This document shows positions 1 through 64,000 of a DNA stretch of 64,000 nucleotides, one piece after another. The stretch is taken from contig CM000434.1 of NCBI GenBank assembly GCA_000165345.1, forward strand, positions 192,001 to 256,000, in the 5' to 3' direction. A program made the position numbers and the translations under genes. Below the pieces are notes generated by a model. It was not told where the DNA came from and searched no databases. It worked only from the letters and a program-made list of their open reading frames with translations. How positions within the stretch are numbered: position 1 is the first letter of the stretch; each line of letters starts with the position of its first letter.

Positions 1-330
1 AACTAAGTGAATATTAATTAAATTTTTTCAAAATAAAAAAAACAAAAATGTTAAATTAAAAGTCTAATCATTCTAAAATTATTAATTAAAAATTATCTTA
101 AAATAAAAATTTAAGAATCAATCATTTAATATTACTCAATCCTTATTCTTAATGCTTTATCTTCATCATTATCGTTATCATTATCATCATTATTGCTATC
201 ATCATCATCATCATCATCATCACCACCATCATTCTATCTTATTTCTGGAATATAAGAAATAATATTTCTTAAGTAAATATAGGAAATGAAAGAAAATCTC
301 AATAAAAATTTCCTTCTTTTCCTTTTAATC

Positions 331-3303
331 TCAAGAAAAATCATATCCAAATACAGTTCTCTTTGGCTGAGCTGATGATCCTTTACTTTCACACCATTTA
401 ATAAATTCTGGATTACTACCACATGTGTATACATCATTAACATAACAGCATCCACATGATGTTGCTCCATCAGAAAAAGATATTACACCAATTGGATTTG
501 GCCAATATAATGGAGGATAGAAAGTTCCAAGCCAACCAATAACAAAGTAAAATAAGAGTAAAATTCCTGATAAGATTCTAAAAGTCCACAATAATTTCTT
601 TTCACGAAGACTTTTAATACGATTCTTGAAATATATTTTAATTTTGTTCTTTATTGGTATCTTTTCAGTTGGAATACGATCAATCAAAATGGTTAAATCT
701 GTACGCCTTTTTATTCCATTTTCATCTACAATTAAACCAAGACTATCAGTAATTTCTCCTTGGATCTGTTCAATCTTCATTTGTTTAATTAAAGCATTTT
801 TCTTTATACGTTGGTTTTTTCTCCATTGCTCAGCGATTTTGGCATTTCTTTTTTCAATCTTTCTTATTTTCTTCTCCTCAAGTTGACGATTAATCCATTC
901 TTTATCTTGTTTCATAAAAAGTCGAAATAATGGAAGAGCTGCCATTCTATTATATCTATCTAATCTATCCTCAGGAGAACAACCTTTACAAGCTTTCATT
1001 GTAGCGAATGTATAAAGTATACCAACTACAAAACCACCAATATGCGCCCATGGATTTGTTACACCTGTAAATGATAAAATCATACCAATAATAAGCGAAA
1101 ATAAACTAAAAATGAACATAAACATTGGTGCAGGAAGATTATTCCAATTCTCAAAAGTATATGGAATTGAAGCTGCTGTAATTCCAAATAAACCACCAGA
1201 ACTTCCAACAGTTAGTGAACAAGGAGATATTACTGCTACTGCTAGATTACCACCAACACCTGATAAGAAGAATAATAAGAAGAAACGTAAAATGCCCCAA
1301 TCTGGTTCAATCATATATCCTAATTGAGCTTGAGATATTACATTAAATCCAATATGTATAAATCCAGTATGCATCCACATTGCCCAAAACATACGAATCA
1401 TTTCACCTTGTCTTAATTCATTAACAACTAAACCTCCAAGAGCACTTAAAGTTTTTGAACAAGGTCCAAGCATAGAGTTCATACTGAAAGATTCAACATA
1501 TACACCACCACAATTACCATTATCCCATTTATTAAGACGATTGTAAATGAGAGATTGGAAGAAAACACCAACTAGAGCAAATGATGTTGTTAATACAACA
1601 AATATTCTTCCATGTATTGGATTAACCCATTTTCTGAATTTGGAAGCAATTTTTGTTTGAGAAATTGGGTCTAATTCACTAACATGATATGATTTATCAA
1701 CTTTAATAGCATCTAATGGAAGTTCTTTTGCATAAGGTCCAACAGCAATATCAATTTGAGTTTCTTCTCCATAAAGCCATTTAAGATGTCCAGTAAGTCC
1801 ATGTTCATCAAGTTTAAATGTATTACCATGTTCAAGACTGGTCGAACTTTTAAGCTTTTGTTGTTGGTTTTGGATTTCACCCATCTTTACCATTTGTACA
1901 CTAGTTCTACCTACAGCTTTGCCTTCATTTGCAAGTTCTTCATCATAATTAACAACTTGAGATTCCGATACTCTATGATTTGTTGTTGGTATTGTTAATC
2001 CATCTGGTCCTAATAAATTATTATTATTACCTAAAACTATTGGTACACCTAATCCAGAAATGGCTCCTTGATTTCCATTATTTTCATCATTTTCTTCTGG
2101 TTCAATATTTACCATAGCTTCAACAATTGTTTTAAAGCCTTTCTTTTTTGAAATGGACCGTCTTAGGTTATTCATTCCACTGGATTTACTAATATTTCCA
2201 TTGGATGATAATCTTGTTTGAATAGAATTTGGAGCCGGAGCTGGAGCTGGAGCTGGAGCTGGAGTTGGAACAGGAGTTTGAGCTGAAGCTGGAACAGGAA
2301 CTGGTACCGGTACTATAACTGGAGCTGAATTTTTATTGTGTTTTGGGACAATCTTAGTATTTAAAATTGAGTTTCTCGGTCTTGTATCATTCGGATTTGG
2401 AATATCAACAACAACTTTATTCCCAGAAAAGGAATCACCTCTATTCAAGCTATTTTTATGTTGATTACTAAATTGATCATTTCCAATTTTTCTCTCTTGA
2501 ACCTCATCAGAAGGCATAATTACCTCCATTCCATTAATTACTTCGGTACCTCCTAATACAGCCCCTCCTGCTTTGCTATAAAGAGAAGTTGAAGTCCTTT
2601 TTTCTCCTGGTTTATTTGAATGCGGAAATTCACTTTCTGTTAAATCTCTACCTCTTGATTGGAATTTCTTTGGAACATTCTTTCTCTCATCAGAACTGGC
2701 TGGAGGAACACTGAATAATCTTAATTCATCATTGGTTGGATGTCTTCTTTCATTTAAATCTTCATCTTTATTGTAGTCTGGTTGTAATCTTAAAGATTTT
2801 CTTGGAGAAGGTTGAGCTGAATTAACTTCTTTATCTGTTGAAATTTTTTTCACTAAAAGTGGAGTAGGAGTAGCATTACTGGTATTATATTTATTTTCTG
2901 TTGATCCTCCTGGTGTTTGTTTTGCCTTAGTTATTATTGGAAAGGAATTCTTAGTTGAATATTTTGATCCATTTTGATTTTTTGGAGAAACTTTCATTGG
3001 TTTATTCATTCCAAATAAATTATTGGCCTTTGAATCAACACCTAAATTACTTCCACTTAATGATGAATTTCTTTTGAATGATGAAGATCTTTGTGGTGAT
3101 AAAGGAGTTATACTTGATCTTGGAGAAGAACCTGATCCACCACTAAATTTTGGCATTGGAGCACGCGATCCTCCTCCACTAGTACCAGCGCCAAATATAG
3201 GTGATCCTGGTGATGTTGGAGATCCTGATGTACCACCACCTGGGATTGTTTTTACTATGGGTCTTTTTCCTCCATCTTTGAAAACAAAATCGGACATATC
3301 CAT
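331..3303 (-). CDS. Rhomboid-family intramembrane serine protease with a 6+1 TM core at the C-terminus. It is preceded by an ~550-aa Ser/Thr/Pro/Asn-rich low-complexity N-terminal extension.
   Basis: One 990-aa ORF with an ATG start at 3303. The catalytic GxSG motif is present (GSSGGLFG) in a TM helix. A downstream His lies in AHIGGFVVG. Multiple hydrophobic helices are followed by a 7th TM near the C-terminus. A (PA/PV)n tract is encoded by a hexanucleotide repeat. Confidence 0.8.
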   Translation of the reverse strand: MDMSDFVFKDGGKRPIVKTIPGGGTSGSPTSPGSPIFGAGTSGGGSRAPMPKFSGGSGSSPRSSITPLSPQRSSSFKRNSSLSGSNLGVDSKANNLFGMNKPMKVSPKNQNGSKYSTKNSFPIITKAKQTPGGSTENKYNTSNATPTPLLVKKISTDKEVNSAQPSPRKSLRLQPDYNKDEDLNERRHPTNDELRLFSVPPASSDERKNVPKKFQSRGRDLTESEFPHSNKPGEKRTSTSLYSKAGGAVLGGTEVINGMEVIMPSDEVQERKIGNDQFSNQHKNSLNRGDSFSGNKVVVDIPNPNDTRPRNSILNTKIVPKHNKNSAPVIVPVPVPVPASAQTPVPTPAPAPAPAPAPNSIQTRLSSNGNISKSSGMNNLRRSISKKKGFKTIVEAMVNIEPEENDENNGNQGAISGLGVPIVLGNNNNLLGPDGLTIPTTNHRVSESQVVNYDEELANEGKAVGRTSVQMVKMGEIQNQQQKLKSSTSLEHGNTFKLDEHGLTGHLKWLYGEETQIDIAVGPYAKELPLDAIKVDKSYHVSELDPISQTKIASKFRKWVNPIHGRIFVVLTTSFALVGVFFQSLIYNRLNKWDNGNCGGVYVESFSMNSMLGPCSKTLSALGGLVVNELRQGEMIRMFWAMWMHTGFIHIGFNVISQAQLGYMIEPDWGILRFFLLFFLSGVGGNLAVAVISPCSLTVGSSGGLFGITAASIPYTFENWNNLPAPMFMFIFSLFSLIIGMILSFTGVTNPWAHIGGFVVGILYTFATMKACKGCSPEDRLDRYNRMAALPLFRLFMKQDKEWINRQLEEKKIRKIEKRNAKIAEQWRKNQRIKKNALIKQMKIEQIQGEITDSLGLIVDENGIKRRTDLTILIDRIPTEKIPIKNKIKIYFKNRIKSLREKKLLWTFRILSGILLLFYFVIGWLGTFYPPLYWPNPIGVISFSDGATSCGCCYVNDVYTCGSNPEFIKWCESKGSSAQPKRTVFGYDFS
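2231..2312. repeat. (GGAGCT)n / (GGAACAGGA) hexanucleotide microsatellite inside the rhomboid CDS. It encodes a PVPVPAPAPAP tract.
   Basis: Direct reading of ggagctggagctggagctggagctggagttggaacaggag. Confidence 0.8.
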
Positions 3304-4110
3304 TTTATCTTTTCCTAATAATTATATTTTTTTCTTCTTTATTTATATTAATTGGTAGAAAAGGGTTTATTTTTGTGAGAAGGGGATTAATATTATATTA
3401 AAAATTAATCTCAGGGAGTTTGAATAGATACAAAAACTTTTCCCCCAAGTAAATATATTTATATTTTAATATATTCTTTTCAAATTATATTAATCCTTTA
3501 ATTTCTCTTTCTTTCTCGTTATTGCTATTATTTATTATTATCCTCAAATATAAATAAATATTCTTCTTAATAACTATTCGATATTGATTTTGAATGAATT
3601 CTCCTTACAAACTTTTCTTTGTTCACTTCTAATTCGTTAATTCAGTCTGAATCTTCTGTAATATTCAAATGTTAATATTCAATTATTTTCAGTAATTAAA
3701 TCTTATAAATCATTGATTTCTAGCTAGTTATTTTATTCTGTACTCTTCAAACCCAAAAAAAAAACTACTTAACTTGGTCCTAACTTTATTAAATTAAATT
3801 TCCAAATCCTCTAGGTAGCACTATTCAAAAATATTTGTATTTAAAAAAGGAAATTTTCTGATTTACTTGTACATTACATTAAAATATGTAGTCCCCTAAT
3901 CACATATATATATACTTATATTTATCAACTTTTTTTCCTCCTCCTCTTTTTAAAATTATCTGTTTAATATTGGTTACACTTTCACAATTATAAGAAGATT
4001 AAGGAAAAAAAAACCAATAAATTACTGTAAACCCATTTATTGACTTTTTTACCCCCACCCTGCATTCCTGCTTCACTTACACACAAAAAGTCTTTAATAG
4101 ACGGATGAAT

Positions 4111-4122
4111 TTTGGCGGGAAA
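4111..4122. promoter_or_regulatory. E2F-type box TTTGGCGGGAAA, upstream of the rhomboid gene.
   Basis: It matches the canonical E2F consensus TTTSSCGC. It is a GC island in AT-rich spacer. (T)GCATGC lies 15 nt downstream. Confidence 0.45.
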
Positions 4123-4386
4123 TCCGCAATTTTTTTGCATGCTACAAAAAGGCGGGTTGTGGGGGAGGAATAATGAAAATTTAAAAAAAATAAAGAAAAA
4201 AAAATTGGAAGATCGATAAGTAACTTCTTATTTGCATTGATATATTTATGATATGACTGTTATTAAAAAAGATATTTAGTAAATATAAAGAGTAGGAAAA
4301 ACTAATATTCTAATCTTTCTTATCATAATTAATCAAATAATTTACTTTGTGACTTTCACCCAGAAATTTTTTGAGATTATAAAGAA

Positions 4387-4399
4387 TTTCCCGCCAAAA
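4387..4399. promoter_or_regulatory. E2F-type box TTTCCCGCCAAAA.
   Basis: Same motif class in inverted orientation. Confidence 0.4.
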
Positions 4400-4439
4400 A
4401 TGGGAATACAGTTATAATAGAAAAATAATAGTGGAATAG

Positions 4440-4655
4440 TTAATTATGAACATTATTATTTGATGAGATACTATTAGATTGTTGAGAAGTTAAGATTCTG
4501 GAGTTATTTTCTTGGGAGCTTATATTGAGATTAGTTTGGATGGAATTTAAATCTTCGTTTTCTTGTAGTTGTTTTGCTTTGTTTTTAATTCTCTCTTTTA
4601 AATCATTAATATCTTGAATTTTTAGTTCAATCAGAGTTCCTGGTCGAGTAAGCAT
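4440..4655 (-). CDS. Small hypothetical coiled-coil/Asn-Ser-rich protein (71 aa). It may be an exon of a larger gene.
   Basis: It is an ORF only. It has its own upstream region (4656-5260) with TGGCGCC-type boxes at ~5036 and ~5118. No homology is recognised. Confidence 0.2.
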   Translation of the reverse strand: MLTRPGTLIELKIQDINDLKERIKNKAKQLQENEDLNSIQTNLNISSQENNSRILTSQQSNSISSNNNVHN

Positions 4656-5261
4656 ATTTAGATTTTTTGAAATTGGTTACTTTGTTTCTTTTCTTTTTTT
4701 TAATTTGCGTTATTTGTGATGTACGATCTACCCCTTTTTTAGCTTAGTTAATAATATCAATAAGATTTTTTTTAGATTAGAAAGCTTACTCAAAGTGGTT
4801 TATATTGATTTAATTTAATCCAATTATACTTTATTAAATAGATTTTGATTGAATAGTGATTTTAATGGAATCTACTCGAAGAAATTAATACTTGGAGTTT
4901 AAAGCTAAAAATAACCAGAAACCTGCTTACTTAATTACTTATTTTTCTAATAATTCTTTATAAATTGTTTTCAAAATCTTTATTCTATGCAATTCAATTC
5001 CTTTTTTAAAAGAAAATATAATATTCTAACTAAAATTGGCGCCAAATTTTATTAACCCCAAGTTAATTTTTTTCTCTTTCATGGGAATGATTATTTTTAA
5101 ATGCTAATTGAATGAAGTGGCGCCTACCCCACGTATTAAAAACGCCAATTAGAATTTGCCTGAATTAAATAGAAAAAAAAATTATTTCAGTAGAATAATT
5201 AAAATTCTAGAGAAAAATGCTATTGGATATGAATATTAGAACGAAATGCTAAATCTAATGT

Positions 5262-6038
5262 TTAATGTCTATCACCTAAAGCATTTCTAATCCTATTTCT
5301 GCTCTCTTCGTTTGAGTTTGTTGTAGTAGGTATGTTAGAAACAGGAGCTGGATGATTATTAACTCCGAGTGTAATAACGCCTTTAGAGTCAATAGAAATA
5401 GAGAGACTCTCTGGTGTTTGGCCTGACAAAGCGATATTAATCATTTCAGGGTTGATTGAGGTGTTCTTAAGATTCAATAATTCGGATTGAGTTGTAATTT
5501 GTTGTCCTTGGTTTTGTATTGAATTCAAATTTGTGGATACTAACACATTTCCTGGGGTTGAATTGTTTGGTATTGTATTATCTAATCCATTACCAACTAC
5601 GTTTCCATTCATGGTACCATTATTAGAATTTGTAATTTCTGTAATCTGTGCTTGTTGAGGAGTTACAGGATTTGAATGTTGAGTATTAAAATAGTTTGTT
5701 CCACATTGACATGACGGAAATTGTTGTTGCATTGGACATGTACAGCAAGAACAAAACATATTACCTTGATTCATCATTCCTGTTCCTGTTCTTCTTGAGA
5801 AATCGCAAATACAACAATGTTGAAGTCTTTGGCAGAACAAACATCCTGAAATGTTTGACTGGTTATCAAAGTAGTAATTCTGATTATTATTTAATGATGA
5901 TGGTGTCATACAACCGCATCCTTGCTGTTGTATCATCCTCATCATTCTACTATTTGAACTTTGAGGTAATACTGGCAATAATCTATCTTGTTTTCCGCAT
6001 TGGCATGTAATTTGATTTGCATTATTTGAATATGACAT
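5262..6038 (-). CDS. Hypothetical cysteine-cluster protein (258 aa). The N-terminal half carries CxC/CC/CxxC clusters, which may bind metal or Zn. The C-terminal half is Asn/Thr/Ser-rich.
   Basis: ATG start at 6038 verified. About 20 Cys sit in the first 120 aa (CQCG, GCGC, CLFC, HCCIC, CSCCTC, CQCG). There is no signal peptide and no recognised family. Confidence 0.45.
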   Translation of the reverse strand: MSYSNNANQITCQCGKQDRLLPVLPQSSNSRMMRMIQQQGCGCMTPSSLNNNQNYYFDNQSNISGCLFCQRLQHCCICDFSRRTGTGMMNQGNMFCSCCTCPMQQQFPSCQCGTNYFNTQHSNPVTPQQAQITEITNSNNGTMNGNVVGNGLDNTIPNNSTPGNVLVSTNLNSIQNQGQQITTQSELLNLKNTSINPEMINIALSGQTPESLSISIDSKGVITLGVNNHPAPVSNIPTTTNSNEESRNRIRNALGDRH

Positions 6039-6446
6039 TTTGCTTTTATTTAAAACAAATATTATACTTGAAGTTATAATTTGGCTCTAATGTTTTTTTT
6101 CTTTTTGAACTTTATTATTTTTATCACCTTAGCTCTATTAACTTTGTCCAAATCCTTTTTTTTTACTTATTTTCGAGCACGAGCTTTGCAAATTTCTTTA
6201 TAAGATTTTCATATTTCCCCTCTTTTCCCACTAAATTGTTTACTTAAAAATATACGAATATATATATGTATATATTTACGCCATCTCTTTATTTATTAAG
6301 AGTTCAAACTTAACTTAATCGGCCTCAACTATTTCATAACAATTCTAATCTTTCAAAATCCGACTTAAAACCATTCTTTTACCTTTTGTAAATCTTCGCC
6401 ATTTATTTCTGACTAGTCCTCTTTTACTTAATTATAATTAACTCAA

Positions 6447-6457
6447 TTTTCCCGCCC
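6447..6457. promoter_or_regulatory. E2F-type box TTTTCCCGCCC, upstream of the Cys-rich gene. A second copy, TTTCCCGCCAA, lies at ~6563-6573.
   Basis: Direct reading. Confidence 0.4.
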
Positions 6458-6785
6458 AAACATGCCTACTTTATTTCGAGTAAATGGTTTGTTACATGCA
6501 ATCTATTTAATCTTTTTTCTTTCTTTTTTTTGCTAATTAAGAAAATCAATCACTTGTAAATATTTCCCGCCAATTATTCCCACAACAATCCAACAAAGTA
6601 TAAATGAATCAGAGATGTCATCATATGACATTTTGATCAGTTAGAATTGAAATAAAATGACTAGAAAAACTGCAATTACTTTAATTACAGTAATTTATAA
6701 CAATTCAGTTTAAAATCTTAAAAGAAGTCCATATATAGAAACAATAAATCCTAATTTCAAGTATATAATTAATATAATAGTATTT

Positions 6786-8901
<2,116 letters not shown>

Positions 8902-9479
8902 CTTTGTTTTGATTACATTGAATTAAAACCTTTTATTGGTGTTTTGAAACTAATTAAAATTAATTCTTCTTTCCATTCATGAATTATTCAATCCTTATTT
9001 ATAGCCAATACTTTTACTTAATTTAAAAGAATACACCAAATGTGATATTATTCAGCAACCTTTAAAAAATATAATTTTATTAATAATATAATTTTAAATT
9101 TAATACTTTTCTCTGTGTGTGTAATTTATCCTATTATCAACTCCTTTTCCCATGTTCAATTTAGATTAATATTTATTTCAATATTAAACAGCAGGTAATA
9201 GGTACCATTTCAGCCCGCCAAAACATGCCCCACTTATTTCCAATATTATTATCAATGCTGTATAAGTAATATAAATAATATAATAAGAATAAATATAAAT
9301 ATGATCCATGTAATAATATATTAGATAAATTAAAATTTATCTATAATTTACCATTATTTTAGTTAAATTAATAATTTATTAGAATTTGTGAAGGATAATA
9401 AATATTAATCCATCGAAATAAGCTTTATGTTTTAATTACAATTATCCAGAATTAAGGTTTAATAAAGAATTCATGCTCA

Positions 9480-10930
9480 ATGTTGTCTTGCCATATTATT
9501 AATGGCATAATATTAATTGGTTTATTATTTTTTTTAAGATTTGATAATATAAGTTCACAAATTGCAGATTTTCGTCTGCCTGAAACTCGCTTATGCACCA
9601 ATCCATATACGTAAGTTTGACGTAATTTTCTTTAAAAAAAATAACTTTATTTGATTATTTGTTTATATTTTAAAAATGAATTTCTAGTTTTGGATTTGCA
9701 ATAGAACAAGATACTGATATTCAATTAATAGATGATGATATTTGGCCTTTAAATCAAGTCTTCTCTGCCGGTGGTAGTATTTCTGACAATGGATTCCAAA
9801 TATTGTTTGCAACCGCAAAAAAAAATTCTTATGAATTGATCATTTCAGTTTATCCATTGCTCACTACAGTAGTAAGAGAATGTACTTATGAAGGAAAAGT
9901 TGTAAGAAGGCTTAAATCCGTAGTAGAACATTCCCCAAGATTTGAAAAATGGCCATTCTTTGATAAGTGGGTTATTAGCTTTCAAAGACAAGAATATGGA
10001 ATTTCAATTTCTTTTAACCAAGGTTATACTGAATCTTTATTTTGGAAAAGATGTCTAAATGAACCAATAGTCAGCGTTAAGGTAGAATCAAAAGATGCCT
10101 ATCTTTCAGCTGACCAAGTTGATTGTATCGTATCAGAATGGAGTTCTTGGTCCCAATGTAGTTCAAGTTGTCAGATAGGTACTAGATCAAGAACTAGATT
10201 AATATTAAGACCAGCTTCTTTTGAAGGTACCACATGTCCAAACTTGATAGAAAATGAAGGATGTAACACTAGCATATCTTGTGAAGATTGTGCCTATTCT
10301 TCTTGGTCTCCTTGGAGTGAGTGTAGTGTTACTTGCCAAGGTGGATTTCGTTCTCGAACTAGAAAGCTGATTTGGAAATCTGACATTAAAGGGAGATGTG
10401 AAGATAATGAATCAGATATAGAATCTTGTAATGAACAAAGTTGTCCAGTAAATTGTAGACTCTCAAGCTGGACTTCATGGAGTATATGCTCTTCTACTTG
10501 TGGTCCAGGTAATAAGATGAGATATAGAATTATTTTAGCTCAATCAGATCTTGGTGGAGTACAGTGTCCGACAGAAAAGGAAATTACTGAGCGTGCTTCA
10601 TGTCAACTTCAAGAATGCGAAAAATCTTGTTCAACTGGAGAAATTTGCAAAAATGGTGGGACTTGTATTGATATCCCTAATAGCGGTTTTTCTTGTGAAT
10701 GTGCTGAAGATTATTTTGGTAAATTTTGTGAACACAAGAAATATAGCTGGTGGGTTTATTTTGTTTTTTGCATTGCTACACAAATTATTATTGGAGCAAT
10801 TGTAAAGAGTACATTCCTTTCAAGACCTGCACCAATTACTGAAACGCCAGTTACTTACAACCAAGAATATGCTTTCAATGATTATCCGACAGCATTTGAT
10901 CAAAATACTGACATTTCTGGTGTTTTTTAA
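9480..10930 (+). CDS. TSP1-EGF-TM surface adhesin B, in two exons: join(9480..9610, 9688..10930). The order is signal peptide, ~140-aa N-terminal domain, 4 thrombospondin type-1 repeats, EGF-like domain, TM and a ~35-aa cytoplasmic tail.
   Basis: The ORF-track 'M' at 9803 is a TTG. The frame stays open back to 9688, preceded by a tttctag acceptor. A GTAAGT donor lies at 9611. The upstream exon ATG 9480 encodes MLSCHIINGIILIGLLFFL..., which is signal-peptide-like. Splice phase is consistent (131+1243=1374 nt). The TSP1 motifs are WSSWSQCSSSCQIG, WSPWSECSVTCQGG, WTSWSICSSTCGPG plus one more. An EGF (CSTGEICKNGGTC...CECAEDYFGKFCE) is followed by a TM. Confidence 0.65.
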
Positions 10931-11273
10931 TATATACAATGATCAAACTCTTCCAACCCTAATTTTTTAACAATTAATAAATCAATTTATATATACATAT
11001 ATATACAATATAAATATAAGTAATCAATTTTAATTTTTTTTTTGTAAATGTTTTTCTTTGCATGACTTTTTGTGTGCAATTTCCATAATATTAATTTTTA
11101 TGTGGTCAGGCGCCACTGAATGCCGGTATAGGACAAATAACTAATAAATATAATGAAATTATTAAAGTGAAAATAATAAAAAATTTGATTTATAAAAACC
11201 CCAAAAAAATCCCACAAATTAGCAAATAAAAGTTTAATAATACAATATAAATATTAATTTAAAAAAATCAAGT

Positions 11274-12688
11274 TTGGAACACAAACCTAATATGTATATT
11301 AGAAGTGAATCAGAAGAAGAATTAAAGCATGGGGAAGAAATTGATGAAGTTGGTTGTTTATTAATATTTGATGAAACATATAAATCAGTTATTGATTCCT
11401 TTCCATTGAATGAAGGAAAGAATTATGTATGTGGATCAACAAGATCAGTTTTTGAACCAATTAATGAAAAATCTAAAAAGAGAGCAAAGAATACAAAATT
11501 CAAGGGTAATAGTAAAATTAATAATGAAGATTATCATGCAATAATATATGTTGAACATGGTGAATTTTTTGTTGAAGATAATAACACTGATATTGGTACA
11601 TTCCGAAAAAATTTGAAATATAAAATTCAACCAAATTGTAAATATGAATTAATTCCAGGGGAGGATTTATATTTTGGTAATTTAAAAACTAAATTAATAA
11701 GGTATGATTCTATGGATTCAATTGAGACACCAAGATGGAAAAGGCATAGTATTGAAAATAATGATAATAATCATCATCAAATACAGTTAGAGAATATTGA
11801 AGAAAGTCCAAAAACTAATCATATAGAAGATATTGATTTAAATAAAAGTAAAAAGAAATCTTTAGGAAATGAGTCAACATCAACATTAAATGATGATATT
11901 GAAAATGATTCTTTACTTTCAAATAGGCCAAAAAGGAAATCTCCTAAATGTATTAAAGATGAAAAGATGAATAACTTACCATTGTTAAAAAGTAACAATA
12001 CAGATAAAGTAATATTATTATGGACTGGATGTACCCCAACAAGTAAAGATATGGAGTTAATTAAGAGAGCAAATATAACTTCAATAGATTCTGAAGATCT
12101 TGAATTTATGTCTGATCAAGTTACACACGTAGTATCATCTTCAATAAAGAGAACATTGAAATTTTTATGGGCAATATCAAAAGGTCTTCCCATAATATCT
12201 CCATCTACATTAAGAAATATATTAAATTCGAATAGAAATAAAGATTTAAGCTATAATGAATTTAATGATTTATGTATGAATCAATTACTTTCTGATTTGG
12301 AAGGTGAAAAGAAGTTTGGTTTTTCTCTTAAGAACTCTATTTGTAAAGCACAAAATAATATTCCAATATTCAATAATTATAAGTTTGTTATTTCCCCAAA
12401 TATAAAAGTTCCTTCCATTAGTGAAATCTCATGGTTATTAAAGTCAAGTAATGCTGAAATTATTCAATTTGAAAAAGCTAATAAAATTCAAGACAAATCT
12501 AATTTAATATTTATCGGTACTGTATTGGATTCTAATAAATTATTTAAGTAAGTTTAATTTAATAAATAAATTTATATTTTATTTTAATTTTAAATTTTAG
12601 GAACCAAAAAATTTATTCAATTGATTTTATTTTTGACTCCATAATTAAACAAGAAATTGACATTAGTAAAAATATTATCAAAATATAA
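11274..12688 (+). CDS. FHA domain plus tandem BRCT domain protein, a DNA-damage-response mediator resembling NBS1/MDC1. Two exons: join(11274..12547, 12601..12688).
   Basis: N-terminal FHA signature (GSTRSV...N.TDIGTF...L..GD...FG). BRCT-1 runs VILLWTG...KFLWAISKGLPI. BRCT-2 is completed only after a 53-nt GTAAGT...ttttag intron, which supplies the conserved BRCT end motif (IDFIFDSI). Frame arithmetic is consistent with the ORF stop at 12551. Confidence 0.6.
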
Positions 12689-12856
12689 TAAAAACTATAC
12701 CTTTATTATTTTGTTGACTATTTATAATATTTACCACTTAAATTCAAATGAATTGTCATATTTTTCTTCTTACATGCATACATGCCTACATACCTACATG
12801 TATTTTGTCATTTTTCTACTTTTTTTCAAGAAATTTTCCATTTACATATTACCTCT

Positions 12857-12867
12857 TTTCCCGCCAC
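12857..12867. promoter_or_regulatory. E2F-type box TTTTCCCGCCA, ~470 nt upstream of the secreted-protein gene at 13335. (GCAT)n lies ~60 nt further on.
   Basis: Direct reading. Confidence 0.35.
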
Positions 12868-13064
12868 CCCCATACCGGTATACACATAATTATTAATTTG
12901 TTTTTAATGTGGATGAAATTAATATGCATGCATGCATGTAAAATGTTGAAAATGACGTGTATATATACATACAATAAAAATGTGTAGATAAATATTTTTT
13001 CTTCTAAAGCATTGAATAACTATAATAATAATATTTGAATATATAAATATATATATTTAAATAT

Positions 13065-13096
<32 letters not shown>

Positions 13097-13334
13097 ATAT
13101 ATATTTATTTACTTATATTAATATATAAAAAGTCAACAATAATTAATTTGAAAATAGGATTATATTGAAAGAAAAAACAAAGATAATAATAATAAGAAAG
13201 TAAAAAGAGAAATTTAATCAGTATTTGCTCTTGTTAATATTAAATTTAGTACAATTTTAAAAAAAAAGGTATATATTTTTAAAAAAATACATTTATATTG
13301 ATTAAAAGTACAATTTTCAAATAACAAAAAGAAA

Positions 13335-14249
13335 ATGAATAAAAAAATAATCATTTCAATAATTATTGGATTATTATCCATAACTTTTGTTCAAGCATCT
13401 ACAGTTCAGAGTCAATTCTTTAATCCATTATCAATATTTTCAGGAATTGGAAATTTATTTAATGGTATTACTAAAGGAATTCAAAATATATTTGAAACAT
13501 TTATTAAAGAAATTATTCCACCTCCACAATTAATAGATCCTAAATATGATATTAGGTCAATTACATCAGTACAACAAGATATATTAAAAAATATGCCAAT
13601 TTTGGAAAATGATTTAAATTCTGTTGGAGAAGTTGTTAATGAAATGGCTGTTGGTGCAAGTATAAATGCAGCAAAAGGATTACAAATCACACAATCAGTT
13701 TTGAAACCTGATATGACTGGAGCAAGTGAAGCATTAAGAAATTTAAAGTCTGTTGATTCTGTTGATAAAAAGAAAAGTTTAAAATCTGCAGCAAAAGCAA
13801 AATCTCGTGAATTTCTTGAATCGCTTTCAAAACCATCAGAAATTGTTTCTGATTATACTGCACCAATTATTGTAATACAAGCACCAGAATCTGATCCTAC
13901 GCAATTGATGACAATTAATGAGATTATTAAATGTAGAGGTGGTAAGAATTGGATAACTGCTCAAGAACATATGATTAAAATGAAAGAATATAGAAAACTT
14001 AAAGGAAAAAAGAAGAAGCTTTTGGATGAAGAAATTGAACAAATTAATCAATTACTTGATGAAAAGGATACAATTATGACTGATTTAAGAAATAAACTTA
14101 GAGCAAATGAGGTCAAGATGGTTGAAAGTCCATCAGATGTTACTACACTTGAAAATAAATTACTTAATCAACAAATGGGTTATTTGGCTGAGGAAATTGT
14201 TGTTTTAGATAAACAGTTGGAAAAATTACATAGAAAGAAAAAGGATTAA
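13335..14249 (+). CDS. Secreted hypothetical protein (304 aa) with an N-terminal signal peptide and a lysine-rich coiled-coil C-terminus.
   Basis: A hydrophobic leader MNKKIIISIIIGLLSITFVQAS precedes a polar body. A heptad-like K/E-rich tail (KKKKLLDEEIEQINQLLDEKD...) follows. No homology is recognised. Confidence 0.5.
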   Translation: MNKKIIISIIIGLLSITFVQASTVQSQFFNPLSIFSGIGNLFNGITKGIQNIFETFIKEIIPPPQLIDPKYDIRSITSVQQDILKNMPILENDLNSVGEVVNEMAVGASINAAKGLQITQSVLKPDMTGASEALRNLKSVDSVDKKKSLKSAAKAKSREFLESLSKPSEIVSDYTAPIIVIQAPESDPTQLMTINEIIKCRGGKNWITAQEHMIKMKEYRKLKGKKKKLLDEEIEQINQLLDEKDTIMTDLRNKLRANEVKMVESPSDVTTLENKLLNQQMGYLAEEIVVLDKQLEKLHRKKKD

Positions 14250-14577
14250 ATTCCCAATAATATTAAAATCATAGTTGAGATTAATATTGAATAATATAAT
14301 ATAATATAGAGAAGGAAAAAAAAAAAGGAAATTAGATTTTAATATTTGAGAATTTTTCTATTATTACTATAACTGTTAACATTTATTATATAGTTTTATC
14401 TTTCTGAAATTAAATTATTTGAAAACCTTTTTCATCATTTTAAAAGAAAAATAAAAAAAGCAATAATTCTCAAATATAAATATAATAAATTTATTAATCA
14501 CTATTTAAAGTAATAACAATGATAACACACTATTTGGAAAATCTCTTGTATATTTCTTCTCCCAATCCCAATTAAAT

Positions 14578-23643
<9,066 letters not shown>

Positions 23644-24959
23644 ATATTTCTATAAAACTATATTTATTTATGTTTAATATTTCTCCAAATTAAAACCTTT
23701 ATATACCTAAGCTTTAATAAATAGTCAAGATCCCTTCCTCCTAGACTATTTTAAATTCTTTAAAGTGCTTGTGAAAAAAAAAAAACAACTATTCTTTATT
23801 GTTTTTGAGTTTGAAATTTGTATATATTTGAAATATATACTAAAATATATAAGATATCCTGTTTCTATCTTGTTTAATAGTAACACTTAATTCTATAAAT
23901 ACTTTACCTTGATTCAATATTCTTGATTAATGTAGTCATATATCTTAATATCCATGAAAGACTTGTATGTGCATATGTATTAAAACCAATTTACATGAAT
24001 ACACCCGAAATTATATTAATATTTCAAAGAAGAAACTTCTTCTAAAATAATAATGTGAAAATTAACTCAATTACTTCAATTAGAAGTGTTCTTCTGCATT
24101 TTAACTTCGCTTAATTTCCGTATATAATCAATAAATAACTTGATTTTCTACTTTGACTGTTGATTTTTACCACAATCACAAGTTTTATTAATTTTTAATT
24201 TTGCACAAACTTAGATATTTTACTAATTTACATACGTATATGCATATACATAAGTATTTTATTTACAAATATATATACATATATGTATTTTAATCTTTCC
24301 TTGCTATAACAAATTGGAATATTACTCTCGAATTATTACCCTTGATTAATATCGGGGGAAAAAATAGTATTTCGTTCCTTTCCCTTGATCCTGAAATAAT
24401 TACAAAATATTCTTCCAAAAGACCAAGCCTATATACGAAAAAAAAAATCCTTAATTTGAAATTTATTTGGGTATTACTTTTCGAGGATTAGTATATATTA
24501 ATTTTCTTTCTCAAGAATATTAATTTCTTTTTTTTTTTCGCTTCCTCCCCAGCCTTTCAATATTTCTTGTTAAAAAAAATTTAATTTTGTATTTCGGGGT
24601 TAATAATTTCTTTTTTAATTTACTATTATTTAATATATTACTTATTATTTTGGCAATATCGGTGCTTTTTAGGCGGCAACATGGGCGGCATGTGGTTTAT
24701 GTGGGGGGAATATTTAAATTTGAATATTTTGGTATCTGCAAAAGAAATAATTAATCAATGATAATAAAAAAAAAAAAAGAAGTGGCCCCCTTCTAAAAAT
24801 TAAAATAATATTAAGAAAATAAGGAAAAAGACTGATTCTTTTTTCTTTTTTTTGAAGAGGAACTTTAGCCTTATTTCTTGTAACACTCTTCTAATTAATC
24901 CATTAAGGAACTGAATTGAGTCACACAAATACACATTGTAAACATAAAACGAGTTAATA

Positions 24960-26186
24960 ATGGGTCAAGCCTGTTGTAATAAGAGTTTAATGGCATATTG
25001 CCTGAGCTACTTAGTTTTAGCTCTTGCAATTCTTATCACAAACTTTAAGCCTCTTCCAATTATAGTTCAGATGTTAATGTACACGTCATCAATTATTTAT
25101 ATTGGATCTTATTTATCTCTTTCTCAAACAATTATTGATCCTAAAACGGGAGAGAAGGATCGAAGCACAGAGTCGCTTTCCAGGAAAGATGCAATGATGT
25201 TCCCAGTCATTGGTTCTGTTGCCTTGTTTTCACTATATTTGGCATATAAATTTCTCCCTGTTTACTGGGTAAATTTGCTCTTGACTTCATACTTATTCAT
25301 AATTGGTGCAGTTGCACTAATGGAGACCATTTTACAGTTCATATCAATTGTAATTTATAAATGTGATGATATTTGTAAAGATACTAAATTGATAATTGTT
25401 GACACTCATTTTAACTTCTTTGGATACTTTGAGAATCCAGATGATCCAAGAGGCCACGAAATTAAGATAACTATTCATCATTTGTGGTCACTTGCACTTA
25501 GTTTGGCCCTTGGAATCATTTGGATAATAACAGATTCGTGGATTATTCACAATCTCTTTGCAATTGCTTTCTGTATCCAAGCAATCTCTCTCATTTCCAT
25601 TGGAAGTTTCAAAATTGGAGCTATTTTATTGTGTGGATTATTTGTTTATGATATATTTTGGGTATTTGGAACAGACGTTATGGTAACAGTTGCAAAATCT
25701 TTCCAAGGACCAGCTAAACTCATCTTTCCTGTTTCATTTGATCCATGGAAACAAAGTATATTGGGTCTCGGAGATATTGTAATTCCTGGACTTTTCATAT
25801 CTCTATGTTTGAGATTTGATCTCAAAGATTACACAAAGAAACATAATCAGAGTCTTTACCATTTGATTTCCAGCTCCCTACAAACCCCCACATTTTGCAC
25901 AGTTTTAGTCTCATATCTACTTGGACTCATTACAACCGCCTGTGTTATGTTATACTTTAAAGCAGCTCAACCTGCATTACTTTACTTGGTTCCATTCTGT
26001 CTTATTAGTATGGTCTTGTCTGTAGTGTATAGAAACAAGTCTTCTGATGCTTGGAATTATTCTGAGGAAGCTGACTCTGATGAAAGAATTAACGACTCCA
26101 AAGAGAGCTCCGAGGAGGATAAGTCACAGAGTAAAACTTCAACTAGAAAAAAATCAGATGTATTAAAACAAAAAAAGGATGATTGA
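24960..26186 (+). CDS. Signal peptide peptidase, a presenilin-type intramembrane aspartyl protease of family A22B.
   Basis: YD motif (FVYDIFWVFGTDVM), GxGD motif (LGLGDIVIPG) and PAL motif (QPALLYLVP) in the canonical order. There are about 9 hydrophobic helices. A K/E/D-rich C-terminal tail is present. Confidence 0.85.
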   Translation: MGQACCNKSLMAYCLSYLVLALAILITNFKPLPIIVQMLMYTSSIIYIGSYLSLSQTIIDPKTGEKDRSTESLSRKDAMMFPVIGSVALFSLYLAYKFLPVYWVNLLLTSYLFIIGAVALMETILQFISIVIYKCDDICKDTKLIIVDTHFNFFGYFENPDDPRGHEIKITIHHLWSLALSLALGIIWIITDSWIIHNLFAIAFCIQAISLISIGSFKIGAILLCGLFVYDIFWVFGTDVMVTVAKSFQGPAKLIFPVSFDPWKQSILGLGDIVIPGLFISLCLRFDLKDYTKKHNQSLYHLISSSLQTPTFCTVLVSYLLGLITTACVMLYFKAAQPALLYLVPFCLISMVLSVVYRNKSSDAWNYSEEADSDERINDSKESSEEDKSQSKTSTRKKSDVLKQKKDD

Positions 26187-26328
26187 TTCTAACTTCATTT
26201 TTTTTTTTTCCTCCCTAATTTCAAGAAATATCCACAAATTCAATCTAATAATTAGACTAGGGAAGAGGAGGAAATGAAAGATTATATACTCTTATACTTA
26301 TTAATAGTTATTATTTGATCCTTATCCA

Positions 26329-26363
<35 letters not shown>

Positions 26364-26623
26364 ATGTGGATGCATTTTTCTTATTTAAAAAAAAATTACG
26401 TGTTATACCGGTATATAAAAAATTTTGTTAAGGGGGAAAAAGTCGAGTAGAAAAAAAAAAATTTATGAATTAAAAAACAAATTGTTAGAGAAGAGAAAGT
26501 AGTTGAAAGTGTTTTGTCAAAGTTAAGTTTCAAAAAATAAGGACAATTCTGTTTGAAATAATTAAATTGATTTAAGAAAAGGTTTTGTAAATTAAAAATA
26601 AACCTTAAAAAGAAAAAAGAATA

Positions 26624-28183
26624 ATGAAGCTTTACTCTGTATTGGCATCATTAAGTTTATTATTGCTTAATTTCACAATTCAAGCTGAAAGCCAAGACTA
26701 CCCAAAAAATGAAAATCTTATCAACTTGAAAGAATATGAATTCAAAGAAAAAGTATTAGACGATACGACAGATCAAATATGGTTTGTTAAATTCTATGCC
26801 CCTTGGTGTGGGCATTGTAGGCATTTATATCCAGAAATATTAAAAGTTTCTGAACATTATAAAGGGAACGAAAAAGTAAAAATAGCTAAAGTTGATTGTA
26901 GTGTGGAAACAAAACTATGTAAAGAACAAAACGTTGTTAGTTATCCGACAATGAGAATTTTTTCAAAAGGAAATTTAATCAAACAATATAAACGTCCAAA
27001 AAGAACTCACACAGATATTATTAAATTCATTGAGAAAGGAATTCAGCCTGACATAATCAAGATTCAATCATATGATCAAATTAATGAACTTAGCTCAGAC
27101 TTATCAGCATATCCAATTCTACTGATAATGTTTAATTCAGAGACTGAAATTAACCAAAATTTAGAATTTCTTGAAGAAATTGTTAAAAAGAATGATTTTG
27201 AAGTAACAATAGCAGTAACTTATGCAAAAAGTGTTAAAAGCCGTGTTCTAGAAAATACAAAAGATCACAAATTTAGTAACACTGACTTGTGCTTAACATC
27301 CCCATGTATTACTATGATTGGAAAAGATAACTTCTCACCATCAATACTATTAGTTAAAGAAACTGAATTTACTCTCAACTTTATGCAACAATACAGATTT
27401 CCATTCTTAAATGCACCATCTAGAATGGAATTCATTGAATACCTTAATAGTGGAAATCTTGTAGTTATTATGGGAATCAAAGAAAATGTTCAAATTAATC
27501 ATGAAATTAGTGGTGATTTTATTACTGATTTCGGTAAAGTTGCTGAAAAGGTTAGAAGAGAAATGTTCCTACCTATAAAGTTTTCAGAATCAGAAACTCC
27601 TAGAGGAATTTTGTTTGCAATCGTTGATTTTGTATCTTACTCATCACTTTTTAGAGAATTTGGAATCACTAACTTCAACTTTATACAAGGATATGAAATT
27701 GTGGTTTCTGATGGACTGAAGTATTATTACAACCGTCCAGATATGATGAAAATCCCTGTTTTATTTGAAACTATAAAATTAATTTCCAATCAAGATTCAA
27801 AAGTTCCTAAGCTAAAAGCATACTCTATATTTAATCTAAATACTATTAGGAGGTTTTTTTATGACCTTAATGTAATTATCAGCGATATCTTTTATAAATC
27901 ATGGATTCATGCAATTGCTGTCACAGTCATTGCATTCCTGATTGTGGCTGGGCTCACAGTATTCTGTTGCCTTATTTTCTTTGGTGACCTCGCAGATTCA
28001 TATTTATTACATGATGATATGGCTACTATTGAAATGCAAAATATGGCGCCAAGTTCAGAAAAAAAAGTAATTAATAATAAAGACGAAAAATCAGATAATG
28101 AACTGGAGAATAGTTCTTTAAGTGATACAGTACGTTTTTCTGACGAAGAGCCTGAATTGGAGGAACCTAGAAAGGAAAGGTAG
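26624..28183 (+). CDS. Thioredoxin-domain (CGHC) membrane protein of the PDI family, resembling TMX3. The order is signal peptide, catalytic Trx domain, Trx-like b-type region, C-terminal TM and an acidic cytosolic tail.
   Basis: Hydrophobic leader. Active-site context is WFVKFYAPWCGHCRHLYPE. A C-terminal TM (IAVTVIAFLIVAGLTVFCCLIFF) is followed by a D/E-rich tail. Confidence 0.7.
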   Translation: MKLYSVLASLSLLLLNFTIQAESQDYPKNENLINLKEYEFKEKVLDDTTDQIWFVKFYAPWCGHCRHLYPEILKVSEHYKGNEKVKIAKVDCSVETKLCKEQNVVSYPTMRIFSKGNLIKQYKRPKRTHTDIIKFIEKGIQPDIIKIQSYDQINELSSDLSAYPILLIMFNSETEINQNLEFLEEIVKKNDFEVTIAVTYAKSVKSRVLENTKDHKFSNTDLCLTSPCITMIGKDNFSPSILLVKETEFTLNFMQQYRFPFLNAPSRMEFIEYLNSGNLVVIMGIKENVQINHEISGDFITDFGKVAEKVRREMFLPIKFSESETPRGILFAIVDFVSYSSLFREFGITNFNFIQGYEIVVSDGLKYYYNRPDMMKIPVLFETIKLISNQDSKVPKLKAYSIFNLNTIRRFFYDLNVIISDIFYKSWIHAIAVTVIAFLIVAGLTVFCCLIFFGDLADSYLLHDDMATIEMQNMAPSSEKKVINNKDEKSDNELENSSLSDTVRFSDEEPELEEPRKER

Positions 28184-28377
28184 GTAGAGCAAAGCTTTTC
28201 AAGTTCATTTTCTTTAATGGTAAAATAAAATATATATTTTCATAAATGGTTGTAAAATACACGTAATTTTCTCTAAAAAGTGTTTAATACCTTTATTTAC
28301 TTAATTTCGCAAGAATTTACCGAAAATTAAGTACTTTTAAAAGTATAATTACTGTATTTCATAATAAATCATTTAAA

Positions 28378-29157
28378 ATGGGCAAAAGAAGACAGAAACA
28401 ATCATTAAATGACTTAGATATAGCCCAAAAGTTGGCTTTACCTGTGGATGAAGTTACTGAAGACCCTGAATACCAAGAAGCCATGAATTACTTAAAAAGT
28501 GTACGGGAGGAAGCAAAGTTAATAACAGCATGTAAGGTCTATACAAATGAATTAGAGAGTGATAAAGAAGAAACTTTGACTACAAAAGTCAAAGATACAA
28601 AGAATAATATTACAGACAATCAGAATCCTCAGTGCAACTGTAATTATGGTGACTTTGAATATTTAACAAACTACCATATTTCAGAGAATCTATCAATAAT
28701 CAGAAAAGACCCTGCTTATGATAAATGTAAATCTGAAATCATTGAATATATACTTTCACAAAAAGAAAAAGTCTCAACATTGACGGAAGCTTTACAAACT
28801 GAAGAGATTATTTCTGTTTCAAACTGGGAAGAAATCATTCAGTCGGCCCAAATTCCATGTATTACTATAGGTAAATGGAATTCATACAATTGGTCCAACT
28901 TATTAGAATATTTTGCTAATCAATTTGATGAAAGTACACTGGACTCCTTCTTATTGGATACTAATAAAATTCAATGGGTTATTCTTGCTCTCATTTCTGT
29001 TCATACTATTGACTCATATAATCCGCATGTTTCATTTTGCATGCAAAGAATTAAAAGGTATTTGGAATCGAATGATTTCTCGCACTTAAGTAAGGACGAC
29101 CATTTTCGTATTGAAACCATTATTATTATTATTAAATACATCTATAATCAATTTTAA
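28378..29157 (+). CDS. Gemin2 (SIP1)-like protein, a component of the SMN complex that assembles snRNPs. 259 aa.
   Basis: Recalled similarity to the human Gemin2 N-terminal helix (PVDEVTEDPEYQEAMNYLKSVREEA vs ...[22 protein letters not shown]). A C-terminal block matches too (NWSNLLEYFANQFDES vs VLEYLSNWFGERDF). This rests on memory, not on a search. Confidence 0.4.
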   Translation: MGKRRQKQSLNDLDIAQKLALPVDEVTEDPEYQEAMNYLKSVREEAKLITACKVYTNELESDKEETLTTKVKDTKNNITDNQNPQCNCNYGDFEYLTNYHISENLSIIRKDPAYDKCKSEIIEYILSQKEKVSTLTEALQTEEIISVSNWEEIIQSAQIPCITIGKWNSYNWSNLLEYFANQFDESTLDSFLLDTNKIQWVILALISVHTIDSYNPHVSFCMQRIKRYLESNDFSHLSKDDHFRIETIIIIIKYIYNQF

Positions 29158-29797
29158 TAGCCTTATTTATATACTAATTATTTACTTTTCGTTTATTTGA
29201 AACTTTCTCCATGTGTTATAAAGAATTGAGATTAATACTAAATATAAAAATCATAGTGTAAGTAAAAAGTAATACATGAATTCAAATTAGTTAATGAAAT
29301 CAACTAAAATACAACAAACTTTAATTAGAGTGTTTTTTTTTCTTAAAATATATATATAAATGTGATCATAATATATTAGTTAACCATTTGAATTAAATCA
29401 TTTAATACTTAATTTATCATAAATTTGTTATAGGTATTTGATAATTTGATTCCTAAATTAATACGAGTACAAAATTGGAGGAGTAAAAAATTAGAAAATA
29501 TCTACAAATAATATTATGCTCTTTTTAAATTGTTTACTCATTTGGATTTTTCTTTTTTATTATTAAATTACAAATTATATTTTATTTATATATTTATAAA
29601 ACAACATTTGGCGCCACTTCACAATTGAAAATTAACTTTACGAGAAATTACTTTTGTATTAATTTGAAGAAGATAAGTAAGTCAAATCGAAATAAAAATT
29701 ATTGGGATTGTTTACAATAGCTACCAATTCCCTTAGAAGTAAAACTAGCACTAAATCTAGGGAAATTACTTGAAAGAATTGGAATTATTAATAAGCA

Positions 29798-30691
29798 ATG
29801 GATAAAATTTGGAATGTGGTCAAATCACGTCTAGAAAAAGGGGATTCCTATGATGCTTATCAACTACTGATTAGCAGATTATCTCGATTTAACCCAAAAG
29901 ATTCTGTGGAGTTTGGGTTAGAAAAAGCAAAATATTTTGATGAGTATGGGTTTAATGAAATAGCTTGCCATGTATGTAGCAGTATGATCAAGAAAGCTAG
30001 AGAAGAAAAACTAAAGATTACAAATAGCCAATTTAACTCTGTAATGTATATATTAAGCTCAGGTAGATTTTGTAATGAGAAGGGGAAATTGCTTAATGAT
30101 ACTCTTCTATGGTGTAAAGATCATGAAAATGAAAATACTGATTATATATATAAATTACATGTATGGGCTTCCAATTATTATTTTGTTCATCAAAATTTTT
30201 CCAAAGCTCAACTTTATGTGATTTTAACTGAAAATCCTGAACTTTTTGCCAACATTCTTATTGAATGGAGCAAGAAAGGTTATAAATCAGAAAAAGATAT
30301 ATTTCTACTTAGAGCTGTGCTTGTATTACTTTCCTTAAATAAAACACAATTTGCCCATGATCTACTTGATAAATACTGTCAATTATTAAATGAAAGCAAT
30401 GATACTTCTTTATCTCTCTCCTCATCCTGTAATTCTAATATTGACTCTAACATACCGTCTGCTCCAATACAAATGGCATTCTTCATCATTTCAGCTTGCG
30501 AGCTTTCAGATAAAAAAACCGCCATGCATTTTTTTGACATAATAAAAAATAAGTATGCCCTTTTAATTAGGCGGGATTCCAGTTTTTCAAGAATTATTGA
30601 CAAAATTGACCAAATATATTTTAATAGGCAAAAAAATGCTTCATTTAACATGTTATCAAACCTTCTTTCAATGTTCAATACTAATGAATAA
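29798..30691 (+). CDS. GET4: GET4/TRC35-like protein of the tail-anchored membrane protein insertion pathway. 297 aa.
   Basis: An all-helical protein. The N-terminal block (VKSRLEKGDSYDAYQLLISRLSRF) and a central block (HVWASNYYFVHQNFSKAQLYVIL...ILIEWSKKGYKSEKDIFLLRAVLVLLSLNK) follow the GET4 pattern ([47 protein letters not shown]...MLVEYSTSRGF...VAQAVLQFLCLKN). Confidence 0.5.
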   Translation: MDKIWNVVKSRLEKGDSYDAYQLLISRLSRFNPKDSVEFGLEKAKYFDEYGFNEIACHVCSSMIKKAREEKLKITNSQFNSVMYILSSGRFCNEKGKLLNDTLLWCKDHENENTDYIYKLHVWASNYYFVHQNFSKAQLYVILTENPELFANILIEWSKKGYKSEKDIFLLRAVLVLLSLNKTQFAHDLLDKYCQLLNESNDTSLSLSSSCNSNIDSNIPSAPIQMAFFIISACELSDKKTAMHFFDIIKNKYALLIRRDSSFSRIIDKIDQIYFNRQKNASFNMLSNLLSMFNTNE

Positions 30692-32129
30692 TAGTTTGTG
30701 AAAACTGGTTATTTTGCTTACTGATTTTCCAATCAAAATTTATTTATATCTTTATCACTAGAATACATATTATCTTTAGACGAGGCAAGTTTTTGTATTA
30801 TAAATTTTTATTTATTATTAATTATCACTTCCCCACACATATGTAATTTGGTATATAATAGTCACAATTTTCATGTTCTTTATTCTATTGCAATACTTGC
30901 AATTAGAGTAGAAATAAGGAAAAGGAAGGGAAAAAAAAAAAAAGAAATTATTTATCTACCTTATAATCTTTAGTTAAGCAAATAGCCAAAAACGTTCTAT
31001 TGAATTAAAAGATAAATTCAGAAAAGAAAGACCATTTCTAATCACAACCAAGGAAAAGGGTATCATAAGCAGAACTGGCTTATTAGGTCTTGTTTTCATC
31101 ATAATAAATCCTCAATTCAGTTTATAACTATAAAAATAACATCTAATAATACTTTTATTTTTAAATTATATAGTAAAATAGATCATTTGAAACTTTATGT
31201 TATCAAATATTACTGGAGAAAAAAAGATACGTAATAATGGCTCCAGTTTTAATTAAGTAGACTTTGTGGCTTAATTTGCATTACAATCCCCTTAAAATGT
31301 ATATATATATCATTACCATTAAGCATTAAAAACTATAATCTTTATAAAAAACTATGTTTGATTAAATAAAGGTAATAGATGGTGGGACATAAAAATGAAA
31401 AGATCATTGTTCAGTAATAAAGAAATATCATCATCTTATTGGTAAGAGCCCAATGCTTGAAATTCAAGCAACATCATCACAAAAAATCTATTGTCATTCC
31501 AAATCCTACATTTTATTACCTTTATTTATTCCTCCATTACATCTACTAATGATTTTCTTCTAAATCAACCACCACTATTGATAATTCATTCATTAAGCCT
31601 ATTGCTCATTACACATTATTTTAATGGCATTAGCTCGTCTCAGGATTATTAATCAACTGACTTCTCTGTCAAATCCTGTTTCTGAAAATAAACTCATATA
31701 TCTCCAATATAATTATATATATATTTCAAAAAAAAAAGTCGACTATTTGTTTCTCTTATAAATTCTAAAAAATTCTTCATTACCTTTATTCAACTGCAAA
31801 TATATATATTACTTCTCTAGATGCTCAACATTCTCAAACTAGTATTTCTATTGTTCCTCATCTTTCTCTAATCAAACAACAAATAATAAATATCCAATAT
31901 TCAAATAATATCGCCAAATCTGCTCTTTTCTACATCTTCAAAAAAACATTTAAAAAAATGACAAATAATTTATTAAATGTCAGCCAAGGAAACTGCATTA
32001 CGTGTAAACAATAATTATATAAATATATATTTAATATAATTATTAAAAATAATAATAAAATGCCCCGCGCCTAAAGACAAGTTAATTACTATTAAAAAAG
32101 ACCGCCCAATCCGGCCTCGATTTCTCTTA

Positions 32130-32202
32130 TACGGGTTACGAGGATCGAACTCGTGATCTCTCGCGTGTTAGGCGAGCGTCATAGCCACTAGACCAAACCC
32201 GC
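32130..32202 (-). tRNA. tRNA-Val (anticodon AAC), 73 nt.
   Basis: Folded by hand from GCGGGTTTGGTCTAGTGGCTATGACGCTCGCCTAACACGCGAGAGATCACGAGTTCGATCCTCGTAACCCGTA. The 7-bp acceptor has a G1-U72 wobble. U8 is present. The D-loop carries GG. The anticodon stem has 5 bp, with loop CTAACAC (U33 and A37). The T-stem ACGAG/CTCGT and T-loop TTCGATC are intact. Discriminator is A. CCA is not encoded. Confidence 0.85.
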
Positions 32203-32705
32203 TACGTTTGGAAAGATCATAGATCGTAGTTATAATATTTCAGAAGAGAAGAAAAAAATTAATACTGATCAATTCTACCGGTTAAAGGTGTGTTATATCA
32301 GTGAGGTAATTTTTCTTCATTTTTTAATAAAAATCAGAAAAAATCAAAAAATATAAAACCTAAGAATAGAGGGAATTTAGGGCAATTTCTTTTCTCACAA
32401 AGGATATTTGGAATGCAGCTTGAATAAGTAATTATGAAGAACTTTCAATTCCGAGAAATTTTTATTCACTTCAAATCCCGATTATATTTCAATTATACAC
32501 ATCTAGCAAGGCTTATCATTAACAGAACTCATCTTTCCCAATATATTAAATAATCTCCTAATTAACAGTGACCGAATTTACTCTCTATGATTCACATAAT
32601 TTTGTAAACATGAAGTACTCTTATAAACATTGGCTATTACGCTCTTCCACGTACAATTTGTTAAAAAGTATCTATCTATTCATCTACCGCATGAACATTT
32701 AATCC

Positions 32706-32890
32706 TATCTCTTCTCCCTTCCTCTCACTATCCTTCTTTCCCCCTCCTCTCCCCTCCTCTCCCCTCCTCTCCCCTCCTCTCTCCTCTTTTCCCCTTTTTT
32801 CCCCTCATCCCCACTTCTTTCACTATCTCTCCTCCCCTTTTCTCTCCCTTCTTTTCTCTTTTCTTTGTCCCTTTTTTGCTTCCCCCCATT
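32706..32890. repeat. Pyrimidine-rich low-complexity tract with (CCCCTCCTCT)n-like units. It lies about 0.5 kb from the tRNA in an otherwise gene-free 2.7-kb interval.
   Basis: Direct reading. The ORF 32630-32905 is an artefact of this tract. Confidence 0.8.
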
Positions 32891-32907
32891 TTAATCAAAA
32901 ATTAACT

Positions 32908-32923
32908 TTGGCGGGTGGCGCCT
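32908..32923. promoter_or_regulatory. Composite E2F-type box TTTGGCGGGTGGCGCC, ~500 nt upstream of the debranching-enzyme gene.
   Basis: Overlapping GGCGGG and TGGCGCC half-sites. Confidence 0.4.
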
Positions 32924-33397
32924 AAACATGCATATTTGCAGTATAATACAAAAATTATTTTACACTCCCTCGTAATTTCCCCCCTGCAAGAGTGAATATA
33001 ATAATATAAATATATATATATTTATATTTACATTCATATGTATTTATATATATATTTATAATATATATATAAATAATATAATTCTTAGATATTAACATTT
33101 CAAGACTCGAAAATATACTGAGAGTGAAAGTTGAATGATTTTGATGGAATTAACCACATTTGGAAATATATAGATTTACGAGAAAAGTGCGCAAACTTAT
33201 AAATTTCCTTGAACTCTAAATCGCAAGTAAATTTCACTCAAACTTTAGTAATCACAATCAAAACTTCCAAAAGCTTTGATTATTGCTATACAAACTCATT
33301 TAGAGGAGAAAAAAAAAGGATCAAAGGGTTAGGAGGGAATATAATAACAACTCACTATTAAAATTAAAATTAATATTAATATTTAAACGGTATATAT

Positions 33398-36300
33398 GTG
33401 AATACAAGAGTGAAAGAAATGTCAGCTTTATTCTCGTTAAATTTTAGAAACCAAAACAAATCAAAGCAGGAAAAGGAGGAAAACTTGACTAAAGAGACAA
33501 AAATAGAAAAAATAGAAGTCATGGAATCAAATTTTCAAAAGAATACAGAAAATATGAAATTTACGATTAAAAATGAACAGGTAGAAGATCAACAAGCAGA
33601 TATTTCTATACAAATAAAGGAGTCAAATAATGATAATGAAAAAGATTGTGTGCTTTTACATTCTGATACTTTGAGTAAATACCAAAAACAAAATCTTGAA
33701 ACTTTTGACCCTATAAACTCAAAATGGTACACAGAATTTGACAAAAAGGGACGAATTTCCTGTGTAGGAAGTCATGGAAATATCCGTATTTTAGCTGGGG
33801 ATACTTTAGCTTTAAGATTATATAATGGTACAATTCAAGGTGAGAGCTTTGTTATTACCATAGAAGATTTCTTTGGAAATAGAAAGATTATTCCTCCAAA
33901 AGATACAGATTCTTTAGGAAATTTCTATTGGGACCTAAAAATAACTGAACCAGGCTCTGTTCAAATTTCTATTTCTGTTGTAAATTGCTTTCAAGAATCA
34001 AAAGAAATCATCCAAAAGCTTAATGATAATTTAATAACTAATACAATCATTGTAGAACCAAAACTATATATCAACAATAACTTTATCCCAAGCTCAGGAA
34101 TTTGTATGCAAACAATTCTTAGTCAATGTTTAGGTAATATTCAAAACTGGAAGAGACGCCTTGAAATTACTTCAAAGCTTAATTATAATATGGTTCACTT
34201 TACTCCTTTACAGATTTTTGGCCAATCTGGATCCTGTTATTCCCTAGCAAATCAAAATGAAATATCCTCTTTATTCTTTAATAATGAATTTGATAAAGAC
34301 CAAAGCCAAAATTTGACTAATAAAGATACAAAGTCTATTCAAAATGATACTGAGACTAAAAAAACTTATACACCTGAAGAAAAATATAATTTCCTTAAAC
34401 AAGTTATTAATGAGTTGGAAATAGACTATGGGATCTTATCTGCTTGTGATGTAGTTCTAAATCATACTGCAGATAATTCTCCTTGGTTAAAAGAGCATCC
34501 TGAATCCGGTTATAATTTGGATAACTCTCCTCATCTTACAGCAGCTGTTGAACTTGATCAAAAATTGCAAGAATTCTCAAGAAATATATATCACGGAAAA
34601 TATTTAAATTCATATGGGATTAACAAAAATATTAATAATATTCAAAATGTTGATTCAGTCATTTCAGCTTTAAAGAATGAGGTTATTAACCCTTTCAATA
34701 TTAAAGATTTCTTCACTCTAAATATTAATGAAATCATTCAAAATTCTAAAATGGGTAATTCTTCTCAATCTATATTAGATCCTAAACAAGAAAGAGAGTA
34801 CAATGATATGATTAAGAGAATCAATGAAAATGATACCTTTGAGAATAAAATCTATAATCTATCCCTCTTCTTTTCATGTTCAAGTAGATCCAAGAAAATC
34901 ACAATTCCATCATATATTCTTAAAAAGATGAATCTTTCAAATATTTCAGAAAATATATTGGAAAATGTTCAGAATAGACTCTTTGAGTTTTCTGAACAAA
35001 TTTCAAATAATATTTGTAACTCAATTAGAGGTCTGGTAGTTTGGGAAAGAGTTGAATGTAGCAAAGGGCCAATAGGACTGAATCACTGGGAATCATTAAC
35101 CCCAAGGTACTTTACCCCAATTGAAGATTCTCAAGGAAGGACTCACTATCTCGCAAATAACGGCTGGGTAATGGGATGGAATGCTAAAGAAGACTTTGCT
35201 GCTCCTGGATCTTTTGTTTATCTTAAAAGAGATTTGATTGTTTGGTCTGATTGTGTTAAGCTCAAATATGGAAACTGTGAATCAGAATCTACATTTCTAT
35301 GGAAATGGATGTCTGATTATTGTAAGAGTATTGCAAATATATTCCATGCAATTAGACTTGATAACTGCCACTCTACTCCTCTCCATGTTGCTAAACATAT
35401 GCTCAGAGTATGTAGGGAGACCAGACCAAATATATGGGTATATGCTGAACTTTTCACTGGTGACTACGAAGTAGATTTAGAATTTGAAAGAACTCTTGGA
35501 CTTAATGCTTTAATTAGAGAAGCTATGAGAGCTGAAACACCAGGATCTTTAGGGAATTACGTAAGCAACTATAGTACAGCTCCAATTGGAGGCTTATCCA
35601 CGGTTCCAAGTTTATTCCAAGCAGTTAATTCCGAGAATCTAAATAAAAAGAGTAACCAAGAAACTCTTATATCACTTCCTATACTGCAAGGAGCTAAACC
35701 TCTCAAGAGACTCTCATGTCCAGCAATCTTCTTTGATTGTACTCATGATAATGAAACTCCTTGCGAAATCCGTACTCCTATTGACACTTTACCAACAGCA
35801 GCTTTGGTTGCTTCAACTAATTGTGCTCTTGGCTCTACCAGAGGTTTTGATGAGATTGTACCTCATAATATTAGTGTAGTATCTGAAAGACGACTTTATC
35901 AAAACTATATTGTCAATGTTAATGGAGATGAAAAAAGTCAACCTAAAGGCAAAGAATCAATAGAATTAAGCTTAAGATCAAGATCTAATAGTTTTGGTCC
36001 ATTTCAGAAACTTGCTAGTAATTATCTCACAGAGCCTTCTACAATTAACTGGAACTTTGGAAAAATCAAAAGTAATAATTCCAATATCTCCACAGAAATT
36101 ACTGTTGAATGGAGACATCCTGCCAATACTGTTGAAATACGTGGAGATTGGGATGACTGGAAAGAAGGTATTCAACTTGAGAAACATCCAAACGGTAACT
36201 TTATCGCAAAACTCTTTATTAGGTTTGGAATGAAGCCAGAACAAACTCAAATTCATGATCAAGAAAGTAAGAGTCATAACTCATCCAAAATTATTTATCC

Positions 36301-39094
36301 AATTAACCATCGTCTACAATATGAATATAAGTACATTGTAGATGGGAATTGGATGCATGATCCAAATCTACCCTATACTTCAGATGATAAAGGAAATACC
36401 AATAATATTATTACACTATTAAAGAGGCAAAGATCTATTGCTATGGTATCAAAATGGAAGCATGGTGATCAGCTTCCTGGCATTATGAGTGCCAGAAAGA
36501 TTCTTAATAAGTTACACCAACAAATGGCTTTGTTTGGGTTCAATGAATCTCATGTACACTATCTCACTTCAGATATTTTGATGGTTCAGAGATATAATCC
36601 CAAGATCCAAGAAAATATCTACTTCATTACTCATTCTTCTTTTACTAGAAACAAGATTGATCAACTCCCAGAAACCATTGTATTGGATGGTTGTATTAAA
36701 GATATAGTCTTTGCCGGTTCTTTGTTTGTTCCAAACTACACTTCAGTATATAAAAATGATACAAATAGAATACATGGATTAGATTCAGAGCTTCATAAAT
36801 ACAAGAAACTTGAAGAAATCTCAGCCTACTCTTACGATCCTGTAAAGAATATTACCATTATAAACTTTAACAGATTCCCTCCTGGATCACTAGTAATACT
36901 TCATACAATCAGACATAAAGGATTTTCTGTTACTCAAAATGCATTATTGGAATTCTATAGAAATACACAACAAAGCTTACCAAAAATTCTTACCAATTGT
37001 CTGGAATCTGATCATTGTCATCCTTCTGATGCTATTAATTATATTCTATTTAGCTGTAACAACGAAGAACTTGACAGAAGCTCAGGAAGTAGAGGAGTAT
37101 ACAATGTTCCAAATCTTGGAGATTTTGTCTATTGTGGGATTTATAGCTGTATACATGCTTTTGATACTGCAAGAAAAATGGAAGATAATGGTACTAATCA
37201 TCCATTTGTTTTACATCTTAAACAAGGACCTTGGTATATTAATTATGTAATTCAAAGATTAAAGGAATATAAAGGTACTGGATTTAATGGACATAAAAAA
37301 TCTTATCCAAACTATTTGGAAAACTCAGAATCTGAGAATATTCGTCCATTATCAGAACTTGCCGAATGGATTGAGGTACAGTACTCTTTGATAAACAAAA
37401 TAGCAAATATACCAATAGAGTATATTATATCCTATATAGATATGATGTTTTCTTCCATTTACAGAAATATCTTATATTACGTTTTAAATAGTGACAAAAG
37501 TAAAGTTTTACTTGAAACAAGTTCAAAAGATATCTCAGACTTCCTATTAAAACAAGATCCTTTATATATTCATCTTCAACTAGCTACTTATCAGGTATAT
37601 TCTTATGTACCATCATCTCCTTTAATTTGGAATTCCAAGATCCCATCTATTTCTGCAGGACTCCCTCACTTTTCAACAGGATTCATGAGAAGTTGGGGAA
37701 GAGATACATTTATTGCATTTAATGGTATTTTAATTTCTTCTAAAAGATATTTAGAAGCAAAACAAGAGATTCTTGGAGTTGCAAGGCTGATGAGGCATGG
37801 TTTAATTCCAAATCTGATAGACTCTGGAAATAGGCCGAGATATAATGCAAGAGATGCAACATGGTTCTTTTTGAATGCAGCTCTTGATTATTGTGTTAAT
37901 ATCCCAAATGGATATCAAATCCTAAATGAGGATATTGAACTTAGATTCACATTAAATCTTGAGGAAGATTTGTCAAAGTTCAAGGAAGCTTTTGAATGGC
38001 TAAAAATTAAATTTGATTATACTCAAAGTGAAAGAAAGGACCTTAAAAATATTCGAATACTTAAATTTTCCGATATTATACAATATATTATGGTAAAACA
38101 CGTTGTAGGTATTAAATTTAGAGAGGAAAATGCTGGAGTTCAGTTGGATGAGCAAATGACGGACTTGGGATTCAATATTGAAGTAAATTGGGACCCTTCT
38201 AATGGTTTAATTTTTGGTGGAAATATCCATAACTGTGGAACCTGGATGGATAAGATGGGTTCATCTGTGAAAGCTAATAATAAAGGAATTCCATCTTCTC
38301 CAAGAGATGGAGCAGACATTGAAATAATTGCTCTTTTATATTCATGTATTAATCATCTAATTACCCTTCAAAATTTAAATAGATTCCCTCATAAAGGAGT
38401 GACTCATCCAGGTTCTGGTTACATTTCTTATTCAGACTGGTCAAAACTTATTAAAACAAACTTTGAACGTTGTTTCTATATTCCTTCTTGCGATAGTAAT
38501 GAATATTATGTTGACAGTAAAATTGTGAATAGAAGAGAAATTTATAAAGATACTTTCAAATCAACCCATGGATGGACAGACTATCAACTCAGATGTAATC
38601 TTGCTGTAGCAATTGGTGTTTCAAAAGATCTATTTGATCATGAGCATGCTATTAAAAGTATTGAAGCTGTTGAGAAGTATTTATTCTCTCCAAATATGCT
38701 TGGAATTAAGACATTAGATCCATCAGATTATAATTATAGGCCTAATTATGATAATTCTAATGATTCTGAAGATTATAAAATAGCTCATGGATTTAACTAT
38801 CATCAAGGTCCTGAATGGGTTTGGCCTATGGGACATTTTCTTATGGCAAAATATCAACTCTTAAAGGAAAAATACGAAAAAACTATTAGTACTGAAAAAG
38901 CCACCAAGTTAGCTATTTCTGAAACAATGAAATATCTGATGAACCATAGAAATCACATAATTTCGGACCAATGGGGTTCTTTGCCAGAGCTCACTAATGA
39001 CAACGGATCATTTTGCAAAGATAGTTGTTTTGCCCAAGCTTGGTCAGTTGGTACCATTTTGTATTTCCTTACATCTGTAATGAATAATCAATAG
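33398..39094 (+). CDS. Glycogen/amylopectin debranching enzyme, combining 4-alpha-glucanotransferase and amylo-1,6-glucosidase. It carries an internal AMPK-beta-type CBM48 glycogen-binding module. 1898 aa.
   Basis: The first in-frame ATG is about 33419; the ORF-track start is a GTG. The transferase region matches GDE (DNCHSTPLHVAKHMLRVCRETRPNIWVYAELFTGDYEVDLEFERTLGLNALIREAMRA). The glucosidase region matches GDE (GFMRSWGRDTFIAFNGILISSKRYLEAKQEILGVARLMRHGLIPNLIDSGNRPRYNARDATWFFLNAALDYC). The CBM48-like block is WRHPANTVEIRGDWDDWKEG...YEYKYIVDGNWMHDPNLPYTSDDKGNTNNII. Confidence 0.85.
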   Translation: MNTRVKEMSALFSLNFRNQNKSKQEKEENLTKETKIEKIEVMESNFQKNTENMKFTIKNEQVEDQQADISIQIKESNNDNEKDCVLLHSDTLSKYQKQNLETFDPINSKWYTEFDKKGRISCVGSHGNIRILAGDTLALRLYNGTIQGESFVITIEDFFGNRKIIPPKDTDSLGNFYWDLKITEPGSVQISISVVNCFQESKEIIQKLNDNLITNTIIVEPKLYINNNFIPSSGICMQTILSQCLGNIQNWKRRLEITSKLNYNMVHFTPLQIFGQSGSCYSLANQNEISSLFFNNEFDKDQSQNLTNKDTKSIQNDTETKKTYTPEEKYNFLKQVINELEIDYGILSACDVVLNHTADNSPWLKEHPESGYNLDNSPHLTAAVELDQKLQEFSRNIYHGKYLNSYGINKNINNIQNVDSVISALKNEVINPFNIKDFFTLNINEIIQNSKMGNSSQSILDPKQEREYNDMIKRINENDTFENKIYNLSLFFSCSSRSKKITIPSYILKKMNLSNISENILENVQNRLFEFSEQISNNICNSIRGLVVWERVECSKGPIGLNHWESLTPRYFTPIEDSQGRTHYLANNGWVMGWNAKEDFAAPGSFVYLKRDLIVWSDCVKLKYGNCESESTFLWKWMSDYCKSIANIFHAIRLDNCHSTPLHVAKHMLRVCRETRPNIWVYAELFTGDYEVDLEFERTLGLNALIREAMRAETPGSLGNYVSNYSTAPIGGLSTVPSLFQAVNSENLNKKSNQETLISLPILQGAKPLKRLSCPAIFFDCTHDNETPCEIRTPIDTLPTAALVASTNCALGSTRGFDEIVPHNISVVSERRLYQNYIVNVNGDEKSQPKGKESIELSLRSRSNSFGPFQKLASNYLTEPSTINWNFGKIKSNNSNISTEITVEWRHPANTVEIRGDWDDWKEGIQLEKHPNGNFIAKLFIRFGMKPEQTQIHDQESKSHNSSKIIYPINHRLQYEYKYIVDGNWMHDPNLPYTSDDKGNTNNIITLLKRQRSIAMVSKWKHGDQLPGIMSARKILNKLHQQMALFGFNESHVHYLTSDILMVQRYNPKIQENIYFITHSSFTRNKIDQLPETIVLDGCIKDIVFAGSLFVPNYTSVYKNDTNRIHGLDSELHKYKKLEEISAYSYDPVKNITIINFNRFPPGSLVILHTIRHKGFSVTQNALLEFYRNTQQSLPKILTNCLESDHCHPSDAINYILFSCNNEELDRSSGSRGVYNVPNLGDFVYCGIYSCIHAFDTARKMEDNGTNHPFVLHLKQGPWYINYVIQRLKEYKGTGFNGHKKSYPNYLENSESENIRPLSELAEWIEVQYSLINKIANIPIEYIISYIDMMFSSIYRNILYYVLNSDKSKVLLETSSKDISDFLLKQDPLYIHLQLATYQVYSYVPSSPLIWNSKIPSISAGLPHFSTGFMRSWGRDTFIAFNGILISSKRYLEAKQEILGVARLMRHGLIPNLIDSGNRPRYNARDATWFFLNAALDYCVNIPNGYQILNEDIELRFTLNLEEDLSKFKEAFEWLKIKFDYTQSERKDLKNIRILKFSDIIQYIMVKHVVGIKFREENAGVQLDEQMTDLGFNIEVNWDPSNGLIFGGNIHNCGTWMDKMGSSVKANNKGIPSSPRDGADIEIIALLYSCINHLITLQNLNRFPHKGVTHPGSGYISYSDWSKLIKTNFERCFYIPSCDSNEYYVDSKIVNRREIYKDTFKSTHGWTDYQLRCNLAVAIGVSKDLFDHEHAIKSIEAVEKYLFSPNMLGIKTLDPSDYNYRPNYDNSNDSEDYKIAHGFNYHQGPEWVWPMGHFLMAKYQLLKEKYEKTISTEKATKLAISETMKYLMNHRNHIISDQWGSLPELTNDNGSFCKDSCFAQAWSVGTILYFLTSVMNNQ

Positions 39095-39820
39095 ATAACA
39101 ATCCTAAACATTTTCTTCTATCTTTCTTCTTAAAAAATATTCATTTTAATAATCAATGTTAGTTAAAAAAGTTTGTAAAATTTTAATTTAAAAAGCTATC
39201 CATTTTCATTTTTTCTTTTTTAATTATATTTTATATTATTGCATAAATTGCATGTTGAATTATGAATTTTGTCTTTATTTTTGACACGTAATTGCATGTG
39301 GACATTAATAATAATAAATTATTAGGAACAAATAAGAGGTTAATTAATGATCTAACTTTTTTCCTTTTTTAAGAAGAGATTTAAATCATTTTTCCAATCA
39401 ATTGTTATTAATTTAGTTAATTATTTTTATTAATAGCTCTAAATTCATTCAAACCAAGTAAATTAAATGGATAAATGTGTGTGCAGGAGAGAATAATAAA
39501 AGAAAAAAAGTATTATGAGTGAAATTAGGTCAAATAAGAACGAAAATATCGAAGATATAATTAGATTTTATGAAAAGAGTAAGTTTAGATGTAAAACAAA
39601 TTTGATGGACAAAAAATAATATTAACAAAACTTTTTTTGTGTGGAAAATGAATTTTTTGTATTTATATTAAGTAATACAATCACAAAAAAAAACAGTAAG
39701 TTGCATGCAAATATAAATATTATTTATTTTTAATAAAATAATTAAACAAAATATATATTTCTACATATATATATTTGTTCGGATAAATAGAATCAGAGTC
39801 TACTAAATGAAAACATAAGA

Positions 39821-40396
39821 TTGAGAGCGAAAATAAGGAATGAGTATTTAAAACAAAATGAAGAGACATCTGGAAATATAATGCTTTCAACTCCTCCACA
39901 GCTAAGCCAAATAAGAAGAGTAAAATTTCAACCAACACTATCACCAATTGCACAGTCTCCATTATCGGAAAATGTAAGTAAATCATCTCCAAAGATTGAA
40001 AAAGAAATGAAGAATATTGGGACTCAGACAGATTTAGTGGAATTAAAGGCAATATCTAAAGTTTGTGAAAATAGGATAGAAATTAAAACAAAAGAAGATT
40101 CGATCGATGAAACAGAAAACCAATATGAATTGGACGAAATTAAGAGTATTAATACTGGAGAAATTATGATAAATTATAACAAGATTAAAGAGAATCAGAA
40201 ACAAAGGATGAACCAATTTGAAGCAAATCCAGAAAAAGATATACAAACAAAAAAATATTCTCTAAGAGAGAATTCAAGATCAATCACTTATACTGTTCCT
40301 TCTTTAAGGGTAAAATTAAGAAGAGATACAGAAAAACCAGAATATAATCCTTTTAAAACACATAATTACTTTAAACCAAAAAAAATTCTGAATTAA
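39821..40396 (+). CDS. Hypothetical ~190-aa basic protein with an RVxF-type motif (RRVKFQP). It is a possible PP1-interacting protein. The 5' end is uncertain.
   Basis: The ORF-track start is a TTG. The frame stays open upstream to ~39788. A candidate ATG exon lies at ~39515-39578 followed by GTAAGT, but no acceptor restores the frame, so the gene model is unresolved. Confidence 0.3.
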   Translation: MRAKIRNEYLKQNEETSGNIMLSTPPQLSQIRRVKFQPTLSPIAQSPLSENVSKSSPKIEKEMKNIGTQTDLVELKAISKVCENRIEIKTKEDSIDETENQYELDEIKSINTGEIMINYNKIKENQKQRMNQFEANPEKDIQTKKYSLRENSRSITYTVPSLRVKLRRDTEKPEYNPFKTHNYFKPKKILN

Positions 40397-40436
40397 AGGT
40401 ATTTATTGAGAGATAAAGAAGAAAAAATAGTATTAA

Positions 40437-42578
40437 TTAATAAATAATTTGAGAATCTTTTTCGGAAATATTAAGAGGTAATAAAATATTGACATATTTA
40501 TCTTTAGATATAGATTTGAAAAAGCTTGCATTCTTCCAAGAAACTCCATTTTTTTTATAAATAGATTCAGGATCATCTTTTCCAGTATAATGGGGATCTA
40601 CCAACAAATATTGGACATTATTAGGGTTAAAAGGAGAAGAAGGATCTTTTGAAATTTGAATTGCTACTAATAAATACGAATAATCTCCAATACTAAGAAT
40701 TATTGGTGTTGAGACATTTTGAAAATGATCAGAAATTGTATTATAATCTTTAAGAAATTCTTCAATATCATAAAAGTATTTTAATTTACAAGAAATTCCA
40801 AGATACATCATTAAAAGATATGAAGCTTCAACAGTTCCAATCCAAATTTTTGATCCAATTTCAAGGTTGCTATGTGTTGGATCATTTTTTCTTAAGAAAT
40901 CTTGAATTTCTGGTATTGTCAAAATATGTTTATTAGTATAATTATTAATAAGGTACCAACTAAATACCATTTGAAGAGATCTATAAGTACAACCCCAACC
41001 AATATCTTTGAAATTATCATGATTATAATGATAATAGTAAAAATCTCCATAACATTGGTAAATTATAGGTAGTTTTAATTTTTGTTTTCTTGGGTAATTT
41101 GGATCTAAATTCAAATCAAAATTTCCATCAAAATCTAATTCAAGATCTTGATCTAAATCTAAATCTAAACCATTATTAATAAATTCTTCCGAGTCTGTTT
41201 TATTCTTATTTAGATCAAAATTAGTTTTTTTGTCTTTTATCTTTGAATTTTTTAATTTCATTTGTTCAATCAGAAATAAATGTGGTGAGACAAGCTTGTC
41301 GTGATAGTATTTAATATTTTCTGGTTCATTCTTAGGCTTTGGAATTAGTGCAAGATTCTTAGTAATGGATGGTATTAAGGGATAAATATTGAGTATATTT
41401 GACCAAAGCTTTCTAAGAGCTTTTTTGTCAGAGTTATTTTCAAATAGAATTCCAGTATTAAGAAGAGTTATTGGGAAAGAAATATGGGAAACTTTGAATA
41501 AATAAAATTCAAATTCATAGTTATCTGAAAATGTTGTTGATGAAGAATAAAGTTGTGAATAATAAAAAAGACGAGTTGGATTATTTACCCTTTCTTTAAT
41601 GTAATTACATTGGTTAATGAAACATTTTTTAATCGTATTTTGAAAAGACATTAACTCATCATTATCCTTGAGCTTAAAGATACAGGCTTGGAGATGTAAG
41701 TTAATTTTCTGAAAAGATTTCTCATCATTATTAGTAATTGTATAGGATGTAAAGAAATGAGAATTTGAATTTTCATTCGAATTTGATTCAATATGTTGAA
41801 TATTTTGAGAAAAAAAGACTGGAATTTGTATTGGGAAAGAATTCAAATCTTTGTTGATGAATTTGTAATTTTTATTGTAATTATAGATATTTAAAAATTG
41901 ATGATAATTATTATTGAGAGAATTTGGGGTTTGTACAACCAAATTTGATTCAATAATTTCTTCAATAGATGAAATATTTGAATCAATTTGGTTACTTTCG
42001 TGGGAATTTGTAGATAAAATTGGCAAAGAAATATGAATTTCACAAGAGTAAAATTGTCCAATTTCTGAAAGATCCTTAATCATCTTTATTCTTGAATCAG
42101 GAATCAAATAATTTGCATTTTGATTTATTAGAAAAATCTTTAATGATGATATAACTGAAAGAATATTAAAATCTGGAACAATCACTAAATTTGGAAAGTC
42201 ATTTGGATTCCAAAACTTTCCATATTTATTATTATGTTTTTTATAATCCACTTTAATTATATTAATCCATTCTGAACAATCTGATTTGCTTTGTATTGAA
42301 CCTAAAATTGTAAATCCTTCAGGTAAACTAATTATTATATCTTCAATAAATTCAGTAATAGATTTGTCCCAATCCAAACAGTTGAGTTTAACAACATCTG
42401 ATATTATCACTATATTTCTATTAGAAATTCTGTTTTTCTTATAGTACCCTATTGCAAAATATTTAGCATTAATTGATTCTCCAATTTCATCTTGAGCAAT
42501 TTCAAGTCTATTCAAGTTGTTTAAGAGGCTATCCAATATGTAAATATCAAAGTTTTCCAGTTCATTTATTATACTCAT
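40437..42578 (-). CDS. Ufm1-specific protease-like cysteine peptidase (family C78), with a long N-terminal non-catalytic region. 713 aa.
   Basis: The C-terminal catalytic block shows the C78 Cys box (GWGCTYRSLQMVFSW) and the downstream DPHYTG motif (LVDPHYTGKDD), as recalled for UfSP1/2. This rests on memory, not on a search. Confidence 0.5.
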   Translation of the reverse strand: MSIINELENFDIYILDSLLNNLNRLEIAQDEIGESINAKYFAIGYYKKNRISNRNIVIISDVVKLNCLDWDKSITEFIEDIIISLPEGFTILGSIQSKSDCSEWINIIKVDYKKHNNKYGKFWNPNDFPNLVIVPDFNILSVISSLKIFLINQNANYLIPDSRIKMIKDLSEIGQFYSCEIHISLPILSTNSHESNQIDSNISSIEEIIESNLVVQTPNSLNNNYHQFLNIYNYNKNYKFINKDLNSFPIQIPVFFSQNIQHIESNSNENSNSHFFTSYTITNNDEKSFQKINLHLQACIFKLKDNDELMSFQNTIKKCFINQCNYIKERVNNPTRLFYYSQLYSSSTTFSDNYEFEFYLFKVSHISFPITLLNTGILFENNSDKKALRKLWSNILNIYPLIPSITKNLALIPKPKNEPENIKYYHDKLVSPHLFLIEQMKLKNSKIKDKKTNFDLNKNKTDSEEFINNGLDLDLDQDLELDFDGNFDLNLDPNYPRKQKLKLPIIYQCYGDFYYYHYNHDNFKDIGWGCTYRSLQMVFSWYLINNYTNKHILTIPEIQDFLRKNDPTHSNLEIGSKIWIGTVEASYLLMMYLGISCKLKYFYDIEEFLKDYNTISDHFQNVSTPIILSIGDYSYLLVAIQISKDPSSPFNPNNVQYLLVDPHYTGKDDPESIYKKNGVSWKNASFFKSISKDKYVNILLPLNISEKDSQIIY

Positions 42579-43126
42579 TTTAACCTTGTTATTTAATTCC
42601 AGTTATTTGTTTATCATTTAATCAAAGATTAGCTTTTTATTCTTGAAAATATTATTTAAATACAAACAGTTGGGGGAAAAAAAATTATCACCTTGTTTGG
42701 AGTTATTAATATTATTTAGTTAGAAAATTTCTTTAAACTTGTTGAATTAGTTTTAGAGATAGAGGAGGGAAATTAGCCAAGATATATGATTCGAAGGAAA
42801 AAAAAGGCTTAAATTTTGTACTTTATTTCAAAATATGCCAACTCGAGATTTCTTTTCAAAAGTTTTCTAAAAACTAACAAGGCTAATTAATATATTAGAC
42901 ACATTCCATTCCAGTCATTATGAAAAGAGAGAAAGAAAGAAAAAAAAGAAAAGTCAAACTATACTACTTAAATTCAATCCCAGACCTTAAGGGGGGTGGG
43001 GTAGTAAAAGGCGGCAGAATTAGAAGAAAAAATAAAATGAATTTTGCCATAAAAATTGTGAGGCATGGCGCCAAAATTGTCACAAAAATAATTCATGTAA
43101 AGATTAAAAAATTAAAATATAATAAG

Positions 43127-43531
43127 TTATAATTCAGACTTTGCAGAACCATCATAATTGTTGATAATAAAGAATTTGATAATATATTTGATGGCCTTAA
43201 ATATAAGGATAATGGGTTTTTGGATTAAAATGTAGATGATACCTAGTCTACGAAAAATAATGTATAGGGAAACAATTATAAGGAAATAAAATGAGTACCA
43301 TAAAAAGAGGGTTTCTTGCTCAGATTTCTTTTTGATAGTTTTGAATTTCTGAAAATTACTTGCGAGTTTATCACCATACTGCTTATAAGTATCGTTTGCA
43401 TTTAATAGTGAATTCTTATCTTCAGTAAGAATTTGTTCAGATTTATGAAAGCGGTCGACTTCCTGTTTCATCTTATTTTTGGTCTCAAAAAGCTGGTTTT
43501 GCAATTCGGTTGATTCTTGATCTTCACTCAT
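43127..43531 (-). CDS. Small tail-anchored membrane protein (134 aa). It has an N-terminal coiled coil, a basic linker and a C-terminal TM, and may be a Qc-SNARE. The 3' end may be over-extended.
   Basis: ATG present. A heptad-like segment ELQNQLFETKNKMKQEVDRFHKSEQ...KLASNFQKFKTIKKK is immediately followed by the TM LFLWYSFYFLIIVSLYIIF. Confidence 0.3.
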   Translation of the reverse strand: MSEDQESTELQNQLFETKNKMKQEVDRFHKSEQILTEDKNSLLNANDTYKQYGDKLASNFQKFKTIKKKSEQETLFLWYSFYFLIIVSLYIIFRRLGIIYILIQKPIILIFKAIKYIIKFFIINNYDGSAKSEL

Positions 43532-44184
43532 CTTTTATTTATGCAATTATTTCTTGGGGTTTCGATCCTTTTTTAATTGTTATCTTCTTCTTTCCTCTTT
43601 TTTCTTTTCCCTTTTGCTTTCCTCCTTTTAAAATTGGGATTCTCAGTAATATATTTATTTCACTTCAAAATGTAAAATTAATGATTGGCATGTGCCCGCC
43701 TTTTTTTTTGTTATTGATTTAGAGGGTAAGTTAAAAGTAATTAATAAATAATAAATATAAATAGTGAAAATAAGCAGAAAATAAGATAAAGGGGAAAAAT
43801 AAAATTTGTGGGAAAATAACAAATATCAGAAGAAACAAAGAAGAGAAAAAAGAGAATATTTAATATTGAGGAGATTTATTAGTGAAGAATAAATCAAAGG
43901 ACAAAGATTGTGATATTACTGCTACTAAGGAGATATATATATATACATATATTTTTTTTTTCTTCTTTTTTATTAATTTTGAAAAGAAATATCCCCAAAA
44001 CTATAAATTGGAAGGATCTTACAAAGTAAATTGATAAAATAAGAAAAAGAGTCAATATTAGTAAAGAGGAATTATTTTTGAGTAAATATATTGTAATAAA
44101 TAGAAGTAATTCTGTATTTATAAATAATTTAACAAATACTAATTTATAACTTGTTTGGATTATTTAAAATAAAGAAAGGAGAAG

Positions 44185-45497
44185 ATGTTGGATTCAATAA
44201 ATCCTGCATCATCCTATTACTCAAAAAGGATTGAGCATTTAAAAATTTTGATTGATTCAAAAAAATTGGATATACGTAGATTACATGCACAGAGAAATGA
44301 ACTAAATTCCAAAGGTAAGTTGATTTTCTTTAAAACTTATTTCAATTATGTGAATATACTTAACTTAATAATGTTAATGATTTTAGTTAAAGAACTCAAG
44401 GATGAATTACAATATCTATTGGAATCTAATAGTTATGTTGGAGAAGTTATAAAGGTAATGGGAAGAAATAAAGTATTGGTAAAGTTAAATCCAGAAGGAA
44501 AGTTTCTGGTTGATGTTTCTAAGAATATTGATATTTCAAAATGTACTACAAATACTAGGTAAGTAAAAATGAATTACAAAATAACCTTAAAATATTTGAA
44601 CTTTTTTATTATTTTAGAGTTGCATTATTGAGCGATTCATTTAAGCTTCACCGTATATTTCCTAACAAAGTAGATCCTTTGGTATCTTTAATGAAGGTTG
44701 AAAAAGTTCCAGATAGTACATATGATATGGTTGGTGGACTTGATGAACAGATTAAAGAAATTAAGGAGGTAATAGAACTTCCAATAAAACATCCTGAGAT
44801 ATTTGAAAGTTTGGGAATTGCTCAACCGAAAGGAGTTCTATTATATGGTCCACCAGGTACTGGTAAGACTTTATTAGCAAGAGCTGTTGCTCATCATACA
44901 GATTGTACTTTTATTAGAGTATCTGGTTCTGAGCTTGTTCAAAAATATATTGGAGAAGGAAGTAGAATGGTTAGAGAGTTATTTGTTATGGCTAGAGAAC
45001 ATGCTCCATCTTTAATTTTTATGGATGAAATTGACTCAATAGGATCACAAAGAACAGAAGGGGAAAGTGGTGACAGTGAAGTACAGAGGACAATGCTTGA
45101 ACTTTTAAACCAATTGGATGGTTTTGAGTCAACACAAAACATTAAGATTATTATGGCAACCAATAGAATTGACATATTAGATGATGCTCTTCTTAGACCT
45201 GGTCGTATTGATAGAAAGATAGAGTTCCCAAATCCAAATGAAGATGCTAGATTAGAAATTCTCAAGATTCATAGTAGAAAGATGAACTTAGTTAGAGGAA
45301 TTGACTTAAGAAAGGTAGCTCAACAGATGCAAGGAGCATCTGGTGCTGAATCTAAAGCAGTTTGTACTGAAGCTGGAATGTTTGCTTTAAGAGAGAGAAG
45401 GAAACATGTTACTCAAGAGGACTTCGATATGGCAGTTTCCAGGGTAATGAAAAAAGATAGTGATTGGAATATGAGTTTGAAGAAGTTATGGAAGTAA
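44185..45497 (+). CDS. RPT6: 26S proteasome regulatory ATPase subunit Rpt6 (PSMC5/S8). Three exons: join(44185..44314, 44387..44558, 44618..45497).
   Basis: Collinear with human PSMC5 across both splice junctions. Exon 1 reads ...AQRNELNSK, exon 2 reads [24 protein letters not shown]...NTR and exon 3 reads [13 protein letters not shown].... Walker A (GPPGTGKT), Walker B (IIFMDEID), the second region of homology and the C-terminal KKLWK are conserved. Introns are 72 and 59 nt with GTAAGT...TAG ends. Phases check against the ORF track. Confidence 0.9.
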
Positions 45498-46148
45498 GTA
45501 GAGACGAGAACAATTTTCACTCAGAATGCTTTAGTGATCTAGGAGGAGAGAGACAAACAATATGCAATGCAAAACTTCTCTCTTTCTTTTGTATTAAAAA
45601 ATTCCTCAATTCTACTTTTTTTTTGGATACCCTCAAATACACAATAATCAATCATAAGATACCTTTAAGATACCATTTTCTCTCCCCAAAATTTTACTTA
45701 ATAGCCACTGATAACTATATTTTATCATAAACCCTTACATTATTTAGCTTTGAGTTCTCATAGATGCAATAGTATCATACAATAGAATAACAATGGTATT
45801 ATTAGAGTTTTATTACCATATTCATCTACTTATTATTCAATTTCTGATTTATATGTACTATCGTACTTGAATTCTAACCTTAGGGGCGGAGAAAAAAGAG
45901 ATGAAGGAATCAGAAATAGGAAAGCCAGAAATGAGAAAGCCAGATATACAGAAACCACATATACAAAAGTCAGATATATAACAGAAAGAGATAAAAAATT
46001 AGAGAAATCATATAGAATGAGTTGAAATTAGAAACATATACAAATTAAGTAAATAATAATCAAATAGAAAATTTATATCAACTAAATAGTAATAATATTA
46101 AGTAAAAATAATTAGATTTTCATATAAATTAAGTTAATATAGACTAAT

Positions 46149-47306
46149 TTAATCAGTCATATTAAATTCATCATCAGAAGAGTTGTTATTTCCTTCCATA
46201 TTTTCATCCAAATCAGATTCAGCATTTGAAAAGAGAAATTCAAAATGATCAGAATTATCATTTGAAGTATTTCCTTGAATGATATTAACAAAATGAACTC
46301 CATTTTTATTAAATTCAAAAAGAAGTCTAAAATATTCGTTAATATCAACATTAAATCCTCTTTTTGAAGAAAGACCAGAATCTTCAAGTATCTTAAATAT
46401 AAATGTTTTGAAAGGCATATTTCCACAAGGATCTTTTTGATTAATTGAAGACCAAACTTTATAATTGTTTTCAAGAATATTTAAAACACTACTATTATTA
46501 AAATTAGCTCTTATTGTCTTCTTCTTACGAGAAAAACATATTCTCATAAGTCCATCCCATTCTCTAAAATTAACTGAAACTGGAATCTTTTTTGGCTCAA
46601 ATTTAACAACCATTGAATTAACTTTTGGTGGAGGATTAAAACTTCCTGGAGCAACTTTACAAACTCTGGTTACTTTACTAAATAATTTAGTATTTACAGA
46701 TAACCTACAGTAATGCTTTTCTCCAGGTTCTGCTAAAAGTCTTAAAGCAAATTCTTCTTGAAACATTAATACTGCACATCTATATTTATTTTGTAATGAA
46801 AGTAATTTAAAAACAAATGGAGAAGAAATTTGATATGGAAGATTTGCAGTACAAACATCAAAATCACCAAATGAACTTCTCAAAGCATCCCCTTCTCTAA
46901 CCTCTAAATTATTAAATCCTGAATTAACTGATCTCTTCTTTACTTCAGCAACCATTCTAGGATCTATATCAAATGCTACAACTTTTCTAGCTAATGGTAA
47001 TAATCTCATTGTTAAATTTCCAGTACCTGGACCAATTTCTAATACAGTATCAGTTGGCTTAATATCTGCTGCTAATATAATTTTATCTAAAATACCAGTA
47101 TTCTTAAGAAGATGTTGACCTTTCTTTTTATCCAAAATAACATTCACAAAACTGGAACCTCCTCCTTTATTATGACTAGAATTCTGGGAATTTGATGTTT
47201 GCTTCTGTATTCCAGAACCATTCTTAATAACTTTTCCTGATAATTCATTAATATTAAGCTTATTAGGCCTATTCTTAGTCAAATATTCTTTCCTAATAAC
47301 AACCAT
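46149..47306 (-). CDS. DIM1: 18S rRNA (adenine-N6,N6)-dimethyltransferase Dim1/KsgA, with an acidic C-terminal extension.
   Basis: Dim1 signature GQHLLKN...LEIGPGTGNLT (SAM-binding) plus NLPYQISSPFVFKLL. The ORF-track start at 47348 is GTG. The true ATG (MVVIRKEYL) is at 47306. Confidence 0.85.
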   Translation of the reverse strand: MVVIRKEYLTKNRPNKLNINELSGKVIKNGSGIQKQTSNSQNSSHNKGGGSSFVNVILDKKKGQHLLKNTGILDKIILAADIKPTDTVLEIGPGTGNLTMRLLPLARKVVAFDIDPRMVAEVKKRSVNSGFNNLEVREGDALRSSFGDFDVCTANLPYQISSPFVFKLLSLQNKYRCAVLMFQEEFALRLLAEPGEKHYCRLSVNTKLFSKVTRVCKVAPGSFNPPPKVNSMVVKFEPKKIPVSVNFREWDGLMRICFSRKKKTIRANFNNSSVLNILENNYKVWSSINQKDPCGNMPFKTFIFKILEDSGLSSKRGFNVDINEYFRLLFEFNKNGVHFVNIIQGNTSNDNSDHFEFLFSNAESDLDENMEGNNNSSDDEFNMTD

Positions 47307-47490
47307 ATTTAAAATAAAGAAATAATACCAAATAGAATGATTTTGCACATATAAAAAATTGATTCAAGGTTCCAATTCAATTTTTATAAAATTCAATAGT
47401 TACAAGTATTCCATCAAACACTGTAAATCTCAAAATTTTTCATCTCAAATTTCAACTAATATTAATTTTAATATTAATGGTCAAGAAAAA

Positions 47491-47501
47491 GCCCGCCAAA
47501 A
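47491..47501. promoter_or_regulatory. GCCCGCCAAAA box in the 480-nt shared upstream region of the divergent Dim1 and Pescadillo genes.
   Basis: It is the only GC island in this bidirectional spacer. Confidence 0.4.
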
Positions 47502-47828
47502 CTCCAATTAATTTATTTTATAGGTAACTATTAATAAATGGAGGTAAAAAAAAAAAAAATAATAAAAATAAAGTCAAGTCTTGTCTAAAGTAATATATTA
47601 CAAAGTGATAAATTAATAATCAAGTTGATTTTTATTAACGATTGATTTGGAAAATTAGGGGAAAAATTGAGAATTTACTAGTCAATATTAACATTTGGAG
47701 CTGGAAAAAAAAAGTGTTAATTCGAAAAAGATATAATTAAAGTTAAGAAGTGAGACAGAGGTAAAATTATAAGAATAATAACAGAAGGTTTGAATATAGT
47801 AGTATTATAAAAGAAACAGAAATAAAAC

Positions 47829-49475
47829 ATGGGTGGACAAAAAATTAAAAAAGGAACTAGAGGAGATAGTGCAATGTTTATTACAAGGGCACAAGCTATA
47901 AAGCGTCTTCAAGTATCTTTAGCAGATTTTAGAAGACTATGTATTTTGAAGGGAGTTTATCCAAGAGAACCAAAAAAAAAGTTGAGTGGATTGGATAAGA
48001 CTTATTATCATTTAAAGGATATTATACATTTAAAACATGATCCAATATTATCCAGAATAAGAGAATTAAAAATTCATTTGAGAAAATACAGAAAAGCAAT
48101 GGGACGTAATGACAAAACTAAAGCTCGTTCAATTAGAGAAAATAAACCAATAATTACTTTGCAACATATTGTTAAAGAAAGATATCCATGTTTTGTTGAT
48201 GCCTTAAGAGATCTGGATGACGCTCTTTCAACTTGTTCATTATTTGCATCATTAGGAGCTGATGATAATTATAGTATTCGTTCTAATATGATCAAAAAGT
48301 CAACTTATTTGATAGATGAATTTATGTACTTAGTATCAGAACTTGGATTCTTAACAAAATCTTTTATTTCTATAAAAGGTTTCTATTTCCAAGCAAAAAT
48401 TCTTGGCGAGACAATCACATGGCTTGTTCCACATCAATTTGCACAAAGTATTCCAGATGAAGTAGATTTTAAAGTTTTGTCAACATTCTTGGAGTTTTAC
48501 CATTCATTATTAAAGTTTGTTAATTTTAAGTTATACCAACTTAATAATTTAACTTACCCTCCAACAATTAATACTCCAATTTTTGATAATGGAGGAAGAT
48601 TCCTTTCACTTCATGCATATAATCTTTCCAAATTGAATTCTAACATTCCTTCGAATGTTGAACAAAAAGTGGAAAAAAAACGTATTTTTGAAGGACTCAC
48701 TTTCTTTATTTCTAGAGAAGTTCCACTTCTTCCTTTAGCTTTTGTAATTAAAAGCTTTGGTGGTAAAGTTGGATGGGAAAACCAATTTTCAAGTATTAAA
48801 CAGGATGATGAGGGAATTACACACTATGTTATTGATAGACCCATTAATTTCCTTAAAAGTTTCATAGATAAACACCCAAATTGTGAGTTTATTCAACCTC
48901 AATGGGTATTTGACTCTATGAATGAATCAATTAGATTACCTACACGTCCTTATGGCCCTGGTGAAAAGTTACCTCCACATCTATCTCCATTTGTGGATGA
49001 TAGTACCCAAGGTTATATTCCAACTCAGAGACAAGTTCTTGATGAAATTAAGGAATCCAATAGTCATAAATCTCAATCTTGCTTATCTGAAGATGAATCA
49101 ACAGAAATTGATGAACTTTCAGAACATGATTCTGATATTGAAGTTCAACAAGCTAGAGAAGATGCCTACTTTGATTCTATTGAGAGAGAACAATCATTAT
49201 CAACCTCAAATGAAATTGATTCAATTGATAACGAGCATAAAGATTCATCCAATTTTACAACAGAATCTGAATTAACTAATACAAAAGATAAAGTAAATAT
49301 TGCTAGAAAGCTCGCGAAGAAACGTAAAGAAGAGGAACAAAGAGAACAACAAAAGACTCTACTCAAAAAGAAGCATAAGAGACTTTTACAAAGAATTGAA
49401 TATTCTAACAAAATCGCTTCGGAGAAAGCAGAAAGGTTGGAATCTCGAAGAAAATTATTAAGTAAAAATAACTAA
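47829..49475 (+). CDS. NOP7: Pescadillo (Nop7/PES1) 60S ribosome-biogenesis factor. It has an N-terminal pescadillo domain and a BRCT domain.
   Basis: The N-terminus (KKGTRGDSAMFITRAQAIKRLQVSLADFRRLCILKGVYPREPKKK) matches the conserved pescadillo start. A BRCT-like block is IFEGLTFFISREVPLLPLAFVIKSFGGKVGWE. An acidic/basic tail follows. Confidence 0.85.
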   Translation: MGGQKIKKGTRGDSAMFITRAQAIKRLQVSLADFRRLCILKGVYPREPKKKLSGLDKTYYHLKDIIHLKHDPILSRIRELKIHLRKYRKAMGRNDKTKARSIRENKPIITLQHIVKERYPCFVDALRDLDDALSTCSLFASLGADDNYSIRSNMIKKSTYLIDEFMYLVSELGFLTKSFISIKGFYFQAKILGETITWLVPHQFAQSIPDEVDFKVLSTFLEFYHSLLKFVNFKLYQLNNLTYPPTINTPIFDNGGRFLSLHAYNLSKLNSNIPSNVEQKVEKKRIFEGLTFFISREVPLLPLAFVIKSFGGKVGWENQFSSIKQDDEGITHYVIDRPINFLKSFIDKHPNCEFIQPQWVFDSMNESIRLPTRPYGPGEKLPPHLSPFVDDSTQGYIPTQRQVLDEIKESNSHKSQSCLSEDESTEIDELSEHDSDIEVQQAREDAYFDSIEREQSLSTSNEIDSIDNEHKDSSNFTTESELTNTKDKVNIARKLAKKRKEEEQREQQKTLLKKKHKRLLQRIEYSNKIASEKAERLESRRKLLSKNN

Positions 49476-49690
49476 TCCAGGTTGAACTATTTTCTTATAT
49501 TCGTTCAATAAGTTAGAAAAAAAAAAATTCAGGTAATACCTTTGCAAGACTTTGCACTAGTATTTTAAATTTTATATTTAGATATTAAAATAATCATAGT
49601 AATAACTCTATATATTATCTCTATATTTCATTTTTGCTTTTCTATTGCTATTTCTCAAAAATCCTATTATTTTCTATATGCATGCAAATT

Positions 49691-49700
49691 CATTTCAAAG
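49691..49700. promoter_or_regulatory. TTCCCGCCAT box preceded by TGCATGCAAA. This is the first copy of a duplicated promoter module upstream of the Sec14-like gene.
   Basis: Direct reading. A second copy lies at 50019-50030. Confidence 0.4.
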
Positions 49701-50018
49701 TTCCCGCCATTATATGAAATCTTTTATCAACCGATTCGTAAAGATAATTGAAACCACAAATTTATAAATTAAACACCGCAAAAAAAAAAAAATGGGCTCT
49801 TTAACAGTAATGAAAATTGATTAGTTAATATTACAAATGAGATATTTTCAAAAGCCAATACATTTTTAAAAAATTGAAAATCAAAATAGTTAAATAAAAA
49901 TGATTCAAAAATAAATATAATTTATTATTACCATTATTTTTTCAGAATTAATTTTGAAAATATTATACAAATTATTATTTGCATGCAAAAGTTTTGTCCT
50001 CATGGAAAATTTGATAAA

Positions 50019-50030
50019 TTTTCCCGCCAT
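50019..50030. promoter_or_regulatory. TTTTCCCGCCAT box preceded by TGCATGCAAA. This is the second copy of the duplicated module, ~210 nt upstream of the Sec14-like ATG.
   Basis: Direct reading. Confidence 0.4.
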
Positions 50031-50236
50031 GTGAATAGATCTTGTAAGTGCTGTACTTTAAAAATAAAAGTGATATAAAAAAAAGTGTGAAAAGAGGGGC
50101 AGAATTTCTGAAATTTTTAGATAGAAAGAAAAAAGATTCGGGTTCTTTTTTTTTCTTTTTTTAAAAAAAAACTTTAAGAAAGCGAGAAAGGAGTTCTGTG
50201 ATTGTGGGAAAGCTAAATTGAACAAGGAGCTGAAAC

Positions 50237-51559
50237 ATGGTAAATTACAAGATTAGTCCAATACTTTCAGAGTGGAAAAAAACTCCACAAGGTCCAGGAG
50301 CTAAAACTGAAAAAGAAGAAAAAGCCTTATCAAGTTTAAGACAATTGTTAGAGGTTCAGAATAAGGCAGCAGAAAACAAGCAAAACTTAGAGAAACAAAA
50401 GGCAGCAAATGGTCTAGTAAAAAAACAGTCAACTTCAGAGGCTGTATTTGATAAAATTAAACACTTTGCTTCTTCAGCTTTTAAGAATAAAGAATCATGT
50501 GTTATCTCTTCTGTTTCATCACCAAACAAACCAGGAAAAATTATTAAGACCCGTCTTCTTCTTAAAGCTCCTTTAAGCCCATATGAATTGGATTGGTGTA
50601 CTGATGCATGCTTATTACGTTATTTAAGAGGATATAACCTCAAAGTTATTAAATCATTTGAAGCATTAGCAAAAACTATCCACTTTAGACGTAAGTATGC
50701 ACCTCAATTTATTAGTCCAAGAAATATTAGTTCTGGAAATAATGTTGAAGGATTGATTAGATATGGTCTTGATAAGGAAGGTCGTCCATGTATATTTATG
50801 AGAGCTAAATACAGCGACTCTAATATTGATGTTTCTCTTGTATTAAATTCTCTTTTATATTCAATGGAGAGAGCATGCTTGTATATAGATCAAGTAAGTA
50901 CTAGTGATAACAAAATTAACTTGATTGTTGATTTTACTGGTTATAAAAGCACTCAACAACCACCAGTTTCTTTATCTCTCAAATTTGCTAAGGCAATGGT
51001 TGACCATTATCCAGAGAGATTACATAGAGCATTCATCATACAACCTGGTTGGTTCTTCAAGGCTGTATGGGGATTAATTAGTCCATGTATTCCAGGTAAT
51101 ACTGCAGAAAAGTTTGTTTTAATTGATCCAGAATCTGATGGTTCAGAAAGCTTTAATGCATTAAAGTCATACATTGAAGATAAGTATTTGGATAAGGAAT
51201 GGGGTGGATCTTGTGAGGATGTTTTTGATCCAAATGAATATTGGCAAAAAGAAAATACTGAATTTGATAAGTTTTGTGAATTTTGTCAAAATAACTTTTA
51301 TACACCTGAACATCCTATTCCAGTCATTGATCCAAATTCAAAATCTGCAGTGAAAGTACCAACAGATGTTGATCCTACTGAAGTTCCACAACTTGCTGTT
51401 GCATTGCTAGATGATGAGGATATTGATCCAAATGAGCCGGTTGAGGATGGTGGTCATCAACCTGGAGAACCTTTCAAACCATTAAGCCAACAGCAATCCG
51501 AGGAGATTGAGGAGAACAATGATTTTGATGTATTGGATGATACAAATACTTCACAGTAA
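50237..51559 (+). CDS. Sec14-like CRAL-TRIO lipid-transfer protein, with an N-terminal coiled region and an acidic tail.
   Basis: CRAL-TRIO motifs are present: DACLLRYLRGYNLKV...FRRKY and DHYPERLHRAFIIQPGWFFKAVWGLISPCIPGNTAEKFVLI. Confidence 0.75.
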   Translation: MVNYKISPILSEWKKTPQGPGAKTEKEEKALSSLRQLLEVQNKAAENKQNLEKQKAANGLVKKQSTSEAVFDKIKHFASSAFKNKESCVISSVSSPNKPGKIIKTRLLLKAPLSPYELDWCTDACLLRYLRGYNLKVIKSFEALAKTIHFRRKYAPQFISPRNISSGNNVEGLIRYGLDKEGRPCIFMRAKYSDSNIDVSLVLNSLLYSMERACLYIDQVSTSDNKINLIVDFTGYKSTQQPPVSLSLKFAKAMVDHYPERLHRAFIIQPGWFFKAVWGLISPCIPGNTAEKFVLIDPESDGSESFNALKSYIEDKYLDKEWGGSCEDVFDPNEYWQKENTEFDKFCEFCQNNFYTPEHPIPVIDPNSKSAVKVPTDVDPTEVPQLAVALLDDEDIDPNEPVEDGGHQPGEPFKPLSQQQSEEIEENNDFDVLDDTNTSQ

Positions 51560-51616
51560 AAAAGAAAAGAGAGAGAAAGAGAGAAAGAGAGAGAGAAAAA
51601 GAGAGAGAAAAGAGCG
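51560..51616. repeat. GA-rich (GAGA/GAAA)n low-complexity tract immediately 3' of the Sec14-like gene.
   Basis: Direct reading. It generates artefactual ORFs 51457-51666 and 51507-51728. Confidence 0.8.
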
Positions 51617-52162
51617 TTATTATATGGAGTGGATGGATCATTGGTACTCAATAATATACTTTTCAATCAAACTATTTTTTGATCTAATTATTAAAGCAAC
51701 TGAAATGGTAATTTACCAAGTTTTTTAAGATTTTTATTTTGGCTTTCAGTTTTATTTTAATTACTATATCGACTCTTTAAGAAAATTCATTTGTTATTTT
51801 CCTTTAATATTATGTTATTCAGAAGACAACTTATTAAGCAAATACATCATTTTCCTGTGTATCTTTCTCTCAGAAAGAAATAAAGAAAGATAGAAAGTAG
51901 TAATAATACAATATAATAATAATTTTTAAGTAATTAATCCCGGAATCCAAGAATGAATCAATATTCTTTAATTGCATTATAATCTAACTACTACTTGAAA
52001 GTCGATACACGACCCACCTTAATATACATTAAAAAGATGAAAATATATGTAAATATGCACCTGAGGATAAATTTGACTAACAGTAACACAATAAGGTAAA
52101 AATAAGATAGAATAAGACAAAAAATAGGAATTAAGAGGGATATAAAATAATATGTCAAATGT

Positions 52163-54363
52163 TTAAGAAACAGACTTCCAAATAAACGATCCATCTGGTC
52201 TGTCCTCCAAAGTAATTTTCAATTTGGAGAGTTGTACATCTCTTACTTGGTCACATTTAGAAAGTAGAGATATTGATGACTTATTCACTTCATCGATAAG
52301 GCTTCCTACATTACCAAAATCATTGTTTGAAATTGCCTTCTTTTCTTTTCTGCATAATCCCATAAGTTTCTTAGATTCCTCCTTGGCACAACTTCTAAAT
52401 CCTCCAATAATCTCCATGAATTCATTAGTGAGTTCTTCTACTTTGGAGTTATCATAAGCAGAATCGCAAGTGTCTTTGTAATTAAGCTTTTCATTATCTT
52501 CACCACATAAACCAAGTATCGATAAAATCTTGTAAACATATGTGGCACAACGTCTTAAGATATTTCCAACAATCTGATCATCTGATTTTAAGTTCATGTA
52601 ACTATTTGCAACAGTAACAAGAGACTGAAGTGCTTGAATAACTTCTGGAGTATTTATATTGTCTTTAAAGAATTCATCAATCTAAAAAGAAAAAAAAAAT
52701 TAAATTAATTTTAATGTTCGACAAAAAGTTCATTTAGAAGTAGGAAAAAAAAGTTACTGAGTTCTTCGTTACTCTTTACTCCAAACTTCCTATTCTCCAC
52801 TCTAATGTATATATCTCCCCAATAAATTAAATCATAAACTGTTCAAAAAAGAAAAAAAGAGATTGAACATTTTAGATTTAATGAGAATGTTCGTGACGGT
52901 ATTTTAAGATGTATTTCTACAATGAAAAAAAATACATTATAAATATACCAACATGAAAGAGTACACGTGTCAATGCATGCATGCATGCACAACATTTGTA
53001 CTCTAATTAGTATAGCAAGCTCTTAGTGCCTAAAAAAGCTATGAATAGAAAAGCTTCAAGGAGTGGAATCTTGCATATTACCAAATCAAGATGGGGGGAA
53101 AAAATACAATAAGAGTAGATTATATTGTAAACTTACCTTTTCACTGGAAGATTCAATTGCAAGCCTGAGTTTCTCTTCTTCGATATCATGTTTCTGTGAG
53201 TTTTTCAAGTAGGACGTCCTAAGGCGTGCTTTAACATTAGCAAAAAAGTTGACAAAGGTTTTGTCAACAGCAATAGCTTCTTGTAAAGAAGTTTCTGGTG
53301 AGTAATTCATAGGTGCATCCCATTTATGGAGAAGGAAAAGCATCCTAATGTGTCTGGGTGAGTTTTCCTTAAGGATTTCCTGAATAGTAGTAAAGTTTTT
53401 AAGACTTTTAGACATCTTGGATCCGTGAATATGAAGATGACCAGAATGAAGGAAGTAGTTAACCCACTGGGCTTGATCATAATGAGCCTCACTTTGAGCA
53501 AGCTCATTATCATGATGAGGGAATCTCAAGTCAATACCTCCACTGTGAATGTCAATTGGGAATCCAAGAGTATTTGAAGCCATGACAGAACATTCAATAT
53601 GCCATCCTGGTCTACCTTTTCCCCAAGGACTATCCCAACAAGGCTCCTCAGGCTTTGCTTTCTTCCAAAGAGCAAAATCCAAAGGACTCTTCTTATCCTT
53701 AAGATGTTCTCCAAGTTCACCTTCACCTTCTAATACTCTATTAACATCAGCAACACTCTTTGGCTCCATTCTTCCATATACATGCTTTTCATCAGCTCTG
53801 AATGATTCTACATCAAAGTAAACACTTCCTTCTGATTCATAAGCAAAACCTCTAGAAATAATTGTAGAGATAAAATCAATAATTTCAGGAATAAATTCAG
53901 ATACCCTTGTAACAACATCCGGCATCTTAACATTTAAAGCCTTCATATCATCAAAGAATTCAAGTTCAAATTCTCTAGCCAAATCTAAAAAGTTTTCTCT
54001 TTTTTGCTCATTAGATCTCTTAATGATTTTATCATCAATATCTGTAATGTTCATAACCAAATAAACATCATACCCAAAGTAATCCTCTAATACTCTCCTA
54101 ATTATGTCAAAAGTTACATAATTTCTAGCATGGCCTAAATGAGCTGAGTCATATACTGTAGGACCACATGCATACCAGTTCACTCTTCTACCATTCACTG
54201 GTATAAATTCTGTCCTCCCTCCTGTCATACTATTATTAAGCATTAATCCTGTCGAATAAGAACATCTCTTTGATGCAGAACTCGTATCACCTGATTCTGC
54301 ATTAGAAAAACATCTTGTTGGTGGGATCCAATCTGCCATTCCTTCTGCTGTATTTAAACCCAT
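52163..54363 (-). CDS. Cysteinyl-tRNA synthetase. Two exons: join(54363..53137, 52681..52163), separated by an unusually long ~455-nt intron.
   Basis: Class-I HIGH ([10 protein letters not shown]) and KMSKS motifs. CysRS-specific WHIECS. Exon 1 ends ...SSEK directly at a GTAAGT donor. The acceptor ttttag precedes [19 protein letters not shown]..., which joins the ORF 52163-52597 (the C-terminal anticodon-binding region) in phase 0. Confidence 0.8.
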
Positions 54364-54623
54364 CTCTAAATTCTCAACAATTATATAAGTATTATACTTG
54401 TTTCAAATTTACTCTTGGAAATTTATTTCGTATTAAAATGAATAAAATTATTATTACATTTTTGCCCTAGTTTACTTAGATAATTATTTCATTGAGTTTG
54501 CTTGACCTATTTTACCTTAATATTGTATTGACCTGCTTAATTTAAATATCTTTATATACACTACTAATAATTTGCTTATTAATTCTATTTATAACCTTTA
54601 ATACACAAATTGGCGTCTCACAA

Positions 54624-54633
54624 TTTCCCGCCA
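54624..54633. promoter_or_regulatory. TTTCCCGCCA box, with TGGCGTC 10 nt upstream, in the shared upstream region of the divergent CysRS and kinase genes.
   Basis: Direct reading. Confidence 0.4.
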
Positions 54634-54864
54634 CTTGCAATAATAATATTTGCCTATGTAAATTCTGGAGAAAAATTTGTATTAAAAGGAAATGAGGGGA
54701 AATCACGAAATGTAACTTTGAACTGGTTTTACATACAGAGGAAAATTAAAGATTAAATTGGTAAAAATACTAATATATTAATCAAGTTCAAAGGATAGTA
54801 TAGGCGCATACTTTTAAAGTTTAGATGTGTTTATGTGTGTGTATCTGATTTATGAAAGAAATCA

Positions 54865-56231
54865 ATGGAAGTAAAGTCTTCGGGTATCTTTGAAGAAATT
54901 CTAATCAAATCGGAAATATCTTCCAAAAAAGTATCCAAAGTTTGTATTGCAGAAGGATTGACCAAATCTGGTGAGAAAATCAATTTAATTCTTCTCAAGA
55001 TGTATAGAAAAGATATGGTTGTTAACCATAATCATATTTGGAATGAAAGAAATGTTTTGGAATATATTAGAGATTGCCAAACAATGAAAGAAGATGAGAA
55101 ATTAGCTTTACCATTGATGTAAGTTTTTTTTTCTTTTTAACGAATGAAAAATAATCAAATCTATTCAAATACTTTTTATATCTTAAAAAACTAATTGTTT
55201 CTTTTTTTTTTTAATTATAAAAATCAAATCTATTTTCTAAAACCTTTTATTTTTATCTAATTAGATATGATTCATTGGTTTTAGAAGAAAAAGAAACTAA
55301 AATAACGTACATTTGTATTGCTTTAAATTATATTCGGGGTAAAACTCTAGACAAGTATATAAATAATACAAGTTTATCTGTCGATTTCTTGAGAAAAATC
55401 TTCATTCAGGTATGTTCAATTATTTATATTTGTAATAGTAATAGTTAAAAAAAATGGTGGGGGAAGAAGGCAGAGAGGGATGAGTGTATAATAAAAAAGA
55501 AGCAACTAATAAATATTCCACTAATAAATAATTAACTTTATGATTATATTAGGTAGCAAAAGTCATCGGTTCTTTACATAAAGAAGGAATAATACATAGA
55601 GATATTAAATGTAGCAATATCATTATCGAATCTGAAACAGAAAAAATTAAACTGATTGATATGAGCTTGTCATGTTTTGTCGACACTAAAAAACAAAGGT
55701 TGTCAGAATTTTGTGGATCATTTCATACTATGGCGCCAGAAATGATTTGCATGCAAAAACCAAATTACAGTATAGAATATGACTGGTGGTCATTTGGGGT
55801 ATTAATTTACGAAATGGTATTTGGGTAAGTTTTAACAAACAATTTTTTTCATTAAAGTTTCATTTTGAACGAATCAAACTTGAATACAAATTTAACTTGC
55901 AAAATAAATAAATTTTAGTATACCACCTTATGGATATCATCCAGAAGAAAATAAATACCTTCTTAAAAGAATTAATGAATCTCCTAAATCTCTTAGTTTT
56001 CCCGAGCCTGTAATTTTCATGGGTGATTTTATTCAAGGTAGAAAAAATCGGGAAGAAACAGAAGATTTAATCATGAAACTTTTAAATAAAGATGAATCTA
56101 TCAGATTAGGCTCAAACGGCGATTTTAAACAAGTAATAGAGCATCCTTGGTTTAAAAGCTACCATTTGATGAATTTTCATGAAGATAGTTATTTCCTTGA
56201 AAATATAGATCTAATCAATGATGAAATATGA
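54865..56231 (+). CDS. Ser/Thr protein kinase-like with a degenerate N-lobe. Four exons: join(54865..55118, 55265..55409, 55553..55824, 55919..56231). About 327 aa.
   Basis: HRD (IHRDIKCSN), APE (MAPE) and subdomain IX (DWWSFGVLIYEMVFG) are split across introns with GTAAGT/GTATGT donors and TAG acceptors. Phases are consistent. The G-loop has no glycines (IKSEISSKK) and DFG is replaced by DMS. Confidence 0.7.
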
Positions 56232-57592
56232 CGTAGAAAACTAGTTCTTTCTCTTTTATTTTCATATAGCATTTTGCCAAAGAGTTTGATATCCAACCAA
56301 TATCTTTTCATAAAGAATTTTATACTTGATCCAAAAACGGTTTCTGAGATTCTAGCAGCTTTTCTAAAATATTTTTCTTGAATTTCTGGATCTTTTGATA
56401 TTAGTCCAATTATAATTAAAACGGGAATATTATGTTCATCTTTGATATGAATCATTCTATACATAATATCTAACCAATATTGAGCTTTATCAAGATTCTT
56501 ATAAGATATATAATCATATACCAAGAACCCAATTAACTTTGAAGCATCTAACCCAACAAGTTTTTGAGCCTTTGATAAGTTAACTTGTTCATTTGGTAGA
56601 AAACTTTCTACTAGAATATCTTCAATAACAGAGATTCTTTCTTCTAAAGATAAACCCTGAAGCATATATATATATTTTTTAGATATCAATGAGCATCTTT
56701 TATTAAGTTTTCTTGAGATTTTGTTAATTTCGAATATTCTGGATGTGCTTTCATCAGGTGAGAATCTTCCTTCTTTCTGACATAATTCGCATCTACAAAA
56801 GAAATTGAGCTCACTACTTCTCACCCAAAGTGGATCTTGAATGTATTCACTTTCTATATAACATATAGATAAGGTCTCTTTTCTTTTGATTGGTCTTAAA
56901 GCTCTAAATACAGCAACCGTTCCAATATAGAATCTAGCAACATTTGGACTACATGAATGATCTAAAAATGAAGATTTGAAGTATAAAGAATTGATTGAGA
57001 AAATTTCAGTCCAGTAAAATGGATTTTTCCAAAGTTCAGGCATGGTGCTAACTGACATTTGATTGTATTTTACAACTAAATATATTCTAAGTGCTTCATT
57101 GAATCTTATTTTATTTGCCAAATCTGGGTTAGCTTCATAGAAACGACTGATTTTTTTTATAGGTATTTTGTAGTTCTCAGATTCTTGTCTAATTTTTTTA
57201 ATATCAGCTTGTGTACGTGGGAAAAACAATTTCAAATTTCTCAATAATTTATTATCATTTTTACATTTTTTAATCAACTTTTTCCAAAGTACTAATGAAT
57301 AATCTTTGAAATGATTTCCAATTTTGGTTGTGATCCAACATAGTGGTTTTTCCGCTAATATAAGCTCTCCTTTTGAAATATTCTCAAATGCAACCCAAGT
57401 ATTAGATTCTTGACTACTATTCAAAGCAATTTTTGGAGAAATATAATTGTTGGCACGTTTCCTGGAAAGACGGTTTTCAAAATCATACAAAGATTTATTA
57501 ATTTTTTCTCTTTTATTGGATTTATATGTATCATCGAATAATATTTGTAATTCAGATGATAACCAATCATCATCATCTAAAACTTTATGCAT
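56189..57592 (-). CDS. SET-domain protein, a SMYD-like lysine methyltransferase, with a C-terminal helical (TPR-like) region.
   Basis: The SET C-terminal motif FLDHSCSPNV and a post-SET Cys cluster (FFCRCELCQ). The 3' end overlaps the kinase gene's 3' end by ~40 nt, in convergent orientation. Confidence 0.65.
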   Translation of the reverse strand: MHKVLDDDDWLSSELQILFDDTYKSNKREKINKSLYDFENRLSRKRANNYISPKIALNSSQESNTWVAFENISKGELILAEKPLCWITTKIGNHFKDYSLVLWKKLIKKCKNDNKLLRNLKLFFPRTQADIKKIRQESENYKIPIKKISRFYEANPDLANKIRFNEALRIYLVVKYNQMSVSTMPELWKNPFYWTEIFSINSLYFKSSFLDHSCSPNVARFYIGTVAVFRALRPIKRKETLSICYIESEYIQDPLWVRSSELNFFCRCELCQKEGRFSPDESTSRIFEINKISRKLNKRCSLISKKYIYMLQGLSLEERISVIEDILVESFLPNEQVNLSKAQKLVGLDASKLIGFLVYDYISYKNLDKAQYWLDIMYRMIHIKDEHNIPVLIIIGLISKDPEIQEKYFRKAARISETVFGSSIKFFMKRYWLDIKLFGKMLYENKRERTSFLRHISSLIRSIFSRK

Positions 57593-57751
57593 TTTGACAA
57601 AAATTACTGATTCTTAAATAATACAATGTATAACTTAATTCAATAAATTAGTATGGTAACTCCCACACACAAAAAAAACACTCTTTATTTTCCTCTTTCT
57701 AATAACTCTTAAATTGAGGATTTAACCTAAAAAGAAATGAGATAATTTTTT

Positions 57752-57760
57752 TTTGGCGGG
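57752..57760. promoter_or_regulatory. TTTGGCGGG box in the shared upstream region of the divergent SET-domain and U1-70K genes.
   Basis: Direct reading. Confidence 0.4.
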
Positions 57761-58112
57761 TTACTCGTGTGATAATGATTTAAAGCTAAGAAATAAAATC
57801 TTCCGAGCAAATAATCGAGAAAAAAGAGAGGGGATAGATAAAAGAGGGGAAGAATAACGTATCTGAGGTTTTTTTAATATTTCTACAGGTACGATATTTA
57901 TTTTCTTTGGTCTTGCCTCTATATTTTCTCTTATTGAATTGTTCATGGCGTAAAGAATTGAATACAAGGCGAATAGGTAAAGATATACATTATTAAATAT
58001 ATATATATATATATTATAAATTAGAGTTATAACAAATTAGTAAGCTAGTGATCCTAGCTAGTTACCCTTATTTTCTATAGCCAAGATATTATTTACAAAA
58101 GACTAAGAAAAC

Positions 58113-58958
58113 ATGTCGGCAGTTGGTATGTCTAATGACTTGCTAAAGTTTTTTCAAGCAAGGCCACCATTGCCATATGTTCCATATCCGAATAGAAGAC
58201 CGCATAAGCCTTACCAAGGACTGGCTGACCTAATAAATGAGAATCCAGATTTATTTGATAAGGTTAATACGCCACCAGAACCATATATAAGTAAAAAAAT
58301 GCGTAGAGAAACGGAGAAATTGCAAAGGATTCAGAATTATATGAAAGATATGCGAAAAAAAATTGAATCATATAATCCAATGGAAGAGAATGTAGATAAT
58401 AAGACTTTTGATCCATACAATACATTGTTTATCGCAAGGTTAAATTATGATACTACAGAGAGAACTTTAAAGAGAGAGTTAGAAGTTTATGGCAAAATAT
58501 TAAATTTACGAATTGTTAAAGATTTCCAAGGCGAATCAAGAGGATATGCATTTGTGGAATTTGATAATGAAGATTCTCTGAAAGAAGCATATAAGTCATT
58601 TAACAAGAAGAGTATTGATGGATGGAAGGTATTAGTTGATGTTGAGAGAGGTAGAACAGTTGAGAACTGGTTACCAAAAAGACTTGGTGGTGGATTGGGG
58701 AAAGTAAGAGGACAAGAAAAGCCAGAATCGAAAAGCTTCTTTGGTGGTAACAATAGTATTTATAATCATGGCTCAAAGCAAGGTAATAGTAATTATGGAA
58801 ATTCTGGGTTTGGGCAAACATATAGACAAAGAGAACATAGAAGCTTTAGAAGTTATGGCTATAAGGGTCAAAATGACAGAAATAGCAGTGGAGGGGATTA
58901 TAATTCTTCTAGGAATTATGGAAACTTTGGAAATAAGAAGTTTAAATACTCAAGGTAA
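58113..58958 (+). CDS. SNRNP70: U1 small nuclear ribonucleoprotein 70 kDa (U1-70K).
   Basis: The N-terminal U1-70K region is PPLPYVPYP...FDPY. The RRM has RNP2 (LFIARLNYDTTE) and RNP1 (RGYAFVEF). The block VLVDVERGRTV..W.PRRLGGGLG and a C-terminal RS/RG-like tail follow. Confidence 0.85.
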   Translation: MSAVGMSNDLLKFFQARPPLPYVPYPNRRPHKPYQGLADLINENPDLFDKVNTPPEPYISKKMRRETEKLQRIQNYMKDMRKKIESYNPMEENVDNKTFDPYNTLFIARLNYDTTERTLKRELEVYGKILNLRIVKDFQGESRGYAFVEFDNEDSLKEAYKSFNKKSIDGWKVLVDVERGRTVENWLPKRLGGGLGKVRGQEKPESKSFFGGNNSIYNHGSKQGNSNYGNSGFGQTYRQREHRSFRSYGYKGQNDRNSSGGDYNSSRNYGNFGNKKFKYSR

Positions 58959-59481
58959 AGGAGTATAAATAATTATCTACTGAAGGAATTTTATTGATCT
59001 ATAATAAAGTAAATTATTGTAAAATCATATAAATAAATAGCTGTGTTAATTAAAGGCTTTCTAGAAAATATTACTATTATTATTATTATTATTATTATTA
59101 TTGTTATAGCCACCCTAAAATTAATTTTGTTACTATTTTTAATTAATGTGTGTATATAAAAAAGTGCACACGAAGAAAAAAAAAACTAAGGTATAATATA
59201 AGGAAAAAAAATTTAGCACACACTTCTTTCTTTTGTTTTTTTTTTTAACAACAAAAGAATTAATAGCAAATATTGAGAAGGCAAGTATAATAATAAAAAA
59301 AGATCTGGTCTGATTATTCTATTTTAAATTAGTGAATTCTAGCAGGTTTAATAATTCAAATTTAAACTTGGATGTCGAGATTATAAAAGTTATTTATATT
59401 TTAAATTGAGCATATATTTCTTTTACACATTATTATATTTTAAAGGGGTGCCTGATTTAATTATATCAAATTTAAGAAGAA

Positions 59482-60453
59482 ATGAATTATTGTAAACTAA
59501 GATGGAGCCTAATTGTGCTCATATTAGCAATTGTAATTTCTTCAAATTATTGTTTTGGTAAGGATAATACTGATAATAAAGGTAACTCAATTGCTAAAGA
59601 TGCAGATAATGGTGAGATTTCTGAAAAAGGAGATCATATAGTGACACCTGATCAAGACTCTAATTCGGAAAATAGTGAAAATTTGGATGAAGGGGAAAAG
59701 AAGGAAGATGGTGATAAAAAGGAAGAAGGAGATAATAAAGAAGAGGGAGAGAAAAAAGAAGGAGATAAGAATGAAGATGGTGAGAAGAAAGAAGGAGATA
59801 AGAACGAAGAGGGTGAGAAGAAAGAAGAGGGTGAGAAGAAAGAAGAGGGGGATAAAAAAGAAGATGGAGATAATAAAGAAGAGGGAGAAAAAAAAGAAGA
59901 GGGAGAAAAAAAAGAAGAAGGAGATAATAAAGAAGAGGGAGAGAAAAAAGAAGGAGATAAGAATGAAGATGGCGAGAAGAAAGAAGAAGACAAAAAGGAA
60001 AATGGAGAGAAAAAAGATGGAATTGAAAAGTTTGGAGAGAACTCTGACATTGAAAATGGGATTATTGACAATAAAGAAGATTCAGTGGAAGACCAAGAAA
60101 ATACTGAAAGCCAGAAAGAGGAAGAAAAAAAAGATAATGGAGATGGAGAACAACAGGATTCAATTCATACAAGTATTATGGAGGGTTTGTATAAGTTAGA
60201 TTATAAATTAAAGTTTTTGAGAAGGATGCTAAGAAAAGACAAAAAAATGATTATTCAGATACATGCTTTAGGTTATTTGGTTAATACTATAAAAGAACAG
60301 ATTGTGAGAGACGTAGCAGCATTGAATGCAATAGTAAAATTGGAGGCAGAAAATGCTAGTGAATTAAATAAATTACAGTCAGTGCATGATAACCATGTAA
60401 ACAATAGATTAGATTTTATTAAACATGAAAATATAGTTCAAGTAAATAATTAA
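59482..60453 (+). CDS. Secreted Glu/Lys/Gly-rich tandem-repeat protein (323 aa). It has a signal peptide, ~11 copies of an EKKE(E)GDKNE(D)G-type unit and a C-terminal coiled coil.
   Basis: Leader MNYCKLRWSLIVLILAIVISSNYCFG. The DNA tandem repeat at ~59690-59995 creates artefact ORFs on both strands. Confidence 0.55.
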   Translation: MNYCKLRWSLIVLILAIVISSNYCFGKDNTDNKGNSIAKDADNGEISEKGDHIVTPDQDSNSENSENLDEGEKKEDGDKKEEGDNKEEGEKKEGDKNEDGEKKEGDKNEEGEKKEEGEKKEEGDKKEDGDNKEEGEKKEEGEKKEEGDNKEEGEKKEGDKNEDGEKKEEDKKENGEKKDGIEKFGENSDIENGIIDNKEDSVEDQENTESQKEEEKKDNGDGEQQDSIHTSIMEGLYKLDYKLKFLRRMLRKDKKMIIQIHALGYLVNTIKEQIVRDVAALNAIVKLEAENASELNKLQSVHDNHVNNRLDFIKHENIVQVNN

Positions 60454-60664
60454 TTAGCTAATTTTATTATTGTTATTATTTTTAAATGTTTCCTCACATT
60501 TTAAATTCTCATGTCATTGAGCGGCACAAAGAAAGCTTGCAAATTTGCAAATGCATGCACCTAATCCAACTAATTAGCTTTCATGTGGACAATAATCAAT
60601 ACAATGAAAACATTAAGTTAATGAAAACAAAAAAAAAGAATGAATTTAGAAAATTAAATAGAAC

Positions 60665-62812
60665 TTAATTTTGATTTTTAAGGAAAATATTTGGTATCTC
60701 TCTCATTTTACAAGTTTTTGCTCTTGCAGGTGAAGGAGTGGTAATCTTCCTTCTCCTTTGGATAGGAGTTACCGTTCTATGAAAGCACATTGGATTGGGC
60801 TTAAAGCTTCGAATGGGGGTTTCAGATGATTTCCAATTATTCAATTTTGTAGGACTGCTCAGTATACTATTAGTATGATTACTGAAATTTGAAGTGTCAG
60901 AATTTGTGCAAGTGTTGATGGTACTACCAGTATTTGTATTTGCTTTATCATTATGACTTTTGAGAGTAATTTTCTCAATGCAAATATTATTATTCAAGTT
61001 TATATCAACAAGAGGTTTGGTAGGCGATTCCAAAATGCCATTGCAATCATTTGCAGTTTGGTCATAAAACTTATTTCTCAAGTGTACAACAATTACAGTG
61101 CAGTTATCAGCCCGAATATTACTCATTCTTCGTTTTCTCTCAGCTTCAGTTGTAAGCAAACTAGCGATTTCTTGCATACTCTTATCTTGAGAATCAACAA
61201 TAATGTCAGCAATAGTAAAACCATCTAATATATCACTGACTCCATCAGACATAATCACAATATAAGAATCTTTCCACGGTTTACCATCGCACCCTCCATT
61301 GATAGCTAAATGGTTTGAAAAGCTTTCATCATCAGTGCCCCAGTCTAACTCAATATTTTCAACATGATTATTACTTTTATAAATGCTCGGTCTGTTTCCC
61401 CAACCAATAGCAATAACGCTCTGTTCAATTAGCGCTTCGGAAAAACATGCCATATTCTCATCCTCTATCTTGGCCCTTTGGCTATCAACAGTTTGTCTCC
61501 GAATGGAGTTAATACACTCCTTCCTTGGAGGAATACCTCCTAAGTTTAAAATTCGGTAATCTGGTGTTGGTAATAAAGCGCATCTAGAAAGATGCATATG
61601 ACCAAGAGATCTACTCATTGAAATACTTAATCCCAAGTCCCTAGCCTGCGAGTATGAAAGATAAGAAGGAATCAGTCTAAGCATACCGTAGTCCCCCAAT
61701 ACAACTTTCCCTACTCCGCTTTGGTCTATTCTCTGCCTCTCACTCTTTCTATTCAGACAATGGGGATTTGAAAGATAATATATTCCATGGAAGTTAGAGG
61801 TAGTTTGACCAGATGACTTGTTATAAGATAAAGGAACTGGAAGATCTGGAAGTAAAACTTTTGAATTCCCATTATCTCCTCCTTCAATATGTCGGTCATT
61901 AACACTATTGTGACTTTCATCATAACTACTACTACTACTAGTGGAGCTCATATTTTTGCTACCAATATTGTCACTATAAATTGTACTAAAATCCCGATTA
62001 TTTCCAATATTTCCGAAATTATAATGACCAGAGTTAGTGAGTCCAGGATTCTCCCCTGGTTTTTGTTGGAATCCACCATTTCTATCCAGATTTGGAATTA
62101 TACAAATTGCAGATGAATCACCGCAATTAGCTGTTACTAGATATTGATCAACAATTCCAACTACAACACAAGTAGTACCAAAATCTTTTTTGCTTGAAAT
62201 ATTTGCATTAATAACGCTATCATGAGCATAAGTAAACCCTCTGTTCAAGACAAAAAGAATTTGTTCAACATAATCGGCGATAGCAATATTTCTTGGAATA
62301 TCTGGAACTTCCTTACTTAAAATTTTAGATATACAATAACCTGCCACATGAGAGGCAGTCTTTCCATAATGTCCATGCCCATCTAGAAGACCAAAGAAAC
62401 AAGAGTTATTTGAATCCTCTAACTTATTACCTGTCGAGTGAGAATTCCATCCAGGGCCATTTCTTTTTGGTGGTAATGGTGGTAATGTAAACAAAGGAAA
62501 AACTGGAGGAAATGCCTCGTTTATTATTTCATCTAAACAATGTACATCTTTTTTGGAGTATGGCATTCCTTGAGGGCAAAAGGTGCCAGCATTTGCTAAA
62601 TTTGGTTGAATTGGGTCAAAATTCCACACTCCTTGTGAAAACCCAAGCTTCTCCAACCTTTCATCTTTTAAATTGCCATTCTGTCTCTTACTTTGATTTT
62701 CTTTCTTATTATTGGACTTCTTCTGAGCTGGTATTGATACAAACCAGCCGTCTTGGTTTTCCTTGCATCCACCCTGGGAACAAGATACACCCCAATCAAC
62801 CAACCAATTCAT
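60665..62812 (-). CDS. PP2C-family Ser/Thr protein phosphatase with a large internal low-complexity insertion. 715 aa.
   Basis: PP2C motifs in order: FFGLLDGHGH, ANCGDSSAIC and IVIMSDGVSD. The start is MNWLVDWGVSCSQGG... (PP2C motif-1 like). Confidence 0.75.
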   Translation of the reverse strand: MNWLVDWGVSCSQGGCKENQDGWFVSIPAQKKSNNKKENQSKRQNGNLKDERLEKLGFSQGVWNFDPIQPNLANAGTFCPQGMPYSKKDVHCLDEIINEAFPPVFPLFTLPPLPPKRNGPGWNSHSTGNKLEDSNNSCFFGLLDGHGHYGKTASHVAGYCISKILSKEVPDIPRNIAIADYVEQILFVLNRGFTYAHDSVINANISSKKDFGTTCVVVGIVDQYLVTANCGDSSAICIIPNLDRNGGFQQKPGENPGLTNSGHYNFGNIGNNRDFSTIYSDNIGSKNMSSTSSSSSYDESHNSVNDRHIEGGDNGNSKVLLPDLPVPLSYNKSSGQTTSNFHGIYYLSNPHCLNRKSERQRIDQSGVGKVVLGDYGMLRLIPSYLSYSQARDLGLSISMSRSLGHMHLSRCALLPTPDYRILNLGGIPPRKECINSIRRQTVDSQRAKIEDENMACFSEALIEQSVIAIGWGNRPSIYKSNNHVENIELDWGTDDESFSNHLAINGGCDGKPWKDSYIVIMSDGVSDILDGFTIADIIVDSQDKSMQEIASLLTTEAERKRRMSNIRADNCTVIVVHLRNKFYDQTANDCNGILESPTKPLVDINLNNNICIEKITLKSHNDKANTNTGSTINTCTNSDTSNFSNHTNSILSSPTKLNNWKSSETPIRSFKPNPMCFHRTVTPIQRRRKITTPSPARAKTCKMREIPNIFLKNQN

Positions 62813-63703
62813 TGATTAAAGCTAGGTAAATCTCTCCAAATCTGGGAACAGTTAAATACCTGAAATTAATTTCATTTTCTGAAATTCCTTATAAACTTGA
62901 TTAATATTATTTATTTTGAAAGTACAAATATTTCAAGTCTAATAAAATACCTACTGTGAAAAGCCTAGAAAGAATTCCTTAATAACCAAGAAAAATGATC
63001 AATCTGATTGCACTGATTCTTGTCCCTCTATAACAAAATATAATCTCCCTATTTCAAAGTCTGACTAGTTAAGTAATTTCTTCAATACGATTATGCGCAC
63101 ACACAAAATTAAAGTATGTACTTGCAATGCCCTATATTGCCAAAAAAAAAACTGATTTCTTCTATTACTTTAACTTTTATTAATAAGCATGTAATGCGTT
63201 TTCTCAGACAATACTTTGAATTATGAATTTTTTTATGTACAAATATATTATTTGAACTTTTCTTGAGTTAAGTCTGTATATAATAATATATGTAATATAT
63301 TATTACTATTATATATACATATATATAAATATATATATTAATTAGTTTTTATGACTTTTCATATTTCGATACTTCACCAAAATTATTTATTTATTACTAG
63401 AAATTTTAACTTCTCAATGAAAAGTGGGCTATTTTTAGCTTTAAGTAAATTTATTTTTTTTTTTGAATAAGTGTGCAGTCTTGAATAATATTGGTTTATA
63501 ATTTGAAAGTATAGAAAAAATACCAAGTATTTTCAAATAAATACCACAATTTAGAGAATTCTCACTCTGAATCCATTAAACTCTCTTTTTACCGTGCTCT
63601 AAGATTTTTCTTTTACAGTTGCCCCCCTTTATTTTGCTTTTGAATCTTAAATTATTATTGCCTCAAATTTTCCCTCTTCTTTTTTTTTTACCTAAATTTA
63701 TCA

Positions 63704-63717
63704 TTTTGCGCGCCAAA
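63704..63717. promoter_or_regulatory. TTTTGCGCGCCAAA, a palindromic E2F-type box, plus GCGGGGGAAACGGCGG at ~63760-63775. They lie between the PP2C gene and the gene starting at 63921.
   Basis: Direct reading. Confidence 0.35.
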
Positions 63718-63920
63718 TTCCAACTTAAATTATTTAATTTAAAAAAAAAAAATCAGAGCTCTCGCCAGCGGGGGAAACGGCGGTTCTCTAGTAATAGTTA
63801 ATTGGACGTGGGGATTAAAAAATTTAAGGGAAAAAAAATAAAAGGTAAGGAGAATATATTGGATAAATATTTAAGGTACCGTCAAATATTAATAGAAATT
63901 AATATATCAGATGACTGAGA

Positions 63921-64000
63921 AAGAAGTAGTTTCAAAGTATTTGTCCTTTAATGAGTCCATAGAGCCAAACTTGACACTTCCAACGGCCTGTAGTGAAGTT
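63921..64000 (+). CDS. 5' end of a further gene running off the window (MTEKEVVSKYLSFNESIEPNLTLPTACSEV...).
   Basis: ATG with an open frame to the window edge. A GC box (gcgggggaaacggcgg) lies ~150 nt upstream. Confidence 0.25.

What the first reader, a model, noticed from the sequence alone, without database searches (positions are those of the whole stretch)
33398..39094. The debranching enzyme carries an embedded AMPK-beta-type CBM48 glycogen-binding module
Between the glucanotransferase and glucosidase halves there is a ~100-aa block (WRHPANTVEIRGDWDDWKEG...YEYKYIVDGNWMHDPNLPY...GNTNNII). It reproduces the hallmarks of the AMPK-beta / CBM48 carbohydrate-binding module, including the terminal NNII motif. 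To my knowledge animal and fungal debranching enzymes do not carry such a module, although this should be checked. An inserted glucan-binding domain would make sense for an enzyme working on semi-crystalline amylopectin granules, the storage glucan of Cryptosporidium-type parasites. It could be a lineage-specific adaptation and a discriminating feature against the host enzyme.
Basis: partly seen in the sequence, partly recalled or inferred. Interest (0 to 1): 0.5.

Follow-up and report, generated by a model that had tools for sequence, protein, structure and literature searches.

The report
Starch-binding module inside parasite debranching enzyme
The Cryptosporidium glycogen/amylopectin debranching enzyme really does carry an inserted AMPK-beta-type sugar-binding module that the human and fungal enzymes lack, but the insertion is shared by at least some members of every major alveolate group sampled (other apicomplexans, chromerids, a dinoflagellate, a ciliate) and public domain databases already flag it.

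Summary
Confirmed. The ORF is the C. parvum chromosome 6 debranching enzyme (annotated start ATG 33419, 1891 aa). Residues 897-1006 (ORF numbering; nt 36086-36415) match Pfam AMPK1_CBM (PF16561, the AMPK-beta branch of CBM48) at 59-69 bits against a cut-off of 26.8. The AlphaFold model of the module superposes on AMPK beta CBM crystal structures. The module lies in a ~190-aa insertion between yeast GDE residues 717 and 723, at the glucanotransferase/central-domain junction.

The sugar-contact residues W100, K126, W133 and N150 (AMPK numbering) are kept in 59-60 of 60 distinct GDE modules. The AMPK regulatory S108 and the AMPK complex-binding domain are absent.

The module is absent from fungal, animal, Anaeramoeba, Pharyngomonas and Nolandella GDEs. 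It is present at the same site in eight Cryptosporidium species, coccidia, Gregarina, Chromera, Vitrella, the dinoflagellate Breviolum and the ciliate Blepharisma. It is therefore old and widespread in alveolates. It is not Cryptosporidium-specific and not strictly tied to amylopectin storage.

The most likely role is a tethered alpha-glucan anchor for the enzyme; this is inferred, not tested. The stored Pfam annotation already lists the domain. I found no paper describing it. Interest is moderate to low.

The parts
33419..39094 (+). Coding sequence of the C. parvum indirect debranching enzyme (4-alpha-glucanotransferase / amylo-alpha-1,6-glucosidase), 1891 aa plus stop codon
   Evidence: Continuous ORF. 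An identical 1891-aa product is annotated in NCBI assemblies, including BX526834.1 (C. parvum chromosome 6). It is 98% identical to C. hominis Gdb1p.
34082..35437 (+). Glucanotransferase (GH13-type) domain, Pfam hDGE_amylase, ORF residues 229-680
   Evidence: 388.5 bits. The GH13 motifs RLDNCHS, AELF and THDNE align with those of yeast GDE.
35903..36478 (+). Insertion of about 190 aa relative to yeast GDE (ORF residues 836-1027), falling between Candida glabrata residues 717 and 723
   Evidence: phmmer alignment to 5D06/11TN: query 828 aligns with 717 and query 1021 with 723, in ATG numbering.
35903..36085 (+). Upstream linker (ORF residues 836-896). It is variable in sequence and predicted unstructured.
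   Evidence: pLDDT is below 50 with no secondary structure in the context model. The stretch is poorly conserved within the genus apart from one motif.
35975..36004 (+). Conserved RSRSNSFGPF motif in the linker (annotated residues 853-862); R-SRSNS-x-GPF is invariant in eight Cryptosporidium species. Possible basophilic-kinase phosphosite.
   Evidence: Alignment of 8 Cryptosporidium species. The phosphosite reading is inference only. Toxoplasma debranching enzyme is listed as a CDPK2 substrate in PMC9254107.
36086..36415 (+). AMPK-beta-type CBM48 module (ORF residues 897-1006; annotated residues 890-999)
   Evidence: PF16561 at 59-69 bits. AF2 core pLDDT is above 90 with eight of the nine modelled beta strands (the ninth lies in the loop insert). 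Foldseek top hits are AMPK beta CBMs, TM 0.82-0.86 normalised to the target, E about 1e-7.
36158..36160 (+). Trp equivalent to AMPK beta1 W100 (annotated W914), a sugar-stacking platform
   Evidence: Alignment. Conserved in 60/60 GDE modules. W100G abolishes glycogen binding in AMPK beta1 (PMC6274970).
36227..36301 (+). Cryptosporidium-specific loop insert of about 25 aa inside the module (ORF residues 944-968)
   Evidence: Absent or shorter in other lineages. Variable within the genus. Low pLDDT.
36329..36331 (+). Lys equivalent to AMPK beta1 K126 (annotated K971)
   Evidence: Conserved in 60/60. K126Q abolishes glycogen binding in AMPK beta1.
36350..36352 (+). Trp equivalent to AMPK beta1 W133 (annotated W978)
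   Evidence: Conserved in 59/60. W133 mutations impair glycogen binding.
36401..36406 (+). Asn-Asn equivalent to AMPK beta1 N150-N151 (annotated N995-N996), the 'NNII' motif
   Evidence: Conserved in 59/60 and 60/60.
36416..36478 (+). Short downstream linker (ORF residues 1007-1027) containing the conserved LLKRQRS
   Evidence: Low pLDDT. Conserved within the genus.
36479..37261 (+). Central (M2) domain, Pfam hGDE_central, ORF residues 1028-1288
   Evidence: 197.6 bits.
37631..39061 (+). Amylo-alpha-1,6-glucosidase (GH133) domain, Pfam GDE_C, ORF residues 1412-1888
   Evidence: 343.1 bits.

Best explanation
The block is a genuine, folded AMPK-beta-type CBM48 carbohydrate-binding module. It was inserted, flanked by flexible linkers, at the junction between the glucanotransferase and central domains of the indirect debranching enzyme. 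The insertion is old: it probably dates to an early alveolate ancestor and was inherited by Cryptosporidium. The proposed mechanism is inferred. The two tryptophans (annotated W914 and W978) stack on an alpha-1,4-glucan helix, while K971 and N995 hydrogen-bond to it, as in AMPK beta. This would anchor the enzyme on the storage polyglucan (amylopectin granules in Cryptosporidium) and raise the local concentration of phosphorylase-limit branches for the two active sites. All GDE modules have the AMPK beta2-type loop length after the first tryptophan. In AMPK that feature goes with a preference for alpha-1,6-branched oligosaccharides, so the module may favour branch regions. Shown here: domain identity, predicted fold, residue conservation, insertion site, taxonomic distribution. 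Inferred: glucan binding, anchoring role, branch preference.
For: HMM: PF16561 at 59 bits in the whole protein and 69 bits on the segment, cut-off 26.8. Sequence: the closest solved relatives are AMPK beta2/beta1 CBM, LSF1 and SEX4. Fold: the AF2 core has pLDDT above 90, and Foldseek top hits are AMPK beta CBMs, including cyclodextrin complexes 4YEE/4YEF (TM 0.8-0.86 of target) and SEX4. Binding residues: W100, K126, W133, N150 and N151 equivalents are kept in 60, 60, 59, 59 and 60 of 60 distinct GDE modules from apicomplexans, chromerids, dinoflagellates and ciliates. Mutating W100, K126 or W133 abolishes or weakens glycogen binding in AMPK beta1 (PMC6274970). The beta2-like 5-residue spacing after W100 is found in 60/60, and its link to branched-sugar preference is described in PMC6274970. 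Insertion site: between yeast residues 717 and 723. Linkers: low pLDDT with no secondary structure on both sides of a confident module. Distribution: the module is at the same junction in all 23 myzozoan homologues. An exhaustive profile search found 32 GDE cluster representatives with it. All 10 divergent ones tested pass the Pfam cut-off. Named carriers include Gregarina, Blepharisma and Breviolum. The AMPK-specific features (S108, AMPKBI domain) are absent. That fits a plain glucan-binding role rather than a kinase-complex role.
Against: No binding experiment exists for this module. L146 and T148, which also matter in AMPK beta, are not conserved: K and N in C. parvum, with L146 variable across lineages. 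The 25-aa loop insert could alter the binding face. The context model has low overall confidence (mean pLDDT 54.8, 9-sequence alignment), so the 'flexible tether' picture is weak evidence. Yeast and human GDE work on glycogen without such a module, so it is not required for catalysis. The single-origin claim rests on the shared insertion site and on module-bearing sequences being contiguous in a crude NJ tree. That tree did not recover them as a clean clade. Only one named ciliate and one named dinoflagellate were identified.
Confidence: 0.7

Rival explanations
1. The module arose, or is kept, specifically as an adaptation to semi-crystalline amylopectin/starch granules in starch-storing alveolates.
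For: Every named starch- or amylopectin-storing alveolate lineage sampled has it: Cryptosporidium, coccidia, Gregarina, chromerids and the dinoflagellate Breviolum. Plant starch-granule proteins SEX4 and LSF1 use the same CBM48 branch and are among the closest structural and sequence hits. Glycogen-using fungi and animals lack it.
Against: The ciliate Blepharisma stoltei has two GDE paralogues with the module, passing Pfam at 36.9 bits and listed as PF16561. A clade of 15 related unnamed sequences also has it. Ciliates are generally regarded as glycogen storers (own knowledge, not checked here). If so, the insertion predates or is independent of the switch to crystalline starch.
Confidence: 0.2
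2. The module is mainly a protein-protein or regulatory element rather than a glucan anchor. It could be an intramolecular docking domain, or a covalent version of the GDE-AMPK beta CBM contact reported in mammals (a 'Rosetta stone' fusion).
For: Mammalian GDE is reported to bind AMPK beta1 residues 68-123, which lie within the CBM, and this does not depend on the glycogen-binding residues (Sakoda et al. 2005, as summarised in PMC6274970). In the AMPK structures retrieved, the CBM packs against the kinase. Conserved basophilic motifs (RSRSNS, KRQRS) flank the module. Toxoplasma debranching enzyme is a reported CDPK2 substrate (PMC9254107).
Against: The residues conserved across lineages as distant as apicomplexans, dinoflagellates and ciliates are exactly the sugar-contact residues. 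The AMPK regulatory S108 is not conserved. No AMPK complex-binding domain is present. The flanks are predicted to be flexible, with no confident packing.
Confidence: 0.12
3. The module is a decayed remnant or neutral spacer with no function of its own.
For: It tolerates loop inserts: about 25 aa in Cryptosporidium and about 62 aa between the two matched halves in a sarcocystid sequence. L146 and T148 are not conserved.
Against: Key residues are conserved 59-60 of 60 across very distant lineages. All ten divergent copies tested pass the Pfam cut-off, at 30-62 bits. The predicted core is confident.
Confidence: 0.04
4. Chance similarity, assembly error or gene-model artefact.
For: None found.
Against: E = 3e-19 to Pfam. 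The module is in frame within one continuous ORF. The product is identical in the independent assemblies examined. It is conserved in eight Cryptosporidium species.
Confidence: 0.01

Closest known systems
AMPK beta1/beta2 carbohydrate-binding module (CBM48; Pfam PF16561; PDB 1Z0M, 2F15, 4YEE, 4YEF)
   Same: Best HMM, sequence and fold match. The W100, K126, W133, N150 and N151 sugar-contact residues are kept, as is the beta2-type loop length after W100.
   Different: Here the module is embedded in an enzyme, not in a kinase scaffold subunit. There is no AMPKBI complex-binding domain, no S108 regulatory site, and L146/T148 are replaced. There is an extra 25-aa loop.
Plant starch-associated proteins with the same CBM48 branch: glucan phosphatases SEX4 and LSF1 (PDB 3NME, 4PYH, 8J5D), and PTST proteins
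   Same: An AMPK-beta-type CBM48 is fused to, or recruits, an enzyme that acts on starch. SEX4 and LSF1 are in the hit lists. PTST1 papers appear under the AMPK1_CBM search term.
   Different: The catalytic partner is different (phosphatase or synthase targeting, rather than a debranching enzyme). In those proteins the module is C-terminal, or the protein is separate; it is not an internal insertion.
Fungal and human indirect debranching enzymes (C. glabrata 5D06, S. cerevisiae 7EIM, human 8ZEQ)
   Same: Same three catalytic/central Pfam domains in the same order, 33-37% identity, and shared GH13 catalytic motifs.
   Different: They run straight from residue 717 to 723 where the alveolate enzymes have about 190 extra residues including the CBM48. 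They have a recognisable hGDE_N domain (PF14699), which is not detected in any alveolate GDE.
Direct debranching and branching enzymes with an N-terminal CBM48 (isoamylase, pullulanase, branching enzyme; Pfam PF02922)
   Same: A CBM48 attached to a GH13 enzyme that acts on alpha-1,6 branches. PF02922 hits two of the divergent GDE modules, above its cut-off in one and below in the other.
   Different: A different CBM48 branch: PF02922 does not hit the window protein. It is N-terminal rather than internal, and the enzyme type differs (single GH13 hydrolase versus two-activity GH13+GH133 enzyme).
TgLaforin split CBM20 (Toxoplasma glucan phosphatase)
   Same: An apicomplexan starch-metabolism enzyme whose sugar-binding module is interrupted by low-complexity loops while keeping the Trp/Lys/Trp binding triad (PMC9254107). 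Compare the loop inserts here.
   Different: A different CBM family (CBM20 versus CBM48), much longer inserts, and experimentally validated binding.

Membership tests
CBM48, AMPK-beta branch (Pfam AMPK1_CBM, PF16561) | Profile-HMM score above the curated gathering cut-off | tested here: met
   59.0 bits (whole protein) and 66-69 bits (segment), against a cut-off of 26.8.
CBM48, AMPK-beta branch (Pfam AMPK1_CBM, PF16561) | Beta-sandwich fold superposable on solved AMPK beta CBM structures | tested here: met
   This is a predicted model only. Core pLDDT is above 90. Foldseek top 50 hits are all AMPK beta, SNF1 beta or SEX4 CBMs, with TM 0.78-0.86 normalised to isolated-CBM targets.
CBM48, AMPK-beta branch (Pfam AMPK1_CBM, PF16561) | Conserved carbohydrate-contact residues (W100, K126, W133, N150 in AMPK beta1 numbering) | tested here: met
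   All four are present in the window protein (W914, K971, W978, N995) and in 59-60 of 60 GDE modules. L146 and T148 are not conserved.
CBM48, AMPK-beta branch (Pfam AMPK1_CBM, PF16561) | Demonstrated binding to glycogen, starch or cyclodextrin | not testable with these tools
   This needs recombinant protein and binding assays.
AMPK/SNF1 beta subunit | C-terminal alpha/gamma-binding domain (Pfam AMPKBI) and the regulatory S108 | tested here: not met
   No AMPKBI hit in the Pfam scan at E up to 1. The S108 position is His here and variable across GDE modules. The protein is not an AMPK beta subunit.
Eukaryotic indirect debranching enzyme (GH13_25 + GH133) | Glucanotransferase, central and amylo-1,6-glucosidase domains in that order | tested here: met
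   PF14701 at 388 bits, PF14702 at 198 bits, PF06202 at 343 bits. E = 1e-242 to solved yeast GDE.
Eukaryotic indirect debranching enzyme (GH13_25 + GH133) | GH13 catalytic motifs of the transferase site (nucleophile Asp in R-x-D-N-C-H, acid/base Glu in A-E-L-F, Asp in T-H-D-N) | tested here: met
   RLDNCHS, AELF and THDNE align with the yeast motifs in the printed alignment. The assignment of roles to these motifs is from general GH13 knowledge.
Eukaryotic indirect debranching enzyme (GH13_25 + GH133) | Glucosidase-site catalytic residues | not tested
   The printed alignment was cut off before that region.
Eukaryotic indirect debranching enzyme (GH13_25 + GH133) | Recognisable N-terminal domain (Pfam hGDE_N, PF14699) | tested here: not met
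   No hit at E up to 1. PF14699 is absent from the lists of all alveolate GDEs but present in most fungal and animal ones. It may be diverged rather than missing.
Direct debranching enzymes (isoamylase/pullulanase type) with N-terminal CBM48 (PF02922) | PF02922-type CBM48 at the N-terminus of a single GH13 catalytic domain | tested here: not met
   PF02922 does not hit the window segment even at E up to 10. The module is internal and the enzyme is of the two-activity type.

The most novel reading that the evidence does not exclude
The module is not just an anchor. It sits on flexible linkers exactly between the transferase half and the rest of the enzyme, and it has the AMPK beta2-type pocket associated with alpha-1,6-branched sugars. 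It could therefore hold the branch region while the stub is passed from the transferase site to the glucosidase site. On a related reading, it is a covalent 'Rosetta stone' counterpart of the mammalian GDE-AMPK beta CBM interaction, which would imply that this contact is ancient and functionally important.
Probability: 0.12. Interest if true: 0.6.

Novelty: new variant of a known kind. Interest (0 to 1): 0.33.

Why it matters
Cryptosporidium oocysts and sporozoites, and Toxoplasma bradyzoites, rely on stored amylopectin, and the debranching enzyme is needed to use it fully. A sugar-binding module present in the parasite enzyme and absent from the human enzyme is a clear structural difference. 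It gives a simple handle for experiments: point mutants of W914, K971 or W978, or deletion of the module, would test how the enzyme finds its substrate. For evolution, a shared insertion at one site in apicomplexans, chromerids, a dinoflagellate and a ciliate is a candidate rare genomic change marking Alveolata. It also shows that the module probably predates parasitism and may predate crystalline starch storage. None of this overturns current understanding. CBM48 modules on alpha-glucan enzymes are common, and domain databases already flag this one.

Tried and rejected
1. A word-indexed homologue search with a profile of the module plus flanks was swamped by low-complexity words. It returned only 13 hits and did not recover its own query sequences, so it is useless for distribution. 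I replaced it with the exhaustive HMMER search.

2. A neighbour-joining tree of 197 GDEs was built on the 339 flanking columns. Module-bearing sequences are contiguous, with no module-lacking sequence among them. However, they form a grade rather than a clean clade, the internal branches are 0.005-0.04, and fungi are split across the tree. Deep nodes are therefore unreliable and I do not use the tree as proof of a single origin.

3. The context structure model of 551 aa has mean pLDDT 54.8, too low to say how the module sits relative to the catalytic domains. I used it only for the contrast between the confident module and the low-confidence linkers.

4. Seven literature searches found no paper describing a CBM48 in an indirect debranching enzyme or in the apicomplexan enzyme. 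The library lacks most subscription journals, so this is not proof that none exists.

5. The weak Pfam hit Ssb-like_OB at residues 23-88 (E = 0.24, 12 bits against a cut-off of 24) lies in a low-complexity N-terminus and I treat it as chance.

6. Most divergent module-bearing representatives come from unnamed metagenome or transcriptome assemblies and could not be assigned to organisms. Whether Tetrahymena, Paramecium or Perkinsus have the module was not determined.
Full report
**What is in the sequence.**
- The window has about 30% G+C. It carries one continuous ORF at 33398..39094 on the + strand.
- The GTG start comes from bacterial-code ORF calling. The product starting at ATG 33419 (1891 aa) is identical to the annotated protein in NCBI assemblies, including BX526834.1, the C. 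parvum chromosome 6 record.
- It is 98% identical to C. hominis Gdb1p.

**Domain identity.** Pfam finds four domains above their cut-offs:

| Domain | ORF residues | Score (bits) | Cut-off |
|---|---|---|---|
| hDGE_amylase | 229-680 | 388 | 27 |
| AMPK1_CBM (PF16561) | two stretches; best stretch 959-1009 | 59 | 26.8 |
| hGDE_central | 1028-1288 | 198 | 27 |
| GDE_C | 1412-1888 | 343 | 21 |

- On the excised segment the AMPK1_CBM score rises to 66-69 bits, E = 3e-19. No other family is hit even at E up to 10.
- Against PDB sequences, the best non-GDE relatives are AMPK beta2 and beta1 CBMs (E = 5e-8 to 1e-6), then the plant glucan phosphatases LSF1 and SEX4.
- An AlphaFold2 model of residues 881-1020, built on a 20-sequence alignment, has mean pLDDT 78.6. 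Seventy-three residues are above 90, and the core is a beta sandwich.
- Foldseek against the PDB returns only AMPK beta, SNF1 beta and SEX4 CBMs in the top 50. These include the cyclodextrin complexes 4YEE and 4YEF, with TM 0.8-0.86 normalised to the isolated CBM and E about 1e-7.

**Where it sits.**
- Aligned to the solved Candida glabrata GDE (5D06), the Cryptosporidium protein matches up to yeast residue 717. It resumes at yeast residue 723.
- In between are about 190 extra residues, annotated 829-1020.
- The insertion is therefore at the junction of the glucanotransferase domain and the central (M2) domain. It does not abut the glucosidase domain.
- The module proper is ORF residues 897-1006.
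- In a 551-aa context model the module is confident (blocks at 82-87). About 75 residues before it and about 20 after it have pLDDT below 50 and no secondary structure.
- That model is poor overall (mean pLDDT 54.8), so this only suggests a module on flexible tethers.

**Sugar-binding residues.**
- Mutagenesis summarised in PMC6274970 shows that W100G and K126Q abolish glycogen binding by AMPK beta1, and W133 mutations impair it.
- I aligned 60 distinct GDE modules from all lineages found:

| AMPK beta1 position | Conservation in GDE modules | C. parvum residue (annotated) |
|---|---|---|
| W100 | 60/60 | W914 |
| K126 | 60/60 | K971 |
| W133 | 59/60 | W978 |
| G147 | 50/60 | G992 |
| N150 | 59/60 | N995 |
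| N151 | 60/60 | N996 |
| L146 | variable | K991 |
| T148 | N in 48/60 | N993 |
| S108 (AMPK regulatory site) | not conserved | His |

- C. parvum residue numbers are.
- All 60 modules have five residues between the W100 and L105 equivalents, as in beta2. Beta1 has four. In AMPK this extra residue is linked to a pocket that favours alpha-1,6-branched sugars. The relevance of this to a debranching enzyme is my inference.

**Distribution.**
- In the first homologue search, PF16561 is listed for every apicomplexan and chromerid GDE. These are eight Cryptosporidium species, Toxoplasma, Neospora, Besnoitia, Cystoisospora, Eimeria, Cyclospora, Vitrella and Chromera.
- PF16561 is listed for none of the roughly 95 fungal and animal GDEs. 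Most of those carry PF14699 (hGDE_N) instead.
- A local search places the module at the equivalent position in all 23 myzozoan proteins.
- I then ran an exhaustive HMMER search of 1.84 billion cluster representatives, using a profile of the module plus flanks. It gave 228 hits at E <= 1e-30.
- Among the best 150, 32 GDE representatives carry the module at the junction. The rest match the profile as two stretches that skip it.
- Ten divergent carriers all pass the Pfam cut-off, at 30-62 bits.
- Named carriers now include:
  - Gregarina niphandrodes;
  - the ciliate Blepharisma stoltei, with two paralogues;
  - the dinoflagellate Breviolum minutum.
- Named non-carriers include Anaeramoeba, Pharyngomonas, Nolandella, insects, a fish and a bivalve.
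- The insertion is therefore widespread across alveolates and absent from the opisthokont, amoebozoan, discoban and metamonad GDEs that were named.
- A crude NJ tree on the flanks keeps the carriers contiguous but does not resolve them as a clade. A single ancient insertion is the most economical reading. It rests mainly on the shared insertion site.

- The domain call is right, and so is the contrast with animal and fungal enzymes.
- The idea that the module is a Cryptosporidium-type adaptation to semi-crystalline amylopectin is weakened. A ciliate has it, and ciliates are generally regarded as glycogen storers (my own knowledge, not checked here).
- The module may still be especially useful on granules. 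The closest non-AMPK relatives, SEX4 and LSF1, act on starch.

**Most likely mechanism.**
- I propose a tethered alpha-glucan anchor. The Trp/Lys/Trp/Asn face binds a glucan chain on the storage particle and keeps the two catalytic sites near phosphorylase-limit branches.
- Confidence that it is a genuine AMPK-beta-type CBM48 is very high. Confidence that it binds glucan and serves as an anchor is about 0.7.
- Rivals:
  - a starch-specific adaptation (0.2; it overlaps with the main model);
  - a protein-protein or regulatory role (0.12), suggested by the reported binding of mammalian GDE to AMPK beta1 residues 68-123 independent of glycogen binding (Sakoda 2005, via PMC6274970);
  - a decayed spacer (0.04);
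  - an artefact (0.01).

**Comparison with what is known.**
- It works like, and is a member of, the AMPK-beta branch of CBM48.
- It is not an AMPK beta subunit, because there is no AMPKBI domain and no S108.
- It is not the isoamylase-type N-terminal CBM48, because PF02922 does not hit the window protein.
- The host protein is a standard indirect debranching enzyme, except for the insertion and an undetectable N-terminal domain.

**Novelty.**
- The stored Pfam annotation of this exact protein already lists PF16561, so the domain is visible to anyone who looks at the database entry.
- Seven full-text searches found no paper that describes or discusses it. The library lacks most subscription journals.
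- I rate it a new variant of a known kind: a CBM48 on an alpha-glucan enzyme, but internal, of the AMPK-beta type, in the indirect enzyme, and widespread in alveolates.
- Interest is moderate to low.

**Other observations.**
- Cryptosporidium has a genus-specific loop of about 25 aa inside the module.
- A sarcocystid-like GDE mislabelled as pika (Ochotona princeps) has a longer insert, about 62 aa between the two matched halves of the module, in the corresponding region. This recalls the split CBM20 of TgLaforin.
- Two basophilic motifs, RSRSNSxGPF upstream and LLKRQ[RK]S downstream, are conserved within the genus in otherwise variable linkers.

Noticed in passing
window 33398-33421: The ORF's GTG start at 33398 comes from bacterial-code ORF calling. 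The annotated eukaryotic start is the first ATG at 33419, giving the 1891-aa product found identically in NCBI assemblies.
   Followed up: yes
window 35975-36004 and 36416-36436: Two basophilic motifs are conserved in all eight Cryptosporidium species compared, inside otherwise variable linkers: RSRSNSxGPF upstream of the module and LLKRQ[RK]S just after it. They look like kinase (AGC/CDPK-type) phosphosites. Toxoplasma debranching enzyme is reported as a CDPK2 substrate (PMC9254107). No phosphorylation data were checked.
   Followed up: partly
window 36227-36301: A loop of about 25 aa (GMKPEQTQIHDQESKSHNSSKIIYP) interrupts the module in a hairpin, which is why Pfam matches it in two stretches. 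It is confined to Cryptosporidium, variable within the genus, and predicted disordered.
   Followed up: yes
P0142 (NCBI XP_058515908.1, labelled Ochotona princeps), residues 934-1122: A partial 'pika' protein is 56% identical to sarcocystid debranching enzymes. It is almost certainly parasite contamination of the host genome assembly. Its CBM48 is matched in two halves (934-996 and 1059-1122) separated by about 62 aa of low-complexity sequence, in the region corresponding to the Cryptosporidium loop.
   Followed up: partly
window 33419-34081 (N-terminal about 220 aa of the enzyme): The N-terminal domain typical of fungal and animal GDE (Pfam hGDE_N, PF14699) is not detected in this protein or in any alveolate GDE in the hit list. 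The first about 100 residues are low-complexity. The rest may be a diverged beta-sandwich, but this was not modelled.
   Followed up: no
P0193 (1812 aa) and P0270 (1409 aa), unnamed cluster representatives: Two proteins that lack the GDE flank regions carry long tandem arrays of CBM48-like repeats: at least 12 copies in P0193 and 7 in P0270. Their organisms and functions are unknown.
   Followed up: no
window 40437-42578 (- strand): The neighbouring 713-aa gene downstream, on the opposite strand, carries a Peptidase_C78 (UFM1-specific protease type) domain according to the stored annotation. It is unrelated to the finding.
   Followed up: no
P0146 and P0286 (Blepharisma stoltei): The ciliate has two GDE paralogues that are 49% identical, and both carry the module. 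A group of unnamed sequences of 1553-1558 aa at 44-46% identity also carries it. These are probably other ciliates but could not be named.
   Followed up: partly

Follow-up and report, generated by a model that had tools for sequence, protein, structure and literature searches.

Gene regulation in Cryptosporidium, including the part played by E2F/DP relative to the ApiAP2 factors, is poorly understood, and to our knowledge no Cryptosporidium promoter has been dissected box by box. The general idea of homotypic clusters of binding sites, and of site turnover in compact eukaryotic promoters, is well established from work on yeasts and animals. Site clustering and turnover have also been discussed for ApiAP2 networks (PMC4117751). 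The best-known over-represented upstream motifs of C. parvum are AP2_1 and an E2F-like motif (PMC3734150, PMC4117751). AP2_1 (BGCATGCAH) was originally described as an over-represented octamer of chromosome 6 noncoding DNA; protein-binding microarrays showed that it is recognised by the ApiAP2 domains of cgd2_3490, cgd1_3520, cgd8_3230 and cgd5_4250 (PMC3734150, PMC4117751). E2F-like motif 4 (TTTGGCGGGAAV), the presumed target of E2F (cgd1_1560, cgd6_1430) with DP (cgd7_3650, cgd8_1850), is the most abundant upstream motif (PMC3734150), and E2F is the dominant motif of those sporozoite ATAC-seq peaks that lie at transcript 5' ends (bioRxiv 10.1101/2025.01.17.633476). Extended consensuses for both, ANTTGCATGYA and TTSSCGCCWAA, are given in a published motif supplement (PMC7840661 Suppl. 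S3).

The 64,000-nt stretch analysed here (the window) belongs to chromosome 6 of Cryptosporidium parvum, and two pairs of these motifs lie within the 761-nt intergenic spacer between a Pescadillo homologue and a Sec14/CRAL-TRIO gene (Table 1), a spacer longer than the genome mean of 504 nt (PMC7840661). The Sec14-like protein is 100% identical to its C. parvum Iowa II counterpart, and the Pescadillo gene occupies the same position at every orthologous locus compared. Both pairs are on the strand of the downstream Sec14-like CDS; the distal one begins 204 nt after the Pescadillo stop codon, and the E2F-like sites are 535 nt (distal) and 215 nt (proximal) before the Sec14-like ATG. A sequence-only reading had described the two as copies of a tandemly duplicated promoter module. 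All of the strings that it quoted are indeed present where it placed them, TGCATGCAAA starting at 49679 and 49980 and TTCCCGCCAT at 49701 and 50021.

Table 1. Features of the Pescadillo–Sec14-like interval (positions are those of the window)
Feature	Position	Strand	Remarks
Pescadillo homologue, upstream gene	47829..49475	+	548 aa; Pfam Pescadillo_N E = 1e-100 and BRCT domain
Distal AP2_1-type site TGCATGCAAA	49679-49688	+	fits BGCATGCAH and TRCATGCAANT
Distal E2F-like site TTCCCGCCAT	49701-49710	+	GGCGGGAA on the - strand
Distal ATCTT	49719-49723		
Distal ATCTTTTA	49719-49726	+	degenerate counterpart of proximal ATCTTGTA box; on the offset-320 diagonal of the dot-plot
Proximal AP2_1 site TGCATGCAAA	49980-49989	+	palindromic context ATTTGCATGCAAAA
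Conserved box TTGTCCTCATGGAAA	49994..50008	+	resembles lncRNA-promoter motif5 TTGTCCACATK
Proximal E2F-like site TTTTCCCGCCA	50019..50029	+	includes canonical TTTCCCGC core; 207-218 nt before ATG
Proximal 10-mer TTCCCGCCAT	50021-50030	+	
Conserved box TAGATCTTGTA	50036..50046	+	8-10 nt past E2F core; contains ATCTT 50039-50043
Presumed 5' UTR of Sec14-like mRNA	50049..50236	+	putative role
Conserved palindromic block GAATTTCTGAAATT	50102-50115		inside presumed 5' UTR
Pdr17p-like Sec14/CRAL-TRIO domain protein, downstream gene	50237..51559	+	440 aa; Pfam CRAL_TRIO E = 6e-30

The identity of the shared motifs is clear. The string TGCATGCAA at 49679 and at 49980 meets the AP2_1 consensus (BGCATGCAH in Oberstaller et al. 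2013, TRCATGCAANT in Li et al. 2021), and both copies also fit its extension ANTTGCATGYA; like the described AP2_1 sites they are noncoding and upstream of a gene. In sequence these predicted sites show no difference from AP2_1; the distal instance is not conserved past C. hominis. The core TTCCCGCCA of the E2F-like sites, in a TTTSSCGC-type context, is identical to that of motif 4, and the location of the proximal site, which carries the canonical TTTCCCGC, about 200 nt before the ATG fits that of published E2F sites at transcript 5' ends and in ATAC-seq peaks; the two positions past CCA are TG or TT here and AA in the consensus. As the flanking AAA and A belong to the extended consensuses, the extended 10-mers are fully explained by known motifs.

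These words are also far more frequent in the window than base composition predicts. Against a composition null, TGCATGCA has 11 matches for 0.40 expected (about 27-fold), TTCCCGCC 9 for 0.14, GCATGCAAA 9 for 0.50 and TTCCCGCCAT 2 for 0.02, so that both cores are enriched more than 25-fold window-wide and well beyond this locus alone. GCATGC favours noncoding DNA, which makes up 31% of the window and holds 8 of its 13 sites or clusters.

Between and beyond the two proximal cores, 31 nt apart, lie two further boxes. The first, TTGTCCTCATGGAAA, had been passed over by the sequence-only reading; its portion TTGTCCTCATG differs by one mismatch from motif5, TTGTCCACATK, in the supplement of Li et al. 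2021 (PMC7840661 Suppl. S3), and adjoins the AP2_1 site just as motif5 does in many of the lncRNA promoters given there. TTGTCCWCAT has 2 matches in the window, against 0.34 expected. In the second, TAGATCTTGTA, the string ATAGATCT matches exactly motif 19, HTAGVTCW, of the 'Unknown set 1' of Oberstaller et al. 2013 (PMC3734150), and its C. canis version, GATCTAG, matches GAYCTMD of the same set (PMC3734150). The distal copy differs in both respects: the TTGTCC box is missing from it, and of the 8 positions of HTAGVTCW it fits only 6. As a general motif TAGATCT finds no support from window-wide enrichment (11 matches, 17.8 expected), and we regard the TAGATCTTGTA box as a candidate initiator or else as a possible site for some factor.

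Comparison of orthologous loci shows that these four boxes, TGCATGCA, TTGTCCTCATGGAAA, TTTTCCCGCCA and TAGATCTTGTA, form a phylogenetic footprint. Proximal TGCATGCA is unchanged in C. hominis, C. tyzzeri, C. meleagridis, C. ubiquitum, C. canis and one Logan contig (L007), and reads TGCATG in C. felis. The TTGTCCTCATGGAAA box is invariant from C. parvum to C. canis, reading GTCCTCATGA in C. felis and the same Logan contig and GTCCCCAT in C. ryanae. The E2F-like site consists of invariant columns in a 7-species alignment and is present in C. felis and C. ryanae, with GGGGCGGG at the equivalent place in C. andersoni, and (T/C/G)(A/G)GATCT was found in all 10 genomes examined, C. andersoni included. 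Over its whole length the proximal set (49980-50046) is 99% identical in C. meleagridis, 84% in C. ubiquitum and 79% in C. canis, against 79-86%, 60-64% and about 50%, respectively, for the flanking spacer. All four boxes are still recognisable in C. felis, and versions of them in C. ryanae, two species in which the surrounding spacer can no longer be aligned. Conservation well above that of flanking noncoding DNA was thus found for the proximal set only. The proposal of a functional promoter module holds for this copy, with cores invariant or recognisable in eight other Cryptosporidium genomes amid unalignable spacer, and on this comparative evidence the gene-proximal set is almost certainly such a module.

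The same pattern bears on the idea that neither set is functional, both being chance clusters of words common in the C. parvum genome. Because neither word is rare in the noncoding DNA of C. parvum, where both occur often, their meeting in one long spacer is less improbable than the composition null implies, and from the density of pairs in the window we estimate the probability of a second AP2_1–E2F pair within 500 nt at about 0.03-0.07. Chance, however, cannot yield a proximal set kept as a block in about 10 Cryptosporidium genomes with its surroundings unalignable, and we consider this explanation scarcely credible.

Conservation extends past the footprint towards the ATG. The interval 50049..50236 is 94% identical in C. 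meleagridis and 75% in C. ubiquitum, above the spacer upstream of it (79-86% and 60-64%), and is presumably the 5' UTR of the Sec14-like mRNA; within it, positions 50096-50115, which include the palindromic block, are 80% invariant among 6 species (20-nt windows). Within the spacer, conservation is lowest in the DNA between the two motif sets, where 63% of positions are invariant in the four close species. Several other candidate features were considered and set aside. A 5' UTR intron starting at ATCTT|GTAAGT (50044/50045) would have poor donors in other species (GTATTT, GTATCT) and no conserved acceptor AG; the GTA is conserved, yet C. ryanae and C. andersoni have no donor. A coding uORF from the ATG in TCATGG conserves neither peptide nor reading frame, its pattern being box-like rather than codon-like. 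Between the two copies, ORFs reach at most 55 aa, with starts that are non-ATG or unconserved, in the least conserved region of the spacer, which speaks against a small protein gene, and an Rfam scan of the spacer gave nothing near threshold, so a reading as an ncRNA gene was dropped. Logan contigs L018-L020 were rejected as transcript evidence, being colinear with the genome, retaining the CysRS intron and ending at homopolymer runs, and are uninformative on the TSS.

Is the distal set a copy of the proximal one? As for tandem arrangement, the copies are indeed 300-320 nt apart, but they are dispersed in the spacer rather than placed head-to-tail. In a dot-plot of the spacer (49476-50236) against itself, the comparison by which the sequence-only reading proposed that its claim could be refuted, there is essentially no similarity past the cores: the two 10-mers fall on different diagonals, with offsets of 301 and 320. 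Apart from A/T-only runs, the exact direct repeats of at least 8 nt are these 10-mers and an 8-mer, CTCTATAT, unrelated to the modules, and neither repeat finder nor dot-plot detected an extended direct repeat joining the copies in this interval. The spacers between AP2_1 and E2F sites differ in length (12 nt distally, 31 nt proximally) and show no similarity to one another (P = 0.82), so that the colinear similarity expected of a whole unit of about 60 nt, spacers included, is lacking. Nor is the internal architecture the same, the TTGTCCTCATGGAAA box being absent distally and only the E2F–ATCTT spacing (10 nt) being common to both. Scored against random intergenic DNA, neither flank aligns better than chance when gaps are allowed in the local alignment (P = 0.44 and 0.91). 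The claim of shared sequence beyond the cores survives weakly: ATCTT follows TTCCCGCC by 10 nt in both copies, while GAA can be aligned only with indels.

What remains in favour of copying is marginal and is found in ungapped register. A true segmental duplication would have placed an ancestral module about 300 nt upstream, where all but its binding sites decayed and 19 nt disappeared, the TTGTCC box among them; in a variant of this scenario, distal GCATGCAAA would be the diverged counterpart of the proximal TCATGGAAA box. Three elements have equal order and orientation in both copies, and along the ungapped diagonal at offset 320 the distal CATGCAAA-N12-TTCCCGCCAT-N8-ATCTT-N-TA faces the proximal CATGGAAA-N12-TTCCCGCCAT-N8-ATCTT-N-TA. 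Anchored on the E2F site, the flanks match at 24 of 48 positions, ranking first among the 45 TCCCGCC site pairs in the window (mean 15.2, sd 3.65), with P = 0.012 against random intergenic DNA. Separate comparisons of the upstream 30 nt and the downstream 20 nt gave 17/30 and 11/20 (P = 0.008-0.04), and composition-matched shuffles put flank similarity at P = 0.016-0.044. Together with the equal ATCTT offset, this may reflect some shared ancestry or constraint beyond the cores. All of these P values are nominal, however, several registers having been inspected, and the next-best, unrelated site pairs reach 21/48, only 3 matches less.

Timing also argues against this scenario. Since neither C. 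ubiquitum nor C. canis has the distal set, the event would have to postdate that split, after which the proximal copy has hardly changed; a paralog so young should be about 60-85% identical throughout, instead of the roughly 50% observed outside the E2F core. With the spacers and gapped alignments at null, and the 10-mers fully accounted for by the published consensuses, a segmental duplication appears unlikely. The shared order is no evidence for it, as AP2_1 followed by E2F recurs elsewhere in the window and in lncRNA promoters; given known consensuses and a recurring order, both the order and the 10-mers are what two independent site clusters would be expected to share. The tandemly duplicated module is therefore not supported, and the evidence for a true duplication is weak.

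The distal set (49679-49726) has had a different history from the proximal one. Its AP2_1-type site is unaltered in C. hominis and in the C. parvum isolates; C. tyzzeri has ACATGCAAA there and C. meleagridis has ACATGCATA, and C. ubiquitum and C. canis lack the site. Its E2F-like site reads TTTCCCGCC in C. hominis and C. tyzzeri, being one T shorter in C. parvum (TTCCCGCC), and TTTCCGCC in C. meleagridis; in C. ubiquitum the alignment is gapped here, and C. canis has nothing that can be aligned. Where C. parvum has distal ATCTTTTA, C. hominis has ATCTATTA and C. meleagridis has ATCCATTG, and a stretch that varies in this way is not constrained. Substitutions fall within both cores in C. meleagridis, and among the core changes is a G in C. 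parvum and C. hominis that is an A in C. tyzzeri and C. meleagridis. Identity of the whole set is 82% in C. meleagridis, equal to that of neutral flanks, 59% in C. ubiquitum and 26% in C. canis; conservation above flanking noncoding DNA at orthologous loci, as expected of a footprint, was not found. The set thus appears to be a young, lineage-restricted second set of the same site types, with no detectable purifying selection.

Alternatively, the distal set might be a functional promoter of its own, recent in the C. parvum/C. hominis lineage, which could provide an upstream alternative TSS for the Sec14-like gene or drive a bidirectional or antisense ncRNA over the Pescadillo 3' end or into the spacer. 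In the 100 nt preceding C. parvum lncRNAs, the two leading motifs are E2F and AP2_1, which co-occur at some of them, and most of these lncRNAs are antisense and start at gene 3' ends (PMC7840661); the distal set lies about 200 nt beyond the Pescadillo stop, in a spacer exceeding the genome mean in length, and shows no differences among the seven C. parvum assemblies covering it (two further contigs start downstream of it and are outside this count). Against such a role stand its divergence at the neutral rate, with both cores hit, the poor conservation of the DNA between the sets and the lack of an Rfam family match. As for a published lncRNA driven from either set, the portion of the Li et al. 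2021 sequence and motif tables that was searched (PMC7840661) has none that matches this spacer or the 3' end of Pescadillo, and six probes and both E2F 11-mers are absent from it. We consider a separate promoter quite improbable. Cp_lnc_213, suspected on the basis of its gene-ID number, lies outside the window; the NCBI locus tag CPATCC_002604 is not turned into a CryptoDB ID by adding a zero.

Two separate site clusters, the proximal one the working promoter of the Sec14-like gene and the distal one a lineage-restricted set produced by site turnover, seem to us the probable explanation. This explanation builds on the observed motif identity, enrichment and conservation pattern and on the lack of colinear similarity, from which we infer that factors bind, where the TSS lies and that the distal set has little or no function. 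The proximal cluster, with its AP2_1, TTGTCCTCATGGAAA, E2F and TAGATCTTGTA elements, would be bound by TGCAT-binding ApiAP2 proteins and an E2F/DP heterodimer and would mark open chromatin, with transcription starting no more than a few tens of nucleotides past it and leaving a 5' UTR of perhaps 150-200 nt. Ordinary binding-site turnover, rather than copying of the proximal unit, is the most likely reason for the origin or persistence of the distal cluster, which would be at most a weak auxiliary, alternative or bidirectional promoter. The resemblance to homotypic clusters lies in the presence, within one spacer, of an ancient cluster under constraint and of one that is younger, evolves fast and consists of the same types of site; it is less complete in that a redundant or 'shadow' role of the distal cluster is only putative and that this cluster may be non-functional. 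One observation sits awkwardly here: neutrally drifting AT-rich DNA is very unlikely to hold two perfect G+C-containing 10-mers with 12 nt between them, so that the set must stem from selection or from a functional sequence, at odds with its neutral-looking divergence.

The upstream region of the Sec14-like gene appears, from these comparisons, to be a real, conserved promoter made of known motifs, and as such largely ordinary. Both core motifs and their abundance were already published, the locus leaves current knowledge unchanged, and the duplication that made it seem special is not supported. What it does offer is a compact, roughly 70-nt promoter with four footprinted boxes and, at a distance of 300 nt, a natural comparison in the form of a second cluster of these two site types that is free of constraint. 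A single lead has wider interest, namely a possible rule for the relative orientation of AP2_1 and E2F sites.

Such a rule would be an undescribed grammar, in which a TGCAT-type ApiAP2 site is preferentially found on the T-rich (5') side of the asymmetric TTCCCGCC E2F site, often within a few nt; we put it forward as doubtful. If true, it would imply cooperative or ordered binding of ApiAP2 with E2F/DP. The four boxes of the Sec14-like promoter (AP2_1, TTGTCC box, E2F, GATCT box) would then exemplify it in deeply conserved form, and the GATCT box could be a genus-wide initiator-like element. In the window, 3 of 8 noncoding sites have GCATGC on the 5' side of TCCCGCC at a distance of 16-35 nt, where 0.13-0.33 would be expected, and a fourth such pair lies inside a large ORF; AP2_1/E2F pairs in the window are in the same order in four cases and reversed in one. 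Among the published lncRNA promoters listed in the supplement portion considered, AP2_1 is on the TT side of a CCGCC-type E2F site in 12 of 14 (one-sided P = 0.0065, with a post hoc selection rule and an assumed coordinate convention for the table). A strict AP2_1-N12-E2F spacing, suggested by a third composite at 4142-4114 that shares N12 with the distal copy, was rejected, as it is not conserved in the orthologues of 4142-4114 and spacings in the listed lncRNA promoters are mostly shorter than N12. Counting against the grammar as well, neither the AP2_1 partner nor the spacing of this third composite is conserved in C. ubiquitum and C. canis; its E2F-like site and the block downstream of it are conserved in both species.

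The ORF at the downstream end of the spacer considered here is 100% identical to the C. parvum Iowa II 'Pdr17p-like Sec14 domain containing protein' and carries a Pfam CRAL_TRIO domain, with identical copies in chromosome-scale C. parvum records including BX526834 (at ~236-243 kb of the ~1.3-Mb chromosome). Upstream of it lies a Pescadillo homologue (by Pfam), and the order rRNA methyltransferase (-), Pescadillo (+), Sec14-like (+), Cys-tRNA synthetase (-) is common to all Cryptosporidium genomes fetched. The spacer between the two co-oriented genes contains two motif sets, distal and proximal to the Sec14-like gene, each with an ApiAP2 site (AP2_1) and an E2F-like site, and every string quoted in the sequence-only reading is present where that reading placed it.

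Features of the Pescadillo / Sec14-like spacer and same-order motif pairs elsewhere (window positions)
Feature	Position	Strand	Length	Remark
Pescadillo homologue ORF	47829-49475	+		
Pescadillo / Sec14-like intergenic spacer	49476-50236		761 nt	flanking genes co-oriented
Distal TGCATGCAAA	49679-49688			
Inter-motif spacer, distal copy			12 nt	
Distal TTCCCGCCAT	49701-49710			
Distal ATCTT	49719-49723			
Proximal TGCATGCAAA	49980-49989			
Inter-motif spacer, proximal copy			31 nt	
Proximal TTCCCGCCAT	50021-50030			
Proximal ATCTT	50039-50043			
Sec14-like ORF	50237-51559	+		
GCATGCAAA-N12-TTCCCGCC composite, third in window	4142-4114 (region 4040-4142)	-		same order
GCATGC-N27-TCCCGCC	20834-20873 (20834/20867)	+		within 3021-aa ORF 14578-23643 (-)

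The observation of two motif sets is accurate and non-random. Against dinucleotide shuffles of the window (G+C ~30%), GCATGCAAA occurs 9 times where 0.50 are expected and TTCCCGCCAT twice where 0.02 are, and the window holds 11 copies of TGCATGCA (0.40 expected) and 9 of TTCCCGCC (0.14 expected). This enrichment is a window-wide property, the majority of the sites being found in noncoding DNA (20 kb of the window). Both cores match published C. parvum cis-motifs, making the locus an ordinary instance of known promoter motifs: AP2_1 is BGCATGCAH and E2F-like motif 4 is TTTGGCGGGAAV (Oberstaller et al. 2013, PMC3734150). The AP2_1 octamer was first reported from noncoding DNA of the same chromosome as the window (PMC3734150; PMC12246861 Table 3), and TGCAT(GCA) is bound by four ApiAP2 domains on protein-binding microarrays (Oberstaller et al. 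2014, PMC4117751). In sporozoites, the ATAC-seq peaks found at the 5' ends of transcripts are dominated by the E2F motif (Xiao et al. 2025, bioRxiv 10.1101/2025.01.17.633476), and AP2_1 and E2F are the top two motifs within 100 nt upstream of lncRNAs, with the extended consensuses ANTTGCATGYA and TTSSCGCCWAA, respectively (Li et al. 2021, PMC7840661). As the bases that follow the cores ('AAA' next to GCATGC, 'A' next to TTCCCGCC) already belong to these extensions, the identical 10-mers say almost nothing extra about common descent.

The proposal that the two sets are tandem duplicates of a ~60-nt promoter module is not supported by a self dot-plot of the spacer, whose outcome comes close to the one that the sequence-only reading named as refuting it. 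The plot reveals no colinear repeat structure: the two 10-mers sit on separate diagonals (offsets 301 and 320), the rest being A/T-only low-complexity words and an unrelated 8-mer, CTCTATAT. With cores removed, the two inter-motif spacers show no similarity (P = 0.82) and the 60-nt flanks are at the null in gapped local alignment (P = 0.44 and 0.91). Anchored ungapped comparison finds marginal similarity, with 17/30 matches in the 30 nt upstream of the AP2_1 site (P = 0.008 against a random intergenic null, 0.03 against composition-matched shuffles) and 11/20 in the 20 nt downstream of TTCCCGCC (P = 0.037 and 0.016 against the same two nulls). Of the single registers, the E2F diagonal fits best: on it, the distal CATGCAAA aligns with the proximal TCATGGAAA box (each 12 nt ahead of TTCCCGCC) and not with the proximal GCATGC; ATCTT-N-TA lies 10 nt 3' of TTCCCGCC in both copies. 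E2F-anchored flanks match at 24/48 positions (P = 0.012), the top value of the 45 TCCCGCC site pairs in the window (mean 15.2, sd 3.65), exceeding several unrelated pairs by just three matches. An old duplication of the module could have left this faint residue, but it is a weak explanation. Since the distal set is unalignable in C. canis and its E2F core coincides with a gap in the alignment to C. ubiquitum, any duplication would postdate the C. ubiquitum split; the proximal copy has barely changed since then, and a duplicate that old would be expected to far exceed ~50% identity outside the E2F core, which is evidence against duplication.

The shared order of the sites is no evidence for local duplication either, because promoters of this genome repeatedly have the same order and orientation, with GCATGC to the TT side of TCCCGCC. 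The arrangement is found at other sites in the window, where reverse-order pairs at most 60 nt apart number only one. Same-order GCATGC partners accompany 3/8 noncoding TCCCGCC sites (0.13-0.33 expected; P = 0.0002-0.002), two of these three being the distal and proximal sets themselves. An independent test used the lncRNA promoter motifs tabulated by Li et al.: of the 14 promoters listed that combine AP2_1 with an asymmetric CCGCC-type E2F site, 12 have their nearest AP2_1 on the TT side (one-sided binomial P = 0.0065), often 1-5 nt from the E2F site. An AP2_1-to-E2F orientation grammar seems doubtful, and the rule is a soft one, as orthologues of the 4142-4114 composite in C. ubiquitum and C. 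canis share its E2F-like site but not its GCATGC or its spacing. Strongly conserved with that E2F-like site is a long downstream block, CATC(C/T)GTCTAT(T/C)AAAGAC(T/C)TTTTGTGTGTA(A/C)GT. The composite is separated by ~810 nt from the start codon of a 990-aa rhomboid-like gene downstream of it (331-3303, -), and this long distance, together with a conserved GTAAGT/GTACGT, suggests a 5' UTR intron and, as first exon, a short non-coding one. The 20834-20873 pair may have arisen by chance or may act as an internal or antisense promoter.

Orthologous spacers were fetched from C. hominis, C. tyzzeri, C. meleagridis, C. ubiquitum and C. canis (two assemblies), and further ones from C. felis, C. ryanae, C. 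andersoni and a Logan contig (its protein 93% identical). They uphold the idea of a functional module for the proximal copy only, which is a conservation island and is richer than the sequence-only reading described, having a footprint of four boxes (AP2_1, TTGTCC, E2F and GATCT). Its identity to C. parvum is 99% in C. meleagridis, 84% in C. ubiquitum and 79% in C. canis, versus 79-86%, 60-64% and ~50% for flanking spacer. From C. parvum through C. canis, TGCATGCA, TTGTCCTCATGGAAA, TTTTCCCGCCA and TAGATCT(T/A)GTA show little or no variation; C. felis has recognisable versions of all four boxes (TGCATG / GTCCTCATGA / TTTCCCGCCA / GGATCTTGTA) and C. ryanae of three, and C. andersoni has a GC box, GGGGCGGG, then GGATCT, with the GATCT box 11 nt 3' of the GC box. 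The TTGTCC box resembles motif5 of Li et al. (TTGTCCACATK), a frequent companion of AP2_1 in lncRNA promoters (PMC7840661), and the proximal ATAGATCT matches Oberstaller motif 19, HTAGVTCW (PMC3734150). Across intestinal species the distance between the GATCT box and the E2F core hardly varies (8-10 nt), and the box is a candidate initiator-like element. From this box to the ATG, conservation is higher than in the upstream spacer (94% in C. meleagridis, 75% in C. ubiquitum), which fits a transcribed 5' UTR. The presumed UTR holds a perfect palindrome-like block, GAATTTCTGAAATT (AATTTC-T-GAAATT, 50102-50115), which does not vary between C. parvum and C. ubiquitum, is almost unchanged in C. canis and is not enriched elsewhere in the window.

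The distal copy, by contrast, evolves at the neutral rate. Its identity to C. meleagridis (82%) is that of neutral flanks, with 59% (13 gaps) in C. ubiquitum and 26% of few aligned positions in C. canis, where no alignable distal-set sequence was found. The set is intact in C. hominis and in the seven C. parvum assemblies spanning it; C. tyzzeri reads ACATGCAAA, and C. meleagridis reads ACATGCATA and TTTCCGCC. It matches neither Rfam families nor the published lncRNAs among sequences listed in PMC7840661. Judging by its sites, it can probably bind the same two factors as the proximal set, and there is no sign that it is needed. Less likely, it might drive an alternative or antisense transcript.

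By analogy with published work, the proximal TGCATGCA would be bound by one or more TGCAT-binding ApiAP2s and TTTTCCCGCCA by an E2F/DP heterodimer, for which candidates are cgd1_1560 or cgd6_1430 (E2F) and cgd7_3650 or cgd8_1850 (DP; PMC12246861). Their binding may open chromatin and place initiation within ~100 nt downstream, as for lncRNA promoters, E2F 11-mers lying 11-99 nt ahead of the start among those listed (PMC7840661). The resulting Sec14-like 5' UTR would be ~150-200 nt long.

The ATG in the conserved TCATGG box starts a 10-codon uORF (50001-50033, stop TGA); in C. ubiquitum and C. canis its counterpart is terminated by the TAG within the TAGATCT box. Neither peptide nor frame is conserved, so the uORF is probably incidental; it would be relevant only for transcripts initiated 5' of the E2F site. 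Between promoter module and ATG, the two C. canis assemblies (L001 and L002) differ by ~172 nt, and the run CCCCCCCCCCCCCCGCCCGGGGGGGGGG that L001 bears there (2860-2870) appears to be an artefact of assembly or sequencing and not biological.

Other motif sites occur in the window. A second E2F site, GGCGGGAA (4395-4388, -), lies 45 nt beyond the stop codon of a 71-aa ORF (4440-4655, -), the counterpart of which is a called 72-aa gene in C. ubiquitum (L021 1145-1363) with a weak Pfam ANAPC_CDC26 match. Overlapping tandem runs are found at 12925-12936 (TGCATGCATGCA) and at 52974-52989 (TGCATGCATGCATGCA, three overlapping AP2_1 octamers), the latter in the gap that separates the Cys-tRNA synthetase gene into two ORFs, the gene's annotated intron region. 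A GCATGC 24 nt away from ATGTGGACAA, whose minus-strand reading TTGTCCACAT matches the published lncRNA motif5 exactly, is found at 60553-60592, where 211 nt separate the convergent ORFs 59482-60453 (+) and 60665-62812 (-); Li et al. 2021 (PMC7840661) describe this arrangement upstream of antisense lncRNAs.
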